Shown: positions 1 through 55,778 of the stretch, in pieces
How the letters are laid out: each line of letters opens with the position of its first letter
Position numbering within the stretch: position 1 is the first letter of the stretch
Source: an uncultured virus (IMG/VR IMGVR_UViG_3300032007_000042)
Taxonomy: Duplodnaviria; Heunggongvirae; Uroviricota; Caudoviricetes; Crassvirales
Direction: 5' to 3' (one strand)
DNA: 55,778 nt
Virus record (IMG/VR): IMGVR_UViG_3300032007_000042
Position numbers and translations under genes: made by a program
The notes under the pieces: model-generated
Database searches by the model: none
Told to the model about the DNA's origin: nothing
Seen by the model: the letters and a program-made list of their open reading frames with translations, nothing else

Positions 1-677
1 TGAAGAATAGTAGCAGCCTTTTTATCATTACTGTTACTATTCTCATAGAAATCTTTATTTAGTATAATGGTGTTATGACCAAAAGCACCCATATTGCCAT
101 CTTTAAGGTCATTGCTAAATACTACCTTAATACCTATAGTATCAGCTAACTTGAATATCTTATCAGCAAGAGGTAAAGAAGTTCTGTCAGCATTGAACTT
201 ATTAAATAGCTCTTTTGCCTTATTAACACTATACTCCTTGTTATCTTCTGTACCAATGCTTTCTTTTCTTGCCTCTAAATATCCTTTCTTCTGTATATCT
301 TCAAGAGCCTTACCTAACTTAACTACAGGCTTCTTGATGAGCAGAGAATATTTACCATCAGCATTTTTATAATATACTATGGCCTCAGCTGGGAAATACT
401 TAGAAGCTTCTGTCATAGCTTTCTGAAGGTCATCAAAAGTATTATAAGTACTAACACCACTATACTCCTTTTGCCAAAGCTCTCTTGCTACTATTACTGG
501 CTCTTCATAAGGGATAGCACCTAACTGAGCTTGAATATAACTATCAGAAGGAAAAAGCTCTTCTGAGCCAGTCTCTTTCCAATACTTATGAACAATCAAC
601 TCAAGAGTATTATCACTAACATTATGCTTAGCTGCTAGTGATTTAAATTCTTTACTACTTTTATTAACACAATTCAT
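1..677 (-). CDS. N-terminal part of a large crAss-type protein, probably zincin-domain virion/RNAP-associated (runs off window)
   Basis: Not in the ORF track. Open frame from ATG at 677 (MNCVNKSSKEFKSLA...) to the edge, ending ...KAATIL plus a truncated CA- codon, compatible with an HExxH start; TATCTTTG upstream. Confidence 0.65.
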   Translation of the reverse strand, partial: MNCVNKSSKEFKSLAAKHNVSDNTLELIVHKYWKETGSEELFPSDSYIQAQLGAIPYEEPVIVARELWQKEYSGVSTYNTFDDLQKAMTEASKYFPAEAIVYYKNADGKYSLLIKKPVVKLGKALEDIQKKGYLEARKESIGTEDNKEYSVNKAKELFNKFNADRTSLPLADKIFKLADTIGIKVVFSNDLKDGNMGAFGHNTIILNKDFYENSNSNDKKAATIL

Positions 678-702
678 ATTAACGTTATTATGATTTATGA
701 GG

Positions 703-710
703 CAAAGATA
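703..710 (-). promoter_or_regulatory. Bacteroidetes sigma-A -7 element (TATCTTTG)
   Basis: Matches TAnnTTTG about 25 nt upstream of ATG 677. Confidence 0.65.
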
Positions 711-863
711 CTATATAATCTGATTACTTATGAATACCTAAATAAAACCTTTAGGAATGATAAATTGCTTTAACTTATGTCTTTATATGCTTTATTAGGC
801 ATAAAAATAGCTTCTATAGCAGGTATAGAGACTATAAAAGCTTATAAGATAAGAAGACTGTAA

Positions 864-1361
864 TTATCTACTGGCTTCAATGATATAGTTATTATACTCC
901 TCTTGAGGAATCTTATCTATAGCCTTCAAGAGACTCTCAACAAAGTTGACGAGATTATCATAGTTTCCCCAGCCATTCTCAGGATTAAAATTCTCATAGT
1001 ATTTTCTATGTTCTTTAAGGTCTTCAAGGCATATAGAGAGAGCCTTAACATAGGAAGGAGTAAGTTTTCCACTTATTGTCAGCAATGTTGTTTCTTCAGG
1101 TCTCCAGAGAATACTATGTAGAGATGTTTTATCTGGGCAATAACAATAACAATGGTCTGCCATTGTTCCTAAGTTATGAGTAATGTTATCATGCCAATAT
1201 ATATTATCTTCTGGAGTTATCTCTTCTATATTAGCATCTGGATAGAGTTTATTAGCTTCTTCTAAAGAAAGCTCTTTTGTTTGACCATTCTCTCTTATAT
1301 AGATACCTGTGCCTTTATGTTTTACAGGTTTCTTGCTAATGATATATAAATCTAAACTCAT
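864..1361 (-). CDS. conserved phage hypothetical protein
   Basis: 165 aa; MSLDLY, ITHNL and NPENGWGNYD motifs; coupled to neighbour. Confidence 0.8.
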   Translation of the reverse strand: MSLDLYIISKKPVKHKGTGIYIRENGQTKELSLEEANKLYPDANIEEITPEDNIYWHDNITHNLGTMADHCYCYCPDKTSLHSILWRPEETTLLTISGKLTPSYVKALSICLEDLKEHRKYYENFNPENGWGNYDNLVNFVESLLKAIDKIPQEEYNNYIIEASR

Positions 1362-1795
1362 ACTACTTTTATTAAATCAAGTTCTACAATACTATGAAAG
1401 TCACTGTAAGCTTTATCTCTTGCCTCAGCTTCACTATAAGCCATTTCCCATATAGTCTCACCATCCTCAGGGTCACTCTTGGTGTACATTCTGAAGTAAT
1501 ATTTATGAGCTATAGGATAGTTATTCTTTACCTGCTTCTTCTGTACTTTCTTAATAGTATCATCAGAAGGAGAGAAAGTAGGCTGGAGCTCTGTAAATAT
1601 CTTTAGCTTACCTCCTTTAGTGAGGAATACTCTACTGAGATATGCCTTTAATTTCTTTCCTGTAATATCATAGTCAAAGCTATGATGATAGGGTAGGACT
1701 ATCTCATTATCATGGTCAGAATCATTACTTATTATTCTGACTATAGCCTTTCTGCAATCAGTAGAGAGACTATTCCAATACTTTAATGTAATCAT
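1358..1795 (-). CDS. hypothetical protein
   Basis: 145 aa ORF, ATGA overlap. Confidence 0.75.
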   Translation of the reverse strand: MITLKYWNSLSTDCRKAIVRIISNDSDHDNEIVLPYHHSFDYDITGKKLKAYLSRVFLTKGGKLKIFTELQPTFSPSDDTIKKVQKKQVKNNYPIAHKYYFRMYTKSDPEDGETIWEMAYSEAEARDKAYSDFHSIVELDLIKVV

Positions 1796-1889
1796 AGTTA
1801 TTCCATTAATTTATTCCAAAGATAATAGCAGATTGCAAGAAGGATGTAACCTGCTATTACTCTAATAATGAATATTAATATTGACATAC

Positions 1890-2285
1890 TTAATGATTTA
1901 GTAGTTTTTTAATCTTATCTCTCACTAACTCAGCTTCTTTGCGCGTTTTAAAAATGTTACCAAATTGATAACTTAATTCATCATCATATGTACCATACCA
2001 TTTATCACTCATTACTCTTCCTAACCAACTCACAGAATAGTAAAGTTCATTATACTTTGGCTTCCATCTTGGTAACTTAACTTCCTTGTAAAACTCCTTG
2101 ATGTAAGGGAGTAGAGTAGGAGTAGAAATAGCTATATATCCATTAGGATTTATGAAATAATAAGTATCACTGAGATTTCCTTCAAAACCATTAATATTTT
2201 TACCTCCTAAATCAATTAGAGTTTTGATAACTTCATCACCTCTTTCTGAATCACCCTTAATGTATATTCTTTGATTTTCTTTCAT
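1890..2285 (-). CDS. hypothetical phage protein
   Basis: 131 aa; C-terminal GNxFxTxxEA motif. Confidence 0.8.
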   Translation of the reverse strand: MKENQRIYIKGDSERGDEVIKTLIDLGGKNINGFEGNLSDTYYFINPNGYIAISTPTLLPYIKEFYKEVKLPRWKPKYNELYYSVSWLGRVMSDKWYGTYDDELSYQFGNIFKTRKEAELVRDKIKKLLNH

Positions 2286-2304
2286 AGTTATTATTTTTTT
2301 AGTA

Positions 2305-2415
2305 TTAATACTGACATACTGATTTATTTAGTATCTCTTGAATTTTATTTCTTGCTTTAATAGCTTCTTCTTGTGTTATGAAACAATTGTTAAATTCATA
2401 ACATCTAACATTGTC
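2305..2415 (-). pseudogene. 3' remnant of a paralogue of 1890..2285
   Basis: DNVRCYEFNNCFITQEEAIKARNKIQEILNK aligns with LSYQFGNIFKTRKEAELVRDKIKKLLNH; no start codon; similar downstream flank (2303-2320 vs 1873-1890). Confidence 0.7.
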
Positions 2416-3058
2416 AAAAATTATTGAAAATTGTGTTTACCATATTTGCTTTAAACCATGGCATTTTTTCGGGTGTGAAAAAGTTTTGATATTTTTCTGT
2501 AATATTTCTACGTATGAAATCAGTTATATAAACATAATTATCTGTTGGTTCTTTTCTTGCTTCGTCTAATACGTTGTCAATAATATTACCAAACCAATGA
2601 TAATTAGCAAAATAAACATCTCCATAATTTGCAACTATCCTATAATTAAAGTCTTTCAAGCCAGCGATATTTGTAAAAAGAATTAATGTTGAATGTATTT
2701 TTGCTAGACAATCAACTAGGAATTTCATAGTTTCTTTAATTGGAGTGTAAAAAATTCCATAAATGCAATTACCTATAGCAAATACATCAATACAATTAAT
2801 ATCTTCACTCATAGCTTTTCCTACTTCAGAAGTAACAGTTTCATAAATGAACATATTATCCGAAATATTTTCTTCAGAATTAAGTTTAAGATAAACACAT
2901 GCAACAGATGCTTTAAAACATGCTTTACCTTCATTTATCAAAAAATCTACACTTGGCAGATTCTTTAGTAAATTAAAATCTTTTTTCTTTGATGATACTC
3001 TTGATCTAATATTAAAAACTGCATCATCAATAGTATAAGGGAAATGTTCTTTTATCAT
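2414..3058 (-). CDS. class III nucleotidyl cyclase-like (PycC-like) protein, catalytic Asp residues absent
   Basis: Pattern VACVYLKL (usually FxD), IYxxxxSE, IGNCIYGIFYTP (usually GD), HWFG and C-terminal ANMVNTIFN. Confidence 0.55.
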   Translation of the reverse strand: MIKEHFPYTIDDAVFNIRSRVSSKKKDFNLLKNLPSVDFLINEGKACFKASVACVYLKLNSEENISDNMFIYETVTSEVGKAMSEDINCIDVFAIGNCIYGIFYTPIKETMKFLVDCLAKIHSTLILFTNIAGLKDFNYRIVANYGDVYFANYHWFGNIIDNVLDEARKEPTDNYVYITDFIRRNITEKYQNFFTPEKMPWFKANMVNTIFNNF

Positions 3059-3063
3059 ACTAA

Positions 3064-4014
3064 CTATTCATTATCTATATTTTCTAATTTATTATTAAAT
3101 AGTTCTTTAATCTTATCAGCAATTATCTTCATATTAGGATGAACTTTTCCACTAACATTATCTGCTCTTAATTTAATAAAGTGTTTCCAATCATCATCAA
3201 ATGCTGTGTAAATAGCTTGACTTTTAGTATTAAGATTGAGTACTTGTCTTGCTATATCATTAGGAACTTTATTTTCTTTAAGACCAAGATAAGCAAATTC
3301 AGCAGCTAATAAACCGAATGCATAATAATGTTTAGCATCCCATGTAGATTTATAGCAATTATTAGCTATATCTTCACATAGTTTATGAAAATAAGATTTG
3401 TCATCAGATACACATTCTAAGAAAGGACTATTACTAGTATATGTAATTTCATTTCCAAACTTATCAGCACTATAAGTGCAATATCTAGTACTTTGTTCAG
3501 CGATACTATTTACTCTATGTCTATTTAACTCACGAGTAACACCAATGTCAGTAATAACTGAAAAAGTAGTACGTCTAGCATGATAAGTAGGAGCACATAT
3601 AAATTGCAAATCATCTTGTAGATTATTTTCAAGAATCACTCGCATATTTGTAGTTATATGAGTACTATAGTCACCACCAAATTTATGAGTGAATATTACT
3701 CTTGAATATTCATTACTTATATAGTTATTAATATGTTTAGACAAATAAGTTGGTATATCAAGATATATAGTACCATGTTCAAGCATTGCACCATGCATCT
3801 TATCAAAATCAAATTTACAATGCTCTAAATCATTTAAGTTACCTTCAATAAGAGCAGGTTTAAGTATTATCCTTTTAACAAAGTCTTCTCCACTTTCTCC
3901 TTCTCTAGGCTTAGATTGATAACAAACTCTTGTAGCTCTTGCTATTTGATTCCAAACTCCCTCCATACCAGCTTCTTGAGACCAGTACTCTATTGATGGT
4001 TCTATTATTTTCAT
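3064..4014 (-). CDS. thyX: flavin-dependent thymidylate synthase
   Basis: HGAMLEH, RHRVNSIAEQSTRY and ARQVL motifs. Confidence 0.92.
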   Translation of the reverse strand: MKIIEPSIEYWSQEAGMEGVWNQIARATRVCYQSKPREGESGEDFVKRIILKPALIEGNLNDLEHCKFDFDKMHGAMLEHGTIYLDIPTYLSKHINNYISNEYSRVIFTHKFGGDYSTHITTNMRVILENNLQDDLQFICAPTYHARRTTFSVITDIGVTRELNRHRVNSIAEQSTRYCTYSADKFGNEITYTSNSPFLECVSDDKSYFHKLCEDIANNCYKSTWDAKHYYAFGLLAAEFAYLGLKENKVPNDIARQVLNLNTKSQAIYTAFDDDWKHFIKLRADNVSGKVHPNMKIIADKIKELFNNKLENIDNE

Positions 4015-4041
4015 AATTTATATAACTTTAATAGTATGGTA

Positions 4042-4497
4042 TTACTTAAATCCCCATTCTTTCATATAATCAAAATATATTGAATCTTTTGGAAAGTAAT
4101 CTTCAAGTTCTTTGGGAGATAAGATTAAAAATCTTGGAGCTATAATTACTTTACTATAAGGAGAAACTTGCTTTTCAAAAAATTCTTCTTTCTTTATATT
4201 TTTTATCTCAAAGTATTTTTGAAAACCATAGCCTTGTACTGAAGGACCTAAGTATCCAAATTTCTTTATACAGTAATTAGTTATTACATCAAGATGATAA
4301 AATTCACTATAAACTGCTACAAACATTAGTCTTTGAAAGTAGCCTGTTTCTGTTAATTCTGGCTGATAGTAAACCTTAAAGTATTCTATATTCTCCTCTA
4401 TTTCTTTCCTTTCTAACTCATATTTTTCACATTCTTCTTTGTTTTTGAATATTTCACCATCAAATGCTTTAAAAACTGTTGCTGTTATTACTTCCAT
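4042..4497 (-). CDS. hypothetical protein
   Basis: 151 aa; N-terminal AFDGxxFxxxxECxxYE motif. Confidence 0.8.
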   Translation of the reverse strand: MEVITATVFKAFDGEIFKNKEECEKYELERKEIEENIEYFKVYYQPELTETGYFQRLMFVAVYSEFYHLDVITNYCIKKFGYLGPSVQGYGFQKYFEIKNIKKEEFFEKQVSPYSKVIIAPRFLILSPKELEDYFPKDSIYFDYMKEWGFK

Positions 4498-4563
4498 AAT
4501 TTATAAATTTACATAGCTATAGATACTATAATATTAATATAATACCTATAGCTATTTATTTAA

Positions 4564-4929
4564 TTAAACTTGTTCTGCATTTTCTTCATCTGTATTCCAT
4601 CCTGTGCAGCTGTCTATCATCTTTTTAAGACCATACTTAGATTTGACTTTATAGTCTTTATTACTAAGCATATATTCAGCACATTGTTTAGCAAACTCTA
4701 TTATTTTACTAGGAGTATATTCAGATTCAGTATAGTCATCCCAAGGGCACTCAAGTTTATCATCAAGAGGATCATAGTCTGTAGAAGTAATATCTACATC
4801 TTTACTTAGGCTACATGATACTGTTATACCAAATAACTTCTCTGGTAAGTCTTTTTGGTTCCACGGAGCATCGGGATTATTAGTAGCCCCCGGAGGATAA
4901 TTACCCATAAAATCATCTCTACAGCTCAT
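4564..4929 (-). CDS. hypothetical phage protein (NYPPG/APWN motif)
   Basis: 121 aa; NYPPG...PDAPWN. Confidence 0.8.
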   Translation of the reverse strand: MSCRDDFMGNYPPGATNNPDAPWNQKDLPEKLFGITVSCSLSKDVDITSTDYDPLDDKLECPWDDYTESEYTPSKIIEFAKQCAEYMLSNKDYKVKSKYGLKKMIDSCTGWNTDEENAEQV

Positions 4930-5152
4930 TTTTAATCCGAATTTTATTCATTTTCTTTAATATTTTAGTATCTGTAATAAGGTTATTCTCCTTAATAAGT
5001 CTCCTAGCTATAATACACTCCAAGTGATTTGGAATACTAATATGGTCTCCATTATCATTTATAAAAATATCATGGTCTCCATTACTTCTATTGTAGTAGT
5101 AACCATTAAGTTTGACAATCTTTATAAATTCTCTTGAAGTGAATTGTTTCAT
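4919..5152 (-). CDS. HicA-like mRNA interferase
   Basis: SREFIKIVKLNGY..RSNGDHDIF...ISIPNH is the HicA pattern with catalytic His. Confidence 0.75.
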   Translation of the reverse strand: MKQFTSREFIKIVKLNGYYYNRSNGDHDIFINDNGDHISIPNHLECIIARRLIKENNLITDTKILKKMNKIRIKNEL

Positions 5153-5310
5153 TATTCTTCTTTCTTTATTTCATGTTTTTTAATCATGTCCTCAGGGACA
5201 AACCATGCACTTTCCTTTGGGTCAAAGTAAACTCTATCTTCATAATCTTTATCTTCCATGAAGGCCTGTATGTCAGGCCATTCTACTTTTTCATACATTT
5301 CCTTTTCCAT
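5152..5310 (-). CDS. small acidic protein (52 aa)
   Basis: MEKEMYEKVEWPDIQAFMED...; TAATG overlap with hicA; TAACTTTG at 5325-5332. Confidence 0.65.
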   Translation of the reverse strand: MEKEMYEKVEWPDIQAFMEDKDYEDRVYFDPKESAWFVPEDMIKKHEIKKEE

Positions 5311-5420
5311 AATAATTTATTTTACAAAGTTAATAAAAAATCTCAGTACTTGGGTCAAAAAGAGAAAGAAATAGGTATGATTTAACACATAAGCCTAATT
5401 CTTTCTCTTATAGACCATAG

Positions 5421-5783
5421 TTACTTTATAAATTCATTGAACAGTTTACTAAATACTGTATGCTCCATATAGCATATAGGGCTTTTAATATCAGGAAGGG
5501 CATCTTTTTTAATACATACATATCTTCCTGTCCTTTTAGGATTATTCTCATCAGAGTTATCCTCTACTTCAAGAATAAATTTACCCTTTTCTAATGCCTT
5601 TTTACAATCATCACATAATTCATTAGGGTTACTAATGTCATGTGGTGCTTCAGCATCATCTTTCAGTTTCCCAAGTAAAGCTAAACCTGTTTCTTTACCA
5701 CAGATAAAACAATGAAGTACAGAAGGATTTACTCCATGCTTAGGACTCAGTTTAATTGAGTCTTTAGTCTTTCTTTTAGCCAT
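5421..5783 (-). CDS. zinc-finger hypothetical protein
   Basis: CFICG and CDDC pairs. Confidence 0.75.
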   Translation of the reverse strand: MAKRKTKDSIKLSPKHGVNPSVLHCFICGKETGLALLGKLKDDAEAPHDISNPNELCDDCKKALEKGKFILEVEDNSDENNPKRTGRYVCIKKDALPDIKSPICYMEHTVFSKLFNEFIK

Positions 5784-5805
5784 AGTTATAAATGTTGATT
5801 GGTTA

Positions 5806-6054
5806 TTAATATGTAAATAATGCTCCTTTCTTTATAGCCTCACCTATAGGAAAGGAATCCATTAGCTTATCATGCGAAATAGTTTCCCCAGTATCATCTA
5901 TTTCATTAATGATATAGTAAAAATCATCCTCTATAAGAGTAATACTCTTAGGTGACATTCCACCACCATTAAGCATAACAAAGCATTCAAGTATCCCATT
6001 TTCTGAGCTATGAATAAGCTCATCCAGTTGTTCTTGTGATAATATCTTCATCAT
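5806..6054 (-). CDS. hypothetical protein
   Basis: 82 aa ORF in operon. Confidence 0.7.
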   Translation of the reverse strand: MMKILSQEQLDELIHSSENGILECFVMLNGGGMSPKSITLIEDDFYYIINEIDDTGETISHDKLMDSFPIGEAIKKGALFTY

Positions 6055-6296
6055 TTTACCTCTTCATAAGTATCTTCAAAAATATCTCCTCTACAAGGAT
6101 AATACTCACCTTTAACCCCTTTAATGACATAACTACCTATGTCAGCAGCCATAGCACCTTCAAGAGTAGGAATAACAAGAGTAATATTCTTCATCATTGC
6201 CCTGCCTTCCGTAAATGCTTTTATCTCCTGTAAGTTAGTCCCATCCCACTTTACAGCAGATACTACTACTGGTTTCTTCTTATACTGTTTAATCAT
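6051..6296 (-). CDS. small conserved phage protein, possible cyclic-nucleotide sponge (Acb4-like)
   Basis: YKKKPVVVSAV, TLEG and IKGVKGEYYPC..DIFEDTYE motifs; Acb4 link is from recall. Confidence 0.5.
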   Translation of the reverse strand: MIKQYKKKPVVVSAVKWDGTNLQEIKAFTEGRAMMKNITLVIPTLEGAMAADIGSYVIKGVKGEYYPCRGDIFEDTYEEVK

Positions 6297-6301
6297 AGTC
6301 T

Positions 6302-6940
6302 TTAATATTCATTAGTACAATAGTCAAGAAAATAAAGATTCACTTTGTCATCAATCATTTCTTTAAGAGATACCTTATTATCAAAGAAAGTCAAGCTTCC
6401 ATTGATTTTCATGGCCTCCTTTCTTAGGTTGGCTTTATAGAAATTAGATGTGGTAATAAAGCCATGGAGTTCATGTGCAGGTTTTTCCCAAGTATTAACA
6501 AGAGCAAACTTATAGCCCATATTGAATAGCAGCTCATTATTATTGCATACCTCTCCCATCCAAATCTTGTTACTCTTTATATCTACTCTCCAAAGATTTG
6601 GAAATTTATCACATAGCCCTTCTGTTTCATTAATAAATATCAGCTCATCTGTATAATTACCTTTTTCAAGGACTATTCTATAAATAGCTTTGGGACAGAA
6701 TCTTGCCATATAAAGGCAGATCTCATAAAGAGTTCCTACACATCTGTTAAAGTTAACCAACCCATGACAAAATCTCCAAAAATAGTGTTTGTCAAGGCAT
6801 ACTCTTATATCAAAGAACCGAACACCAAACTCATACTGTTCCTTAATGCTTCTACACTGAGTTTTCCACCATCTTTCGCCTAACTTAAATATAGGATTAC
6901 ATGGCTCTAAATAAGTAAATGTATCATGACTTCCAATCAT
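6302..6940 (-). CDS. PI-PLC X-domain-like phosphodiesterase
   Basis: IGSHD, TQ...I.EQ...GVRFFDIRV and CHG motifs. Confidence 0.8.
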   Translation of the reverse strand: MIGSHDTFTYLEPCNPIFKLGERWWKTQCRSIKEQYEFGVRFFDIRVCLDKHYFWRFCHGLVNFNRCVGTLYEICLYMARFCPKAIYRIVLEKGNYTDELIFINETEGLCDKFPNLWRVDIKSNKIWMGEVCNNNELLFNMGYKFALVNTWEKPAHELHGFITTSNFYKANLRKEAMKINGSLTFFDNKVSLKEMIDDKVNLYFLDYCTNEY

Positions 6941-6951
6941 AGTCAGTTCTC

Positions 6952-7377
6952 CTATTGTAACATATTGATTTCATCATTAAGATACCATATAGCCTTCTTG
7001 AGGTCTTCTATAGTCTTTTGCTTATCAGTATATCCTTCTTCTTTCTTATGTCCAGAACGAAGAATATACTTGATACTATTACCAAGATTAAAGTCCATGT
7101 GTCTTGTAATATCAATAACCTCAATACCACACAAGTCTTTAAGCCATGTATAATGAGAAGGATGATTTACTTTATCACTAGAAACATCAGAAGTATTAGA
7201 AACATCAGAAGCTTCATAAGGCTCCCAAAACTTTAAAAAATCTACTGTATAACATATAGAACATCTGGACTTGTCACATAATGTTACATAATTATCACCA
7301 ACATATACTACTTTCTTTATTTCTCCTGTAGATGGATGCTGATAGTGTTTTCCTACTATATTTTTAATATCAATCAT
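6952..7377 (-). CDS. DUF3310 (T7 gp1.7-like nucleotide kinase) protein
   Basis: VNHPSHY, FNLGNSIKYILR and EDLKKAIWYL. Confidence 0.85.
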   Translation of the reverse strand: MIDIKNIVGKHYQHPSTGEIKKVVYVGDNYVTLCDKSRCSICYTVDFLKFWEPYEASDVSNTSDVSSDKVNHPSHYTWLKDLCGIEVIDITRHMDFNLGNSIKYILRSGHKKEEGYTDKQKTIEDLKKAIWYLNDEINMLQ

Positions 7378-7832
7378 AATGACTTTAGTAATTCATCTTT
7401 TGTCTTAAACAATTTATTACTTGCAATAGCGGCTGCATTCTCGCCACACCTACTGGTAAAGAGAAGTCCATAGTTTATAGCAATTCCATTACCATTTATT
7501 TGTACATTGCAGTCTATTATTTTACCATTATATACAGTATTATTATATAGGAACCATACCTTATCACCTACTGCAAATGGAAGATTAAGTACTTTATCAT
7601 TCTTTTTATTAGGTAATTCACCTCCTGTAACAAAGAAATCAAGCATAAAAAAAGTAGAAACTATCTTTACTTGGTTCCCTAATTCCTTTGTAGTATCTCT
7701 AAGATATATCTGTTGATGTATGCTGTCTATATATTCTACTTTAAGCACTTGTCCTTTTTTATATCTACTAAAAGGAGTTTCTACAGTAACATTACTACCT
7801 CTTTTAAGATTAAAAAATTCTTCTCCAGTCAT
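7374..7832 (-). CDS. hypothetical protein
   Basis: 152 aa; VGDKVW and LFKTKDELL motifs. Confidence 0.75.
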   Translation of the reverse strand: MTGEEFFNLKRGSNVTVETPFSRYKKGQVLKVEYIDSIHQQIYLRDTTKELGNQVKIVSTFFMLDFFVTGGELPNKKNDKVLNLPFAVGDKVWFLYNNTVYNGKIIDCNVQINGNGIAINYGLLFTSRCGENAAAIASNKLFKTKDELLKSL

Positions 7833-7838
7833 AGTTTT

Positions 7839-8171
7839 TTATAATTTAATATAGTAAATCCATTCAAATGGTTCTCTGTTATTTAAATAAGTCATTACTT
7901 CTTGGTTAAAGTAAGCCTCTCTTTCAAAAGAAAGGCTTCTATAGGCCTTATGCCACTTGAATCCATAATAGATATACTTAATGATGAACTCTATTATATA
8001 CCATAGGAAGAAAGGGATAATTAGCATCTCTTTCTGTTGCTCCCAATGAATGGTCTCATGGTTTATATCTACAGAGCCAAGGGCAAATGGCTCTCTTACA
8101 AAGATAAAAGGCCCCACAGTCATAGCTTTATAGCCTTCTGGTGGAAGGTACTTATTTCTGATAACTTTCAT
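7839..8171 (-). CDS. small zincin-like membrane-associated protein
   Basis: HETIH, hydrophobic segment, FEREAY. Confidence 0.75.
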   Translation of the reverse strand: MKVIRNKYLPPEGYKAMTVGPFIFVREPFALGSVDINHETIHWEQQKEMLIIPFFLWYIIEFIIKYIYYGFKWHKAYRSLSFEREAYFNQEVMTYLNNREPFEWIYYIKL

Positions 8172-8193
8172 TATATTACTATTAGTGATTAAT

Positions 8194-8245
8194 AAAAAAA
8201 GACTACTGCAAAGTTAGCAATGCCTGCTAACTTATGCAATAGTCT
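8194..8245 (-). terminator. intrinsic terminator after polA, with a TAACTTTG element in its stem
   Basis: AGACTACTGCA...TGCAATAGTCT inverted repeat followed by U-tract on minus strand. Confidence 0.6.
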
Positions 8246-8256
8246 AAATACAGCTA

Positions 8257-8334
8257 TTAAATCTGCTCAGCAACTTCTTCATCTACTACCCAGTTATCAC
8301 AGTCTTCAAGGATTTGCTTCCACTTAGAAGTGTT
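8257..8334 (-). pseudogene. 3' remnant similar to C-terminus of 4564..4929
   Basis: KWKQILEDCDNWVVDEEVAEQI* vs KKMIDSCTGWNTDEENAEQV*; no start codon. Confidence 0.5.
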
Positions 8335-8390
8335 TTAACACTAACCTTAATTCCACTCATCTGCTACATATCATAATTAATAATTAGAGT

Positions 8391-10517
8391 TTAATGTACC
8401 CAATGGTCAGACACTTCAGGGTCAGCAGGAATAGGAAGAGACTTACAATAAATAGCAGCAGATGCCTCCATTATATTCTCAAGAGTCTTTGGAAAGTCTA
8501 CTACTTCTTTAGGGTACTCACAATTAATCTCATCATGGACACAGACACATAGTTTTATTCTACCAAAATAATTGTTGTCAACTATCCAATCAAATAGTTT
8601 TCTAATTGCGGTCTTTAATATTATGGCACCAGTACCCTGAGTAACAACATTCCTTGCTAATCTGTCATATTTTCCTGCTGCTTGGAAATGATGTCTGACT
8701 TGTTGTGATATTTCATCACCTGTACTTTTGTGATATTGTCTGTACTTTTCCCAAAAATCTTGATTCCAATTTGAAGACTCCTCTTTCCATTGTTGCCAAT
8801 CCCACCAATAGAGCTTATGCCCAGTAATAGGATTTATAAGAATATATCCATTACTTCTAACAAAAGCTGCACCTTTAGAAGCAAAAGTACTTACACCCTT
8901 GAATTCCTCATTTAGTGTATCTATGTACTTTTGTGCCTCTTCTACTGTACAATCAGCAGATTTACTTATTGTAGGAGCAGCAGCACCGAATAAGTAGGCA
9001 AATTCCACAGCTTTGACCTTCTTTCTCCATTGTGGAGCAAGTTTCTTTACATCCAATGCAGATTTACATCCACATTGCTTGCATTCATTCTTGAATACAG
9101 CCCATGCAAACATACTGTGTGTATCACCTGTCCTTTCAAGGAATTCTTTCTTGAATTCTGTATCATTGTATATATCAGCTGCTAATCTTGACTCTTCTGA
9201 TGAAAAGTCACAGGAGACAAACATATTACCACTTTCTGCTGTAAATGATGCTCTGGTTTCTTCATCAGATGGCAGTTGTTGTAGATTTACATATGTACAA
9301 TCTTGAGGCTTTACATGATTAGCTTTAGCAAGGTCAGTGTTAGGCTGTTGAGAACCACAAGACATGCGACCAGATGAAGCACCAAGCTGTTTAAATGTTG
9401 TATGAATCCTATGAGTAATAGGATTAATAGCATTAAGATGGCCCTGACCAAAAGAAGTAACTACTTTGTTATATCCTTGATAATCAAAGTAGAGCTTTAG
9501 GAACTCATCACAGATACCTTTTTGTCCTTTAAGCTGTTTCTCAAGAACACTGTCTTTGTCCTCACCTGTCTTTTTATCCTGTACTGTAGTATTGAATCCT
9601 AGTAACTTGGCAATCTTTACTACTTGCTGACTTGATGACCAGTTGATGGTTACTTTAGGAGTTAAATTGAACCCTGTGAATAAATCACCTTGTCTGTCTA
9701 TAAAGACATACTTCTTAAAGTTATTTGCATCTATTGTATTATAGAATGTGTTTCCAAGATCATCTTTATAGGGCTTTTTATATCCTTCCTTTGAGAGTCT
9801 AATGATAAAGTCATCAAGAGCTTTTTTAGCCTTATCAAGGTTCTCTTTATCCTTTACCATCTTAGCTTTCCACTTATCAGCATCAAGATGAATACCACAC
9901 CATTCCATATAAGCAATAGGAGCTACAGCATCACATTCAAGTTTAGCTCCTACAAGGCATCCTTTCTTTCTACACTCAGCTACTTGAAAGTGCATTATCT
10001 TTTCAAGATTGGTAACATCAGAAGCAGCATAAAGTATTACTTTGTCATCCAGACCTCTCCATATAATTTCTCCTCTTACTGTCTTATCAATTTTTATATT
10101 GAGATACCTTTCACATAGGGCTTTAAGACTATAAGATATAACTCCAGAAGGCCAACCAAGATGAAGAAGCTGCTCTACTATCATGGTATCATATAGTTTT
10201 CTAATAACAATACCATAATTAAAGAAGAACTGCAAGTCAAACTTTCCATTCTGAAAGATACAGAATGTGTTTTCAAGAAAGTCCTTAAACAGTCTAATAT
10301 CTACAGTAGAGCAATCTATCACTATTCTTATATCAGCTTTGTCATTACCTAACTGCACAGACAGGAGTCTACAAAGATGGGCATCTCTACCAGTAGTTTC
10401 AGTATCTACCTGACATACTTTCCAATCCTTTATAATCTCCAATGCCTGTGCAGGAGTTATTATCATATAGTCTTTGTTATAGAACAGATAACTTTGATTA
10501 GTGCATAAATAAATCAT
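8391..10517 (-). CDS. polA: family A DNA polymerase with 3'-5' exonuclease
   Basis: DTETTG, NGKFD, YAASD, SGRMS, NLQQLP, DFSSEESR, VHDE; ATG 10517 preferred over 10538. Confidence 0.95.
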   Translation of the reverse strand: MIYLCTNQSYLFYNKDYMIITPAQALEIIKDWKVCQVDTETTGRDAHLCRLLSVQLGNDKADIRIVIDCSTVDIRLFKDFLENTFCIFQNGKFDLQFFFNYGIVIRKLYDTMIVEQLLHLGWPSGVISYSLKALCERYLNIKIDKTVRGEIIWRGLDDKVILYAASDVTNLEKIMHFQVAECRKKGCLVGAKLECDAVAPIAYMEWCGIHLDADKWKAKMVKDKENLDKAKKALDDFIIRLSKEGYKKPYKDDLGNTFYNTIDANNFKKYVFIDRQGDLFTGFNLTPKVTINWSSSQQVVKIAKLLGFNTTVQDKKTGEDKDSVLEKQLKGQKGICDEFLKLYFDYQGYNKVVTSFGQGHLNAINPITHRIHTTFKQLGASSGRMSCGSQQPNTDLAKANHVKPQDCTYVNLQQLPSDEETRASFTAESGNMFVSCDFSSEESRLAADIYNDTEFKKEFLERTGDTHSMFAWAVFKNECKQCGCKSALDVKKLAPQWRKKVKAVEFAYLFGAAAPTISKSADCTVEEAQKYIDTLNEEFKGVSTFASKGAAFVRSNGYILINPITGHKLYWWDWQQWKEESSNWNQDFWEKYRQYHKSTGDEISQQVRHHFQAAGKYDRLARNVVTQGTGAIILKTAIRKLFDWIVDNNYFGRIKLCVCVHDEINCEYPKEVVDFPKTLENIMEASAAIYCKSLPIPADPEVSDHWVH

Positions 10518-10518
10518 T

Positions 10519-10968
10519 CTACATTTTACTATAAGCAATTAACTCATCAAAATCAAGAACATACTTAAACTTATTAAAGAAAGAGGAACCAATAATACCA
10601 TGCAATGTCACTCCAGAAGACTGCTTAATAGAAGTAAAGGCTTCTTTCATATCCTGTATAATGTACTCATAGGTATATTCCCTATCTTTATAATAGAGGG
10701 TAATTTCACAAGACTGAGTTTGATGAAGAATACCATCCATGCCCATGATATTAGACAAATCTGGGTTATTGGTTATTGTATGCTTAATATTTTTCAGAAC
10801 ATTTTTATCTATTACACTACTATTACTTCCAGTATCAAGTAAGAAATTAAATCTTTTATCACCTTGAAAGAATGTTACAATGGGCAGATTTACAAGATTC
10901 ATAGACTCCATGAAAGACATAGAATCTTTAGGCTTTCCAAGCAATTTGTTAATTATTTTTCTAAACAT
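10519..10968 (-). CDS. retropepsin-like aspartyl protease
   Basis: FLLDTGS and GIIGS motifs. Confidence 0.85.
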   Translation of the reverse strand: MFRKIINKLLGKPKDSMSFMESMNLVNLPIVTFFQGDKRFNFLLDTGSNSSVIDKNVLKNIKHTITNNPDLSNIMGMDGILHQTQSCEITLYYKDREYTYEYIIQDMKEAFTSIKQSSGVTLHGIIGSSFFNKFKYVLDFDELIAYSKM

Positions 10969-11039
10969 TGATTATTATTTTTCTTTTAAGTTATTATAAA
11001 TTATTATAGCAGGATGTTATCCTGCTATATTATTGATTA

Positions 11040-11573
11040 TTAGTTAGTTCCAGAAGTGCCAAAACCACCTCTATCAGTATCATCAAGACTATCTACTTTC
11101 TTTAGTTTAATACCATTAGAGAACAGCCATTTAATCTTTTGCCATACAGTGGCTTTTTGACTCAACTGCACTCTAAACTGGCAAAGCCTTGTACCTTTAG
11201 GAATAGTTATATTTCTTGTAGCAGTGATAGGCATCTTCCAGATGTCATTATTTCCACAATAACTATTATCCATTACTGCTATCATATCACTTTGGATAAT
11301 ACCATACTTCTTAAAAGTAGAACTGCGTGGAGCTATAATAGCCTCAAATCCTTTTGGCAATTTCATTGCTACTCCAAGGCTGACAAGAGCACTATCAAAG
11401 ATGACATCTCTTAGTTTTTCAGTACTATTATCATCTTTCTTTACAATATGAAGAGTTTTTGCATAAGGTGCCTTAAGTACAATATCCTCTTCTGTATATA
11501 AGTCAATCCAGTCACCTTTGTCAATAATCTGTGGCATACAGCCATTTGTTTTTTCTAATACTTTAATAGTCAT
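11040..11573 (-). CDS. dut: trimeric dUTPase
   Basis: WIDL, PRSS, D.SY.G, RLCQ and RGGFGTSG. Confidence 0.92.
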   Translation of the reverse strand: MTIKVLEKTNGCMPQIIDKGDWIDLYTEEDIVLKAPYAKTLHIVKKDDNSTEKLRDVIFDSALVSLGVAMKLPKGFEAIIAPRSSTFKKYGIIQSDMIAVMDNSYCGNNDIWKMPITATRNITIPKGTRLCQFRVQLSQKATVWQKIKWLFSNGIKLKKVDSLDDTDRGGFGTSGTN

Positions 11574-12049
11574 TTCTTTAAGAATTTATATGTTATATCT
11601 ATTAGCTCATTACCTTTTTGAGTATGATTTACTTTATAAAGTTTTTGATTTGTATCTGGGCTATCAAGACCTCCTAAGTTAATGTCAAAGTGACCTATCT
11701 TTACATAGTCAAGATAATCAAGAATTTCCTCTTTGTCTTTAGGAATCATATCAAGTCCACAGTACCATGCAGTCTTAATATTAGGAAAAGTAACAGACAC
11801 ATAGTAAAATAGGTTTATCAAATTATCTATATCATGTTCTCCTCCTAAGAGAAGGAGGCATGTAATGCCTTCATTACTGATAATGAGGTTCTCAAGACCT
11901 TTTCTTGTAAGCTGTGTGCCTTTATCTTCCCATAGATCTCTTGAATGACACCCATTACAATGGATCTGGCATCCAGAGATAGAAATACCCAAGGTTATTT
12001 CCTCAGGTATCTCACTGAAAACTTGTTTATAATATATATACTTTAGCAT
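11570..12049 (-). CDS. nrdG: anaerobic RNR activating enzyme (radical SAM)
   Basis: CxxxCxxC (GCQIHCNGCHS), GGE; near nrdD. Confidence 0.9.
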   Translation of the reverse strand: MLKYIYYKQVFSEIPEEITLGISISGCQIHCNGCHSRDLWEDKGTQLTRKGLENLIISNEGITCLLLLGGEHDIDNLINLFYYVSVTFPNIKTAWYCGLDMIPKDKEEILDYLDYVKIGHFDINLGGLDSPDTNQKLYKVNHTQKGNELIDITYKFLKK

Positions 12050-12282
12050 AATCTAATTGTTATATCATCATCTGTATGATAAGTTCTCCATGATAACTCA
12101 CTTATATTATATCCTAACGTAGTAAAGATATAATCTTCTATATCTTCTACATCATCTGGGATAGTATGTATCTCTATCTCAGGAGTATTACAAAACATTA
12201 TTGCTAATTTCATAGTTATAGTCTTTAATAGTTACTATAGAAACTATAGCCTATAAAGGATATAGTAACTATAGTAATGTAG

Positions 12283-14433
12283 TTAAGCATTTACTTTATC
12301 AATATTCTGATAGACTCTTGTCTTTTGCTCTATCTGCCTGCCTTTAGACCAATTCTTAATTTTGGTAAGATAGCCAATTACACGATCATAATAATCTATA
12401 TGGGTACTTCCACACTTAGGACACTTAGTGATAGGAACCTTTGTTATATATCCACAATCCTGACACTCAGAGTTAGGAACATTAAATGTAAAGTACTTAC
12501 ATCCTGTTTCTGCTGCATATTTAAGTAATTTCCTATACTGTTCAACATCAAGATGATGGTCTAAGTTAAGATGAGCACTACTACCTCCATCAAGGTTATC
12601 TCCACAGAAGTTTCTTCCATGCAAATATATCTTATCTAAGATACTAATATCCTCATCATTTGGCTTAAAGATATAACTTGCATAAAGATTAGTATCATTA
12701 GGAACCCAATAACCATCCTTCTTATCTCTATTATATAGCTTTATAGAGGCTGACTCGCAGGGGGTATATTCAGTGTTGAACATAAGTTCTTTAGTCTTAT
12801 GAAGAGTATTTTGCTCCTTAATAATAGAGAATATAGTAGAGCAAAACTGTTCATAGTCTTTATTCTTATTACACTTCATTCCTAAGTACTCTGCTGCCTG
12901 ATTAAGACCATTAATACCAATAGTAAGATACTGTTTTCTCATATTAATAAATCCAGCATCATATACAGTAAGAAGATGCTTACTCTGAAGATATTTCAGT
13001 ATCTCATTATAAGCCGTCTGATACTTATATATTCTATCAAGAATACTAATAAGATATTTCTTAAAGTCTTCAAGCATAACACTCCCATCAGAATAGCCAT
13101 TCTTAGCAGAAGGTACATCTTTACAGAAGTCTTGAATTATTCTATTAAAGTCAAGAGTAATTACATTCTTTGAACCTGTCATCTCAGATAACTGGCCATT
13201 AGTAAAGTTGAACTGAGGTTTACTTATTTTAGAGGAAAGACGACAGCAAGAACTCAGACTATCAGCACTATCTGATATATAAGTAAAGAAACTATTACCT
13301 TGTGCATACTCTTGAGCAGCATATTTAGCAAGATCTTTATCCAAGAACTCTCCATTCTGATATATAAGACACAAGCTAACTACAGGAAAGGTCAATATAC
13401 ATTTAAGTCTCTCTTGATTAAGCCAATGCATAAAGTCTTTCTGAAGCCAATTTAGGCTTTTCCATTGTGGCTTTGTGCCATCAGGGAAATAAAAGTCTCC
13501 ATACATAGTTTCAAAGAAAGGTTTATCAAATACTGATAAATTCCAGAAGCAAGCTTGATTTCCTCTTGTACCAGATGGTTGCATGAGAGAGTAACATATC
13601 TGCTGAAAATATTGATGTATTTGCTTTTGAATAGTCATCTTTCTAAGACAATATTCAGATGAAATAATTACATCAGGTTTCAAATAATAGTTATCCCCCC
13701 ATTCTTTTCTTAGGAAGTAATCCATGCAGAGAAGCATACCTGGAGTAGCAACAGCACCTTTATATTGGGCAGCAATGGCAAATACAAGATTTACAAACAA
13801 TCCACAGAAGCTATCAATATTTTTAGGTGCAGCACTAAGACCCCCAATATCTTTAATACCATGCAGTAAGAATGGGTACATAGTAATAGCTACACAATAT
13901 GGCATACCAATCTGTGAGGAAATATCATGAGGATAAGCAATAGATTCTATATCTTTTAAGAATTGTTTTGCTGTTTCCTCACCATATAGTTCCTTTATCT
14001 TATTTTGCCAAATTCTAATATTGGTTTCTTTATTCTCCTGTTTGTGAATCTCTGTATTCATCACTGCTACATTATGAGTAGCTACATTACTATTGTCATC
14101 AATAGTAGCATTAGCTGTATTATCAGAGACTATAAAGTTATCAATAAACTTAAGATTTCTTGCTACACTATCTCTAAGCTGCTTATGCTTCTCCCTATAA
14201 AGAATAAATGCCTTGGCTACAGCAAATTCAGCAGATGCCATCAGGAAGTTCTCAACAACATCCTGTATATCCTCAACAGAATTATAAGCACTCCAATCTA
14301 TATTCTTAAGAGCATTGCTCATACTGTCAGGTATGCCTTCTTTGCCACAAGCCTTATAAGCCTTATCTACAGCATTGATAATCTTGTTTATGTCAAATTC
14401 TTCTGTGCTATTGTCTCTTTTTTTAATTATCAT
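12283..14433 (-). CDS. nrdD: class III anaerobic ribonucleotide reductase with ATP cone
   Basis: IIKKRD ATP cone, SCCRL, two CxxC, glycyl-radical RVIGYL. Confidence 0.95.
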   Translation of the reverse strand: MIIKKRDNSTEEFDINKIINAVDKAYKACGKEGIPDSMSNALKNIDWSAYNSVEDIQDVVENFLMASAEFAVAKAFILYREKHKQLRDSVARNLKFIDNFIVSDNTANATIDDNSNVATHNVAVMNTEIHKQENKETNIRIWQNKIKELYGEETAKQFLKDIESIAYPHDISSQIGMPYCVAITMYPFLLHGIKDIGGLSAAPKNIDSFCGLFVNLVFAIAAQYKGAVATPGMLLCMDYFLRKEWGDNYYLKPDVIISSEYCLRKMTIQKQIHQYFQQICYSLMQPSGTRGNQACFWNLSVFDKPFFETMYGDFYFPDGTKPQWKSLNWLQKDFMHWLNQERLKCILTFPVVSLCLIYQNGEFLDKDLAKYAAQEYAQGNSFFTYISDSADSLSSCCRLSSKISKPQFNFTNGQLSEMTGSKNVITLDFNRIIQDFCKDVPSAKNGYSDGSVMLEDFKKYLISILDRIYKYQTAYNEILKYLQSKHLLTVYDAGFINMRKQYLTIGINGLNQAAEYLGMKCNKNKDYEQFCSTIFSIIKEQNTLHKTKELMFNTEYTPCESASIKLYNRDKKDGYWVPNDTNLYASYIFKPNDEDISILDKIYLHGRNFCGDNLDGGSSAHLNLDHHLDVEQYRKLLKYAAETGCKYFTFNVPNSECQDCGYITKVPITKCPKCGSTHIDYYDRVIGYLTKIKNWSKGRQIEQKTRVYQNIDKVNA

Positions 14434-14534
14434 TTATCATATATTTAAGCAATTAAATTATTCTTTTTCTTCAAACAGTTAATCTGATGGTGAAGTATGT
14501 CTATACACGCAATATGTTATATTTTCTTCTTTCA

Positions 14535-15584
14535 CTATAATTTATTCAACCATTCAACTATATCATTAGTACCAGTTTCATCTATACCATTAGGTACTGC
14601 TGGCTTATTATCCAAATATGCTCTAAGTTCTTTACCTATTGTAAAGGGGTCTCTTATAACTATTTGATTATTTCTACCATAAGTTAATTCACCAAATTTC
14701 TTGGTATCTTTAAACTCCCAAACTAATGGCTTTAATGTGTCTTTATTTACTACAATAAACCTATAGTCATGAACTTTAAAGTCCTTAAAATATGGATTCT
14801 TATATAAATTTGCCGCAATTATCCTATAGTATAAACGCCCTTGGCAACTGTATGACCAATCTATAAAGCTTTTATAAAAGTCCCATTCACTTTTATGGCT
14901 AGTTTTGAGATCAATTAAGTAGACATCTTTACTCTCATAATTTACTATGATTTCATCCGCCATGCATCTATATTCTACATTCTCAAACTTTGCTTTAAAC
15001 TTTAATTGATAGTATCTTCTAACAGGTGACATAGGGTCATTGTCTGCAAAATAACCACAAGTAGCAGGACTTTCCTTTAAGGCTTTAACCATTGCCATTA
15101 CCTTATAATAGGTATCAAGGTCAACTATAGTCTTTCCTTCAGAGTTAGCCTTTACTGCATAGTAGATGGCACATCTCTCTGTGAGAACCCTTACTCTGGT
15201 GTCATCTTTCCAGTTCTTATAATAGGACTGGGCATTAGCCTCACTAAGTACAGCATCAAAAGGTATGTCAACAAATGAAGTATATTGATTGCTATACTGA
15301 CTGAACAGACTGTCTGCAACAGCTTTCTCCTTATCACATATTGAAGGAATATCAGCAACATAGAACAGCTTATCAAATTCCTCTTGAGAACCTGTAATAA
15401 GGGTATCTACACATGAACCTAAGGTAAGAGATGGAGAGCTTATGTGATCAAACAGATGATCAAGATTATTAAATCCCTCTCTTTCATATCTTGCAAGAGT
15501 AGAGTAGGAGAGTGCAGGATCTGCTCTGTATTGTTCTTCTGCTACGTTCCATGCAATGTCTTTAAGTTCCTTTTTAATTTCCAT
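14535..15584 (-). CDS. PD-(D/E)XK exonuclease
   Basis: LSYSTL, CMAD, IDLKT and Q..LY motifs. Confidence 0.8.
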   Translation of the reverse strand: MEIKKELKDIAWNVAEEQYRADPALSYSTLARYEREGFNNLDHLFDHISSPSLTLGSCVDTLITGSQEEFDKLFYVADIPSICDKEKAVADSLFSQYSNQYTSFVDIPFDAVLSEANAQSYYKNWKDDTRVRVLTERCAIYYAVKANSEGKTIVDLDTYYKVMAMVKALKESPATCGYFADNDPMSPVRRYYQLKFKAKFENVEYRCMADEIIVNYESKDVYLIDLKTSHKSEWDFYKSFIDWSYSCQGRLYYRIIAANLYKNPYFKDFKVHDYRFIVVNKDTLKPLVWEFKDTKKFGELTYGRNNQIVIRDPFTIGKELRAYLDNKPAVPNGIDETGTNDIVEWLNKL

Positions 15585-16056
15585 TGGTTTCTTGTTTTAA
15601 ATGTTCTAAACACTCAAGTAACTGCCTTTTTGTGTATATCTCCCATAATTCTATTTTATCTTTATCTTCCCTCTTTTCAAGTGATGCTCTAAACATCTTA
15701 AACCTATATACAAAGGTATCTGTAGAAAATCCTTTTACTTCTATTATTATATGCTTTCCTTTATAGTCAAATGTAAAGTCAGGTGTATAAATCATAGAAG
15801 TAAGTGGTCTCATATCCTTACAAGTAAACTTGCTGACTACCTCTATATTATGGTTCTTTCTCTTAAACTTATTCTTAGTATAGAAAGGTACAGAGGGAAT
15901 AAACCCATCCCACAGAATAAATGTTTCTTCTTCATACTTAGGAGTAAAGCCATACTCTATAAGAGTTTTATAAGTTGTTACTTCAAGCTGAGACCTGAAC
16001 TTTATACCATTATATTCTTTAGGATGGGCATTCTTTATCTTTTTATTCTCAATCAT
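15574..16056 (-). CDS. PD-(D/E)XK endonuclease (T7 endo I/DUF1064-like)
   Basis: FRSQLE, YTPDF, IIEVKG. Confidence 0.8.
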   Translation of the reverse strand: MIENKKIKNAHPKEYNGIKFRSQLEVTTYKTLIEYGFTPKYEEETFILWDGFIPSVPFYTKNKFKRKNHNIEVVSKFTCKDMRPLTSMIYTPDFTFDYKGKHIIIEVKGFSTDTFVYRFKMFRASLEKREDKDKIELWEIYTKRQLLECLEHLKQETNGN

Positions 16057-16618
16057 CAGCTATGAGTCTAAATCCCTTAAGAAAAGCATCAAGAGCTTTA
16101 TCAGTAGTGAAAACATGATTGATAAAATCATCCTTATCAGTAAAAGCTTCCTTCTCAGTCAAAGGACATTTTCCTTTCTTACAGCAGTTCTTTTCCTCAA
16201 GAGCTTTTACTCTCTTTGATAAGCTATATACTTCCTTATCAATAGCCTTTACTGATTTACCTAAGGTTTCAAGAGTATCAACAAGAGCATCCATAAATTC
16301 TTTCATATAAGCATCCTCTTCTGAATTTTCTGAATCTTCTGAATCTTCAGAATCCTCATCCTCCTTATCTTCCTTGGTATCATCATCTTTAGAGAAATCA
16401 ATCAAAGGTTTCTTTTTAAGTTCCTCATTAGTATCTTCATCATCTTGAACATCAAGAATACCCTCTTCAAGAAGCAAAGGAATAAGCTCCTCACTAAACT
16501 TAACCATCTTTACTTTATGCTTATCAGTTCCATCTGGGTTACTCTTGATGAGAACAAGTTCAATGATGTCACCAAAGTCTACTACTTCATTTGTGTCTTT
16601 AAGAACATACTTTTTCAT
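16049..16618 (-). CDS. acidic hypothetical protein
   Basis: 189 aa with EDS repeats and coiled coil. Confidence 0.75.
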   Translation of the reverse strand: MKKYVLKDTNEVVDFGDIIELVLIKSNPDGTDKHKVKMVKFSEELIPLLLEEGILDVQDDEDTNEELKKKPLIDFSKDDDTKEDKEDEDSEDSEDSENSEEDAYMKEFMDALVDTLETLGKSVKAIDKEVYSLSKRVKALEEKNCCKKGKCPLTEKEAFTDKDDFINHVFTTDKALDAFLKGFRLIADD

Positions 16619-16629
16619 GCTTTCATAAT

Positions 16630-17307
16630 TTAAGAATTATACCATTTAATTCCATAGCCATTTTGGTCTATAAGAATCTGATTTATTTTGTTCCATATAT
16701 TAGGCATTTGACTATGTGTTCTTGCATAATAAGCAGGATGCTTAGTCTCTATGATGTAATTAAACCTATCATTAATATAGGGTTTTAGTGACTGCGCATC
16801 ACTGCCCATTAGCACATATACAATGCCTGTTGCAGCTTTTGAGAGATTAGTAAGAAAGGATGTGATAAAGGGTTTCCACATGAGTGTATGACTACCTGTT
16901 TTACCTTTTATACAAGAGAGTGCTGTATTGAGTAGCAGCACCCCTTGTCTCTCCCAACTCTCCAAACTGCAGTCAAAGTTAATACTTTCATGAGGCATCC
17001 CAAAGTTAATAAATGAATCCCTTAGAACCTTCAAGGAAGGAGAATAGTCTTTCTCAAGAGTATCTGAAGAGTTAGCAAAGGCAAGGCCTGTGGCTACAGG
17101 ACGTCCATTGGTATAGTTAGGGTAGGGATCCTGACCTATAATCACTACTCTTAAGTTATGAAACTTGCAGAGTCTGAATGCATAATAAATATCACACAGT
17201 TTAGGACAAATAAGTTGCTTAGATCTCTGTAGCTTAATTGCCAATCTACTTGCCTCTCCAGTATTAACTATTTTATTCCAGTCATCAAAGTATTCTTCTA
17301 TTGTCAT
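16630..17307 (-). CDS. ung: uracil-DNA glycosylase family 1
   Basis: VVIIGQDPY, GLAF, QGVLLLN, HPA. Confidence 0.93.
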   Translation of the reverse strand: MTIEEYFDDWNKIVNTGEASRLAIKLQRSKQLICPKLCDIYYAFRLCKFHNLRVVIIGQDPYPNYTNGRPVATGLAFANSSDTLEKDYSPSLKVLRDSFINFGMPHESINFDCSLESWERQGVLLLNTALSCIKGKTGSHTLMWKPFITSFLTNLSKAATGIVYVLMGSDAQSLKPYINDRFNYIIETKHPAYYARTHSQMPNIWNKINQILIDQNGYGIKWYNS

Positions 17308-17780
17308 ATTACTACTGGCAGCTTAACCTTATCACACTTATAGTTATCACAACAAGCATTAAGAATTACACGTGTAGGGCTGCTTAAATATCCTAATGAA
17401 GAGACTATTTTAATGTTTCTTATATTTCCAAGTGCATACTGGAAGTTATTAAGCACAGTAATACTCTTTGCAATACATGTACTTCTTGTTACTACCATCA
17501 GTATCTCAGGTATAGATTTATCATCTCTACTGTAAGCTATAAAATAATTTGATAAAAACCACAGCTCAGAAGTAACAGGATTTGAATATTTATAAATCTC
17601 GCTTTTATCTATATTTTCAAATAGAGAGTTATTTCTAATTAGGGTTGCTAAATCACCATCTGCCATTATCTGCCCTTTATCCATAACATCAAATCCTTCT
17701 ATGGCATTAAGATACACACTATCAGAGACAATTACTGCATCAGTAAAGACAGTATATAATTTATTTATCTTTTTGTTCAT
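17304..17780 (-). CDS. hypothetical protein
   Basis: 158 aa; coupled to both neighbours. Confidence 0.7.
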   Translation of the reverse strand: MNKKINKLYTVFTDAVIVSDSVYLNAIEGFDVMDKGQIMADGDLATLIRNNSLFENIDKSEIYKYSNPVTSELWFLSNYFIAYSRDDKSIPEILMVVTRSTCIAKSITVLNNFQYALGNIRNIKIVSSLGYLSSPTRVILNACCDNYKCDKVKLPVVI

Positions 17781-19054
17781 AAGTCCTTAAATCTTAAAAT
17801 CATTTGTGTTGCATCATACTCTGTAAAGAATGGTACATATCTTCTAAGAGGGTCATTAATATCTTTATTAAGATTACTACAGAAATTGATATACAGATTA
17901 GTTACATATCCAGCACACATCTGAGCAGCAAAGGCTGTCTGTTTATAGCTACATACATCTTCCTGGGCCTCACTATCATCAAATAGCCACTTATCTTCAT
18001 ACTCTTTTATAGCCTTTTCATTAGATGGATCAACACAAAGAATCTGCCATTTCTCAGCACTCAGTCTTGCATCTATCAGTAAACTTAACTTAAGTTGAGA
18101 CATATACCAGTCTTTGTTACAATCTGAGTTTAAACACTCTTTAAGATCATCTATACGTTGCATCCATTTACTAAACACAAGTTGTCTTGCAGCCATATTA
18201 TCAAGACCAGTAATAACTATAGGAATATCATCAAATGAGTCACTTGGAGAGAAGTTTTCTTTAATTTTTGTGTGTATATATGGATTAAAGTTTTCACATT
18301 GTACTGACACTACGGCACTTTTAATACGTCCTATATCTGATATGCCAAAGTTCTGTCCAGCAAGATTTTTCTGCTCAATAATGTCTTTGTCATATATTCT
18401 TAGTGTTTTATCTCCTAGTACTCTGCAAAGAGATACTGCTATATTTGATCCAAGTCCACCAGCACCAACAAGTGCTACATGATTTTGTGCAGCTCTAAAC
18501 CACTCAGCTCCTCTAAATCTTGCATTAACATCAGTAAGTTTACTCTTAGGAGTTTCTGTTTCCTCCTCCTCTTTTTGCCAAGGAGAGCTTCTAAACTTTA
18601 TTTTCTTACATTGTTTAATATACTCACTAAATACAGGTATACAAATATCAGATTTACCTGTAAATACAAGATCCATTATAAATTTGTCATAGTCATCAAG
18701 CAATGATCTATAAGCTTTTTCTACCTTAATTTTAACTCCAAACATTTTAAGATAATAAAGCACCCATCTTGTTGTTAAAGGCAGTAATATTATCGTTTTA
18801 TTATTACACTGGAAATTAAAGTAAAAAGTATGTGCAGTATGACTAACACAAACAGGTAATTTATTATAGTTGTCTACTAAAATATTTGTAAACAAGCTGC
18901 CTAAATTAGTACTTCTTACACTATGAAGTTTTGGTACACTGATTCCATTATCCATAAGATAAGCATAGCAATCATCACTAACATCACTAATGATATTATC
19001 TAGTGAGGAATTATGCTTAATTGTCTGGATTGTTCCATCAAAAAACTGTTGCAT
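17777..19054 (-). CDS. ThiF/E1-like adenylyltransferase with N-terminal extension
   Basis: VGAGGLGS, YDKDIIEQKNLAGQ, DNMAAR, IDAR; candidate catalytic Cys in EDVCSYK. Confidence 0.88.
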   Translation of the reverse strand: MQQFFDGTIQTIKHNSSLDNIISDVSDDCYAYLMDNGISVPKLHSVRSTNLGSLFTNILVDNYNKLPVCVSHTAHTFYFNFQCNNKTIILLPLTTRWVLYYLKMFGVKIKVEKAYRSLLDDYDKFIMDLVFTGKSDICIPVFSEYIKQCKKIKFRSSPWQKEEEETETPKSKLTDVNARFRGAEWFRAAQNHVALVGAGGLGSNIAVSLCRVLGDKTLRIYDKDIIEQKNLAGQNFGISDIGRIKSAVVSVQCENFNPYIHTKIKENFSPSDSFDDIPIVITGLDNMAARQLVFSKWMQRIDDLKECLNSDCNKDWYMSQLKLSLLIDARLSAEKWQILCVDPSNEKAIKEYEDKWLFDDSEAQEDVCSYKQTAFAAQMCAGYVTNLYINFCSNLNKDINDPLRRYVPFFTEYDATQMILRFKDL

Positions 19055-20190
19055 TATTCAGTTGTATTAATGTTTTGAATATTGTTATTACCAAAGATGT
19101 TGGCTTCTTCTGTGTTGCTCTCCTCTAAATCCCAAATTACATCACTTAAGACCAACAATAAATTATTCTTTTCAGTGTCATCAATTCTTTTATCTGACAT
19201 TATAGCATTGTATACATGATCTATCTGTTGCACTGATGGATTGAAGAAATCTTGCCAAGCATCAATAAATGCTACCCAAAATATGTATGATCCGTGCTTC
19301 TTGAGTAAGTAAGGATTATAAGCAGCAACATTATCATCTGTACTATGTACAAAGGAGTATATATTAAATGATAAGTTGTAAATGCTTTGCAGCAACTCTC
19401 CTATTGTATGAGAATTATTGTCCTTATCCATATAATATGGATACATATATTGGGATGCAGTATTAGTAGCATTTGCAGTGATTTTACTCTTTTTCTCTTT
19501 CTCTTTAGCTGCTATAATATCAGCTACTTCTACTTTATATTGCTCCTCTATACTCTTGTATTCTTGAGTTGCTGAGTCAATTGCAGGCTTTTCAATTTCA
19601 CAATCATAACATAGTATTCTTGTAAAATCATCTGCTGTTCTATTGCTTGTATGGTAGATACTACTATTTGATTTATTTTCATCTCCCATATAAGACATTG
19701 TGCTAATTTCTTTTGTTGTCTGTACAGTAAGAATATCGTGATGTACCTCTTCCTTTTGTGTAAATTTAGCAACATATGAACCAGCATTATTAACAATTAT
19801 AGACAATACATTGTTCATCTGAGAGCTGGCTTCATGCAAAGTTGAGACATCCGTGCTTGAGAAAAAGCAGCTCATTTTATTATGTGAATGAAGAGTTGCT
19901 ATCTTACATCCTAAGAGGGTATCAATATGCTCAGCATAATAAGAAGCTGTATCACCATTCATATCATACTCTGTATATACGCCACTTCCTATATCTTGTA
20001 GGCAAAAGTCCTCTACCTTAAGTATAATATTTCCATTCTCTTTTATATAGGTATAGAATGCTGCACCACTCCATTCATTATTAGGCAGTAAATTACAAAG
20101 AGCCCTTACTTTAGTTTCACAAAGTTTTGAGAAGATGAGTCTTAATTTTGTGTGCTCTTGAACGAAAGTTGTCTTCTGATTGGATTGCAT
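19054..20190 (-). CDS. JAB/MPN+ metalloprotease
   Basis: NEWSG Glu and HSHNKMSCFFSSTD (HxH-x7-SxxD); ATG at 20190. Confidence 0.85.
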   Translation of the reverse strand: MQSNQKTTFVQEHTKLRLIFSKLCETKVRALCNLLPNNEWSGAAFYTYIKENGNIILKVEDFCLQDIGSGVYTEYDMNGDTASYYAEHIDTLLGCKIATLHSHNKMSCFFSSTDVSTLHEASSQMNNVLSIIVNNAGSYVAKFTQKEEVHHDILTVQTTKEISTMSYMGDENKSNSSIYHTSNRTADDFTRILCYDCEIEKPAIDSATQEYKSIEEQYKVEVADIIAAKEKEKKSKITANATNTASQYMYPYYMDKDNNSHTIGELLQSIYNLSFNIYSFVHSTDDNVAAYNPYLLKKHGSYIFWVAFIDAWQDFFNPSVQQIDHVYNAIMSDKRIDDTEKNNLLLVLSDVIWDLEESNTEEANIFGNNNIQNINTTE

Positions 20191-21238
20191 AAACACTATT
20201 AATTAAGTTGATTAAATAATTATAAATAAGATTTATATAACACAGTTTGAGGATTTTGACATTATAGTATTCTTCATTAGAATGATCTGCTAATATCTTA
20301 ACTGTAGGATACTCACCTTTAAATTTAAAATACATGCGGGCATCTTCATTCAGATAATAATTTTTTTGATTCTTCTTGCAATAATATAGTCCACCTATGC
20401 AGTATACTTCTTCATACATACTGCTAAGTATGAGTTTACTCTTCTTTGCTACTTTGGTAACACGAGTGATAAACTCAGCATCAGAAGCCTTGAGTTGCCA
20501 GTTTTTTCCATCATAATAGAAGTCATCAAGTCTCAAGTTACTATAGTAGATAATAAATTTCTTTATTCTATTATGAACAGAATTAGAATTTTCAAAGTAA
20601 TAACTTGAATTAACCTCAATAGGGCTTTGATTATAATCTGAGGTAATGTCTGTAAAGGAGATATATGGAACTCCCTCATTACTTTCAATTCTAAGAGTTC
20701 TTTCTACTTGAATAATGTAAATATTAGTAAGTAGTCCTATATTATCTGTGTTATGCTCTAGTAAAGCTTTACTAATATCAGCTCTTATAATATTAACAGG
20801 AGTATCACCTGTTCCTAAGCAAAAATCTCTAAAGTCAGTAAATCCTCCCTTACGTACATGGGAATGGACATATCCTTTAGCTATTTCTTTTTTTGTAAAA
20901 GAAGCTCTTGCAAGACTGAGACTAGGATATGGAAACTGATGCCTAACATATACATCATAAATAGTATACTTATTACCATTATCATTAGTAAGTTCAATAC
21001 TATCATAGTGAACTATGATTTGTACTTCTATTCCATAATCTAATATAGCAGCATAAAGATACTCTTTCTCATTATCTGGAAAAGAATCATAACCATCTTC
21101 TATTGCTTTTAATATTAGACTATTTGCTGCCTGTATATCCATTCTATTCTCAGGATAGAACTCTTTAAATGCTTTTATAATGGCATTGAGCTCTTTTAGC
21201 GTTAGTTTTTCCTCTTCTGTTATTTCTAACTTTGCCAT
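20117..21238 (-). CDS. prokaryotic E2-like protein
   Basis: YVHSHV...FCLGTG resembles the UBC HPN...CL active site; context with E1 and JAB. Confidence 0.6.
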   Translation of the reverse strand: MAKLEITEEEKLTLKELNAIIKAFKEFYPENRMDIQAANSLILKAIEDGYDSFPDNEKEYLYAAILDYGIEVQIIVHYDSIELTNDNGNKYTIYDVYVRHQFPYPSLSLARASFTKKEIAKGYVHSHVRKGGFTDFRDFCLGTGDTPVNIIRADISKALLEHNTDNIGLLTNIYIIQVERTLRIESNEGVPYISFTDITSDYNQSPIEVNSSYYFENSNSVHNRIKKFIIYYSNLRLDDFYYDGKNWQLKASDAEFITRVTKVAKKSKLILSSMYEEVYCIGGLYYCKKNQKNYYLNEDARMYFKFKGEYPTVKILADHSNEEYYNVKILKLCYINLIYNYLINLINSVYAIQSEDNFRSRAHKIKTHLLKTL

Positions 21239-21246
21239 AATAACAT

Positions 21247-21286
21247 AAAAAAATAAGGCATACTATCCTCTATGAATAGTATGCCT
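21247..21286 (-). terminator. intrinsic terminator between Ubl and E2-like genes
   Basis: AGGCATACTAT/ATAGTATGCCT perfect 11-bp stem plus U7 tract. Confidence 0.8.
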
Positions 21287-21309
21287 ATGAATAAAAATTA
21301 ATGGTGATA

Positions 21310-21942
21310 TTATCTATGCATATTTGCCAGATCCTGGGCAGAATAAGGATTTGGGAATACCTTATATATACCAGCAATAAGGGCAGTATACAGCTGTTTA
21401 TGTTCTGTAGCATCAACAGTATTAAGCATTTTAACTAATGTCTTCCAGAGTTCCTTCTCTGTTGTAGGAACAGAAGTATTCTCTACAGTAGGTGCAGCAG
21501 CTGCCTCTTGATTACAGGTATCTGTAGAAGCAGTATCTACAGGAGCTGTAGCTGTATCAGACACTCTGCCTGCATTACAAATAATATTATTGAGGTCATT
21601 GGTAGAAACCTGTGTAAAGTTACGTCCAAATGTTTCTTTTACAAGATCCCCAAGATTATGTTCCTTGACATAAGCATAGCACTCTTTACGTGTAAGTGCA
21701 CCATTCTTAAACTTATTTTGTGCAGGTGATACAAAGAATACATAGCCTTTATCAGCCTTCTCAGCTGGGATAGCTGGAATACTCTGTCTATCACTTGTGA
21801 GATCTGTATGAGTAGTACCCTCAAAGAACTGCCCATCACTAATACTAAGAAAGTGCTTAAGTCCACTAAGGTCTGTTACAGCCTCAGGAAGTTCTACTAC
21901 TTTAGTTGTGTTGTCTACGGTGTTTACAATTGTTGCTTTCAT
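21310..21942 (-). CDS. putative ubiquitin-like (beta-grasp) precursor with C-terminal extension
   Basis: Residues 1-81 show a beta-beta-alpha-beta-beta-like pattern ending KFKNG; heads the E2/JAB/E1 cluster. Confidence 0.55.
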   Translation of the reverse strand: MKATIVNTVDNTTKVVELPEAVTDLSGLKHFLSISDGQFFEGTTHTDLTSDRQSIPAIPAEKADKGYVFFVSPAQNKFKNGALTRKECYAYVKEHNLGDLVKETFGRNFTQVSTNDLNNIICNAGRVSDTATAPVDTASTDTCNQEAAAAPTVENTSVPTTEKELWKTLVKMLNTVDATEHKQLYTALIAGIYKVFPNPYSAQDLANMHR

Positions 21943-22062
21943 GTTTATAAATGATTAATGGTTATTGAAATAATTTATTAAATTTAATATCAGTATCTAA
22001 GTTAACTTATTTAACTTTCTTAGCAGTTCTTTTAATTCAGTACAACCTTCGGTATTTATTAA

Positions 22063-22070
22063 TATCTTTG
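22063..22070 (+). promoter_or_regulatory. -7 element for the GIY-YIG gene
   Basis: TATCTTTG about 25 nt before ATG 22096. Confidence 0.65.
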
Positions 22071-22095
22071 CTAAACAATATAAAAATTTTACCTT

Positions 22096-22704
22096 ATGAC
22101 AGGATATATTTATAGATACTACAATTCTGTTCAAGATATGTATTATATCGGGCAAACAAGAGATAGATTAAAGAAAAGAGACTGGTCTCATAGAAAAGGG
22201 AAAACTGATACTCATTCTTATTTTGATAATGAATATCATGCCCATCCAGAACAATTTACTTTGGAAATCCTTGAAACCATTAAGTCAGATTCTAAGCAAG
22301 ATCTTGTAGAACGATTAAATGAACTTGAAGTTTTCTATATTGCAGATTATAAGAGTAAAGGCAAGAAGTTATATAATATTCTACCTGGAGGAAATCAAGG
22401 TTGGAAAGATATTCCACCTACTCAAAATATGCTAGATGCATTAACTGCTGGAAGAATAGCATTTAATCAATTTGAAAAAGATAATGCCTTACCAAAGGAA
22501 GAACGTATAAAGCGACATAGAGAAGCTACTAAACGTTGGAAGTGTAACAATCCAGAGAATTATAAAGAATACTATACAAAGCAAAACAAGCTTAGAAAAG
22601 ATAAGAAGCATGAATGGTATTTAAAGAATAGAAAGAGGATACTTGATAAATTACATGAAAAAACTAAGAAGCATCAAGAAGAAATGGCTTTATTAAATTC
22701 ATAA
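22096..22704 (+). CDS. free-standing GIY-YIG homing endonuclease
   Basis: GYIY...YYIGQT, R, E, LYN motifs; basic tail; antisense to operon. Confidence 0.85.
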   Translation: MTGYIYRYYNSVQDMYYIGQTRDRLKKRDWSHRKGKTDTHSYFDNEYHAHPEQFTLEILETIKSDSKQDLVERLNELEVFYIADYKSKGKKLYNILPGGNQGWKDIPPTQNMLDALTAGRIAFNQFEKDNALPKEERIKRHREATKRWKCNNPENYKEYYTKQNKLRKDKKHEWYLKNRKRILDKLHEKTKKHQEEMALLNS

Positions 22705-23681
22705 ATCATTCTACTTTTTCCAAAGTAATGAAATATATCTGACCAATCTTTAGCTTTGCCTATTATTGGACAAGGTATATTAATGAATTTTGTTTTTTCA
22801 CATAATTTTTTAGCATCATCTACTCCACTTTTGTCACCATCATATGAAACATATACTTTATTGAATCTACGTTTTAACTCATTGATTGCTGTTTCAGACA
22901 TATTATACCCCTCACCTTGCAAACACAATGTAGGAATATGTAATTGACAGCTGACACACAAGGCATCCTTAAGTGAACTACAGATGACAACCCTGTCACC
23001 AGTCTTAGGAATCTTAGTCCACAGACCAATAACAGAGCTGTCCATCTTAGAGCACCATTTATAACCATGAGTATTGAAAGGTTGATATATCTTTAGTGAC
23101 AGTTTACCTTCTTTTCTTTCTACAAAGCAATAAGCATACTTGTCAGCAGGAAAGATATATCTCTTACCTTTATCTTTTAGTGATAGTTTCTTTGTAACTA
23201 TCTTAAAGGATATAGGATATATTTCAGCATAGTGAAGCCATTTCTTTTCTACTCCATAGCTACTCCAATAAGCATAGTCATAATCTCTCCAAGGACGTAC
23301 TGCCACTTGAAGAGATGTAAGATGATTATATTCTTTACGGGTGAATGTCTTAATCTGTTTAGGCTTGATGACAATATTATCTTTGTCAACAAAGAACTTA
23401 CTTATTCTCTCAAGAGCTTGAGAGATAGTACAGTTCCAATATTGACAAAGAAGATCAAGCAATGTTCCATTCTCTCCAGTTGCATGGTCTTTAAACCTTA
23501 TATGTCCACCATTGGTGACATATATACTGAATGATGGTTTATTGTCCTGTCTTAAAGGAGAGCAGACAAGACAAGGCAGAGATTTAATCCATGGAAAAAC
23601 TATGGATAACACTTCAGTTTCAGAATAATGCTGGAGAATCTCTGTCTTTGAAATACTTGATGCTGTCTTGCCTACCACCAT
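22674..23681 (-). CDS. DNA primase (crAss-type, TOPRIM)
   Basis: SPLRQDNKPSF, FKDH, SSLKDA, YDGD and KDWSD. Confidence 0.88.
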   Translation of the reverse strand: MVVGKTASSISKTEILQHYSETEVLSIVFPWIKSLPCLVCSPLRQDNKPSFSIYVTNGGHIRFKDHATGENGTLLDLLCQYWNCTISQALERISKFFVDKDNIVIKPKQIKTFTRKEYNHLTSLQVAVRPWRDYDYAYWSSYGVEKKWLHYAEIYPISFKIVTKKLSLKDKGKRYIFPADKYAYCFVERKEGKLSLKIYQPFNTHGYKWCSKMDSSVIGLWTKIPKTGDRVVICSSLKDALCVSCQLHIPTLCLQGEGYNMSETAINELKRRFNKVYVSYDGDKSGVDDAKKLCEKTKFINIPCPIIGKAKDWSDIFHYFGKSRMIYEFNKAISS

Positions 23682-23706
23682 AATGAAATATTGCTAAACG
23701 ATTAAT

Positions 23707-24612
23707 TTATGACCAAGGGAGATCATCCTCAGATTCTGTACTATCATTTAAAGGAGCATCATTGAGATTGGTTGCCTCAACATTATACTCTGCAAGCTCC
23801 TGTACTCTATACTCAGTGTTAGCCCAACCACCATTTTGCTTAACATTGGCAAGCTCTTTTTCAAGTCTCTCATAAGCCTTAGAACCAGCAGAATTGCGCA
23901 AGAAGAATCTATCCCTTGCAGCAATAGCTTGATACTGCTTACCTTCATCAGTGGTGCGTACACCATAGAGCAGCTTTACCTTATTATTAGGCTGAAGAGC
24001 AATAGCCTCCTTAATCTCAGAGAAATCACCCTTGAAATAGTCCTTGATGTGTTCCAAACTAAACAAATAGTCAGAAGCATTGTCCTTAAGAACCCAAGAG
24101 CCATTTACATAATTAAAGGCATCATCTACACAGAGATAAGTCTTAAGGAAGGACACAAGGTCAGCCTCTCCAGTGCAAGCCATACGATACTTGGGAGCAA
24201 TCTTAAGCTCTTTACCACTAGCAGACAGGAGTTTCTTTCCAGCCTTTGCATCTTCTACAGAAGCCCAAGTGCTATTGCCATAGTCATCAATAACCTGAAC
24301 CTTGGTTTGATCTTTATTATAAGCAGGAGTATTGCGAAGAGTGAACATCAATCTGTTGATAGTCTCAGCACCACCACACTGGTCAGGGTCAGTCTTGACA
24401 ATAAATGTAATGAAGGCAGCCTTACCCTTATCATCCTCCTTAAGATACTCTTGCTCATTCATATTGTCAGTGCCATAGATCTTTTCAAGCTCTGCCTTAG
24501 TAGGATTAACAGCTAATACTGTAGAAGCTCCTACACCAATATACTTCTTAAACTCTACTGCCTCTTTTGACTCACCTGTCTTACCAATTGTAAGGAATGA
24601 AAAATTAATCAT
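23707..24612 (-). CDS. putative ssDNA-binding protein
   Basis: Acidic EDDLPW tail; lies between AAA ATPase and primase. Confidence 0.6.
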   Translation of the reverse strand: MINFSFLTIGKTGESKEAVEFKKYIGVGASTVLAVNPTKAELEKIYGTDNMNEQEYLKEDDKGKAAFITFIVKTDPDQCGGAETINRLMFTLRNTPAYNKDQTKVQVIDDYGNSTWASVEDAKAGKKLLSASGKELKIAPKYRMACTGEADLVSFLKTYLCVDDAFNYVNGSWVLKDNASDYLFSLEHIKDYFKGDFSEIKEAIALQPNNKVKLLYGVRTTDEGKQYQAIAARDRFFLRNSAGSKAYERLEKELANVKQNGGWANTEYRVQELAEYNVEATNLNDAPLNDSTESEDDLPWS

Positions 24613-24662
24613 AATCTTATGTTTATAAATGGTTTGTTGTTAAATATATTATCTATTAGAAA

Positions 24663-25070
24663 TTACTCATTACTAGACTGCTGTTCATCCTCTGATACTT
24701 CCTCCTCAGTATCACTTGCATTTGTATCTTCATTAGTCTCTGGAGCATCAGGAATAGTGATGACATACTGCTTTTTGTCCTTATCATAAGTAACAATATC
24801 AGTAGGAACATACTTGGTAGTCTTAATTTCCTTACCATTCTTATCTGTTCCAGGCACAATGATCTTCTTAACAAGCTCTTCTGTACGGAAACCAATAATA
24901 CTCTTGATGCCTGCCTCAAGAGCAGAAATCTGAGTATCATAAGCATTATACTCAGCCTGAAGGGCTTCAATCTTAGCCTGTACCTTATCTCTCTTTACCT
25001 TAAGAGGATTACAAGCCTGTGCTACACGTTTTACACTCTGAAATTCATCGAAAGAAATACTCTTTTTCAT
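24663..25070 (-). CDS. coiled-coil hypothetical protein with acidic tail
   Basis: 135 aa ORF. Confidence 0.75.
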   Translation of the reverse strand: MKKSISFDEFQSVKRVAQACNPLKVKRDKVQAKIEALQAEYNAYDTQISALEAGIKSIIGFRTEELVKKIIVPGTDKNGKEIKTTKYVPTDIVTYDKDKKQYVITIPDAPETNEDTNASDTEEEVSEDEQQSSNE

Positions 25071-25111
25071 TGTTGATAATTTTTAAATTGTTGTTTATTA
25101 ATTGATTAAAT

Positions 25112-25825
25112 TTATTTAGACACTTCATCCATTCTATAATACTTTCTTACTGTTTCATCTACTAACTTTAGACTGTTTGGGATTTCATAGTCTTCAAACA
25201 TTCCAAGTGGTGTTTTTGCAGATGAGTGATTAGCCTTTGTCTGGAAGAGATATTTATTATTTCCATCATCTCCATATTCTACTCTTGTCATAAGAACAAT
25301 AGGATAGAATCCTTCTGGCTGAGTCTTTGTAAGCTTCTTGCCTATTACAGAAAATACAAGCTTCTCACTACCATCTTGCTGAGTTTGCAACATAGTATGT
25401 CCAAATATATATACTATTTGATCCTTACGAAGAACTGTATTACATAATATATTAAGTTCAATGACATCATTAGCTACATCTTTCCACTGATCATAGGTCA
25501 TTCTTTTTCTGTCATTAAACTCCTTCATAGCCAAATAGATATTAACAGTATCAATGGCTACTGATTTAATATCTGGATTCTTTGCACAGTATTCAAGAGC
25601 CTTCTTGATACCAGCAAAATCTTTTGGCTCAATATAATTTTTCTTTTCTGGGCACCACATACCTCCTGGAAAAGGTAATGTTTTTCTATCAAGGTTAATA
25701 ATGAAATGTGATTTTGGATCCATACCTTGATAGTCATCAAGATTAAATGATCCATCAGGATTTATAATTGTTGATGTTGTTTTACCATCACCTGATGCAC
25801 CAAGAATTGCAATAATTGTTGCCAT
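25112..25825 (-). CDS. AAA_24/Sak4-like ATPase
   Basis: Walker A GASGDGKT, Walker B VAIDT, AKTP. Confidence 0.82.
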   Translation of the reverse strand: MATIIAILGASGDGKTTSTIINPDGSFNLDDYQGMDPKSHFIINLDRKTLPFPGGMWCPEKKNYIEPKDFAGIKKALEYCAKNPDIKSVAIDTVNIYLAMKEFNDRKRMTYDQWKDVANDVIELNILCNTVLRKDQIVYIFGHTMLQTQQDGSEKLVFSVIGKKLTKTQPEGFYPIVLMTRVEYGDDGNNKYLFQTKANHSSAKTPLGMFEDYEIPNSLKLVDETVRKYYRMDEVSK

Positions 25826-25862
25826 CTTTTTACTTCTACTCTTTAAATTAAAAATGTGAATG

Positions 25863-25870
25863 CAAATTTA
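25863..25870 (-). promoter_or_regulatory. -7 element (TAAATTTG)
   Basis: Consensus match upstream of AAA gene. Confidence 0.5.
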
Positions 25871-25928
25871 GCTAATAGATAACTAATAGCTAAGTTGCTT
25901 TTGTTAATACTAAAAATAACATAATACT

Positions 25929-26189
25929 CTATTTAGAATTACTATCCATATTCTTTTCAACTAACTTATATACTTTATTAAGTTCTTGTATTTTGTTATA
26001 TGCAGGTAAAGGTGCAAAGTAATTAGTTGCACCATCAAAGTATAATGCTAACATTCCATTACTTTCACCCTCTCTATTAAGAGGAATTGTAAGAAATCTA
26101 GCATATCCTTTAAGTTTAGTAATATTATAACGCTTATAGTCTGGTAACTCAAAAGCAAATGGATTGGTAATACCAAGCATCATACTACA
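25929..26189 (-). CDS. dnaB: DnaB-like helicase, exon 2
   Basis: CSMMLGITNP...LNREGES continues exon 1 in frame after splicing. Confidence 0.85.
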   Translation of the reverse strand, partial: CSMMLGITNPFAFELPDYKRYNITKLKGYARFLTIPLNREGESNGMLALYFDGATNYFAPLPAYNKIQELNKVYKLVEKNMDSNSK

Positions 26190-27735
26190 CAATATGTTGT
26201 CATAGAGGCTCTTTATCCTCTATTTCTATAGCTTATGTATTATACTATAGTTCAGACTATCTCATCACTTTCTTTTAGATATTGGTATATATAGGAAAGT
26301 GTTCCGCACTCATGTATATTTTACCTTCAACACCACTTGTTAAGGCTACTTTATATAGTCGTTGTTCCTTCTACATATTTCTATGTAGCTTGGATAAGGG
26401 TTGCCATCTAATAACTATGGTTTTCCCAGATTCACGGAATTTTATAAGGACTGTTTTTATTATTAGATTATCTTATTTTGTATTTCATGCATTCACACAT
26501 ATAAGGTTCTATCTGAGATTTCATATAACGAAAACTTTCAGCTTTAATATATATTGTATTATCTTTGCAGTGGGAAGTCTCTAAATTGAATTTTACTTTT
26601 AAAAACTCTCTAAATAGATCTATTTCTTTTTTACTAAAACAATTTGTAGCTAACCTTCCCCCACAATTTTGTTTATTGCCATCATCCATATACATATAAG
26701 CTAATGATTGCCAAGTAAAATTAGTAAAGAGTTCAAATGGAATTCTCTTTTTACCATCTTTATAGAAGCATTTATAAATTTCATTTAGTGCTGGGTTTGT
26801 AGGAATACCACACCAATAAGAGTCATAGCACTTTCCTGTTCTTTTATCTGGACATCCTTTATGGTAATAAGTATAGGGATTTAGATTAGAAAGTTTTTCA
26901 GCAACATAATATGTGTAGTCCTTTTGTTTTGGACAATGAGCAAATGTCATCCTTGCATTTTTATTTGGACATTCCATACTACCATCTCCCATCATTATAC
27001 CAAGAATAATTTCTAAATTATCTTGAGTAAGAGGGTTATTCTTTGCTTCTTTGTAACTTTCTCTTAGATACCCATTTCTCATTCTATATCCATAGACTCC
27101 ATCTGAAGATACATTCAGCTCTTTTGCTATTTGTGTGTCATTTAGACCTTTGTTAAATAGCTCCTCAAACTCATTTTTATGTATCTTTGAAATCTTATCA
27201 TAAGTAAATTGAGATTGAACTTTTCTGTTCCTTCTATGGTATTCAATCACAGCTCTGCTTACTCTAAAAATTTTGGCTATTTCTGTATCTGTCATTCCTT
27301 TATTAGCTAAATTCATAGCTTTTTCAACATCTTCAGATGACATTTTAATATCATAATCTGTTTTAATATTGAATTGCTTTTTGAATTTAGTTAAAGTGGC
27401 AACAGATACATTACATATCTTACTTATCTCAGCACTTGATTTTCCTTCTGCATATAACTGTTTTATATAATCTGAATCATTCCAGATTGATGATTTCCAG
27501 TAGTTTGCAGAAAGACCTAATTTATGTCTTCTATCTCTTATTAATTCTCTTGTGCAATCTAATTTTTTAGCAATTTCGTTATCACTTAATCCCTTATCAT
27601 AAAGGGCTTTCATCTCATTTAAGTTAATTCTTTTTGTTCTACCCATATTTTAATTTTTTGGGCAAAGTAAAAGAATTTCTACCTTATAAATTTGTGTATA
27701 AAAGTATTACTTAGATAATCTAATAAATGTACTTA
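26190..27735 (-). mobile_element. group I intron in dnaB
   Basis: Exon 1 ends in U (AAGGAU); intron ends in G; IGS GUCCUU at 26446-26451; P-like 26423-26437, R CAACGACUA 26356-26364, S-like GAGAUAGUCUG near 26253-26263. Confidence 0.9.
26468..27646 (-). CDS. intron-encoded LAGLIDADG endonuclease with N-terminal HTH repeats
   Basis: IILGIMMGDGS and LAYMYMDDG; four GxSxxEIA-like HTH repeats. Confidence 0.88.
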   Translation of the reverse strand: MGRTKRINLNEMKALYDKGLSDNEIAKKLDCTRELIRDRRHKLGLSANYWKSSIWNDSDYIKQLYAEGKSSAEISKICNVSVATLTKFKKQFNIKTDYDIKMSSEDVEKAMNLANKGMTDTEIAKIFRVSRAVIEYHRRNRKVQSQFTYDKISKIHKNEFEELFNKGLNDTQIAKELNVSSDGVYGYRMRNGYLRESYKEAKNNPLTQDNLEIILGIMMGDGSMECPNKNARMTFAHCPKQKDYTYYVAEKLSNLNPYTYYHKGCPDKRTGKCYDSYWCGIPTNPALNEIYKCFYKDGKKRIPFELFTNFTWQSLAYMYMDDGNKQNCGGRLATNCFSKKEIDLFREFLKVKFNLETSHCKDNTIYIKAESFRYMKSQIEPYMCECMKYKIR

Positions 27736-28596
27736 ATCCTTGCCTGGATTCTTACTATCTGCAAGTCCAGCTAAAGAAGGCTCTATTTTATTTGCTTTAA
27801 AGGCATCAAGACTTATAGTATCATTACCTTGCTGTTGTATTAGTATAGGAATATAGTTATAATGATTTCTGAATATCATAAAATACTCAGATAGTTTATC
27901 TATCCTTTCTTTCAATGACATTCCTCTCTCTCCATCAGTAAGAGAAGCATGATCCCATATTATCTCTACATACTCATTTTTATCTTTTGGCTCATAGTAA
28001 TCAAATACTTCCTTTTCCTGCTTAACTCCTGTTTCTTTGTTTTCTATTTCTATCTTCTTTTTATGAACAGTTCCTGCTTCCTGTGCATATTTATTAATAG
28101 TTTTCCAACAACCAGTTGGATTACGCTCACTAATAAAATGCACATGTTCCTCAAAAAATGACAATATACTTTTATATTCTATACTATTAAGAAGATTAAG
28201 AACATCTTCATCAAGAACATTATCTTCATCAATAGAACCTAACTGAAGAGTTGATAGTCTTATCTTTCCTCCTGAAAGAGTATAGAGAAGATAACACATG
28301 AATCTCATAGTAATCTTCTCAGGTGTCTCTTCAAGAGGAAAATAGAATATCTGAAGCCTTATCTTGTCAGGATTATTATAAGCATATAGTACAGGTGTAT
28401 ATACAAATAAATAATTGGCAAGCTGTGACTTTCCTCCTTTACTGATAGCTGAAACTAGATAATATTTACCTTGTTCTATACCAGGGAAGTCTCTTCTAAA
28501 GTTCTTAAATGGGGAAGGTATGCAATTAATTCCTCCTGATAATATAATCTCTCTTCTCTTTTTAAGGTCTAAAAGGACTCTATCTATTAAATTCAT
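27736..28596 (-). CDS. dnaB: DnaB-like helicase, exon 1
   Basis: Walker A AISKGGKS, IIWDH, IQQQ, LADSK. Confidence 0.85.
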
Positions 28597-28606
28597 TTTT
28601 CAATAA

Positions 28607-29077
28607 TCAATAGTCATAAAGGAGTTGTTTGATATGAGTATTCTCTACATCAATAAGTCTATCATATTTCTTATAAGCCTTCAATAGACTATCATCATAA
28701 GATTCCTGCTCACTTGCTATAACAGTAATAGTATTATTAGTCTTAATACCATACAGTTCTTGTGCATAATACTTAAGCATCTTATGGCAGAAAGTCTTCA
28801 TAAGCTTATAGATTTTGAGCTTAGCTCTTGCTTCTGCAAGTCTCTCACCAAGCACAGGATCATCTTTATCCTTGTCATTTCTGATAGCAGTACCTGCCAC
28901 CTCAATAGTATCAGTGTCTCCCCAATTATCTATCATCCAACCAATAATTGACCGTGGGACACCAAGACTATTTGGAGTAAAGATATCTTTGATACTTCCT
29001 TTTAATGTTACTTTAGTAACTTTGTTATCAAATCTTTCGACTTTTTTAAAGTCATCTTTGAAACTTACTTTATACAT
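28607..29077 (-). CDS. hypothetical protein
   Basis: 156 aa; D..D..LG.RLAEARA motif. Confidence 0.75.
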   Translation of the reverse strand: MYKVSFKDDFKKVERFDNKVTKVTLKGSIKDIFTPNSLGVPRSIIGWMIDNWGDTDTIEVAGTAIRNDKDKDDPVLGERLAEARAKLKIYKLMKTFCHKMLKYYAQELYGIKTNNTITVIASEQESYDDSLLKAYKKYDRLIDVENTHIKQLLYDY

Positions 29078-29096
29078 AATAGTTATTATTAAATGG

Positions 29097-29696
29097 TTAA
29101 TTTCTTACTGTTGAAAGCCAATCATCTGATGCTGTGGCTACATTATTATCTTCTTTATTTTCAAGGAATGTTGCCAATGGAGACTCTGGAGAAACATGTT
29201 GTTGTCCATTTTCATCCATTACTAACTTATCCTTAAAAATGAAATACTTAATAAGAGGAAGGAATTTATAGTTACCATTGAATGAAGCTACAAATCTCTT
29301 TGTTGCACTTACTATATCATCATCAGTATAGTTTCCATAGATATTGAAAAACTTTTTCAGTTTAAGCATAATCTCTCTGGTATTACACTGATAATAATAT
29401 GGAGTTCCAGGCATCTTGCCTTTAGGATAAGCATCCTTCATCTTAGCAGCAAGATTTCTAAGTCTGTCTTCATCATCAATAGCCCCACTGGAATCAACTA
29501 TTACTTCATCCAAGACATCATTCCAATGCTGGGTAATATAAGTATTCTCATCATCCTTCACAAGAACTTCTCTACTGATGAGATTATTGAATGTCTCTTC
29601 AATGTTCTTACTATATTTAATAGCAAGAACAATCAGAGCCTCATCAATAGAGAGCTTATGTTTTAGGCATACTTTGTCGTCAATTGTTATTTTCAT
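29097..29696 (-). CDS. putative replication-initiator-like protein, paralogue A
   Basis: Similar to 29693..30259 (ITID, YPxGxxxGTxY, KYFI, ES). Confidence 0.6.
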   Translation of the reverse strand: MKITIDDKVCLKHKLSIDEALIVLAIKYSKNIEETFNNLISREVLVKDDENTYITQHWNDVLDEVIVDSSGAIDDEDRLRNLAAKMKDAYPKGKMPGTPYYYQCNTREIMLKLKKFFNIYGNYTDDDIVSATKRFVASFNGNYKFLPLIKYFIFKDKLVMDENGQQHVSPESPLATFLENKEDNNVATASDDWLSTVRN

Positions 29697-30259
29697 CTTT
29701 CACCTAAATTAGACCATCTGTTGTTTTCAACTATAGACATAAAGTCTGATTCTATCTCATGTTTATCTTTATTGGTTCTAAGGATAAAGTATTTCAGTAG
29801 CTTCATGTGAGATCTATCACTCTTGAAGTCACTAACATACTCTCTAGTAGCTCTAATAGCCTCATCCTCTGTATAGATGAAGCCATGCATGGTAACAAGT
29901 ACCATTAGCTTTTGAGCTATCTCTTCTACAGTACCTCTCCAAGGATAAGTAGTTCCTGCTTTATTACCATCAGGATATAGATTTCTTAGAACAGCTGCAA
30001 GTCTATAGAAGTCCTTGATAGGAGACTTCTTGAGTCTCTCATCAGCTTCAGTAAGTAATCTTGCAATAAGATCCTTACTGTTGCCAGACAACACTATGCT
30101 ACCCATAGTATATTTGTCAATATCAGCAAGTTTCTTATCAACAAGACTGCCAAAGCATTTATCAAAGTTACAGTTGTTATATCCTAACAGTAATACAAGG
30201 AACTCTCCCAAGGAGATATTGTTTCTTGAGAGAATATCTGTATCAATTGTTATTCTCAT
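29693..30259 (-). CDS. putative replication-initiator-like protein, paralogue B
   Basis: Tandem paralogue upstream of dnaB. Confidence 0.6.
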   Translation of the reverse strand: MRITIDTDILSRNNISLGEFLVLLLGYNNCNFDKCFGSLVDKKLADIDKYTMGSIVLSGNSKDLIARLLTEADERLKKSPIKDFYRLAAVLRNLYPDGNKAGTTYPWRGTVEEIAQKLMVLVTMHGFIYTEDEAIRATREYVSDFKSDRSHMKLLKYFILRTNKDKHEIESDFMSIVENNRWSNLGER

Positions 30260-31461
30260 AAGCTATTTACTTTACTATAAATATCTGTGATAGTATTAGT
30301 GGTAAAAATATTATTGTTATTATATCCTTCAAGCATCTTCTTAAGTATCTCCTCATCTCTTGTATTCTTGAAATAAGGAATAATGATAACAGGATGCTTA
30401 TGTCTTAAGATTCTGCCAACACGTTGTACTTGAAGTTTCTCTGAGCTGTTGAGCATATCAAATATTCCTACTTGACAGTTATAAGGATTAAGACCTTCAT
30501 CAAGCATTCCTACACAGGATATTGCGTGCACTTTTCCATCATTAAACTTAGTAAGATTTTTTGTACCTACTTTACTATTTACACATGGTATTCCAAGTGT
30601 TTCTGTTTGCTCAATAGTAGCACAGAAAGTGATACTTCTTTTATCCCTCAAGTATAAAAGTATTGTATGCACAACATTTAGCTTCTGCTGTGCAAGCCAT
30701 TGAAGTCTCTCACCAGCCTTATGAAGCCATTGATTCTTCATTGTAGGTATATAGCTTTTTCTCTTATACCATTCAATGATTCCACTTAGCTCACTATAAT
30801 ACTGTTGTTGAGTACACTTAATCTGATAATATCCCTTATAGCTTTTGTAATTCCATCTTTTAGCATAAGGTACTATCAATGGCTTCATACCTTTATTCTT
30901 TGGTTTCCTGGGAGTATAAAGATAATCAGCCTTAGTATTATCAAGAGTCATAGGATAAAGAATAATAGTAGGATCTGGCAAGACATTATCATCAATAGCC
31001 TTTTTAGTTCCTATTTTAATCCATTGAAGTTCCTTGTAATGATTATACTTATTAAGGATGAATTGTCTTACACTCTTATTGATAGTAGCACTCAAGAAAA
31101 TAGCATGTACAATATTGAAGTCATTAAGTGCCTCTCTACATCTTTCTGATAAATGATGACACTCATCAAAACAGACTATATCCCATGAGCCAGCCATCTT
31201 AGGAAGACTAACATAAGTAACAAAGGTTACATTTGAGAGTATATCCTCATAATGCCACTTCTTGAACTCTTCTATCCAGTTCTGTATAAGCACATTACGT
31301 GGGATGACAATCAGAATCTTGGCATCTTGACTATATAGTTGGCTAATCTTCTGTAAGGCAAGATTGGTTTTACCTAAACCTGTAGCACATTCAAGAACAT
31401 AGTGTCTTTTATCAGAGTGGAGAAGTTCTTCACTTATCTTTGTTCTCAACAGGTTTTCCAT
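30256..31461 (-). CDS. SF2 (DExH) helicase
   Basis: ATGLGKT, DECHH, LSAT, QRVGRILR. Confidence 0.9.
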   Translation of the reverse strand: MENLLRTKISEELLHSDKRHYVLECATGLGKTNLALQKISQLYSQDAKILIVIPRNVLIQNWIEEFKKWHYEDILSNVTFVTYVSLPKMAGSWDIVCFDECHHLSERCREALNDFNIVHAIFLSATINKSVRQFILNKYNHYKELQWIKIGTKKAIDDNVLPDPTIILYPMTLDNTKADYLYTPRKPKNKGMKPLIVPYAKRWNYKSYKGYYQIKCTQQQYYSELSGIIEWYKRKSYIPTMKNQWLHKAGERLQWLAQQKLNVVHTILLYLRDKRSITFCATIEQTETLGIPCVNSKVGTKNLTKFNDGKVHAISCVGMLDEGLNPYNCQVGIFDMLNSSEKLQVQRVGRILRHKHPVIIIPYFKNTRDEEILKKMLEGYNNNNIFTTNTITDIYSKVNSL

Positions 31462-31666
31462 TGCTCAGTGCATTAAGTTTTTTCTCTAATAATGATGTAT
31501 AGCTATTAATGAGTATACCATTATATGTCTTCATTAATGCTTGTAGTATATCATCCATGCTAACAGTTGTATGATTTTTAATACTGCTTACATAAGATGA
31601 TATTGATGCTGCAATGAGCTGTGAAAGCTCATCAACTATTGTATTTGTAGTTTCCTTTTTATCCAT
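31430..31666 (-). CDS. hypothetical protein
   Basis: 78 aa ORF in operon. Confidence 0.6.
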   Translation of the reverse strand: MDKKETTNTIVDELSQLIAASISSYVSSIKNHTTVSMDDILQALMKTYNGILINSYTSLLEKKLNALSNGKPVENKDK

Positions 31667-31688
31667 AATCTAAGACTTCCTTATCTTT

Positions 31689-32198
31689 TTATTTGATTAA
31701 ACGATTAACCACTCTAAGTAACTTTCTCCAGATACTTTCAGTACTTGATACTCCCTCTCCATTCTTTCTGTTAAGGGCTATATGCTTTGAAGAAGCAGTA
31801 AAGAAGCACTTTACATCAGGTCTTTTGCTGGTTACAGCATACCAATGTGCTGCTACTGCTGAGGGGCTTCTTCCTATTACTTCTGAGACAATAATAAAAC
31901 ATCTATTGAGATTCTGAGGAAAGACTGTAACCTGCATAATTAGACGCTGTTCCTCTTCCTCAGTCCATCTTTTAGACTTATTAGTTGTTACTGTCTCTTC
32001 ATGAGTAACCTGCTGTGTCTTTTTAGGAGTAGCAGATCTACTCTTCATAGACAGATAATGTTGATGAACAGCACCTACAGATCTGCCTGTCTTAGTAGCA
32101 ACAGTCATAAAGGATGCATTAAGAGCATTGTGTTTTGACAGCTCTTCTTTAATAAGATTCTCTTCAGAAGCTGTCCATTTTCTACGTGATATTGCCAT
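31689..32198 (-). CDS. Myb/SANT-like tandem HTH protein
   Basis: Two W-T-x-x-E-E...GRS..AV..H repeats. Confidence 0.7.
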   Translation of the reverse strand: MAISRRKWTASEENLIKEELSKHNALNASFMTVATKTGRSVGAVHQHYLSMKSRSATPKKTQQVTHEETVTTNKSKRWTEEEEQRLIMQVTVFPQNLNRCFIIVSEVIGRSPSAVAAHWYAVTSKRPDVKCFFTASSKHIALNRKNGEGVSSTESIWRKLLRVVNRLIK

Positions 32199-32232
32199 AA
32201 TTTAATGTATTAAGGAGTTAATAATGTTGGGT

Positions 32233-32760
32233 TCAAACTAAATGTTTGAGTTTCTTAATATACTCATCATCTTCTGCATAGCCAATGTTAGATAAAAAAG
32301 AGTAGTAATCACCGCCTTTATATCTATTCTGCACATGGTTCTTATAATAGGTCACACTCTCTTTCCAATGAGGAAACTTATGATATTCATCACCTTTCAT
32401 AAGTCCAAACAGATTATGATGATAGTTGCATACAAAAGACTTGAAATTACCTGTTTCAAGCTTAGCTTGGGCAAGTACTATCTTAGGGTACTTAATACCC
32501 TGTCTTTGAAGTTCTGCATATACTATACTATCATTTGGCTTCTTAGGTAATGTATATGCTGTTTTCTTAGTATTCTTTACAGTATCTGAATCAACATCTG
32601 TATATATAGTATCACGTACTACTACTTTATATGATGCCTTATTATTGGATTCATACATTGTTCCCATGAAGAATCCAATAATAAGTGTAATTAGGCTATA
32701 GAAACCTGTTTGATAAAACTGTTCTTTACTCATGTTATATAATTTAAAACGATTATACAA
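32233..32760 (-). CDS. membrane-anchored glucosaminidase-like (GH73) peptidoglycan hydrolase
   Basis: N-terminal TM; AQAKLETG, NLFG, GYAED..Y. Confidence 0.75.
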   Translation of the reverse strand: MYNRFKLYNMSKEQFYQTGFYSLITLIIGFFMGTMYESNNKASYKVVVRDTIYTDVDSDTVKNTKKTAYTLPKKPNDSIVYAELQRQGIKYPKIVLAQAKLETGNFKSFVCNYHHNLFGLMKGDEYHKFPHWKESVTYYKNHVQNRYKGGDYYSFLSNIGYAEDDEYIKKLKHLV

Positions 32761-32765
32761 AAAAG

Positions 32766-32791
32766 CTCTCTCTGCTTCACAGCAAAGAGAG
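32766..32791 (-). ncRNA. GUGA-loop hairpin, copy 1 (also terminator-like)
   Basis: CUCUCUUUGCU-GUGA-AGCAGAGAGAG followed by U-tract. Confidence 0.55.
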
Positions 32792-32860
32792 TGGTAATAC
32801 CTCGCCAGGTACCTTAATTAATTATTAAATTCATAATAAAATAACCGACAAATACAAAAG

Positions 32861-32934
32861 CGGTCTCTATAGGGCTTGAACCTTTGACCCTCTGATTAAC
32901 AGTCAATTGCTCTAACCAGCTGAGCTAAGAAGTC
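32861..32934 (-). tRNA. tRNA-Asn(GTT), degenerate
   Basis: Cloverleaf with TAGCTCAG/GTTCAAG; two acceptor-stem mismatches. Confidence 0.65.
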
Positions 32935-33032
32935 AAAACTATATGTTTCATATTAATTTTCAACATTGCAATTATACAAATAATATTTTAAAAATCCAAA
33001 GGAAAAGATAATATTTTTTTATACAAAAAAGC

Positions 33033-33281
33033 TTAATTATTTAAGTCAACTTCACATATTTCCATTACTTTTTTAAATTGCTCTATTGTTTGAATAAGAA
33101 TATGTCCTATCATATATCTTGTAGAAGAAAAGATTAGAATTTTCCAATACCTATTATGATAAAGTGGTTTATTATAATATACTGCGTCTATTGTATATTT
33201 TTTATTACTATAAGTGAATATATTTCCATATTCTTCCCTAAAGCCTTTCTTAATGAGAAAATCCTTTGTTATATCTTTCAT
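33033..33281 (-). CDS. hypothetical protein
   Basis: 82 aa; directly follows a truncated tRNA. Confidence 0.7.
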   Translation of the reverse strand: MKDITKDFLIKKGFREEYGNIFTYSNKKYTIDAVYYNKPLYHNRYWKILIFSSTRYMIGHILIQTIEQFKKVMEICEVDLNN

Positions 33282-33292
33282 GATTTATCTAT

Positions 33293-33342
33293 TGACCTTT
33301 ATTTTATAATGATACTGCTCTAACCTACTGAGCTAAGAAACC
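33293..33342 (-). pseudogene. truncated tRNA-Ile-like copy
   Basis: Near-identical to the 5' part of 33619..33692; lacks T arm and 3' acceptor strand. Confidence 0.75.
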
Positions 33343-33513
33343 AAATATAGTTTGCTACTTTATCGAAAAGAGAAACTATAAAAGAGAAAACTATGCTTAG
33401 TCTTTATATCATCAGGTAGACCAAAAGAACCTTACCTACTTACGATTAGGCACATACTCTTAAGTGAATGTGATTTACGTTGAGCCAAATGTGCACCTTT
33501 TGCTCTTATAAAG

Positions 33514-33599
33514 TAGCTCCAATGGGACTTGAACCCATACAACCATTACTGGTTATCAGATCTTAAATCTGACTTGTCTACCAATTCCAACATGGGGCC
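33514..33599 (-). tRNA. tRNA-Leu(TAA)
   Basis: TCAGA-TTTAAGA-TCTGA anticodon arm, long variable arm, GTTCAAG. Confidence 0.85.
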
Positions 33600-33618
33600 T
33601 TATATAATATATTTATTG

Positions 33619-33692
33619 TGGTCTCTATAGGACTTGAACCTATGACCTTTATCTTATCAGAATACTGCTCTAACCTACTGAGTTAAGAGACT
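33619..33692 (-). tRNA. tRNA-Ile(GAT)
   Basis: Cloverleaf with CTGATAA loop; 1:72 mismatch. Confidence 0.75.
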
Positions 33693-33700
33693 AACTATAA

Positions 33701-33931
33701 TTAACTACATATATATTTTACAATTAAAATAAAGATAATCTGTAAAGTCTGACCTATTAATCCTCCAATCTCTGTAGCAGTTATGTCTAACCAATCAAAC
33801 TTATTACCATATTGTTTATCTTTAAATTCCATACCAAAAGCTAATCCTGTACTAAATAATATAGTACCAATAAAAGCTGCTGGTATAGCATAAAGTAAAT
33901 GTTTTTTTCTATTACTTTCTAATAACCACAT
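33701..33931 (-). CDS. small membrane protein
   Basis: 76 aa hydrophobic; EFKD...FDWLD motif. Confidence 0.7.
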   Translation of the reverse strand: MWLLESNRKKHLLYAIPAAFIGTILFSTGLAFGMEFKDKQYGNKFDWLDITATEIGGLIGQTLQIIFILIVKYICS

Positions 33932-34169
33932 ATTATACTTTTTATTCTATTAAGTTACAATATCAAAAATAAGAGAATGAGCTCCAATACTACAGACAAT
34001 TTTACATGTCTCACTGTTTTACCATATTGAATATTTTTACCATGGTAATATCACAATATGTTGGAACAATTGCAACATCAATGTATCCTATATAGTTAAC
34101 ATCAATACATCTGTTTGTTGGCAAGGTTCGGATTCTAGAATCACCGAACACTGAAACTTATTCTCATTG

Positions 34170-34243
34170 TAGGGAGTGAGAGACTTGAACTCCCAACCTT
34201 GAAGGTATAAGCTTCCTGCGCTAACCTATTGCGCCAACTCCCC
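34170..34243 (-). tRNA. tRNA-Ile(TAT)
   Basis: GGGGAGT/ACTCCCT acceptor; GAAG-CTTATAC-CTTC anticodon arm. Confidence 0.82.
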
Positions 34244-34258
34244 ATTAATTATATCAGC

Positions 34259-34285
34259 TGCTCTAACCTACTGAGCTAAGAGACC
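34259..34285 (-). pseudogene. 5' fragment of a tRNA-Ile-like gene
   Basis: GGTCTCTTAGCTCAGTAGGTTAGAGCA only. Confidence 0.7.
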
Positions 34286-34289
34286 ATAA

Positions 34290-34320
34290 AACTGCAACTA
34301 TCTTCGCAGACTGTTGCAGT
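34290..34320 (-). ncRNA. GCGA-loop hairpin, copy 2
   Basis: ACUGCAACAGUCU-GCGA-AGAUAGUUGCAGU. Confidence 0.55.
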
Positions 34321-34376
34321 ACAAAATCATTGAAATCATAATTAGTATATAAATATAAAATCATAAATCAAACAAA

Positions 34377-34402
34377 TTACTCTATCTTCACAGACCAAGT
34401 AA
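34377..34402 (-). ncRNA. GUGA-loop hairpin, copy 3
   Basis: UUACUUGGUCU-GUGA-AGAUAGAGUAA. Confidence 0.55.
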
Positions 34403-34452
34403 CTTTAATATCATCCTAAACACATTAATTGTTTAAATTTACACGTATGAAA

Positions 34453-34758
34453 CTATTCAACATTATTATTTTTATCATCTTTATGGAACTTGTGTTCACT
34501 ATAGTTGTTAATGGCTTTAGGTAATCCTACAGAAGTCATAAGTCCAGCAATAGCACCTATTATAGCAGCATATCCATCTAATGATGTAGCTATTGTATGG
34601 TTATATATGACTTCAATAAGCATACAGATACAGATGACAAGTAGGAGTAAAATAGACATTATTCCTATTGTAACCATAATAAAGGAAAGAGATGATACTC
34701 CTGTATTATTCCTTATTATCTGGCCTAAGTAGTTCTGTATATCTTTTAACCATTTCAT
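34453..34758 (-). CDS. two-TM membrane protein (holin-like)
   Basis: Two hydrophobic helices, charged C-terminus. Confidence 0.7.
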   Translation of the reverse strand: MKWLKDIQNYLGQIIRNNTGVSSLSFIMVTIGIMSILLLLVICICMLIEVIYNHTIATSLDGYAAIIGAIAGLMTSVGLPKAINNYSEHKFHKDDKNNNVE

Positions 34759-34760
34759 TG

Positions 34761-34832
34761 TATCTCCAGTAGGAATCGAACCTACATTAATGGTTTAGGA
34801 GACCATTGCTCTATCCATTGAGCTATGGAGAC
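34761..34832 (-). tRNA. tRNA-Arg(CCT)
   Basis: Canonical cloverleaf; ATGGT-CTCCTAA-ACCAT; GTTCGATT. Confidence 0.92.
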
Positions 34833-34871
34833 ATATAGTCCCCAATAAAGGGGACTAATTATAAAACATTG

Positions 34872-34879
34872 CAAAGATA
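34872..34879 (-). promoter_or_regulatory. -7 element heading the tRNA cluster
   Basis: TATCTTTG 40 nt upstream of tRNA-Arg. Confidence 0.65.
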
Positions 34880-35044
34880 CAATGTCTTTAAGAATTATGG
34901 CAATACCTTATAATCACTATGAGTTTTTCTTAATAACTCTTTTATCCCAATACTTGGAATAATTCTCATAGTTTGCATGGCTGTTTGTAAAGAAACAGCG
35001 TGCAACCAACTGTACTTTATTATTTTTGATTATCTTTTGGATTA

Positions 35045-35356
35045 TCATTTTTCTTCAGTATTATGCGTTAGCTCATAGACAGTTTTAGCACCTTTGTAAA
35101 GGAGCTTTCCAAGGCTACTCTTATTAAGAATCATAACCTTATGAGAGTTATTAAAGAAGATGCTTGCTCTAAGAGAGTCAGCTTCTTCTTTTGTAAGATA
35201 CTTAGAGAGTACAACAAATGCAATCTCTACAGACTTTGTGTCTACATCCAATACTCCATCAGGCACCTCTGTATTGATTTGAAGTGCTGCTATATAGAGT
35301 ACATTAAGGATGCTTGTAATGTTCTCAATGTTTTTTGAATTAGTTATCATACCCAA
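35045..35356 (-). CDS. hypothetical protein
   Basis: About 100 aa ORF. Confidence 0.65.
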   Translation of the reverse strand: MGMITNSKNIENITSILNVLYIAALQINTEVPDGVLDVDTKSVEIAFVVLSKYLTKEEADSLRASIFFNNSHKVMILNKSSLGKLLYKGAKTVYELTHNTEEK

Positions 35357-35495
35357 CCTTTATAAACAGCGTAATTAAAATGTTCAGGATCCTTTAGCCA
35401 TTCTATATCTTCCTTAGACTTTTTCTCTAAACCATAGGCATAGATAAAAGCTTGATCCTCTTCAGGAAGTTTGGCTATTTCTCTTTTATTCATGA

Positions 35496-35678
35496 TTAGA
35501 TGGCATTAGCATAATACTCTTCTGATTTTTGTTGCTCAATAGTATCATCTGCAACAAGACTCTCAAAGTAGTCTGCAAGATATTTCTTGTAACTATCAAG
35601 CACTGTTTGAAAGTCTTTATCCATCATATTGTTAGATTCTGCATAGGCAAGAATCTCTTTTAGTTCATACATTCCCAT
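35496..35678 (-). CDS. small acidic protein
   Basis: 60 aa ORF. Confidence 0.65.
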   Translation of the reverse strand: MGMYELKEILAYAESNNMMDKDFQTVLDSYKKYLADYFESLVADDTIEQQKSEEYYANAI

Positions 35679-35680
35679 AT

Positions 35681-35962
35681 TTAGCCCATATGTAATGTTA
35701 CATAATCTTTACGTAATTCCTTCATTTTAGCTTCTGCTTGTGAAGGTGTAAGCTCATCAGCAGCTGATGGTTTCTCTACAACTCTAAAGATAGGTAGACT
35801 ATCAATAGAAAGACAGATAATGCCTAATGAATAGGAAATATTTATCTTTCTCTCTGCTTCTTTTATAAGGATATTTTCCTTATCTTTGTATACTTTCTCA
35901 TTATGGTTTTTAACCATTGTAGAGAAGTCTCTAATAATATCTTTCATTGTTATTTGTACCAA
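35681..35962 (-). CDS. hypothetical protein
   Basis: 93 aa ORF. Confidence 0.65.
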   Translation of the reverse strand: MVQITMKDIIRDFSTMVKNHNEKVYKDKENILIKEAERKINISYSLGIICLSIDSLPIFRVVEKPSAADELTPSQAEAKMKELRKDYVTLHMG

Positions 35963-36412
35963 TATTTGCTAAAGTATTCTATTATATCTTCTGTCATAAG
36001 TATAGTGAGGGGTCTTTAAGTGTATTCTTGGCTACAAGTTTAGTGTCTTTCTATACTTTATTGTAGCTGTAACCTGTTTTGATATAGACAATTTTCTTCA
36101 TAGTTGTAGGGATTAATTAGTTATTGTTGAAATTAATAAAACATAGGTCTAAATTTGTAATATTTTGCATGATAAGATGTAAAAAAATTTAGCTAAGTAA
36201 GAGTAAAAGGCTACAATTATTATTTTTATAGTCAGTAAAAAATGATATAATATGTAATAAATAAAGAATAGAGAATACTGAATAATTCTTCTGTAGAGGG
36301 GAGAAGTGATGTTCAGTAAACTCTATTCATATAACCTATTACACACAACTATCTTATAATCAATATATTACAATAGTATTATTCATACTAATGTAATATA
36401 TTTTATAGATGA

Positions 36413-36760
36413 TTATAATCCAAGATCAACATCATCACCAGCAAGAGAACCTTGCTTGCAGAGACTATAATGACCATTCTCAAGCTCAACAACTTGAAGG
36501 TCATTCTTCTGTGCTGCAATCTGCTGAGGACTAAGCTCACCAAGGTTTCTGCTAAATGCAACAAATGTAATGTTGCGAGAATCATTGGGGTCTACAAAGA
36601 AGCAACTTCTGAACTGCTTACCATAGTCAGGAGAGTTCTGATCTTTGTTGGTAAATGTACCAACCTTCATAGCTCCATGTGCTCTTGCAAAAGCCAGAAG
36701 ACTCCAATTGTTCTTGATACCAGGCATTGTTGCATTGACTGTATTAGCTGTATTAGCCAT
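36413..36760 (-). CDS. early-type protein with acidic tail, paralogue 1 (possibly SSB-like)
   Basis: Shares FAxxHG, S..LGE, LQVV and YSLC.QG with 40382..40729. Confidence 0.8.
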   Translation of the reverse strand: MANTANTVNATMPGIKNNWSLLAFARAHGAMKVGTFTNKDQNSPDYGKQFRSCFFVDPNDSRNITFVAFSRNLGELSPQQIAAQKNDLQVVELENGHYSLCKQGSLAGDDVDLGL

Positions 36761-36902
36761 AATGATTTCCCCATCTCAGAGGCACTAATGTTTTAAGGAT
36801 AACATCTAACCTTGCTGCACTATTAAACTTAGCCTCAAGAGACAGCAAACCTCTATTGGCTTATTAACTATTAACAAGAAGAAAGTTCTATAAAACCTTT
36901 TC

Positions 36903-36949
36903 CTTGCAAATTATAGGAAGGGTGGTGTGTCCATTAAAAGTGAATGAGA
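36903..36949 (-). promoter_or_regulatory. repeated early-promoter-like motif, copy 1
   Basis: Plus strand CTTGCAAATTATAGG..GGTGGTGTGTCCATTA. Confidence 0.55.
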
Positions 36950-37140
36950 TAATGGGAAAATAGGAAGATAGAAAAGAGAAGATAAGAAGAGAAAAGACTA
37001 GTTTGTGGTGTCTCCATTGGCTTTGTATTAGTATGAAGAGTTCTTGTTAAATCAGAGTTTCATATTATTATTCTGAGGCAACTAGATAAAAACATACTTT
37101 GTTATACTTCAATATAAGAATTGAAGAAGGAAAGAAATTT

Positions 37141-37460
37141 AACTTTCTGATTATCAAGCATTTAACTTTCAGAAGCGTTTATTTAAATAAACATTTTCCG
37201 TTATTTTGTTTATTTAAATAAACTCATGTTTACTTTAATGTCACTGAAATCTAAATGAATTAGCAATAATATACAGTATTTCTGCATAAAATGTCTGTAT
37301 ATAGATAGAAGGAACAAAATAGTTAATTCACTGATACACAAGGGATTACACGATTTTCTCCTTATCTATAACTAAGCACTCTCATAGCTATATCTAAGTA
37401 TTATCCAGATATGACTAAAAAATCTGTATATTTATACATTTAAGACTGTATAAATATACA
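37141..37460. repeat. AT-rich palindrome cluster, candidate origin or RepL sites
   Basis: GTTTATTTAAATAAAC at 37177-37192 and 37208-37223; 14-bp inverted repeat 37425-37438/37447-37460. Confidence 0.55.
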
Positions 37461-37508
37461 ATGTGCTTAGCATATTAGTAAGGTCTACTAAATAAATCTG
37501 TTTTATGC

Positions 37509-37539
37509 TTTGTAGTTTGCTAAGTTTTTTGTATCTTTG
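37509..37539 (+). promoter_or_regulatory. Bacteroidetes promoter (-33 TTTG, -7 TATCTTTG)
   Basis: 19-nt spacer; upstream of the RepL-like gene. Confidence 0.75.
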
Positions 37540-37565
37540 CATAAGTAACTTAAATAACATATATT

Positions 37566-38018
37566 ATGGCGAAGAAAATTATTACGAGTATTACTAACCC
37601 TCAATTAGCAGTAGTGAATACTAATACAGGAGAAATCCAGAGTGCAGTTGCAAAGATTAAAGTAGATTCTGTAGATGAATTTATATTCTGTTTTCTAAAT
37701 TCAATACCACAAATAACTTCTTTAGATGGTAACTCTATGAGAGTGCTAATGTGGTGTTGGAAGTTTAGTACATTTAATTCCATTAAGCCAGAAGCTAATT
37801 ATATACACAATGATATAGATTTTAAAGAAAGTGTTAGAAATGAAGGTGGTAATTTATCTAATGGTGTTATAGATTTAGCTATTCATAACTTATGTAAGAA
37901 GGGATTTTTAACCAAGAAGTGTAGAGGAAAGTATATGCTTAATCCTGATTTCTTCTTCAAAGGAACAATAAGTAATAGGTCTAAGCTTGTATGTAATATA
38001 GAGTATAACCCAGAGTAA
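37566..38018 (+). CDS. RepL-like winged-helix replication protein
   Basis: NTNTGEI, L.KKGFL...RGKYMLNPDFFFKG. Confidence 0.75.
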   Translation: MAKKIITSITNPQLAVVNTNTGEIQSAVAKIKVDSVDEFIFCFLNSIPQITSLDGNSMRVLMWCWKFSTFNSIKPEANYIHNDIDFKESVRNEGGNLSNGVIDLAIHNLCKKGFLTKKCRGKYMLNPDFFFKGTISNRSKLVCNIEYNPE

Positions 38019-38023
38019 AAAGA

Positions 38024-38051
38024 AAAAGCTAAGGATAACTCCTTAGCTTTT
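38024..38051. terminator. bidirectional terminator
   Basis: AAAAAGCTAAGG-taact-CCTTAGCTTTT-type stem between convergent genes. Confidence 0.8.
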
Positions 38052-38052
38052 A

Positions 38053-38172
38053 TTATTCTGTTATGTTAGGAAATGTTTTGTCTAATATACTGTTGATAGT
38101 TTCTCCTGTCTTATTGGCTACAGGAGCTACAAGGATTACTAATCCTATGAATGTTACTATTGATATAATCAT
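38053..38172 (-). CDS. small single-TM peptide (39 aa)
   Basis: MIISIVTFIGLVILVAPVANKTG...; A-rich leader. Confidence 0.5.
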   Translation of the reverse strand: MIISIVTFIGLVILVAPVANKTGETINSILDKTFPNITE

Positions 38173-38314
38173 TGTTATGTATTTTAGTTAAAAATTACCT
38201 CTGGGTTAGCTACTCCCAAAGGCTCTGTCTTTCATATTGGGAATATAGCACAGAGACAGAGACCTTGCTATATTCCATGTATCACTCAAGTTTATACTCT
38301 CTTGATACATATAT

Positions 38315-38725
38315 TTATTTACTGTGTGCATCATCAAATGCACTGAAAAGGTCATAATCAGAAGAGTAAAATCCTTTTTGGAAATCTTCCTCAAAGTAAC
38401 CTTTATTAGTCCAGTGCATCTGATGTGTACTATGTGTTATATCTCTTCCAGAGTAAACAATGACATTGTTCTTAAAGTCTTCAAAGGCTTCTTTGTCATT
38501 ATTTGCAAGCTTAGCAGCAACTATTTGTAAAGCTCTTACTTGGTCTTTAGTAAGATATTCTATCTTACCATAGACATCTACTGCCACCTTATTTATATAG
38601 TGGATATTAGCAAGTTCTTTATTAATAGCATTTCTAATAGCCTTTTCTTTAGTGCTATCAATATTTGTCTTTACTCTTTTCATATCTTTACTATTTAATT
38701 GTCCAACCATAGTTACCAAAGGCAA
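38315..38725 (-). CDS. hypothetical protein
   Basis: ORF; likely start at MKRVKT. Confidence 0.65.
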   Translation of the reverse strand: MPLVTMVGQLNSKDMKRVKTNIDSTKEKAIRNAINKELANIHYINKVAVDVYGKIEYLTKDQVRALQIVAAKLANNDKEAFEDFKNNVIVYSGRDITHSTHQMHWTNKGYFEEDFQKGFYSSDYDLFSAFDDAHSK

Positions 38726-38799
38726 GCTTGTAATTGCTTGCCTGTTTATAAGTAGGGAAACTTCTCATAAAGTTCCCCATAGAATCATATACAGAATAT

Positions 38800-39051
38800 C
38801 TATTCATAGTGTACAGTTATTCCTGCCTCATTAGCCATACTTGCTTCAGAGGCATTGAGATAAACCTTATGACCAAAGATATTAGTATAAGGTCTGCCAA
38901 TATGATTGGTTACACTTGTAGTCACTGACATCATTGCTATATTAGCAACTCTATCTTCATGAGTATTCTTAAGATACTCTCTATGCAGTCTCTTGGAAGC
39001 TGCATAGTTATCACTGCTACATATTGCAGCTCTATTAATGCGTTGTCTCAT
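38800..39051 (-). CDS. hypothetical protein (MRQRIN start)
   Basis: Shares N-terminus and leader with 39698..40093. Confidence 0.7.
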   Translation of the reverse strand: MRQRINRAAICSSDNYAASKRLHREYLKNTHEDRVANIAMMSVTTSVTNHIGRPYTNIFGHKVYLNASEASMANEAGITVHYE

Positions 39052-39111
39052 GGTTTCATACGTTTAATATTTTACTTGCAGAAGCATGGTGAGATTTCTC
39101 CCACCATACAT

Positions 39112-39465
39112 TTATAGATTCTCCAAATGGAACAGCTCTGCTGCTTTATCAATCAATAAAAGATCACTTTCATTGATTTCAATAGCAGGCACTTCATCAA
39201 TGTTTCCAATAGTATAGTCCTCTATGCAATTCATAGGAAGGCATACAAGATGGAATACATCTTCTACATTCTCTACAGCAAAGAAACTCCACTTAAATCT
39301 ATAGATATTCTTTATAGCCTTAGGATTTCTGAAAGCTAAAGAAAACATACCTATAAATGGAGTCTCTGCTATGCAGTTTCCCCTTGTTTGATGGAGAGCC
39401 TTGATTAGTACATTCTTAATGCCTTTCATTGCTTTGTTGTTTAATTGTTTATATTGTCTAATCAC
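39112..39465 (-). CDS. hypothetical protein
   Basis: 117 aa ORF. Confidence 0.65.
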   Translation of the reverse strand: MIRQYKQLNNKAMKGIKNVLIKALHQTRGNCIAETPFIGMFSLAFRNPKAIKNIYRFKWSFFAVENVEDVFHLVCLPMNCIEDYTIGNIDEVPAIEINESDLLLIDKAAELFHLENL

Positions 39466-39697
39466 CTAATACTCAACTAATTACGCTATTAATAAAATGT
39501 AGAGAATAGCTTTTTCACTCTACTATATCCTTTGCAAACAGTACTTTATCTTCGCATTATTCATGTTACATGTTACTGCATTAGGACTTTGAACAGAGAT
39601 TATAGTGCATAGTTCATTGGCACCATTAAGTAAGTAAGTCAGTGAGTAATAACTACTATTATGCGTCGAATTCCTATACTATCATATACCTTATACA

Positions 39698-40093
39698 TCA
39701 TGTTAACTCATTGTTATCATGGAGATACCAAAGAACTTCTTCTTGTTCTCTTTTCATATCTTCAGCCTCAGATTCCATAATGAATCTTGCTTCTGATTCT
39801 GAGTACATAGGATTATATTCATATTCATCCTTATGCTCTTCTTCATAAAGTTTCCAAGCATATTTAACTAATTCTTCATTAGTTCTGCCGTCTCTTGGAA
39901 CATTATATTCTTGGAGACAAGAAGTACCGTCATCTGCTAAATAGACAATAGCTCTATTATAGCCAATATTCTTTACTATGTTTTTGTACTTTGCAGCATA
40001 CATAAACATGCAGTGTGCTCTACTGTTGTTACTTGGGTTATTGGTAATCTTGTTACCCCTGACTGACATTACTTGATTAATTCTCTGTCTCAT
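39698..40093 (-). CDS. hypothetical protein (MRQRIN start), acidic C-terminus
   Basis: 131 aa ORF. Confidence 0.7.
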   Translation of the reverse strand: MRQRINQVMSVRGNKITNNPSNNSRAHCMFMYAAKYKNIVKNIGYNRAIVYLADDGTSCLQEYNVPRDGRTNEELVKYAWKLYEEEHKDEYEYNPMYSESEARFIMESEAEDMKREQEEVLWYLHDNNELT

Positions 40094-40116
40094 AGTCTTA
40101 TGTGTTTAATATTCTA

Positions 40117-40163
40117 CTTGCAAATTATAGGTTAGGTGATGTGTTCATTACAATTAAATGAGA
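40117..40163 (-). promoter_or_regulatory. repeated early-promoter-like motif, copy 2
   Basis: CTTGCAAATTATAGG..AGGTGATGTGTTCATTA...AATGAGA. Confidence 0.55.
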
Positions 40164-40329
40164 AACTAATTAAGCTAAAGAATAGTTGTGTTGTTTCCCT
40201 TAGTATTAGAGACTAATTCCTTTGAAGTGAGAAACAATTTATTGGTTGTAATGGTTTTGCCTTTATGCTGTGGATATATGATGGTATTGATGGTATTTTG
40301 TGGTATTGATGGTATTCTTGAAACATTTG

Positions 40330-40372
40330 AAAAAAGAAAAGCATGATGAGATTTCTCTCACCATGCTTTCTT
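40330..40372 (-). terminator. intrinsic terminator
   Basis: AAAGCATG...CATGCTTT stem plus U-tract; degenerate copy at 39082-39106. Confidence 0.75.
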
Positions 40373-40381
40373 ATGTAGACA

Positions 40382-40729
40382 TCAACTGAAGAGGTCAATG
40401 TCAGTGACATCATGTACACCCTGCCAACAGAGGCTGTACAAAGGGTCTTTATAGTCAGGGTTGTCAATCTTGACAACCTGAAGTTTGTCTTTGTTCTCAA
40501 GGACAAACTTCTTGAGTTCCTCCTTGTCATTGAACTCCCCCAACTTAGAGGAAATGCTGACCATTATGTTAGCTGGATCCTTGGGGAATGTCAGTGCAAC
40601 GAAGGGCTGCTTTGTCTTCTTGTTGACATAGTTGCCTGCTTGAAGAGCCTTGCCATGATTCATGGCAAATGTCATCAATGTGAAGTTTGCAGAAATCTGA
40701 CCGTTGTTGTTGTTACTGTTGTTTTCCAT
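40382..40729 (-). CDS. early-type protein with acidic tail, paralogue 2 (possibly SSB-like)
   Basis: Paralogue of 36413..36760; more GC-rich codon bias. Confidence 0.8.
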   Translation of the reverse strand: MENNSNNNNGQISANFTLMTFAMNHGKALQAGNYVNKKTKQPFVALTFPKDPANIMVSISSKLGEFNDKEELKKFVLENKDKLQVVKIDNPDYKDPLYSLCWQGVHDVTDIDLFS

Positions 40730-40857
40730 GATTGTTATGTGTTTAGGATTGGCTGATGTTAAACTTAAGAATGCAATTGCCTCAGCCTAAGCAAAAGCAT
40801 TCTTTTTTATTGCGGGAAAATCTCAACAGAGTCAATGACCCTGGGGGTATAATCCCA

Positions 40858-40891
40858 CTTGCAAGTTATTAGGGCGGTGGTGTGTCTATTA
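40858..40891 (-). promoter_or_regulatory. repeated early-promoter-like motif, copy 3
   Basis: CTTGCAAGTTATTAGGGCGGTGGTGTGTCTATTA. Confidence 0.55.
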
Positions 40892-41077
40892 TACCTCCCT
40901 TCAACACATACAATTTGTTTTTCCATACACCAATCACTTAGCTTAAACACATTAGAAACTATGACTTTGAGGAAATAACAAAGTTATAACGTTTACATGA
41001 TCCTTATACTGAAGAAAGAAATTAAAAGGTGTAGAATTCGACATCTTTTAATATATCTAATATTTATATATAGGCAC

Positions 41078-41105
41078 AAAAAAGGAGACCCTTATGGATC
41101 TCCTT
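41078..41105 (-). terminator. terminator of the lysis transcript
   Basis: AAGGAGA...TCTCCTT stem plus U-tract. Confidence 0.7.
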
Positions 41106-41125
41106 ATACTTTATCTTACTATGAT

Positions 41126-41281
41126 TTACTTTATAGTAAGTGTAATCTTTTCTCCTTTCTTAACTGCTGGAACTATATAATCATCAAGCAACTTGAAGTA
41201 GTATACCTGTGAGTTAGTTACCATACCTACAGTACTATTCTTTCCTACTAAGATACAACCTAATGTATCAGATGCCTTGTT
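41126..41281 (-). pseudogene. orphan 3' end (51 codons) of the DUF5675 gene
   Basis: NKASDTLGCILVGKNSTVGMVTNSQVYYFKLLDDYIVPAVKKGEKITLTIK* is colinear with the last 51 aa of 42161..42622. Confidence 0.9.
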
Positions 41282-41287
41282 TCTTAA

Positions 41288-42154
41288 TTAATTAGTCTTT
41301 GTGCCTCTATTTTCTTTTATTTGTTTAATAGTTTTACCTAAAAGCAACATTTCTTTATATGTAAAGGTATTGTTTCTAACGATATTACAGCTATAGCAAC
41401 AAGGAACAACATTACTTTTAATATGTCCTTTACTATTGTCAATTCTATCACAACCAATATTTTTAGTATCTCCACAATAAACACACGGTTTGTGAAAAAT
41501 ATTATTAATCATCCAATCAATGTCAATATCACATATTTCAAACCCTTTCTTTTTATCTTTACATTTATATGTAGAAATCATTTTAGATGCTTTATTTCTT
41601 TCTTGCTGAGATTCAGGAATAGCAGTCTGAGGAATTTTTGAATTTACTTTAATTTTCTTACCAAATATTATTTCTTCAATGCTAAGGTCATTTTTATGCC
41701 TATAATACCTTAGTCTTACTGCATTATAGGGCTGATCATACTTTAAGGAAGCTTCTTTTAAAGTTAGGTGTTCTCCTCTATAATCTATGTATACTGAATT
41801 CTTTTTTCTTATATAACTTATTTGTTCATTAGTTACCCATATAAAATTATCTTTAGAGAATGGTAATGAGGTATCAACTCTATGGAAAGTACATCCTTTT
41901 TTATATGTTGGATAAACATCATTAAAGAAATTCTCAAATTTTTTCCAACTTTCTGTACTGCATCCAATTTGTTTACCTTTTTTGGAGTACATCATAGACC
42001 TCCAAGCATTAAATATGCAAGGATTTTCTTTTTTAATTATTGCATTAGGATGGTATATTCCTATATATTTATGAAGATTTTCTAACTGTTTCTTCTTTTC
42101 TTCTATAGTAAGTTTGCTTCCACTGACAAATCTGCCAATTTCATCTCTACTCAT
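41288..42154 (-). CDS. HNH-type homing endonuclease
   Basis: CVYCG...DRIDNSKGH..SNVVPCCYSCN; degenerate HNH-like N-terminal domain. Confidence 0.85.
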   Translation of the reverse strand: MSRDEIGRFVSGSKLTIEEKKKQLENLHKYIGIYHPNAIIKKENPCIFNAWRSMMYSKKGKQIGCSTESWKKFENFFNDVYPTYKKGCTFHRVDTSLPFSKDNFIWVTNEQISYIRKKNSVYIDYRGEHLTLKEASLKYDQPYNAVRLRYYRHKNDLSIEEIIFGKKIKVNSKIPQTAIPESQQERNKASKMISTYKCKDKKKGFEICDIDIDWMINNIFHKPCVYCGDTKNIGCDRIDNSKGHIKSNVVPCCYSCNIVRNNTFTYKEMLLLGKTIKQIKENRGTKTN

Positions 42155-42160
42155 AAATAA

Positions 42161-42622
42161 TTATTTTATTATAATATTAATTTTCTCTCCATTTTTTATT
42201 GCTGGTATAATAAAATTATCTAATAGTTTATAGTAATACTGTGTAGAGTTAGTAACAGCTCCTGTAATACTATTTTTTCCAACTGCTATACATCCTAGAC
42301 TCTCGGAAGCTCTATTAAAAGGATGTATTCTAACACCCCCAAAGCCCTTTACATTAATAAGCTCTGGTATCTTACCATCATACTTTTTACCCCAAGCTCT
42401 TGAATGAAACCTATTGGAGTATGTCATCTTTACTTCATAAGTTCCTGAGGGAATAGCAGTCTGGCCATATATCTTCTTTTTATTTATCTCTTCAAGAGTC
42501 ATTGATGAAGTTAAACCCCTGTCTTTATCTTCAAGAGTATTGGAAAAGAGTACTCCATTAATGTAAAGATTACCTATTGTATAGGTATCTTTCTTCCATT
42601 TTCTATCTATAACTATATTCAT
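42161..42622 (-). CDS. DUF5675 protein (L,D-transpeptidase-like putative endolysin)
   Basis: TIG.L, TLED, TAIP.G.Y, IH..N.....GCI; next to holin-like gene. Confidence 0.8.
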   Translation of the reverse strand: MNIVIDRKWKKDTYTIGNLYINGVLFSNTLEDKDRGLTSSMTLEEINKKKIYGQTAIPSGTYEVKMTYSNRFHSRAWGKKYDGKIPELINVKGFGGVRIHPFNRASESLGCIAVGKNSITGAVTNSTQYYYKLLDNFIIPAIKNGEKINIIIK

Positions 42623-42948
42623 TATTTATCTTCTTTATTCATTGGAAAATTAGCTCTTCTTAGCTTACATGTAGTATCATAACATATAGCATCCAGTAAT
42701 GAAGCTATCTGTAACTGTAGATGATTAACTTGTTCTTTAAGTTCACTATTTTCTCTCTGAAGTAACTCTATCTTCTCATTTTGTGCAGTGATTGTTTCAT
42801 TAGTCATTTTCTTGTATAAATCAAATGAACTGCTCATATTCTCTATTTCTTTGGAAGATACTTCGGCATTATACTTTCTTTTAGTTAGAAAGTAGGTCAA
42901 CAGAGTAGAAACTGCTCCTATTAAGGCAACTATTATTGTAGAATCCAT
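42622..42948 (-). CDS. holin-like protein (TM plus coiled coil)
   Basis: N-terminal TM then coiled coil; lysis context. Confidence 0.55.
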   Translation of the reverse strand: MDSTIIVALIGAVSTLLTYFLTKRKYNAEVSSKEIENMSSSFDLYKKMTNETITAQNEKIELLQRENSELKEQVNHLQLQIASLLDAICYDTTCKLRRANFPMNKEDK

Positions 42949-42975
42949 TGCATATATCTTTATTCAATTATACTA

Positions 42976-43084
42976 CAAAAGTAATTATTATTTATCTATG
43001 GAAAATGCACATAAGTGATTTACTAAAGTATTCTATCCAAAGTACTTAGAACCTTCATTGAAAGGCATCTTTTATCTATTTTTG
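42976..43084. promoter_or_regulatory. divergent -7 elements
   Basis: TACTTTTG on minus (42976-42983) and TATTTTTG on plus (43077-43084). Confidence 0.6.
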
Positions 43085-43100
43085 CACAAAAATATCAATT

Positions 43101-43721
43101 ATGAAGAAGTATTTTATTGTAGCATGTGTTATAGCTCTCATAGGTTTGATTGGTTCTTTAATGCACAATATACATGAAGCAAAAGTCTATGAAGATAAGT
43201 GGAAGACAGCAGTGGCTAATGTTAAAGCTTATGATGAGTTGTTGTCGGACAGCAAGAGTAAAAGCACAGCCTATGAACTTACTATTGATCAACTTAATAA
43301 TGTCAAGGATTCAACAATTAGAGAACTGAATGAACTTAAGAAGAAACTCAAAATAAAAGACAAGAATCTTATATCTACACAGAATATAAAGACAGTATAT
43401 AGCAAAGCAGATACAATACATTTCACTGATACTATCTTTAAGGATAAAGTATTATTAGCTGATACTATTATTGGTGATGAATGGTATAAAGCTAAAGTAA
43501 CATTAAAGTACCCACATACTGTCATTATCAATCCTACATTTACAAGTGACAAAAGCATTATAGTATCTACAAAGAAAGAAACTGTAAATCCACCTAAGAA
43601 GCTCTGGATATTAAGATTGTTCCAAAAGAAGCAAACAGTACTTAAAGTAGATATTGTTGAAAAGAACCCTTATGTGCAGCAGGAGAGTAGTAGATATGTG
43701 AAAATAATAAAGCCCCATTAA
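43101..43721 (+). CDS. spanin-like membrane protein
   Basis: N-terminal TM, coiled coil, beta-rich C-terminus with NPY. Confidence 0.55.
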   Translation: MKKYFIVACVIALIGLIGSLMHNIHEAKVYEDKWKTAVANVKAYDELLSDSKSKSTAYELTIDQLNNVKDSTIRELNELKKKLKIKDKNLISTQNIKTVYSKADTIHFTDTIFKDKVLLADTIIGDEWYKAKVTLKYPHTVIINPTFTSDKSIIVSTKKETVNPPKKLWILRLFQKKQTVLKVDIVEKNPYVQQESSRYVKIIKPH

Positions 43722-44166
43722 ATAATAAGTATATAAGTAGTTGATAATTAGAGAGATAGGAAATAAAGATTAAATAAGAAAATGAGGATATAATAAATAT
43801 ATAATAGAAAATATGTAGAAAATGCTGATGGAATAAAGGAAAGTATTGGGTAAGCAATAGATAGTTAAAGAGAGTTAATTAGTAAGAGATTGAAAAGATT
43901 ATGGTTGCAACTATAGATATTTTTTATTATCTTTGCATTATAAACTAAAGGCTATAATAAGATGATATTGAGAGATATATGCTATACTGGTTAAAGTAAT
44001 ACTTTAATGCTTGACATAATATTAAATTGTCACATTTATAGTATAGGGTTACTTATGACAGGTTAGCATGGTATTCTAAGGATATTAGTACTATAAGGAA
44101 AAAGATTGTATCAGGATTACATTTAAATATAGGATAAACAATATAACTATTAAACAGATATACAAG

Positions 44167-44436
44167 ATGATTAATAAAGCACAGGAACAAAGATGGCAGG
44201 CAGAGGATGATGCCAGAACAATGGCTAACTATCAGGAAATACTTAATGATAAGGGAAGACTTGGTAGAGCTATTAAAGTAGCTAAGAAGCAGGCAACAGA
44301 CCTTAATAAAAGAGCTAATGCCATGCAGAGTGTTGCTACCTTTAAGAATGGTGGAAAGATGAACTTTAGTTCTACTGTAAGAGGCGGAGCAAAGAGTAAA
44401 GCAAGCAGAACTAGCAGTAGAGGGAGGAAGAAGTAA
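44167..44436 (+). CDS. small basic protein
   Basis: WQAEDDARTM motif, FKNGG, R/K-rich tail. Confidence 0.75.
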   Translation: MINKAQEQRWQAEDDARTMANYQEILNDKGRLGRAIKVAKKQATDLNKRANAMQSVATFKNGGKMNFSSTVRGGAKSKASRTSSRGRKK

Positions 44437-44609
44437 TGAAGAATGAAAAGAAAACACTCTCTGTTATAGTAGCCAGTTCTATGAGAGAACTTGTAGACAA
44501 GTTCAATGACTATAACAAGAATACAAATAACCCTATCCTCAGTGAGGATATAGTCAATGTGATAAGAGACAATGACCAATCTATGTTCTACCTGATATAT
44601 TGCAAATGA
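44433..44609 (+). CDS. small hypothetical protein
   Basis: Short frame after 44436 reading MKNEKKTLSVIVASSMRELVD...YCK*; start approximate. Confidence 0.55.
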   Translation, partial: VMKNEKKTLSVIVASSMRELVDKFNDYNKNTNNPILSEDIVNVIRDNDQSMFYLIYCK

Positions 44610-44610
44610 T

Positions 44611-45048
44611 ATGCAAGAAGAAAAGCCTAATTACAATGATGAGCCTGTGGAGTACTGCTCAAGATGCTACTCCTTGAAGATTAGACATGAGGATTCCATA
44701 GATGCTGATGTATGTGCAGAATGTGGCTGTACAGAGATAGCCTCTACAGACATTGGCACATGGGAGAAGCTTTATGAGCAGAGATACAAAAGAAAGTATG
44801 TTACCTGTAACCATGATCCAAGAGCCTCAATCTACTTTAAGTTTCCAATCAGTACTTTGAAAACCAAGTTGTATAATGACAACAGGTTATTGGCAACAGT
44901 GCTCCACAAGCTCTACCCTAACTTTCCAAGAGGACTTAGCAAGGAAGATGCTATCATAGTATTGTTTGATAAACTCTCCAAGGATAACAGAATGGATAGT
45001 CTAAGGATGTGCTTCTACAACTACTATAGAGTGGATAATAAACAGTAA
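44611..45048 (+). CDS. zinc-ribbon protein
   Basis: YN.EPV.YCxxCxSL and CAECG. Confidence 0.8.
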   Translation: MQEEKPNYNDEPVEYCSRCYSLKIRHEDSIDADVCAECGCTEIASTDIGTWEKLYEQRYKRKYVTCNHDPRASIYFKFPISTLKTKLYNDNRLLATVLHKLYPNFPRGLSKEDAIIVLFDKLSKDNRMDSLRMCFYNYYRVDNKQ

Positions 45049-45078
45049 ATCAATAATATAACCATAATATTTAAAGCA

Positions 45079-45396
45079 ATGGAAGAGAATAAAACTAAAG
45101 AGATTAGAATGAACAGTGCCAAACAGAATACCAAGGCAGATCAGCCTAAGCAGAAGCTTACCTATGAGCAGCTTAATGATGTATGCAACCAGTTATTTCA
45201 GCAGAATCAAGAGCTTAGGAAGAGTCTTCAAGAGATGAATGCAGTCAATGTGTTCAAAAGACTTGACTATCTCTTCAAGGTAGTAGAGTTGGCTTCTACC
45301 TTCAAGGATTCTGACTTTATTAACTCTTGCATGGATGAGATTAAGGAAGCTCTGACAATACCTGCTGACAATAAGGAGAATGGAAAGGAGGCCTAA
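45079..45396 (+). CDS. coiled-coil hypothetical protein
   Basis: KLTYEQL and RLDYLFKV. Confidence 0.8.
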   Translation: MEENKTKEIRMNSAKQNTKADQPKQKLTYEQLNDVCNQLFQQNQELRKSLQEMNAVNVFKRLDYLFKVVELASTFKDSDFINSCMDEIKEALTIPADNKENGKEA

Positions 45397-45399
45397 GTC

Positions 45400-45834
45400 A
45401 TGGATTCCCTTAGTGCAAACAGCAAGCAGCCTGTAAGGAAGAATGATGGGAAGAAGCTTCATAAGCCTAACAACATCATTACAGTTCCAGTGAAGGATGA
45501 TTTCTTCAAGTGGTGGTGTATCTTCCTAAGACCTTTCATCAATCTTACCAATAGGGAGATAGATGTCATTGCAGAGTTTCTCAGACAGAGACATAAGCTA
45601 TCCAAGATAACCAGTGATCCTGCAAGTCTTGATATACTCCTCATGAGTGATGAGACCAAGAAGAAAGTGATGGAAGCCTGCAATATTACTCAGCAGCACT
45701 TCTATGTGGTGATGAGTAACCTCAGGAAAAATCATGTGATTATAGGCAATATCCTTAATCCTCGTCTTATACCTAACATCAGGAAGGATGACAATGGCTG
45801 TTTTCAATTGATGATACTGTTTAAGGACAAATGA
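45400..45834 (+). CDS. HTH-like protein
   Basis: LT.REIDV, LRK and NPRLIP. Confidence 0.65.
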   Translation: MDSLSANSKQPVRKNDGKKLHKPNNIITVPVKDDFFKWWCIFLRPFINLTNREIDVIAEFLRQRHKLSKITSDPASLDILLMSDETKKKVMEACNITQQHFYVVMSNLRKNHVIIGNILNPRLIPNIRKDDNGCFQLMILFKDK

Positions 45835-46097
45835 CCTATAAGGAGATAGTTGCTAAGGTGGCAGAAGATACAGGTCTTCCTGTATTACTGGTAGACAGAA
45901 CATACAAAGCCTATTGGAGAACCATCAGGGAATATGTATCTTCTCTGCCACTTAAAGAGGAACTAAGTCAAGAGGACTTTGCTAAACTGAAGCCTAACGT
46001 TAATATACCTTCATTAGGAAAGTTATATGTAAATGTTGACAGATACAATGCTATGAAAAAGAGCTATAGAATGTATCTTAACAGGGCAAACAAATAG
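45831..46097 (+). CDS. HU/IHF-like DNA-binding protein
   Basis: EIVAKVAEDTGL and NIPSLGKL. Confidence 0.65.
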   Translation: MTYKEIVAKVAEDTGLPVLLVDRTYKAYWRTIREYVSSLPLKEELSQEDFAKLKPNVNIPSLGKLYVNVDRYNAMKKSYRMYLNRANK

Positions 46098-46277
46098 CAA
46101 AGTAATTGCAAGGAGAATAGCAATCTGTTGAGGCATTAAAGTATAATCTGTTTGGCAGAGTTCACTAATTCTTATAGATTACATTAAAAAGTTACTATTG
46201 GAATAGAAAATATATTCTATTTTATTTGGAGAAAAGAAAAAGAAGAAATATATAAAGAAGAAAAAGAAAAGAGTTTT

Positions 46278-46712
46278 ATGCTGCACATTAGTAAAATCAA
46301 GCCTATGTTCACTGCAATAGTGACAACGGCAAATAAGTTTGAGAAAGACTATTATCAGGATGGCATCATCATGGCCAGCAAGGGAGATTATAAGCCTTGG
46401 CAGGAGATACTGTCAGTAGGAGACTCAGTAAGAAACCTTAAGGCAGGAGACAAGGTGATGGTCAACTTTGAGAACTATGTAGTGAGGAAGTATGACAAGA
46501 ACAGCATCCAGAATGATCTTGACAACAACAGGAAAGTCAGATATGCCTTTAACTTTGTGACTATGGATGGTGCTGATGGCAAGCCTATGGAATGTTTTCT
46601 GTTTAATGACAGGGATATTCTCTATAGCTTTGAAGGAGAGGAGAAAGCTGATGAAGCAGCCCCATTAAAGAGCAGTATTATACTTCCTAAGGATAAAAAG
46701 ATTATTTTGTGA
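46278..46712 (+). CDS. GroES-like co-chaperonin
   Basis: IKPMF, SVGDSV..LKAGDKV and RDIL. Confidence 0.7.
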   Translation: MLHISKIKPMFTAIVTTANKFEKDYYQDGIIMASKGDYKPWQEILSVGDSVRNLKAGDKVMVNFENYVVRKYDKNSIQNDLDNNRKVRYAFNFVTMDGADGKPMECFLFNDRDILYSFEGEEKADEAAPLKSSIILPKDKKIIL

Positions 46713-46900
46713 TGGGAAAGCTTACTATGAAAGAGATAGATGACTATTTGGATGATGTACCTTTAGGTAAGAAAGCCAAGAAACAGCATCCTTTACACAG
46801 GAAGCGTAAGCCATCAAGAGAGATTGAGAAAAGATATTAATGGTAAGAGCCTGAGCCTTAGAAGTAGGGCTTGGGCTTTTATGGTATAAATAAACAGCAA

Positions 46901-47443
46901 ATGAGACTGATAAAAATTGTAAATTATGAACTAAAAATATCTGATGAGGCTTTGCTTGTAAGACCTATCAGAAAGCTGTGGAATATGGATAGAAGCAAAG
47001 GCAAGGAGACCTTCTATAAGCAAATGTCTATACTTTACTTTGTCTATGATCCATCCAGCAACTATGCCTATATCAGTAATGAGAAGGACAGGCTTAAGGA
47101 AGTTCTTGAGCAAGAGAATATCACTGATTTCCATAATACTGCTGAGTTCAAAGAGGCAGTAGAGGCTTATAAGAAACTTGTAAGGACACCATCATCAGAG
47201 TTGCTGAATGATGTAAGGCTTACAGTAGACAAGATGAGACAGGCACTTACCAGTATAGACTTTGATGACTTGGAGGAGAAAGACAAGGTGAGTGCCATTA
47301 ACACAGTAGCAGCAGTGATCAGCAAGATACCTAAGCTTGTAAAAGACTTGTCAGAAGCAGAGAAGGCAGTCACTAAGGAACTTGAAGAGCAGGGCAATGC
47401 CAGAGGTTCACAGGAGCTGACAATAGGTGATATGGGATTTTAG
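46901..47443 (+). CDS. conserved helical protein (possible small terminase)
   Basis: ATG at 46901; DRSKGK motif; function inferred from position only. Confidence 0.5.
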   Translation: MRLIKIVNYELKISDEALLVRPIRKLWNMDRSKGKETFYKQMSILYFVYDPSSNYAYISNEKDRLKEVLEQENITDFHNTAEFKEAVEAYKKLVRTPSSELLNDVRLTVDKMRQALTSIDFDDLEEKDKVSAINTVAAVISKIPKLVKDLSEAEKAVTKELEEQGNARGSQELTIGDMGF

Positions 47444-47454
47444 GCAGGCAACTT

Positions 47455-47910
47455 ATGAAGAAAAAAGAGAATAAGAATATATGGTATACAACCATAAACA
47501 TTGATATATTTGCTACATCTATTATAGTAATAGTATGTGATGACAAGGAAACCATTAAGAAAGATACTCCTGAGATAGACAGGAAATTAGGCACAGTTAA
47601 TCTACTTACATCATGGGCAGATAAGACACTTAGTGATAACTTTTTATACAGTCACACAGCACAGGCACCTAATGGTTTAGGTGATGTAATAGTGTTTTTT
47701 AATGCAGAGAATCCAGGTAATGTATCTTATGAAACAATGGTACATGAGTTCCATCATGCAACATACTATTTATGTGAATTTAGAGGCATAGATGATGAGG
47801 AGACAGAAGCATATCTTCAGCAGCATTTATTTCATAAGATGCTTTGTAAGATAGATGATTGGCTTGATAAGCAAAAGAAAGTTAGTAAGAAGCCTAAGAA
47901 AAAGGCTTAA
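47455..47910 (+). CDS. zincin-like metallopeptidase
   Basis: HEFHH and EETEAY. Confidence 0.7.
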   Translation: MKKKENKNIWYTTINIDIFATSIIVIVCDDKETIKKDTPEIDRKLGTVNLLTSWADKTLSDNFLYSHTAQAPNGLGDVIVFFNAENPGNVSYETMVHEFHHATYYLCEFRGIDDEETEAYLQQHLFHKMLCKIDDWLDKQKKVSKKPKKKA

Positions 47911-47937
47911 ATAGTTGCAGTGTAGCCATAAATAGTT

Positions 47938-47945
47938 TATCTTTG
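47938..47945 (+). promoter_or_regulatory. -7 element
   Basis: TATCTTTG. Confidence 0.65.
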
Positions 47946-47961
47946 CAAGAAAAAGAAGTAT

Positions 47962-50853
47962 ATGAAAAGGACACTATATACATACTTTACAGATAGAAAT
48001 CAAATAGCTCAGCCAGATGCTACAAGAGTATTAGGGCCTATAGTAGCAATGCCTATACATGAGGAGGAGGATGATAGAAGCTTATTGGGCAATATGCTTC
48101 CTGAGGTAGTAGTAACAGCTAAGTACCCTCATGAGCAAAGGGTAATAGATACTATGAATGCTTCTAATGCAGAGTTTATGAGGAGACTAAGGAATAATGA
48201 CAAAAGAGCTATACATAATCAAGATGGTAGTTACTCTACTCATGTGTTAGGCAGTGCAGATAATATAGTATTTCCTGCCATACAGGATGTGAATGGTGAG
48301 TTAAAAGACTATAGAGGATTACCATGGCAAAGAACTCTTGATAAGGCTATTCAGAATAATGATTATATAGAATTCCCAACAGAAGGAGATGCAAGATACT
48401 TTGGAGAGCATTATAAGAAATACTTTCCAGAGTACTTTGGTAATCAGTATGCAGATGGAGGAGAGATGAATGCTCCTAAGCATTGGAATGAGCTGTCTTT
48501 GGCTGATAAAAGTGATGCTATTGCTTCAGCAGTGAGGAATGGTGTCACTACTCTTGAAGACATAAGGAAAGCATGGAATGACTATGCTGATAGTGGTTAT
48601 AGAGAAGATGATAGCTATAGAGACAATAGTGAGAATATGGGAAATACTCTTGATGGCTATGATGATGCTTATCAAGAGGAGGCACATGAATATCTTAAGG
48701 GTGGCTATAAGCCTTCAGCATCTATCAAAAACAGAATAGCCAATTGGGAGGGTAGTAGTATGCAGACCAACAGGAGCTTTGAGGCTGAGGCTAAGGACTT
48801 TTGGAATGCTATTCCTTCCAATGTAAGAAGTAAACTATCACAACAACAAGCAGATGCTCTTTATAGTTACAGCTATAATGTAGGAGCAGGTAACTTTAAG
48901 AAGAGGGTAGTACCTTCTCTTGAGAGATACTTTAATGGTAATGGCAGTGTAGAGGATGTACAGAGGCATATGTATGCCACTAAGGATAAAGATTTAAGAG
49001 GACTGGCTAAAAGAAGGGCTGTTGAAAGGGCTATGTTTGGTGGTCAGCGTGTAGAAGATGTGCCATCATTTGACTATGATTATTCAAGCAATAGTTCACC
49101 TTATGGTCATAGATTTACAGTAAATAATAACTTTCAGACTGCTGGTTATCTTGGGCCTATAGTCAATGGGAACAATGGTGAGTATAACAATAGTAGCACA
49201 AATAAGCTCAATGTATTCATGCAAGCTCTTGAGGATGAACCTAAACAGACTATAGCAGAGAGTACTTCAGAGCCAAGGTATAATGCTCTTGAGAGATTGC
49301 AGAATATCTATAGTATGTATGGCATGGATGACTATGCCCAAGAGATAGGGAAGTATAATCCTTTTGCAGCCCTGACGTTTGCAGAGGGAGGTAAGAAATC
49401 TACTGATGCAGATGGGGTTACTTCAAGCAATGGTCAATATCATGTAAATCCTGCTGACTATTGGGCTGTACTTGGAAGTGCAGAGAATAATAAACCAGTG
49501 GAAGTTACTCTTCCAGATGTAACAGTAAAGGCAGCAGACCCCAAGAACTATAGGAGCAGTTATGATCCTAATGGCTTTATGGACTTTATGAATGCAGTTA
49601 CTTTGGGAGTTGGCAACAGGTTTAGTGTAAGTCAGGATGCAAGGCTCTTGAAGGATGCTTATGATGCAATCTCAGGTAATAAATCATGGGAAGATGTATT
49701 TAATTCAGCTGTATTTGGCAATAGTGGTATATTTGATAATCCTTATGCTAATATGGCATTGGATATTGTAGTGCCTACAGTTGGAGGTAACTATAGAAAC
49801 ATGGCAAATGTTGGTAGAGGTATTGCAAATGCAACTGCTAAAGGTGCAGTAAATATTGGCAAAAGTGTGGCAAATGCTACTAAGGATTTATCTAAATCTG
49901 CTTATAACCTTTATGACAATGGTACTCTATGGGACAGATATACTACATTTAGAGGTCGTTTTGGTAATTACAGTGATAATCCTTTTGTTAATGTATATGC
50001 AACAACTGCAAGAAGATTTGGGCTACCTGATAAAGCTAGGATACCTGCTGATGCTATGAGAAAAATGGGACAAACCTCAGGAGACTTGGTTAATATAAAA
50101 GACGGTGTTGTAGATTTTACTGGAGGAAAAGGTTGGGGTCATAAACCTCATGTAAACTTTACTTTGGATAGAGGAGTTGGAAGTCATAAAGAAGGAAACT
50201 GGGATGGAAGAGATCTGTATATTATGCCGACAGAAGATTTTATTAATCAAACATTGCCGTCTGGAAGCTTAAAATCAATAGAACCTACTGATATGTTTGC
50301 TAGTGGTGTACATGTAACAGAAGATCCTTCTAAAGTTACAGTTATATCTGGTGATATTGAAACATTGAAAAAGGCTCAAGAAGCTGGAATGCAGACACTA
50401 TCAAGTCCAAAGTTAAGAAGAATGTATCAGAATGAATTAAATTCTTATAATCAAAGTATAGCAGGAAAGTCTCCATTTTTAGCTGGAATGGTGAAACCCC
50501 CTAAGAGAACATTAGGTATTGACTATGCAAGAGAAGTACAAAGGCTACAAGGGCAACGTGGAACCCCAACATTATCAGATTTTAGACTATTAGAAAATAT
50601 GACAGGTCTTAAATCTGGTGTAACATCAGTAAGTGAGTATGATAAAGCTATTGATGCAATTAATCATATGTTACATGACCAAGTAGGAGTAGCAAAACAA
50701 TATGTTTACCCAAATGGAAGAGCAGTTGGTTGGGACATTAATGGTATAAATTGGCAACTTAAAAATCTAAAACAGTTGCCTTACAATAATGTCTTTTATG
50801 ATCCTGCAAGTTGTGTTGAATATAATTGGAGACACGCTAATGGACTAGAATAA
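47962..50853 (+). CDS. modular, probably virion-associated protein with GH24 lysozyme domain
   Basis: IANWEG, DALYSYSYNVGAG, GLAKRRAVE; LPEVVVTA/LPDVTVKA repeats; [FY]xxGG linkers. Confidence 0.75.
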   Translation: MKRTLYTYFTDRNQIAQPDATRVLGPIVAMPIHEEEDDRSLLGNMLPEVVVTAKYPHEQRVIDTMNASNAEFMRRLRNNDKRAIHNQDGSYSTHVLGSADNIVFPAIQDVNGELKDYRGLPWQRTLDKAIQNNDYIEFPTEGDARYFGEHYKKYFPEYFGNQYADGGEMNAPKHWNELSLADKSDAIASAVRNGVTTLEDIRKAWNDYADSGYREDDSYRDNSENMGNTLDGYDDAYQEEAHEYLKGGYKPSASIKNRIANWEGSSMQTNRSFEAEAKDFWNAIPSNVRSKLSQQQADALYSYSYNVGAGNFKKRVVPSLERYFNGNGSVEDVQRHMYATKDKDLRGLAKRRAVERAMFGGQRVEDVPSFDYDYSSNSSPYGHRFTVNNNFQTAGYLGPIVNGNNGEYNNSSTNKLNVFMQALEDEPKQTIAESTSEPRYNALERLQNIYSMYGMDDYAQEIGKYNPFAALTFAEGGKKSTDADGVTSSNGQYHVNPADYWAVLGSAENNKPVEVTLPDVTVKAADPKNYRSSYDPNGFMDFMNAVTLGVGNRFSVSQDARLLKDAYDAISGNKSWEDVFNSAVFGNSGIFDNPYANMALDIVVPTVGGNYRNMANVGRGIANATAKGAVNIGKSVANATKDLSKSAYNLYDNGTLWDRYTTFRGRFGNYSDNPFVNVYATTARRFGLPDKARIPADAMRKMGQTSGDLVNIKDGVVDFTGGKGWGHKPHVNFTLDRGVGSHKEGNWDGRDLYIMPTEDFINQTLPSGSLKSIEPTDMFASGVHVTEDPSKVTVISGDIETLKKAQEAGMQTLSSPKLRRMYQNELNSYNQSIAGKSPFLAGMVKPPKRTLGIDYAREVQRLQGQRGTPTLSDFRLLENMTGLKSGVTSVSEYDKAIDAINHMLHDQVGVAKQYVYPNGRAVGWDINGINWQLKNLKQLPYNNVFYDPASCVEYNWRHANGLE

Positions 50854-51002
50854 ATTATTTATTAAATATGAAAACCAAGATGAATAAAGGGAAGTAATGC
50901 ACCATCCCTTATAGTAATAAAAGCATAGATATGGACACATCATGGATAATAACCCAAGTAACTAGCTATATTATGGTCAAACTTTAATTCAAGTACAAGA
51001 AA

Positions 51003-51401
51003 ATGACTCCTACTAAGAGATTACAGATAATTCAATATGTAGCAGAACTTCAGCATGTAGATGTAGAATGTATTCTTCAAGACTGTGTTCTTGATGAGTT
51101 GAAATATGCTAATATGAAAGCAGCTTTTCTTTCAGTTTCAAGAGAACCTGAGATTAGTAAGATTCTTAATGCATATAATATAACAGAGGACAACTTATCT
51201 GACAGAGAAAGAAGATATATACAGCGTATAATTTCTTTTGGGAATGGAAGAGGAATAATAGATCACTATGATCTCAATGATAGTGTATCTTACATTGGTG
51301 AGTACTATGATGGTGAGCCTACTACTAAGTATAGACAGAAAGGTAGATATGAAATTAATCCTATTAAAATAGAGGATATTGATTCTACTTTTCAAGAGTA
51401 A
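51003..51401 (+). CDS. hypothetical protein
   Basis: 132 aa ORF. Confidence 0.65.
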   Translation: MTPTKRLQIIQYVAELQHVDVECILQDCVLDELKYANMKAAFLSVSREPEISKILNAYNITEDNLSDRERRYIQRIISFGNGRGIIDHYDLNDSVSYIGEYYDGEPTTKYRQKGRYEINPIKIEDIDSTFQE

Positions 51402-51547
51402 TGTTAAATATGACAAAATGCTTGTAGACATAGCTGTTTATAAAACTACTTTCTTTCCTAAGAAATGCTTATGATTTTATTTTAGTCATTGGTAGTTTTA
51501 CTGGGTTATTTTATCTTTGTGCAGAATAACTGTAATAAAGGACTGTT

Positions 51548-51811
51548 TTGAACCCAATAATAAAGAGATATATTAAGGAACTGAAGCATAATTCAAGGTG
51601 CTGTATGTGTGGAGAGTCTGATGACTGCTGCTTAGAGTTTCATCATGTAAATAAGGAAAGCAAGTGCTTTAGTATAGGAAAGATACCACATACGGCAACT
51701 CTTGAAGATGTAAAGAAAGAATTGGCAAAGACTATCTGTGTTTGTGCTAATTGTCACAGGAAGATACATAATGGAGTACTGAGCTGTACTGAAAGTAAGA
51801 TTATAGCTTAA
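51548..51811 (+). CDS. small HNH endonuclease
   Basis: CCMCGE, LEFHH, CANCHRKIH; TATCTTTG at 51512-51519. Confidence 0.75.
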   Translation: MNPIIKRYIKELKHNSRCCMCGESDDCCLEFHHVNKESKCFSIGKIPHTATLEDVKKELAKTICVCANCHRKIHNGVLSCTESKIIA

Positions 51812-51892
51812 TAATTATTCTCTTCTTGAGAAATGCTAAGCAAGATTGTTAGGGTGTAGGATAATATAGCTATTATTGATACCTTTGCATCA

Positions 51893-52002
51893 GACAATAG
51901 AAAGTTTATCCGATTGTTGATAAATGTTTTAGGGATTGTTGATTGGTTGGTTTTTAGTTTTTAATAGGTAAGTCCAAGGCGGTGAGGGCTTACCTATTTT
52001 TT
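51893..52002 (+). ncRNA. candidate small RNA of about 110 nt
   Basis: TACCTTTG at 51880-51887, no ORF, strong terminator 51963-52002. Confidence 0.6.
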
Positions 52003-52135
52003 ATTTACTATAGATAGGACTAATAGGATATATAGATACTATATAGGCTATAGAAATATAGAAAATACTCTATGTCAAAGGTTTAGGAAGTCTAAGAAAA
52101 TTTATTATATATACAGAGAACTTTACTTTTACTAC

Positions 52136-52143
52136 TATCTTTG
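52136..52143 (+). promoter_or_regulatory. -7 element for portal
   Basis: TATCTTTG. Confidence 0.65.
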
Positions 52144-52162
52144 TAAGCAAAAAAGATGATAT

Positions 52163-54571
52163 ATGGCATACAGTGAAATAGGAGGTTTTCCTCCTCAGCA
52201 ACTATCATATAACAGAAAGAAGAGAGCATGGAGAAAAAAGTGCGTGGACTTCGGGGATAATAATAGCATACTCAACTACCATTTGGCAAGAAAGAGTGTC
52301 TATCAGATGAAGATAGACTATGACCTTATCAATGGTACTATACACATGGAGGATATGAAGAGATATGTCAATCCTTATGATCTTGATGCCAGTTTTATTC
52401 CAGATAGTGTACAACATTATCCTATCATCAACTCAAAGCTTGAAGTACTCAGAGGTGAGGAGACATATAGAGTGTTTGACTATAGGGTAGTAGTTACTAA
52501 TCCCAATGCTATATCTGAGATGGAAGAGGCTAAAAACAAGCAGGTTAATGAGAAACTTCAGGCACTTATCTCTGATGAGCAGCAAGATGAAAATCAGTTT
52601 AACAGAGAGCTTGAGAACCTGTCTGATTACTTCCAATATGAGTACCAAGATAAAAGAGAGCAGAGGGCTAATGAACTGCTTAATCATTATGTAAGAGAGC
52701 TTAGCATTGATCAACTGTTTAACAAGGGATTTGTAGATGCCTATACAGTAGGAGAGGAGATATATCAGTGTGATATTGTTGGTGGAGAACCAACAGTAAC
52801 CAAGCTTGACCCTATGAAGGTAAGGATTATCAAGAGTGGTTCATCCAATAAGGTAGAAGATGCAGATATGATAGTACTTGAAGATTATTGGTCTCCAGGC
52901 AAGGTTATTGATACTTTCTATGATCAGTTGCAAGACAAGGATATAAAGGCTATAGAGGAAGGCACAGGCAATGGTCTTTATGGTGCTGTTGATAGTATGG
53001 ATAATGTAGACCCAAGATATGGCTTTATACCAAGGATAGATGTAGATGGAGTTGTAGATAATAGTATAGACCCTTATGCACTGTTTGATAATACCTATAA
53101 TTATAGTCTATTACCATATGATCCTAATGGTAATGTAAGAGTGCTTAGGGTATATTGGAAATCAAGAAGAAAAATAAAGAAAGTAAAGAGCTATGATCCA
53201 GAGACAGGTGAAGAGCAGTTTAACTTCTACCCAGAGAACTATATTATTGATGAGACTCTTGGTGAAGAAGAGCAGACTTTCTGGGTTAATGAAGCATGGG
53301 AAGGTACTAAGATAGGTAAAGACATCTATGTAAATATGAGGCCAAGACCTGTGCAGTATAACAGGCTTAGTAACCCAAGCAGATGCCACTTTGGAATAGT
53401 AGGAAGTATCTACAATATCAACAGTGATGAGCCTTATAGCTTGATAGACAGAGTTAAGCCTTATGCCTATCTTTATGATATTATCCATGATAAACTTAAT
53501 AAAGAGATAGCCAAAAATCCAGGTAAGATTATAAGACTTGACTTTGCCAAAGTGCCAAAGGGATGGGATATAGACAAATGGCTGTATTACATGAAAGTAA
53601 ATGGTATAGCAGTAGAGGATAGCTTTAAAGAAGGTAATGTAGGTATGGCAACTGGCAAGCTTGCAGGAGCCATGAATAATGCCTCTTCAGGAGTTATTGA
53701 CGCTACTTTAGGCAATGATATTCAAGGATATATCAATCTACTTGCATGGATAGATACTCAGATAGGTCAGATGATAGGCATCTCTAAACAGAGAGAAGGC
53801 CAGATCAGTAATAGAGAAACAGTTGGTGGTGTTGAGAGAGCCACCTTGCAAAGCTCAGCTATTACTAAGTGGCTGTTCTTTATCCATGATGATGTTAAGA
53901 AGAGAGTGCTTGAGTGCTTACTTGAGACAGCCAAAATAGCCATGAGAGGAAGAAAAGAGAAGTTTAACTATATTACCTCAGATGGTGCCAAGAAACTTGT
54001 TGAGATAGATGGTGATGAGTTCTCAGAGAATGACTATGGCTTAGTAGTTGACAATAGCAATGGTATACAGGAACTTAATCAGAAACTTGATACTCTTGCA
54101 CAAGCAGCTCTTCAGAATCAAGCACTGAACTTCTCAACTATCATGAAGCTATATACAACAACAAGCTTGCAGGATAAGCAGAGAATGATAGAGATTTATG
54201 AGAAGAGAGCTAAGGAGGAAGCACAACAACAGCAACAGCAACAATATCAGCTTCAGCAGCAGCAAATACAACAGAATGCTCAGATAGAAGAGGCTAAGAT
54301 GAAACAGGAGTATCAGATGAATAGTGATAATAATGAGACTAAGCTGCTTGTAAGTCAGATTAATAGTCAGGCAGAAAGTCAGAGATATGCACTTATGAAT
54401 CAAGGCACTGTTGCAGACAATGATCAAAAGGAAAGAAAGCTTAATGAGCAGGTAAGACAGTTTGATGAAAGGATGAAACAACAGTCAGACAAACTTAACT
54501 TTGACATTAAGAAGCATGATGATGAGGTAAGGCTAAAGGAGCAGCAGATGAGGCAGAAGAACAGTAAATAG
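52163..54571 (+). CDS. portal protein (crAss-type)
   Basis: 802 aa; FPPQ, HYPIIN.K..VLRGEE, QREGQI..RETVGGVER; Q-rich coiled-coil tail. Confidence 0.9.
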   Translation: MAYSEIGGFPPQQLSYNRKKRAWRKKCVDFGDNNSILNYHLARKSVYQMKIDYDLINGTIHMEDMKRYVNPYDLDASFIPDSVQHYPIINSKLEVLRGEETYRVFDYRVVVTNPNAISEMEEAKNKQVNEKLQALISDEQQDENQFNRELENLSDYFQYEYQDKREQRANELLNHYVRELSIDQLFNKGFVDAYTVGEEIYQCDIVGGEPTVTKLDPMKVRIIKSGSSNKVEDADMIVLEDYWSPGKVIDTFYDQLQDKDIKAIEEGTGNGLYGAVDSMDNVDPRYGFIPRIDVDGVVDNSIDPYALFDNTYNYSLLPYDPNGNVRVLRVYWKSRRKIKKVKSYDPETGEEQFNFYPENYIIDETLGEEEQTFWVNEAWEGTKIGKDIYVNMRPRPVQYNRLSNPSRCHFGIVGSIYNINSDEPYSLIDRVKPYAYLYDIIHDKLNKEIAKNPGKIIRLDFAKVPKGWDIDKWLYYMKVNGIAVEDSFKEGNVGMATGKLAGAMNNASSGVIDATLGNDIQGYINLLAWIDTQIGQMIGISKQREGQISNRETVGGVERATLQSSAITKWLFFIHDDVKKRVLECLLETAKIAMRGRKEKFNYITSDGAKKLVEIDGDEFSENDYGLVVDNSNGIQELNQKLDTLAQAALQNQALNFSTIMKLYTTTSLQDKQRMIEIYEKRAKEEAQQQQQQQYQLQQQQIQQNAQIEEAKMKQEYQMNSDNNETKLLVSQINSQAESQRYALMNQGTVADNDQKERKLNEQVRQFDERMKQQSDKLNFDIKKHDDEVRLKEQQMRQKNSK

Positions 54572-54730
54572 TTTATATGACAACTGCTCAGCAGTTGCTT
54601 ACTGAACCAAGCCGATGCTTTATTAATCAAAATGCCTATAAGTGAAGTATTTAGAAAGCCTTAAGATAGTAATTAAATCATGGATGAAACATATAGTAAT
54701 TACTATCTTTGTAGCATAAAATAACATGAT

Positions 54731-55633
54731 ATGAGTAAAGAGATAAAGACATATTTCAGTGAGGCAATGATTAAGGATAAGCCTAAGAAGAAACTTAGAC
54801 TTATCATTAATGATGGTGCTGTCACTACAAGAAAACTTGCTAATGAAGCTGTTACAGAAGAAAAGCTTGCTGAAAACTCTGTGTCCACTGATAAAATAAA
54901 AGACCATAATGTTACATGGGATAAGCTTACTCCAGAGGCACAGAAAGTTATAGAGGCTGGTACTGGTGTAGATGGTAATCTTGTACATGATATGGAACAA
55001 TGGAATAATAGAATTGCTGCTCTTGAAAGTGATAAACTTACTTCTAAGGTTGTAATTTATGCTTCTGATGTTGTTGGATACACTTCTAATAATTCATCTA
55101 GTCTTATAACAATTCAATTACAAAATGCGAATGGCATTATTTCTAAAGATGCTAATTACACACATAAGCACTTGTATTATAATATTAATAACAAGGGTGA
55201 AGTTGATGTTCAAGATGATAATGTAGATATAAAATATAAATATGATTCTCCTGCACAAGTAAATATTGAAGCAAGAGGGACAGCAACATATAAAGGAGTT
55301 CCTATTACATTTCCAGTAGTTCGTAAGACTATTTTTGCAGTTTTACCATCTTATATCGGATATATAGAAGATTATAATAGTTGGAATAATACAGGTACTG
55401 AATTATTTAAACATAGTTTTAATGGACAATACAATGTTTTTAATCCTTATGATTTAGCTTATTTAGTTATAGCTATTCCTAAGAATGGAATGGTTCTTCC
55501 TATTAACAGTATTATTCAAAAAGGAACACTTGATGCAGTGCAACAGTATGATGTTATAGATAAAGGTAATTATACATTATATGTATGTAGAACAAAGCAT
55601 AATAGGGGTATTTATACGTTTGCTGTTAGTTAA
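54731..55633 (+). CDS. structural/fibre-like protein
   Basis: Tandem AVTxxKLA repeats, coiled coil, beta-rich C-terminus; TATCTTTG at 54704-54711. Confidence 0.6.
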   Translation: MSKEIKTYFSEAMIKDKPKKKLRLIINDGAVTTRKLANEAVTEEKLAENSVSTDKIKDHNVTWDKLTPEAQKVIEAGTGVDGNLVHDMEQWNNRIAALESDKLTSKVVIYASDVVGYTSNNSSSLITIQLQNANGIISKDANYTHKHLYYNINNKGEVDVQDDNVDIKYKYDSPAQVNIEARGTATYKGVPITFPVVRKTIFAVLPSYIGYIEDYNSWNNTGTELFKHSFNGQYNVFNPYDLAYLVIAIPKNGMVLPINSIIQKGTLDAVQQYDVIDKGNYTLYVCRTKHNRGIYTFAVS

Positions 55634-55695
55634 TATATATATTAAATAACTGAATTTGTATTGCTTATTAAAAACAAATACATTATATTTGTGAC

Positions 55696-55778
55696 ATGAA
55701 TAAAGATAAAAGAAATAATATAAAATTACTTGGTACTCTTAATAATGCAGATGAAAGTGGTATCATAGCTAATGCAAA
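55696..55778 (+). CDS. start of next late gene (partial)
   Basis: MNKDKRNNIKLLGTLNNADESG... open to the edge. Confidence 0.55.
   Translation, partial: MNKDKRNNIKLLGTLNNADESGIIANA

Follow-up and report, generated by a model that had tools for sequence, protein, structure and literature searches.

A putative ubiquitin-like conjugation cassette in the replication block of crAss001-like phages

Bacterial ubiquitin-like (Ubl) conjugation has mainly been shown (Bil, CBASS) or proposed (Bub) as an antiphage defence. In type I/II Bil, four separate proteins, BilA (Ubl), BilB (E2), BilC (JAB) and BilD (E1), use cysteine-based chemistry without an E3; the system is host-encoded and antiphage, and it tags a tail protein. 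As stated in passages of PMC11601596 and 10.1101/2023.09.04.556158, the Bil DUB can cut a Ubl fusion, and in some BilA proteins short overhangs follow the glycine. The PRTRC operons (operon type 6d of Iyer, Burroughs and Aravind 2006), in the portion of PMC1779556 that concerns them, likewise combine a Ubl, an E2-like protein, a JAB protease and a ThiF-type E1 and are found on mobile elements. A full set of such proteins on the phage side would reverse the picture of Ubl conjugation as antiphage defence, and here a candidate for such a set is described.

The DNA analysed, referred to as the window, is a stretch of 55,778 nucleotides from an uncultured crAss001-like (Steigviridae-type) phage (IMG/VR IMGVR_UViG_3300032007_000042), and its viral nature is seen from a portal gene and from the synteny with Steigviridae. 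The crAss001-related carriers are a common family of gut phages. Five ORFs, all on the (-) strand, fill a slot that is bordered upstream by the DNA primase gene (22674-23681, (-); PHROG primase E 6.8e-42, and synteny) and downstream by the uracil-DNA glycosylase (UDG) gene (16630-17307, (-); Pfam UDG E 2.9e-14, and synteny). These are gene A (21310-21942, 210 aa), gene B (20117-21238, 373 aa, E2/UBC-like), gene C (19054-20196, 380 aa, GTG start, JAB/MPN+), gene D (17777-19054, 425 aa, ThiF/E1-like), which are the counterparts of crAss001 gp79, gp78, gp77 and gp76, respectively, and gene E (17304-17780, 158 aa), which is coupled to the E1 gene and has no family match. The overlaps are 80 nt (B/C), 1 nt (C/D), 4 nt (D/E) and 4 nt (E/UDG), and the gap between A and B is 71 nt. 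Genes A, B and E have no significant match in the Pfam, PHROG, NCBIfam and PADLOC models. The initial annotation had described the first four genes as a Ubl, E2-like, JAB and E1 operon; its ORFs, coordinates and motif residues are all reproduced, and the observation as such (genes, motifs and hairpin) is confirmed, whereas the protein-tagging interpretation is largely supported, on computational grounds, and none of the computational checks that it had named as able to refute it did so. The same five genes are drawn in the replication block of Beta-group crAss-like phages by Yutin et al. 2021 (PMC7886860, Supplementary Fig. 2B), labelled as uncharacterized AXQ62722, AXQ62721, "MPN, metalloprotease", "ThiF family" and uncharacterized AXQ62718. 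The words "ubiquitin" and "JAB" do not occur in the main text and searchable supplements of that paper, where a Ubl or an E2 is not assigned. The ThiF and MPN annotations are already known (the initial annotation had mentioned annotated ThiF and JAB genes in some crAss-like phages), and no paper was found that names the Ubl or the E2 of the cassette.

Gene C has the metal-site residues Glu41, His103-Ser-His105 and Ser113-x-x-Asp116, followed by a long C-terminal extension, and these residues, reported before as an intact E/HxH/SxxD set, are conserved in 91-93 of 95 sequences, the remainder being gaps. Its Prok-JAB match (E 0.0024) is below the curated cut-off, and the best PDB matches of its profile are CSN5 (E 0.0026) and JAMM1, with the motifs aligned. 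Gene D matches ThiF (PF00899) above the cut-off, with E 8.5e-18, and its PDB matches are E1, ThiF, MccB, UBA5 and Cap2 structures. It is built from an adenylation domain (about residues 175-425), with a GxGGxG motif at 197-202 and invariant nucleotide-binding residues, and from a variable N-terminal region (about 1-170), which is missing in some homologues; a CxxC zinc motif is not present in its sequence. The candidate cysteine proposed earlier is Cys368 (codon 17951-17953, (-)) of a CxxKQT motif, found in 93/93 sequences and in 6/6 distant Fpv-like loci. Because of this invariance and its position, we infer that Cys368 is the putative catalytic cysteine of the E1.

The E2 assignment of gene B is weak. 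Its AF2 model (mean pLDDT 90) has a divergent E2/UBC-like N-terminal domain (about residues 5-200) and an extra C-terminal domain, and the motifs His125-Ser126-His127, Cys140 (codon 20819-20821, (-)) in FCLG, Gly142 and ES..G.P (185-191) are all invariant, with Cys140 and His125-Ser-His127 present in 151/151 aligned sequences. UBC/RWD chains dominate the fold searches and are the consistent best structural match, but the match is weak (VIA Z 4.5-5.9, rmsd about 4; the best Foldseek hit against the PDB has E 0.09, with none at E<=0.001), and noncatalytic RWD/UEV-type domains as well as unrelated chains score as high as true E2s. The Prok-E2 and UQ_con HMMs gave zero matches across 67 gene B members. 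The alignment with PRTRC protein B is also weak (E 0.079), with cysteine placed on cysteine. The gene B profile matches 3,214 clusters (50% identity) at E<=0.001. Gene B may be a divergent E2-like protein.

Gene A was initially described as a Ubl with an extension. Residues 1-81 (21700-21942, (-)) are the predicted mature tag, consisting of a beta-grasp domain (residues 1-75) and a flexible tail up to Gly81 (codon 21700-21702, (-)), the last residue of the KFKNG motif. The prediction of a beta-grasp fold is a confident one, as the pLDDT of the AF2 model is 91-95 for residues 1-70, dropping under 50 at 76-80, and beta-grasp domains make up essentially all of the top 50 VIA rows (residues 1-77, Z 6.4-7.9). 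The top match is a DIX domain (Z 7.9, rmsd 2.5, 69 aligned residues), with Z about 7 for ubiquitin-fold domains and bacterial Ubl3; the tool classes scores such as this Z of 7.9 as common, and the best matches are DIX domains, not modifiers. Gly81 is kept in 208/210 gene A sequences and is the sole glycine of gene A that is found in 44/44 sequences (alignment A6). Gene A is naturally split two codons past this glycine in cr106_1 and L087, and in G002 a type-I gene has a methionine directly after it, aligned with the start of the stand-alone passenger proteins. In the cassette-free phages IAS and cr116_1, where no Ubl, E2, JAB or E1 match was found in the loci searched, the post-Gly81 part is a stand-alone protein of 82-85 aa that starts at the post-glycine position, and a profile of these homologues matches residues 84-143 of gene A of the window with E 1.1e-6 (computed with Z set to 1e6). 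In total, 212 short stand-alone proteins of this type were counted. These splits and stand-alone proteins identify Gly81 as a domain boundary. The Ubl would thus end at Gly81 as first described, but the extension (residues 82-210; 21310-21699, (-)) is an independent phage protein, a passenger rather than a disposable tail, and the predicted cleavage would yield two products. Ubiquitin is likewise cut from ribosomal-protein fusions. In the AF2 model the passenger has a three-helix domain (85-128), a disordered linker and a helical C-terminal part, and it stays beside the primase even in phages without the cassette.

The terminator-like element that the initial annotation had placed after the first gene is found directly 3' of gene A as a 13-bp hairpin followed by a T run (21246-21286, (-)). 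Of 16 related loci inspected by eye, 13 have a hairpin with a U-run after gene A, one has a weak hairpin and two have none. Shuffled sequences gave 2.4 +/- 1.7 terminator-like sites and the region itself five, so that the site is not remarkable when taken by itself. Gene E evolves fast, with clear homologues only within the cassette type of the window, and shows no detectable homology with the crAss001 gp75-type proteins of the same position (HHalign probability 0.22). It travels with the cassette, with one E per cassette in G002. Gene E is a candidate specificity factor; calling it an adaptor is a guess.

The cassette is always beside the primase, inside the replication block, and it is not a one-off but a swappable module, common to many crAss001-like and Flavobacterium Fpv-like phages; this refines the earlier description of a viral cassette. 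The order A-B-C-D is seen in 78 of 80 viral loci, many of which are near-identical strains, and the two exceptions are cut by contig ends. The divergences of genes A-D correlate with each other (rho 0.78-0.86) more than with that of the primase (0.55-0.72; the pairs are not independent). The cassette is absent from close relatives that keep the same primase and UDG, and in relatives the same slot holds rIIA/rIIB or an ATP-grasp/amide-ligase cluster. One genome has two full cassettes in tandem, being 27-36% identical, with a single primase. The swapping of the slot and the divergent tandem copies point to a role in host interaction rather than in core replication.

Taken together, we rather favor the view that the cassette is a phage-encoded Ubl conjugation pathway, used as an accessory host-interaction module. 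The most firmly held part is the processing and thioester cascade, which, inferred from conserved residues and models, appears quite probable. The gene A product would be made as a fusion precursor, and the JAB protease would cut it after Gly81, the glycine of [K/R]-x-[K/R]-[S/N]-G, generating the beta-grasp tag and the small helical passenger. The ThiF-type E1 would then adenylate Gly81 and form a thioester at Cys368, from where the tag would be handed to Cys140 of the E2-like protein and ligated to an amine, most likely of a lysine, on the target, without an E3. The target might be chosen by the C-terminal domain of the E2, by the variable N-terminus of the E1 or by gene E, and the JAB protease could undo the link between tag and target. 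Expression would probably be in the middle (replication) phase. That the tag is placed on host proteins has about an even chance of being correct; modification of host proteins, for takeover or counter-defence, is the most likely purpose, and a phage target is equally compatible with the data, since the cassette sits within the replication block.

A phage target is indeed the alternative that survives best, although it is unlikely. The chemistry would be the same, with the replisome (primase, SSB or recombination proteins) or the passenger, once released, being switched in a SUMO-like manner. This is in agreement with the invariable location beside the primase, with the fusion of the tag to a passenger that remains by the primase when the cassette is lacking, and with the replication genes of crAss001 being middle genes, as given in part of PMC8375218. 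Close relatives whose primase and UDG are the same, however, do without the cassette, and two divergent cassettes next to a single primase are more in line with specificities being accumulated than with a switch on the replisome.

It is rather improbable that the tag is joined to a nonprotein amine (of a lipid, a peptidoglycan or capsule precursor, or a nucleic acid), which could serve, for instance, to exclude superinfection or to remodel the envelope, with the cassette as a stand-in for the ATP-grasp/COOH-NH2 ligase cluster. In phi14:2 and cr108_1 this slot has ATP-grasp, COOH.NH2 ligase and amidotransferase genes, to which phi14:2 adds GGCT and amidoligase genes, and amide bonds are made and broken by either module; in addition, the E2 is highly divergent and has an extra domain. 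The ATG8 system, moreover, conjugates to a lipid. A common slot, however, need not mean a common substrate, as rIIA/rIIB is also found there, and in Bil and CBASS, the bacterial relatives that have been characterised, conjugation is to proteins, as covered in part of PMC11601596.

A sulfur relay, in which JAB would mature gene A as a ThiS/MoaD-like carrier and ThiF would activate it, while gene B inserts sulfur into DNA, RNA or a cofactor, is very improbable. This is what the "thiamine biosynthesis protein" annotation implies. The best NCBIfam matches of gene D are indeed ThiF models, below the cut-off (72 bits against 159 for the ThiF equivalog model), JAB maturation of ThiS/MoaD fusions has been proposed (in a section of PMC1779556), and the neighbours are nucleotide-metabolism genes. 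Nevertheless, neither the annotated neighbours nor the 27 ORFs scanned out of the 84 in the window included a rhodanese, a cysteine desulfurase, ThiI/TtuA or ThiG, and this search of phage genes is compatible with host-supplied partners; gene D is without a CxxC motif, the tail of gene A ends in a single glycine, not in Gly-Gly, and gene B resembles UBC/RWD domains and not any sulfur-insertion fold. Least probable is a decoy or antagonist of host Ubl defences (Bil, CBASS Cap2/Cap3 or PRTRC), with the phage JAB removing the tags of the host, or the phage tag and enzymes blocking its E1/E2: Hor et al. speculate in part of 10.1101/2023.09.04.556158 that phage DUB domains counter Bil, and the counter-defence pair rIIA/rIIB occupies the slot in relatives, but a decoy would not require a matched set of four whose catalytic residues are invariant and which diverge and duplicate together.

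A full conjugation set on the phage side, if real, would provide a function for two large unannotated families, would do away with the name "thiamine biosynthesis protein" in crAss-like genomes and would also open a route into the PRTRC/6d class. In the widest form of the host-interaction reading, which is tentative and slightly less probable than its opposite, the crAss001 group of lytic gut phages would run a complete and self-contained Ubl cascade on Bacteroidota host proteins, with a tag cut from its fusion to a conserved phage protein, a new E2 family, the fast-evolving gene E setting the target, and orthogonal cassettes that can be stacked like counter-defence genes. The tandem divergent cassettes of one genome are a ready test of orthogonality, and the cassette is intact in the cultured phages crAss001 (on Bacteroides intestinalis) and DAC15 (on B. 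thetaiotaomicron), so the proposed pathway is directly testable.

When the cassette is compared with known systems, several partial similarities are seen. In type II CBASS (Cap2/Cap3) the E1-like domain is similar, with PADLOC E1-E2 models matching down to E 2e-11; unlike in CBASS, the phage E1 and E2 are unfused and a true beta-grasp tag is present, and no CD-NTase was recognised among the neighbours of the cassette. In Bub (6E/DUF6527), as described in passages of PMC11601596, JAB cuts a Ubl fusion after a conserved internal glycine into two functional proteins (BubAB), but the fusion partner is the E2, not a passenger, and Tyr/Ser oxyesters are used without catalytic cysteines, whereas the E1 and E2 cysteines of the phage are both invariant; no Pfam match to DUF6527 is found in the phage cassette. 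The lambdoid TAPI/TAPK proteins are, in the relevant part of PMC1779556, a phage Ubl with a C-terminal extension and the phage JAB predicted to cut it, but they are encoded in tail operons, without E1/E2, whereas the present cassette lies in the replication block. PRTRC/Iyer 6d and Bil are the closest known systems. With Bil the cassette shares the four-protein layout and, as predicted, cysteine-based chemistry without an E3, but it is viral, the tag is a single beta-grasp domain with a 129-residue passenger, and the IAD-AAD-CYS architecture of BilD is a further difference; of the PADLOC Bil models only BilD gave a match (E 0.02), with none for BilA-C. The PRTRC models are not passed (PRTRC_ThiF, 40.4 bits against a cut-off of 144.75; PRTRC_A against crAss001 gp77, 12.6 bits against 101.8, E 0.075; no B or C match), and the accessory genes F, E and ParB were not recognised (NCBIfam gave none for gene E, and genes A-D gave no match with the F-position protein). 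The phage Ubl, unlike that of PRTRC, has an independent phage protein as its fusion partner, and the phage E2 has invariant histidines before the cysteine, whereas the 6d E2, as far as described in PMC1779556, is without the classical histidine. Nonetheless, the best HHalign match of each of genes B, C and D is its PRTRC counterpart, the Polaromonas PRTRC C protein also extends beyond its glycine-containing motif, like gene A, and in the one operon compared, on a Polaromonas plasmid, the order Ubl-(F)-E2-JAB-E1 matches that of the phage.

The window is typed as a fragment of a crAss-like phage by matches to the portal (phrog_6547), PolA, primase, UDG and exonuclease, and the five genes on its minus strand (17304..21942) are found as the initial annotation described them. 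Gene A (210 residues) encodes the predicted tag, ending at G81, and a passenger (residues 82-210), gene B is the candidate E2 (373 residues), gene C the JAB protease, gene D the ThiF/E1 protein and gene E a 158-residue ORF. This cassette is a real, conserved feature. When considering tblastn matches together with annotated regions, the counterparts of genes A, B, C and D in crAss001 are gp79, gp78, gp77 and gp76, respectively, with gene E at the position of gp75; gp77 is labelled 'metalloprotease domain' and gp76 'thiamine biosynthesis protein'. The gene order is identical in all 11 annotated records inspected among the tblastn matches. These records cover several Steigviridae genera, two animal-gut phages without classification and Flavobacterium phage Fpv3. 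When viral sequences are scanned with the alignment of E1, 353 relatives emerge, and A-B-C-D are in this order in 78 of the best 80 (many of which are near-identical strains and three of which duplicate earlier loci), the other two ending at contig ends.

Several further genes are seen at or near these loci. A GIY-YIG homing-endonuclease-like gene (22096-22704, plus strand) lies between the primase gene and gene A of the window, runs opposite to both and shares 31 nt with the end of the primase gene; the relative locus L003 is without the gap that holds it. Two loci (L063:2546-3085 and L075:2579-3118) have an extra HNH-like gene between intact genes A and B. Elsewhere in the window (26468-28596, minus strand), an ORF resembling DnaB (27733-28596) precedes one for an HTH-LAGLIDADG endonuclease (26468-27646), the pair probably being an intron- or HEG-interrupted helicase, and a 189-residue protein (16049-16618, minus strand) has an acidic low-complexity repeat whose length differs between strains (indel near 16319).

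The AlphaFold2 model of gene A (44 sequences) has a beta-beta-alpha-beta-beta-beta domain in residues 1-75 (pLDDT 91-95). After it come a tail of low confidence (76-80), a three-helix region (85-128), a disordered linker and, at the C-terminus, a further helical part; that residues 85-128 are HeH/SAP-like is an impression only. No Foldseek match is found for this model at E<=0.001, and the top rows, all with E>0.001, are DIX, ubiquitin, NEDD8 and SUMO domains. VIA superimposes a DIX domain with Z 7.9 (rmsd 2.5, 69 aligned residues) and bacterial Ubl3 proteins with Z 7.2-7.4. These Z values are moderate, and the case for a beta-grasp fold is made by the near-unanimous list of structural matches; the fold proposed initially for the tag domain is borne out in the predicted model. 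A Pfam scan of 44 gene A members gives nothing above noise (one member matches DIX at E 0.0023), PDB sequence-profile searches with the A and B alignments give chance matches only, the ESM Atlas matches of the tag are limited to unnamed clusters (0.79-0.81), and a BFVD search returns, at E<=0.001, solely uncharacterised phage relatives. G81, whose conservation in homologues had been expected, is kept in 208 of the 210 unique sequences; the two that lack it come from split genes, of which they are the C-terminal halves. Close homologues share the motif [K/R]-x-[K/R]-[S/N]-G, and the SG ending is seen in the aligned distant loci. The ubiquitin tail has a similar basic-x-basic-small-Gly pattern.

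The tag and the passenger also occur apart. An HNH gene is inserted inside gene A in cr106_1 (L008:1734-2937) and in a second locus (L087:2003-3304), such that the first ORF ends two residues past the glycine and the remainder is a separate, restarted ORF; the two insertion events are maybe not independent, since the HNH proteins are 64% identical to each other. By our reading, their N-terminal residues look NUMOD4-HNH-like. IAS virus (L123:8544-8801) and cr116_1 (L120:9120-9368) have an 82-85 residue protein, helical and outside known families, that is homologous to the post-glycine part of gene A, with a start corresponding to window residue 83; its gene directly follows the primase gene (in cr116_1 beyond an HNH gene) and precedes rIIA/rIIB. 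No E1 is matched by tblastn in these two phages, nor is a Ubl or gene B, C or D within the fetched loci. A search limited to proteins of 46-149 residues finds 212 stand-alone passenger-type proteins, of which the 120 listed have 81-89 residues, and their profile matches window residues 84-143 with E 1.1e-6 (Z set to 1e6). One cassette has a methionine immediately after the glycine, aligned with the stand-alone passenger start. From the natural splits, the stand-alone passengers and this methionine we infer that the tag was fused ahead of a pre-existing phage gene and would then be cut off again, giving two products.

The model of gene B has a mean pLDDT of 90 (AlphaFold2), and its first 200 residues contain a beta-meander with helices on either side. 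As to the anticipated UBC fold, UBC/RWD chains predominate in all three PDB structure searches, but at weak scores (Foldseek E 0.09 at best; VIA Z no higher than 5.9, with rmsd about 4) and with unrelated chains interleaved. None of 67 gene B members matches a Pfam E2 model, nothing being above noise in the Pfam scan, and the ESM Atlas gives no usable match. When gene B of the window is aligned with the 150 best-scoring among 3,214 cluster representatives, H125, S126, H127, C140, G142, E185, S186, G189 and P191 are invariant in all 151 sequences. C140 is the sole invariant cysteine, in agreement with the predicted conservation of an E2 cysteine. A His-containing motif shortly ahead of a cysteine is a feature by which Iyer et al. 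recognized bacterial E2 proteins (PMC1779556). Among five HHalign targets, one individual PRTRC protein B scores best and has its cysteine aligned with C140 (E 0.079). Gene B is likely, but not established, to be an E2.

The intact JAB motif and the candidate cysteine of the ThiF/E1 protein, both noted previously, hold up in the larger alignments. Of 95 gene C sequences, 91-93 have the residues of the JAB motif, the remainder being fragments or an intron-split gene, and the motif aligns with CSN5 and JAMM1. In L002, which is very closely related to the window, the JAB gene contains a group I intron (RF00028, 100.7 bits; L002:5869-6149) between the HSH and SxxD motifs; run X1 also has an intron-bearing junction, there as a loose end. 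C368 of gene D is kept in 93/93 sequences (five of the source loci had been picked by a scan that used C368 in its patterns) and in 6/6 distant loci, and the first ~170 residues of E1 are variable and absent from several homologues. Gene D is above the ThiF Pfam cut-off and is without CxxC motifs. Gene E matches no known family and lacks invariant residues; it was rejected as a homologue of gp75 (HHalign probability 0.22). The window type of gene E, about 160 residues long, shows no detectable relation to the gp75 type. The gene is specific to the cassette type, which fits a putative role as specificity factor.

It is quite probable that these proteins form a processing-and-thioester cascade, and as such a predicted cascade the earlier reading of a viral tagging pathway holds, now with a better account of gene A. 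JAB would free the tag by a cut at G81, E1 would adenylate the tag and then carry it on C368, and the tag would be handed to C140 of gene B and joined, with no E3 involved, to an amine of the target, a link that JAB may be able to reverse. A terminator after gene A, judged by eye to be present in 13 of 16 loci, would raise precursor over enzymes. A sigma-70 promoter scan gives 35 observed matches against 35.2 expected by chance, and no Bacteroidota-type -7 motif is seen upstream of gene A. The cassette is covered by RNA-library contigs from one bovine-gut sample; contigs as such can neither reveal transcription nor place the genes in order of expression.

The slot between primase and UDG differs in content among cassette-less Steigviridae with a related primase. 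It is occupied by rIIA/rIIB in IAS and cr116_1, and by a cluster of ATP-grasp, COOH.NH2 ligase and amidotransferase genes after the primase gene in cr108_1 (L121:8277-15002) and phi14:2 (L122:8025-13669). PMC7824862 counts rIIA systems among the counter-defences of phages. The cassette was rejected as part of the Steigviridae core, since neither tblastn nor inspection of the slot finds it in these four phages. The complete 94-kb genome G002 has two whole five-gene cassettes in tandem after primase (L107:2060-11833), one crAss001-like and one window-like and only 27-36% identical, and no UDG between them and a resolvase-like gene. Pairwise identities among A, B, C and D correlate with rho 0.78-0.86, and with primase at a lower 0.55-0.72, the pairs not being independent and G002 adding to the gap. 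By these comparisons the cassette moves and duplicates as a unit and is dispensable for replication in close kin, and this context therefore favors a host-interaction role.

That host proteins are the targets has about an even chance. Less probable rivals are tagging of the phage replisome, for which the position beside primase counts and against which this dispensability counts, tagging of non-protein acceptors, a sulfur relay and a decoy role of the cassette.

Cellular occurrences are few. A scan of genome contigs gives 56 candidate stretches, of which five are confirmed; each of the five lies on a MAG contig and follows the gene order of the phages up to the contig ends, and they are probably co-binned phage. 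In a phylum-level search around G009, 400 genomes were scored and two match, namely G009 and, beside a primase, G394; this sample of small genomes carries no information on Bacteroidota. A short contig of the 0.7-Mb genome bin G394 has a very distant primase, a gene A-like ORF (SG motif kept) and a gene B-like ORF (HSH...CLG) at L109:714-2163. A Prok-E2_D search of 150 genomes gives one stop-interrupted match, which was set aside.

ThiF and JAB genes are indeed annotated in some crAss-like phages, as had been noted: a figure of Yutin 2021 (PMC7886860) names ThiF and MPN in this block, the other three genes being uncharacterised. Term searches of PMC6235969, PMC8375218, PMC10136315 and PMC10172136 find no discussion of ubiquitin or ThiF under the terms used, and no description of the cassette as a conjugation system is found among the matches listed from open-access full texts, a prior mention being possible. 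A 2026 preprint describes one UBA5-like gut-virome family that might be a phage homologue of proteins for ubiquitination in bacteria and that may or may not be the family found here, and another preprint describes diversification of a PRTRC protein B in a Phocaeicola prophage. Precursor cleavage at an internal glycine has been demonstrated for Bub (PMC11601596), and cleavage at the glycine of a Ubl-GFP fusion for Bil (10.1101/2023.09.04.556158).

A probable Ubl conjugation-type cassette is found here on the viral side, in cultured phages. It falls outside Bub and ThiF in the membership tests run for both, and was rejected as PRTRC proper, its proteins scoring below the cut-offs of the PRTRC family models or giving no match. 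Although it also falls outside Bil and PRTRC in their membership tests, its proposed working is like that of Bil, and its gene order is like that of PRTRC/6d.
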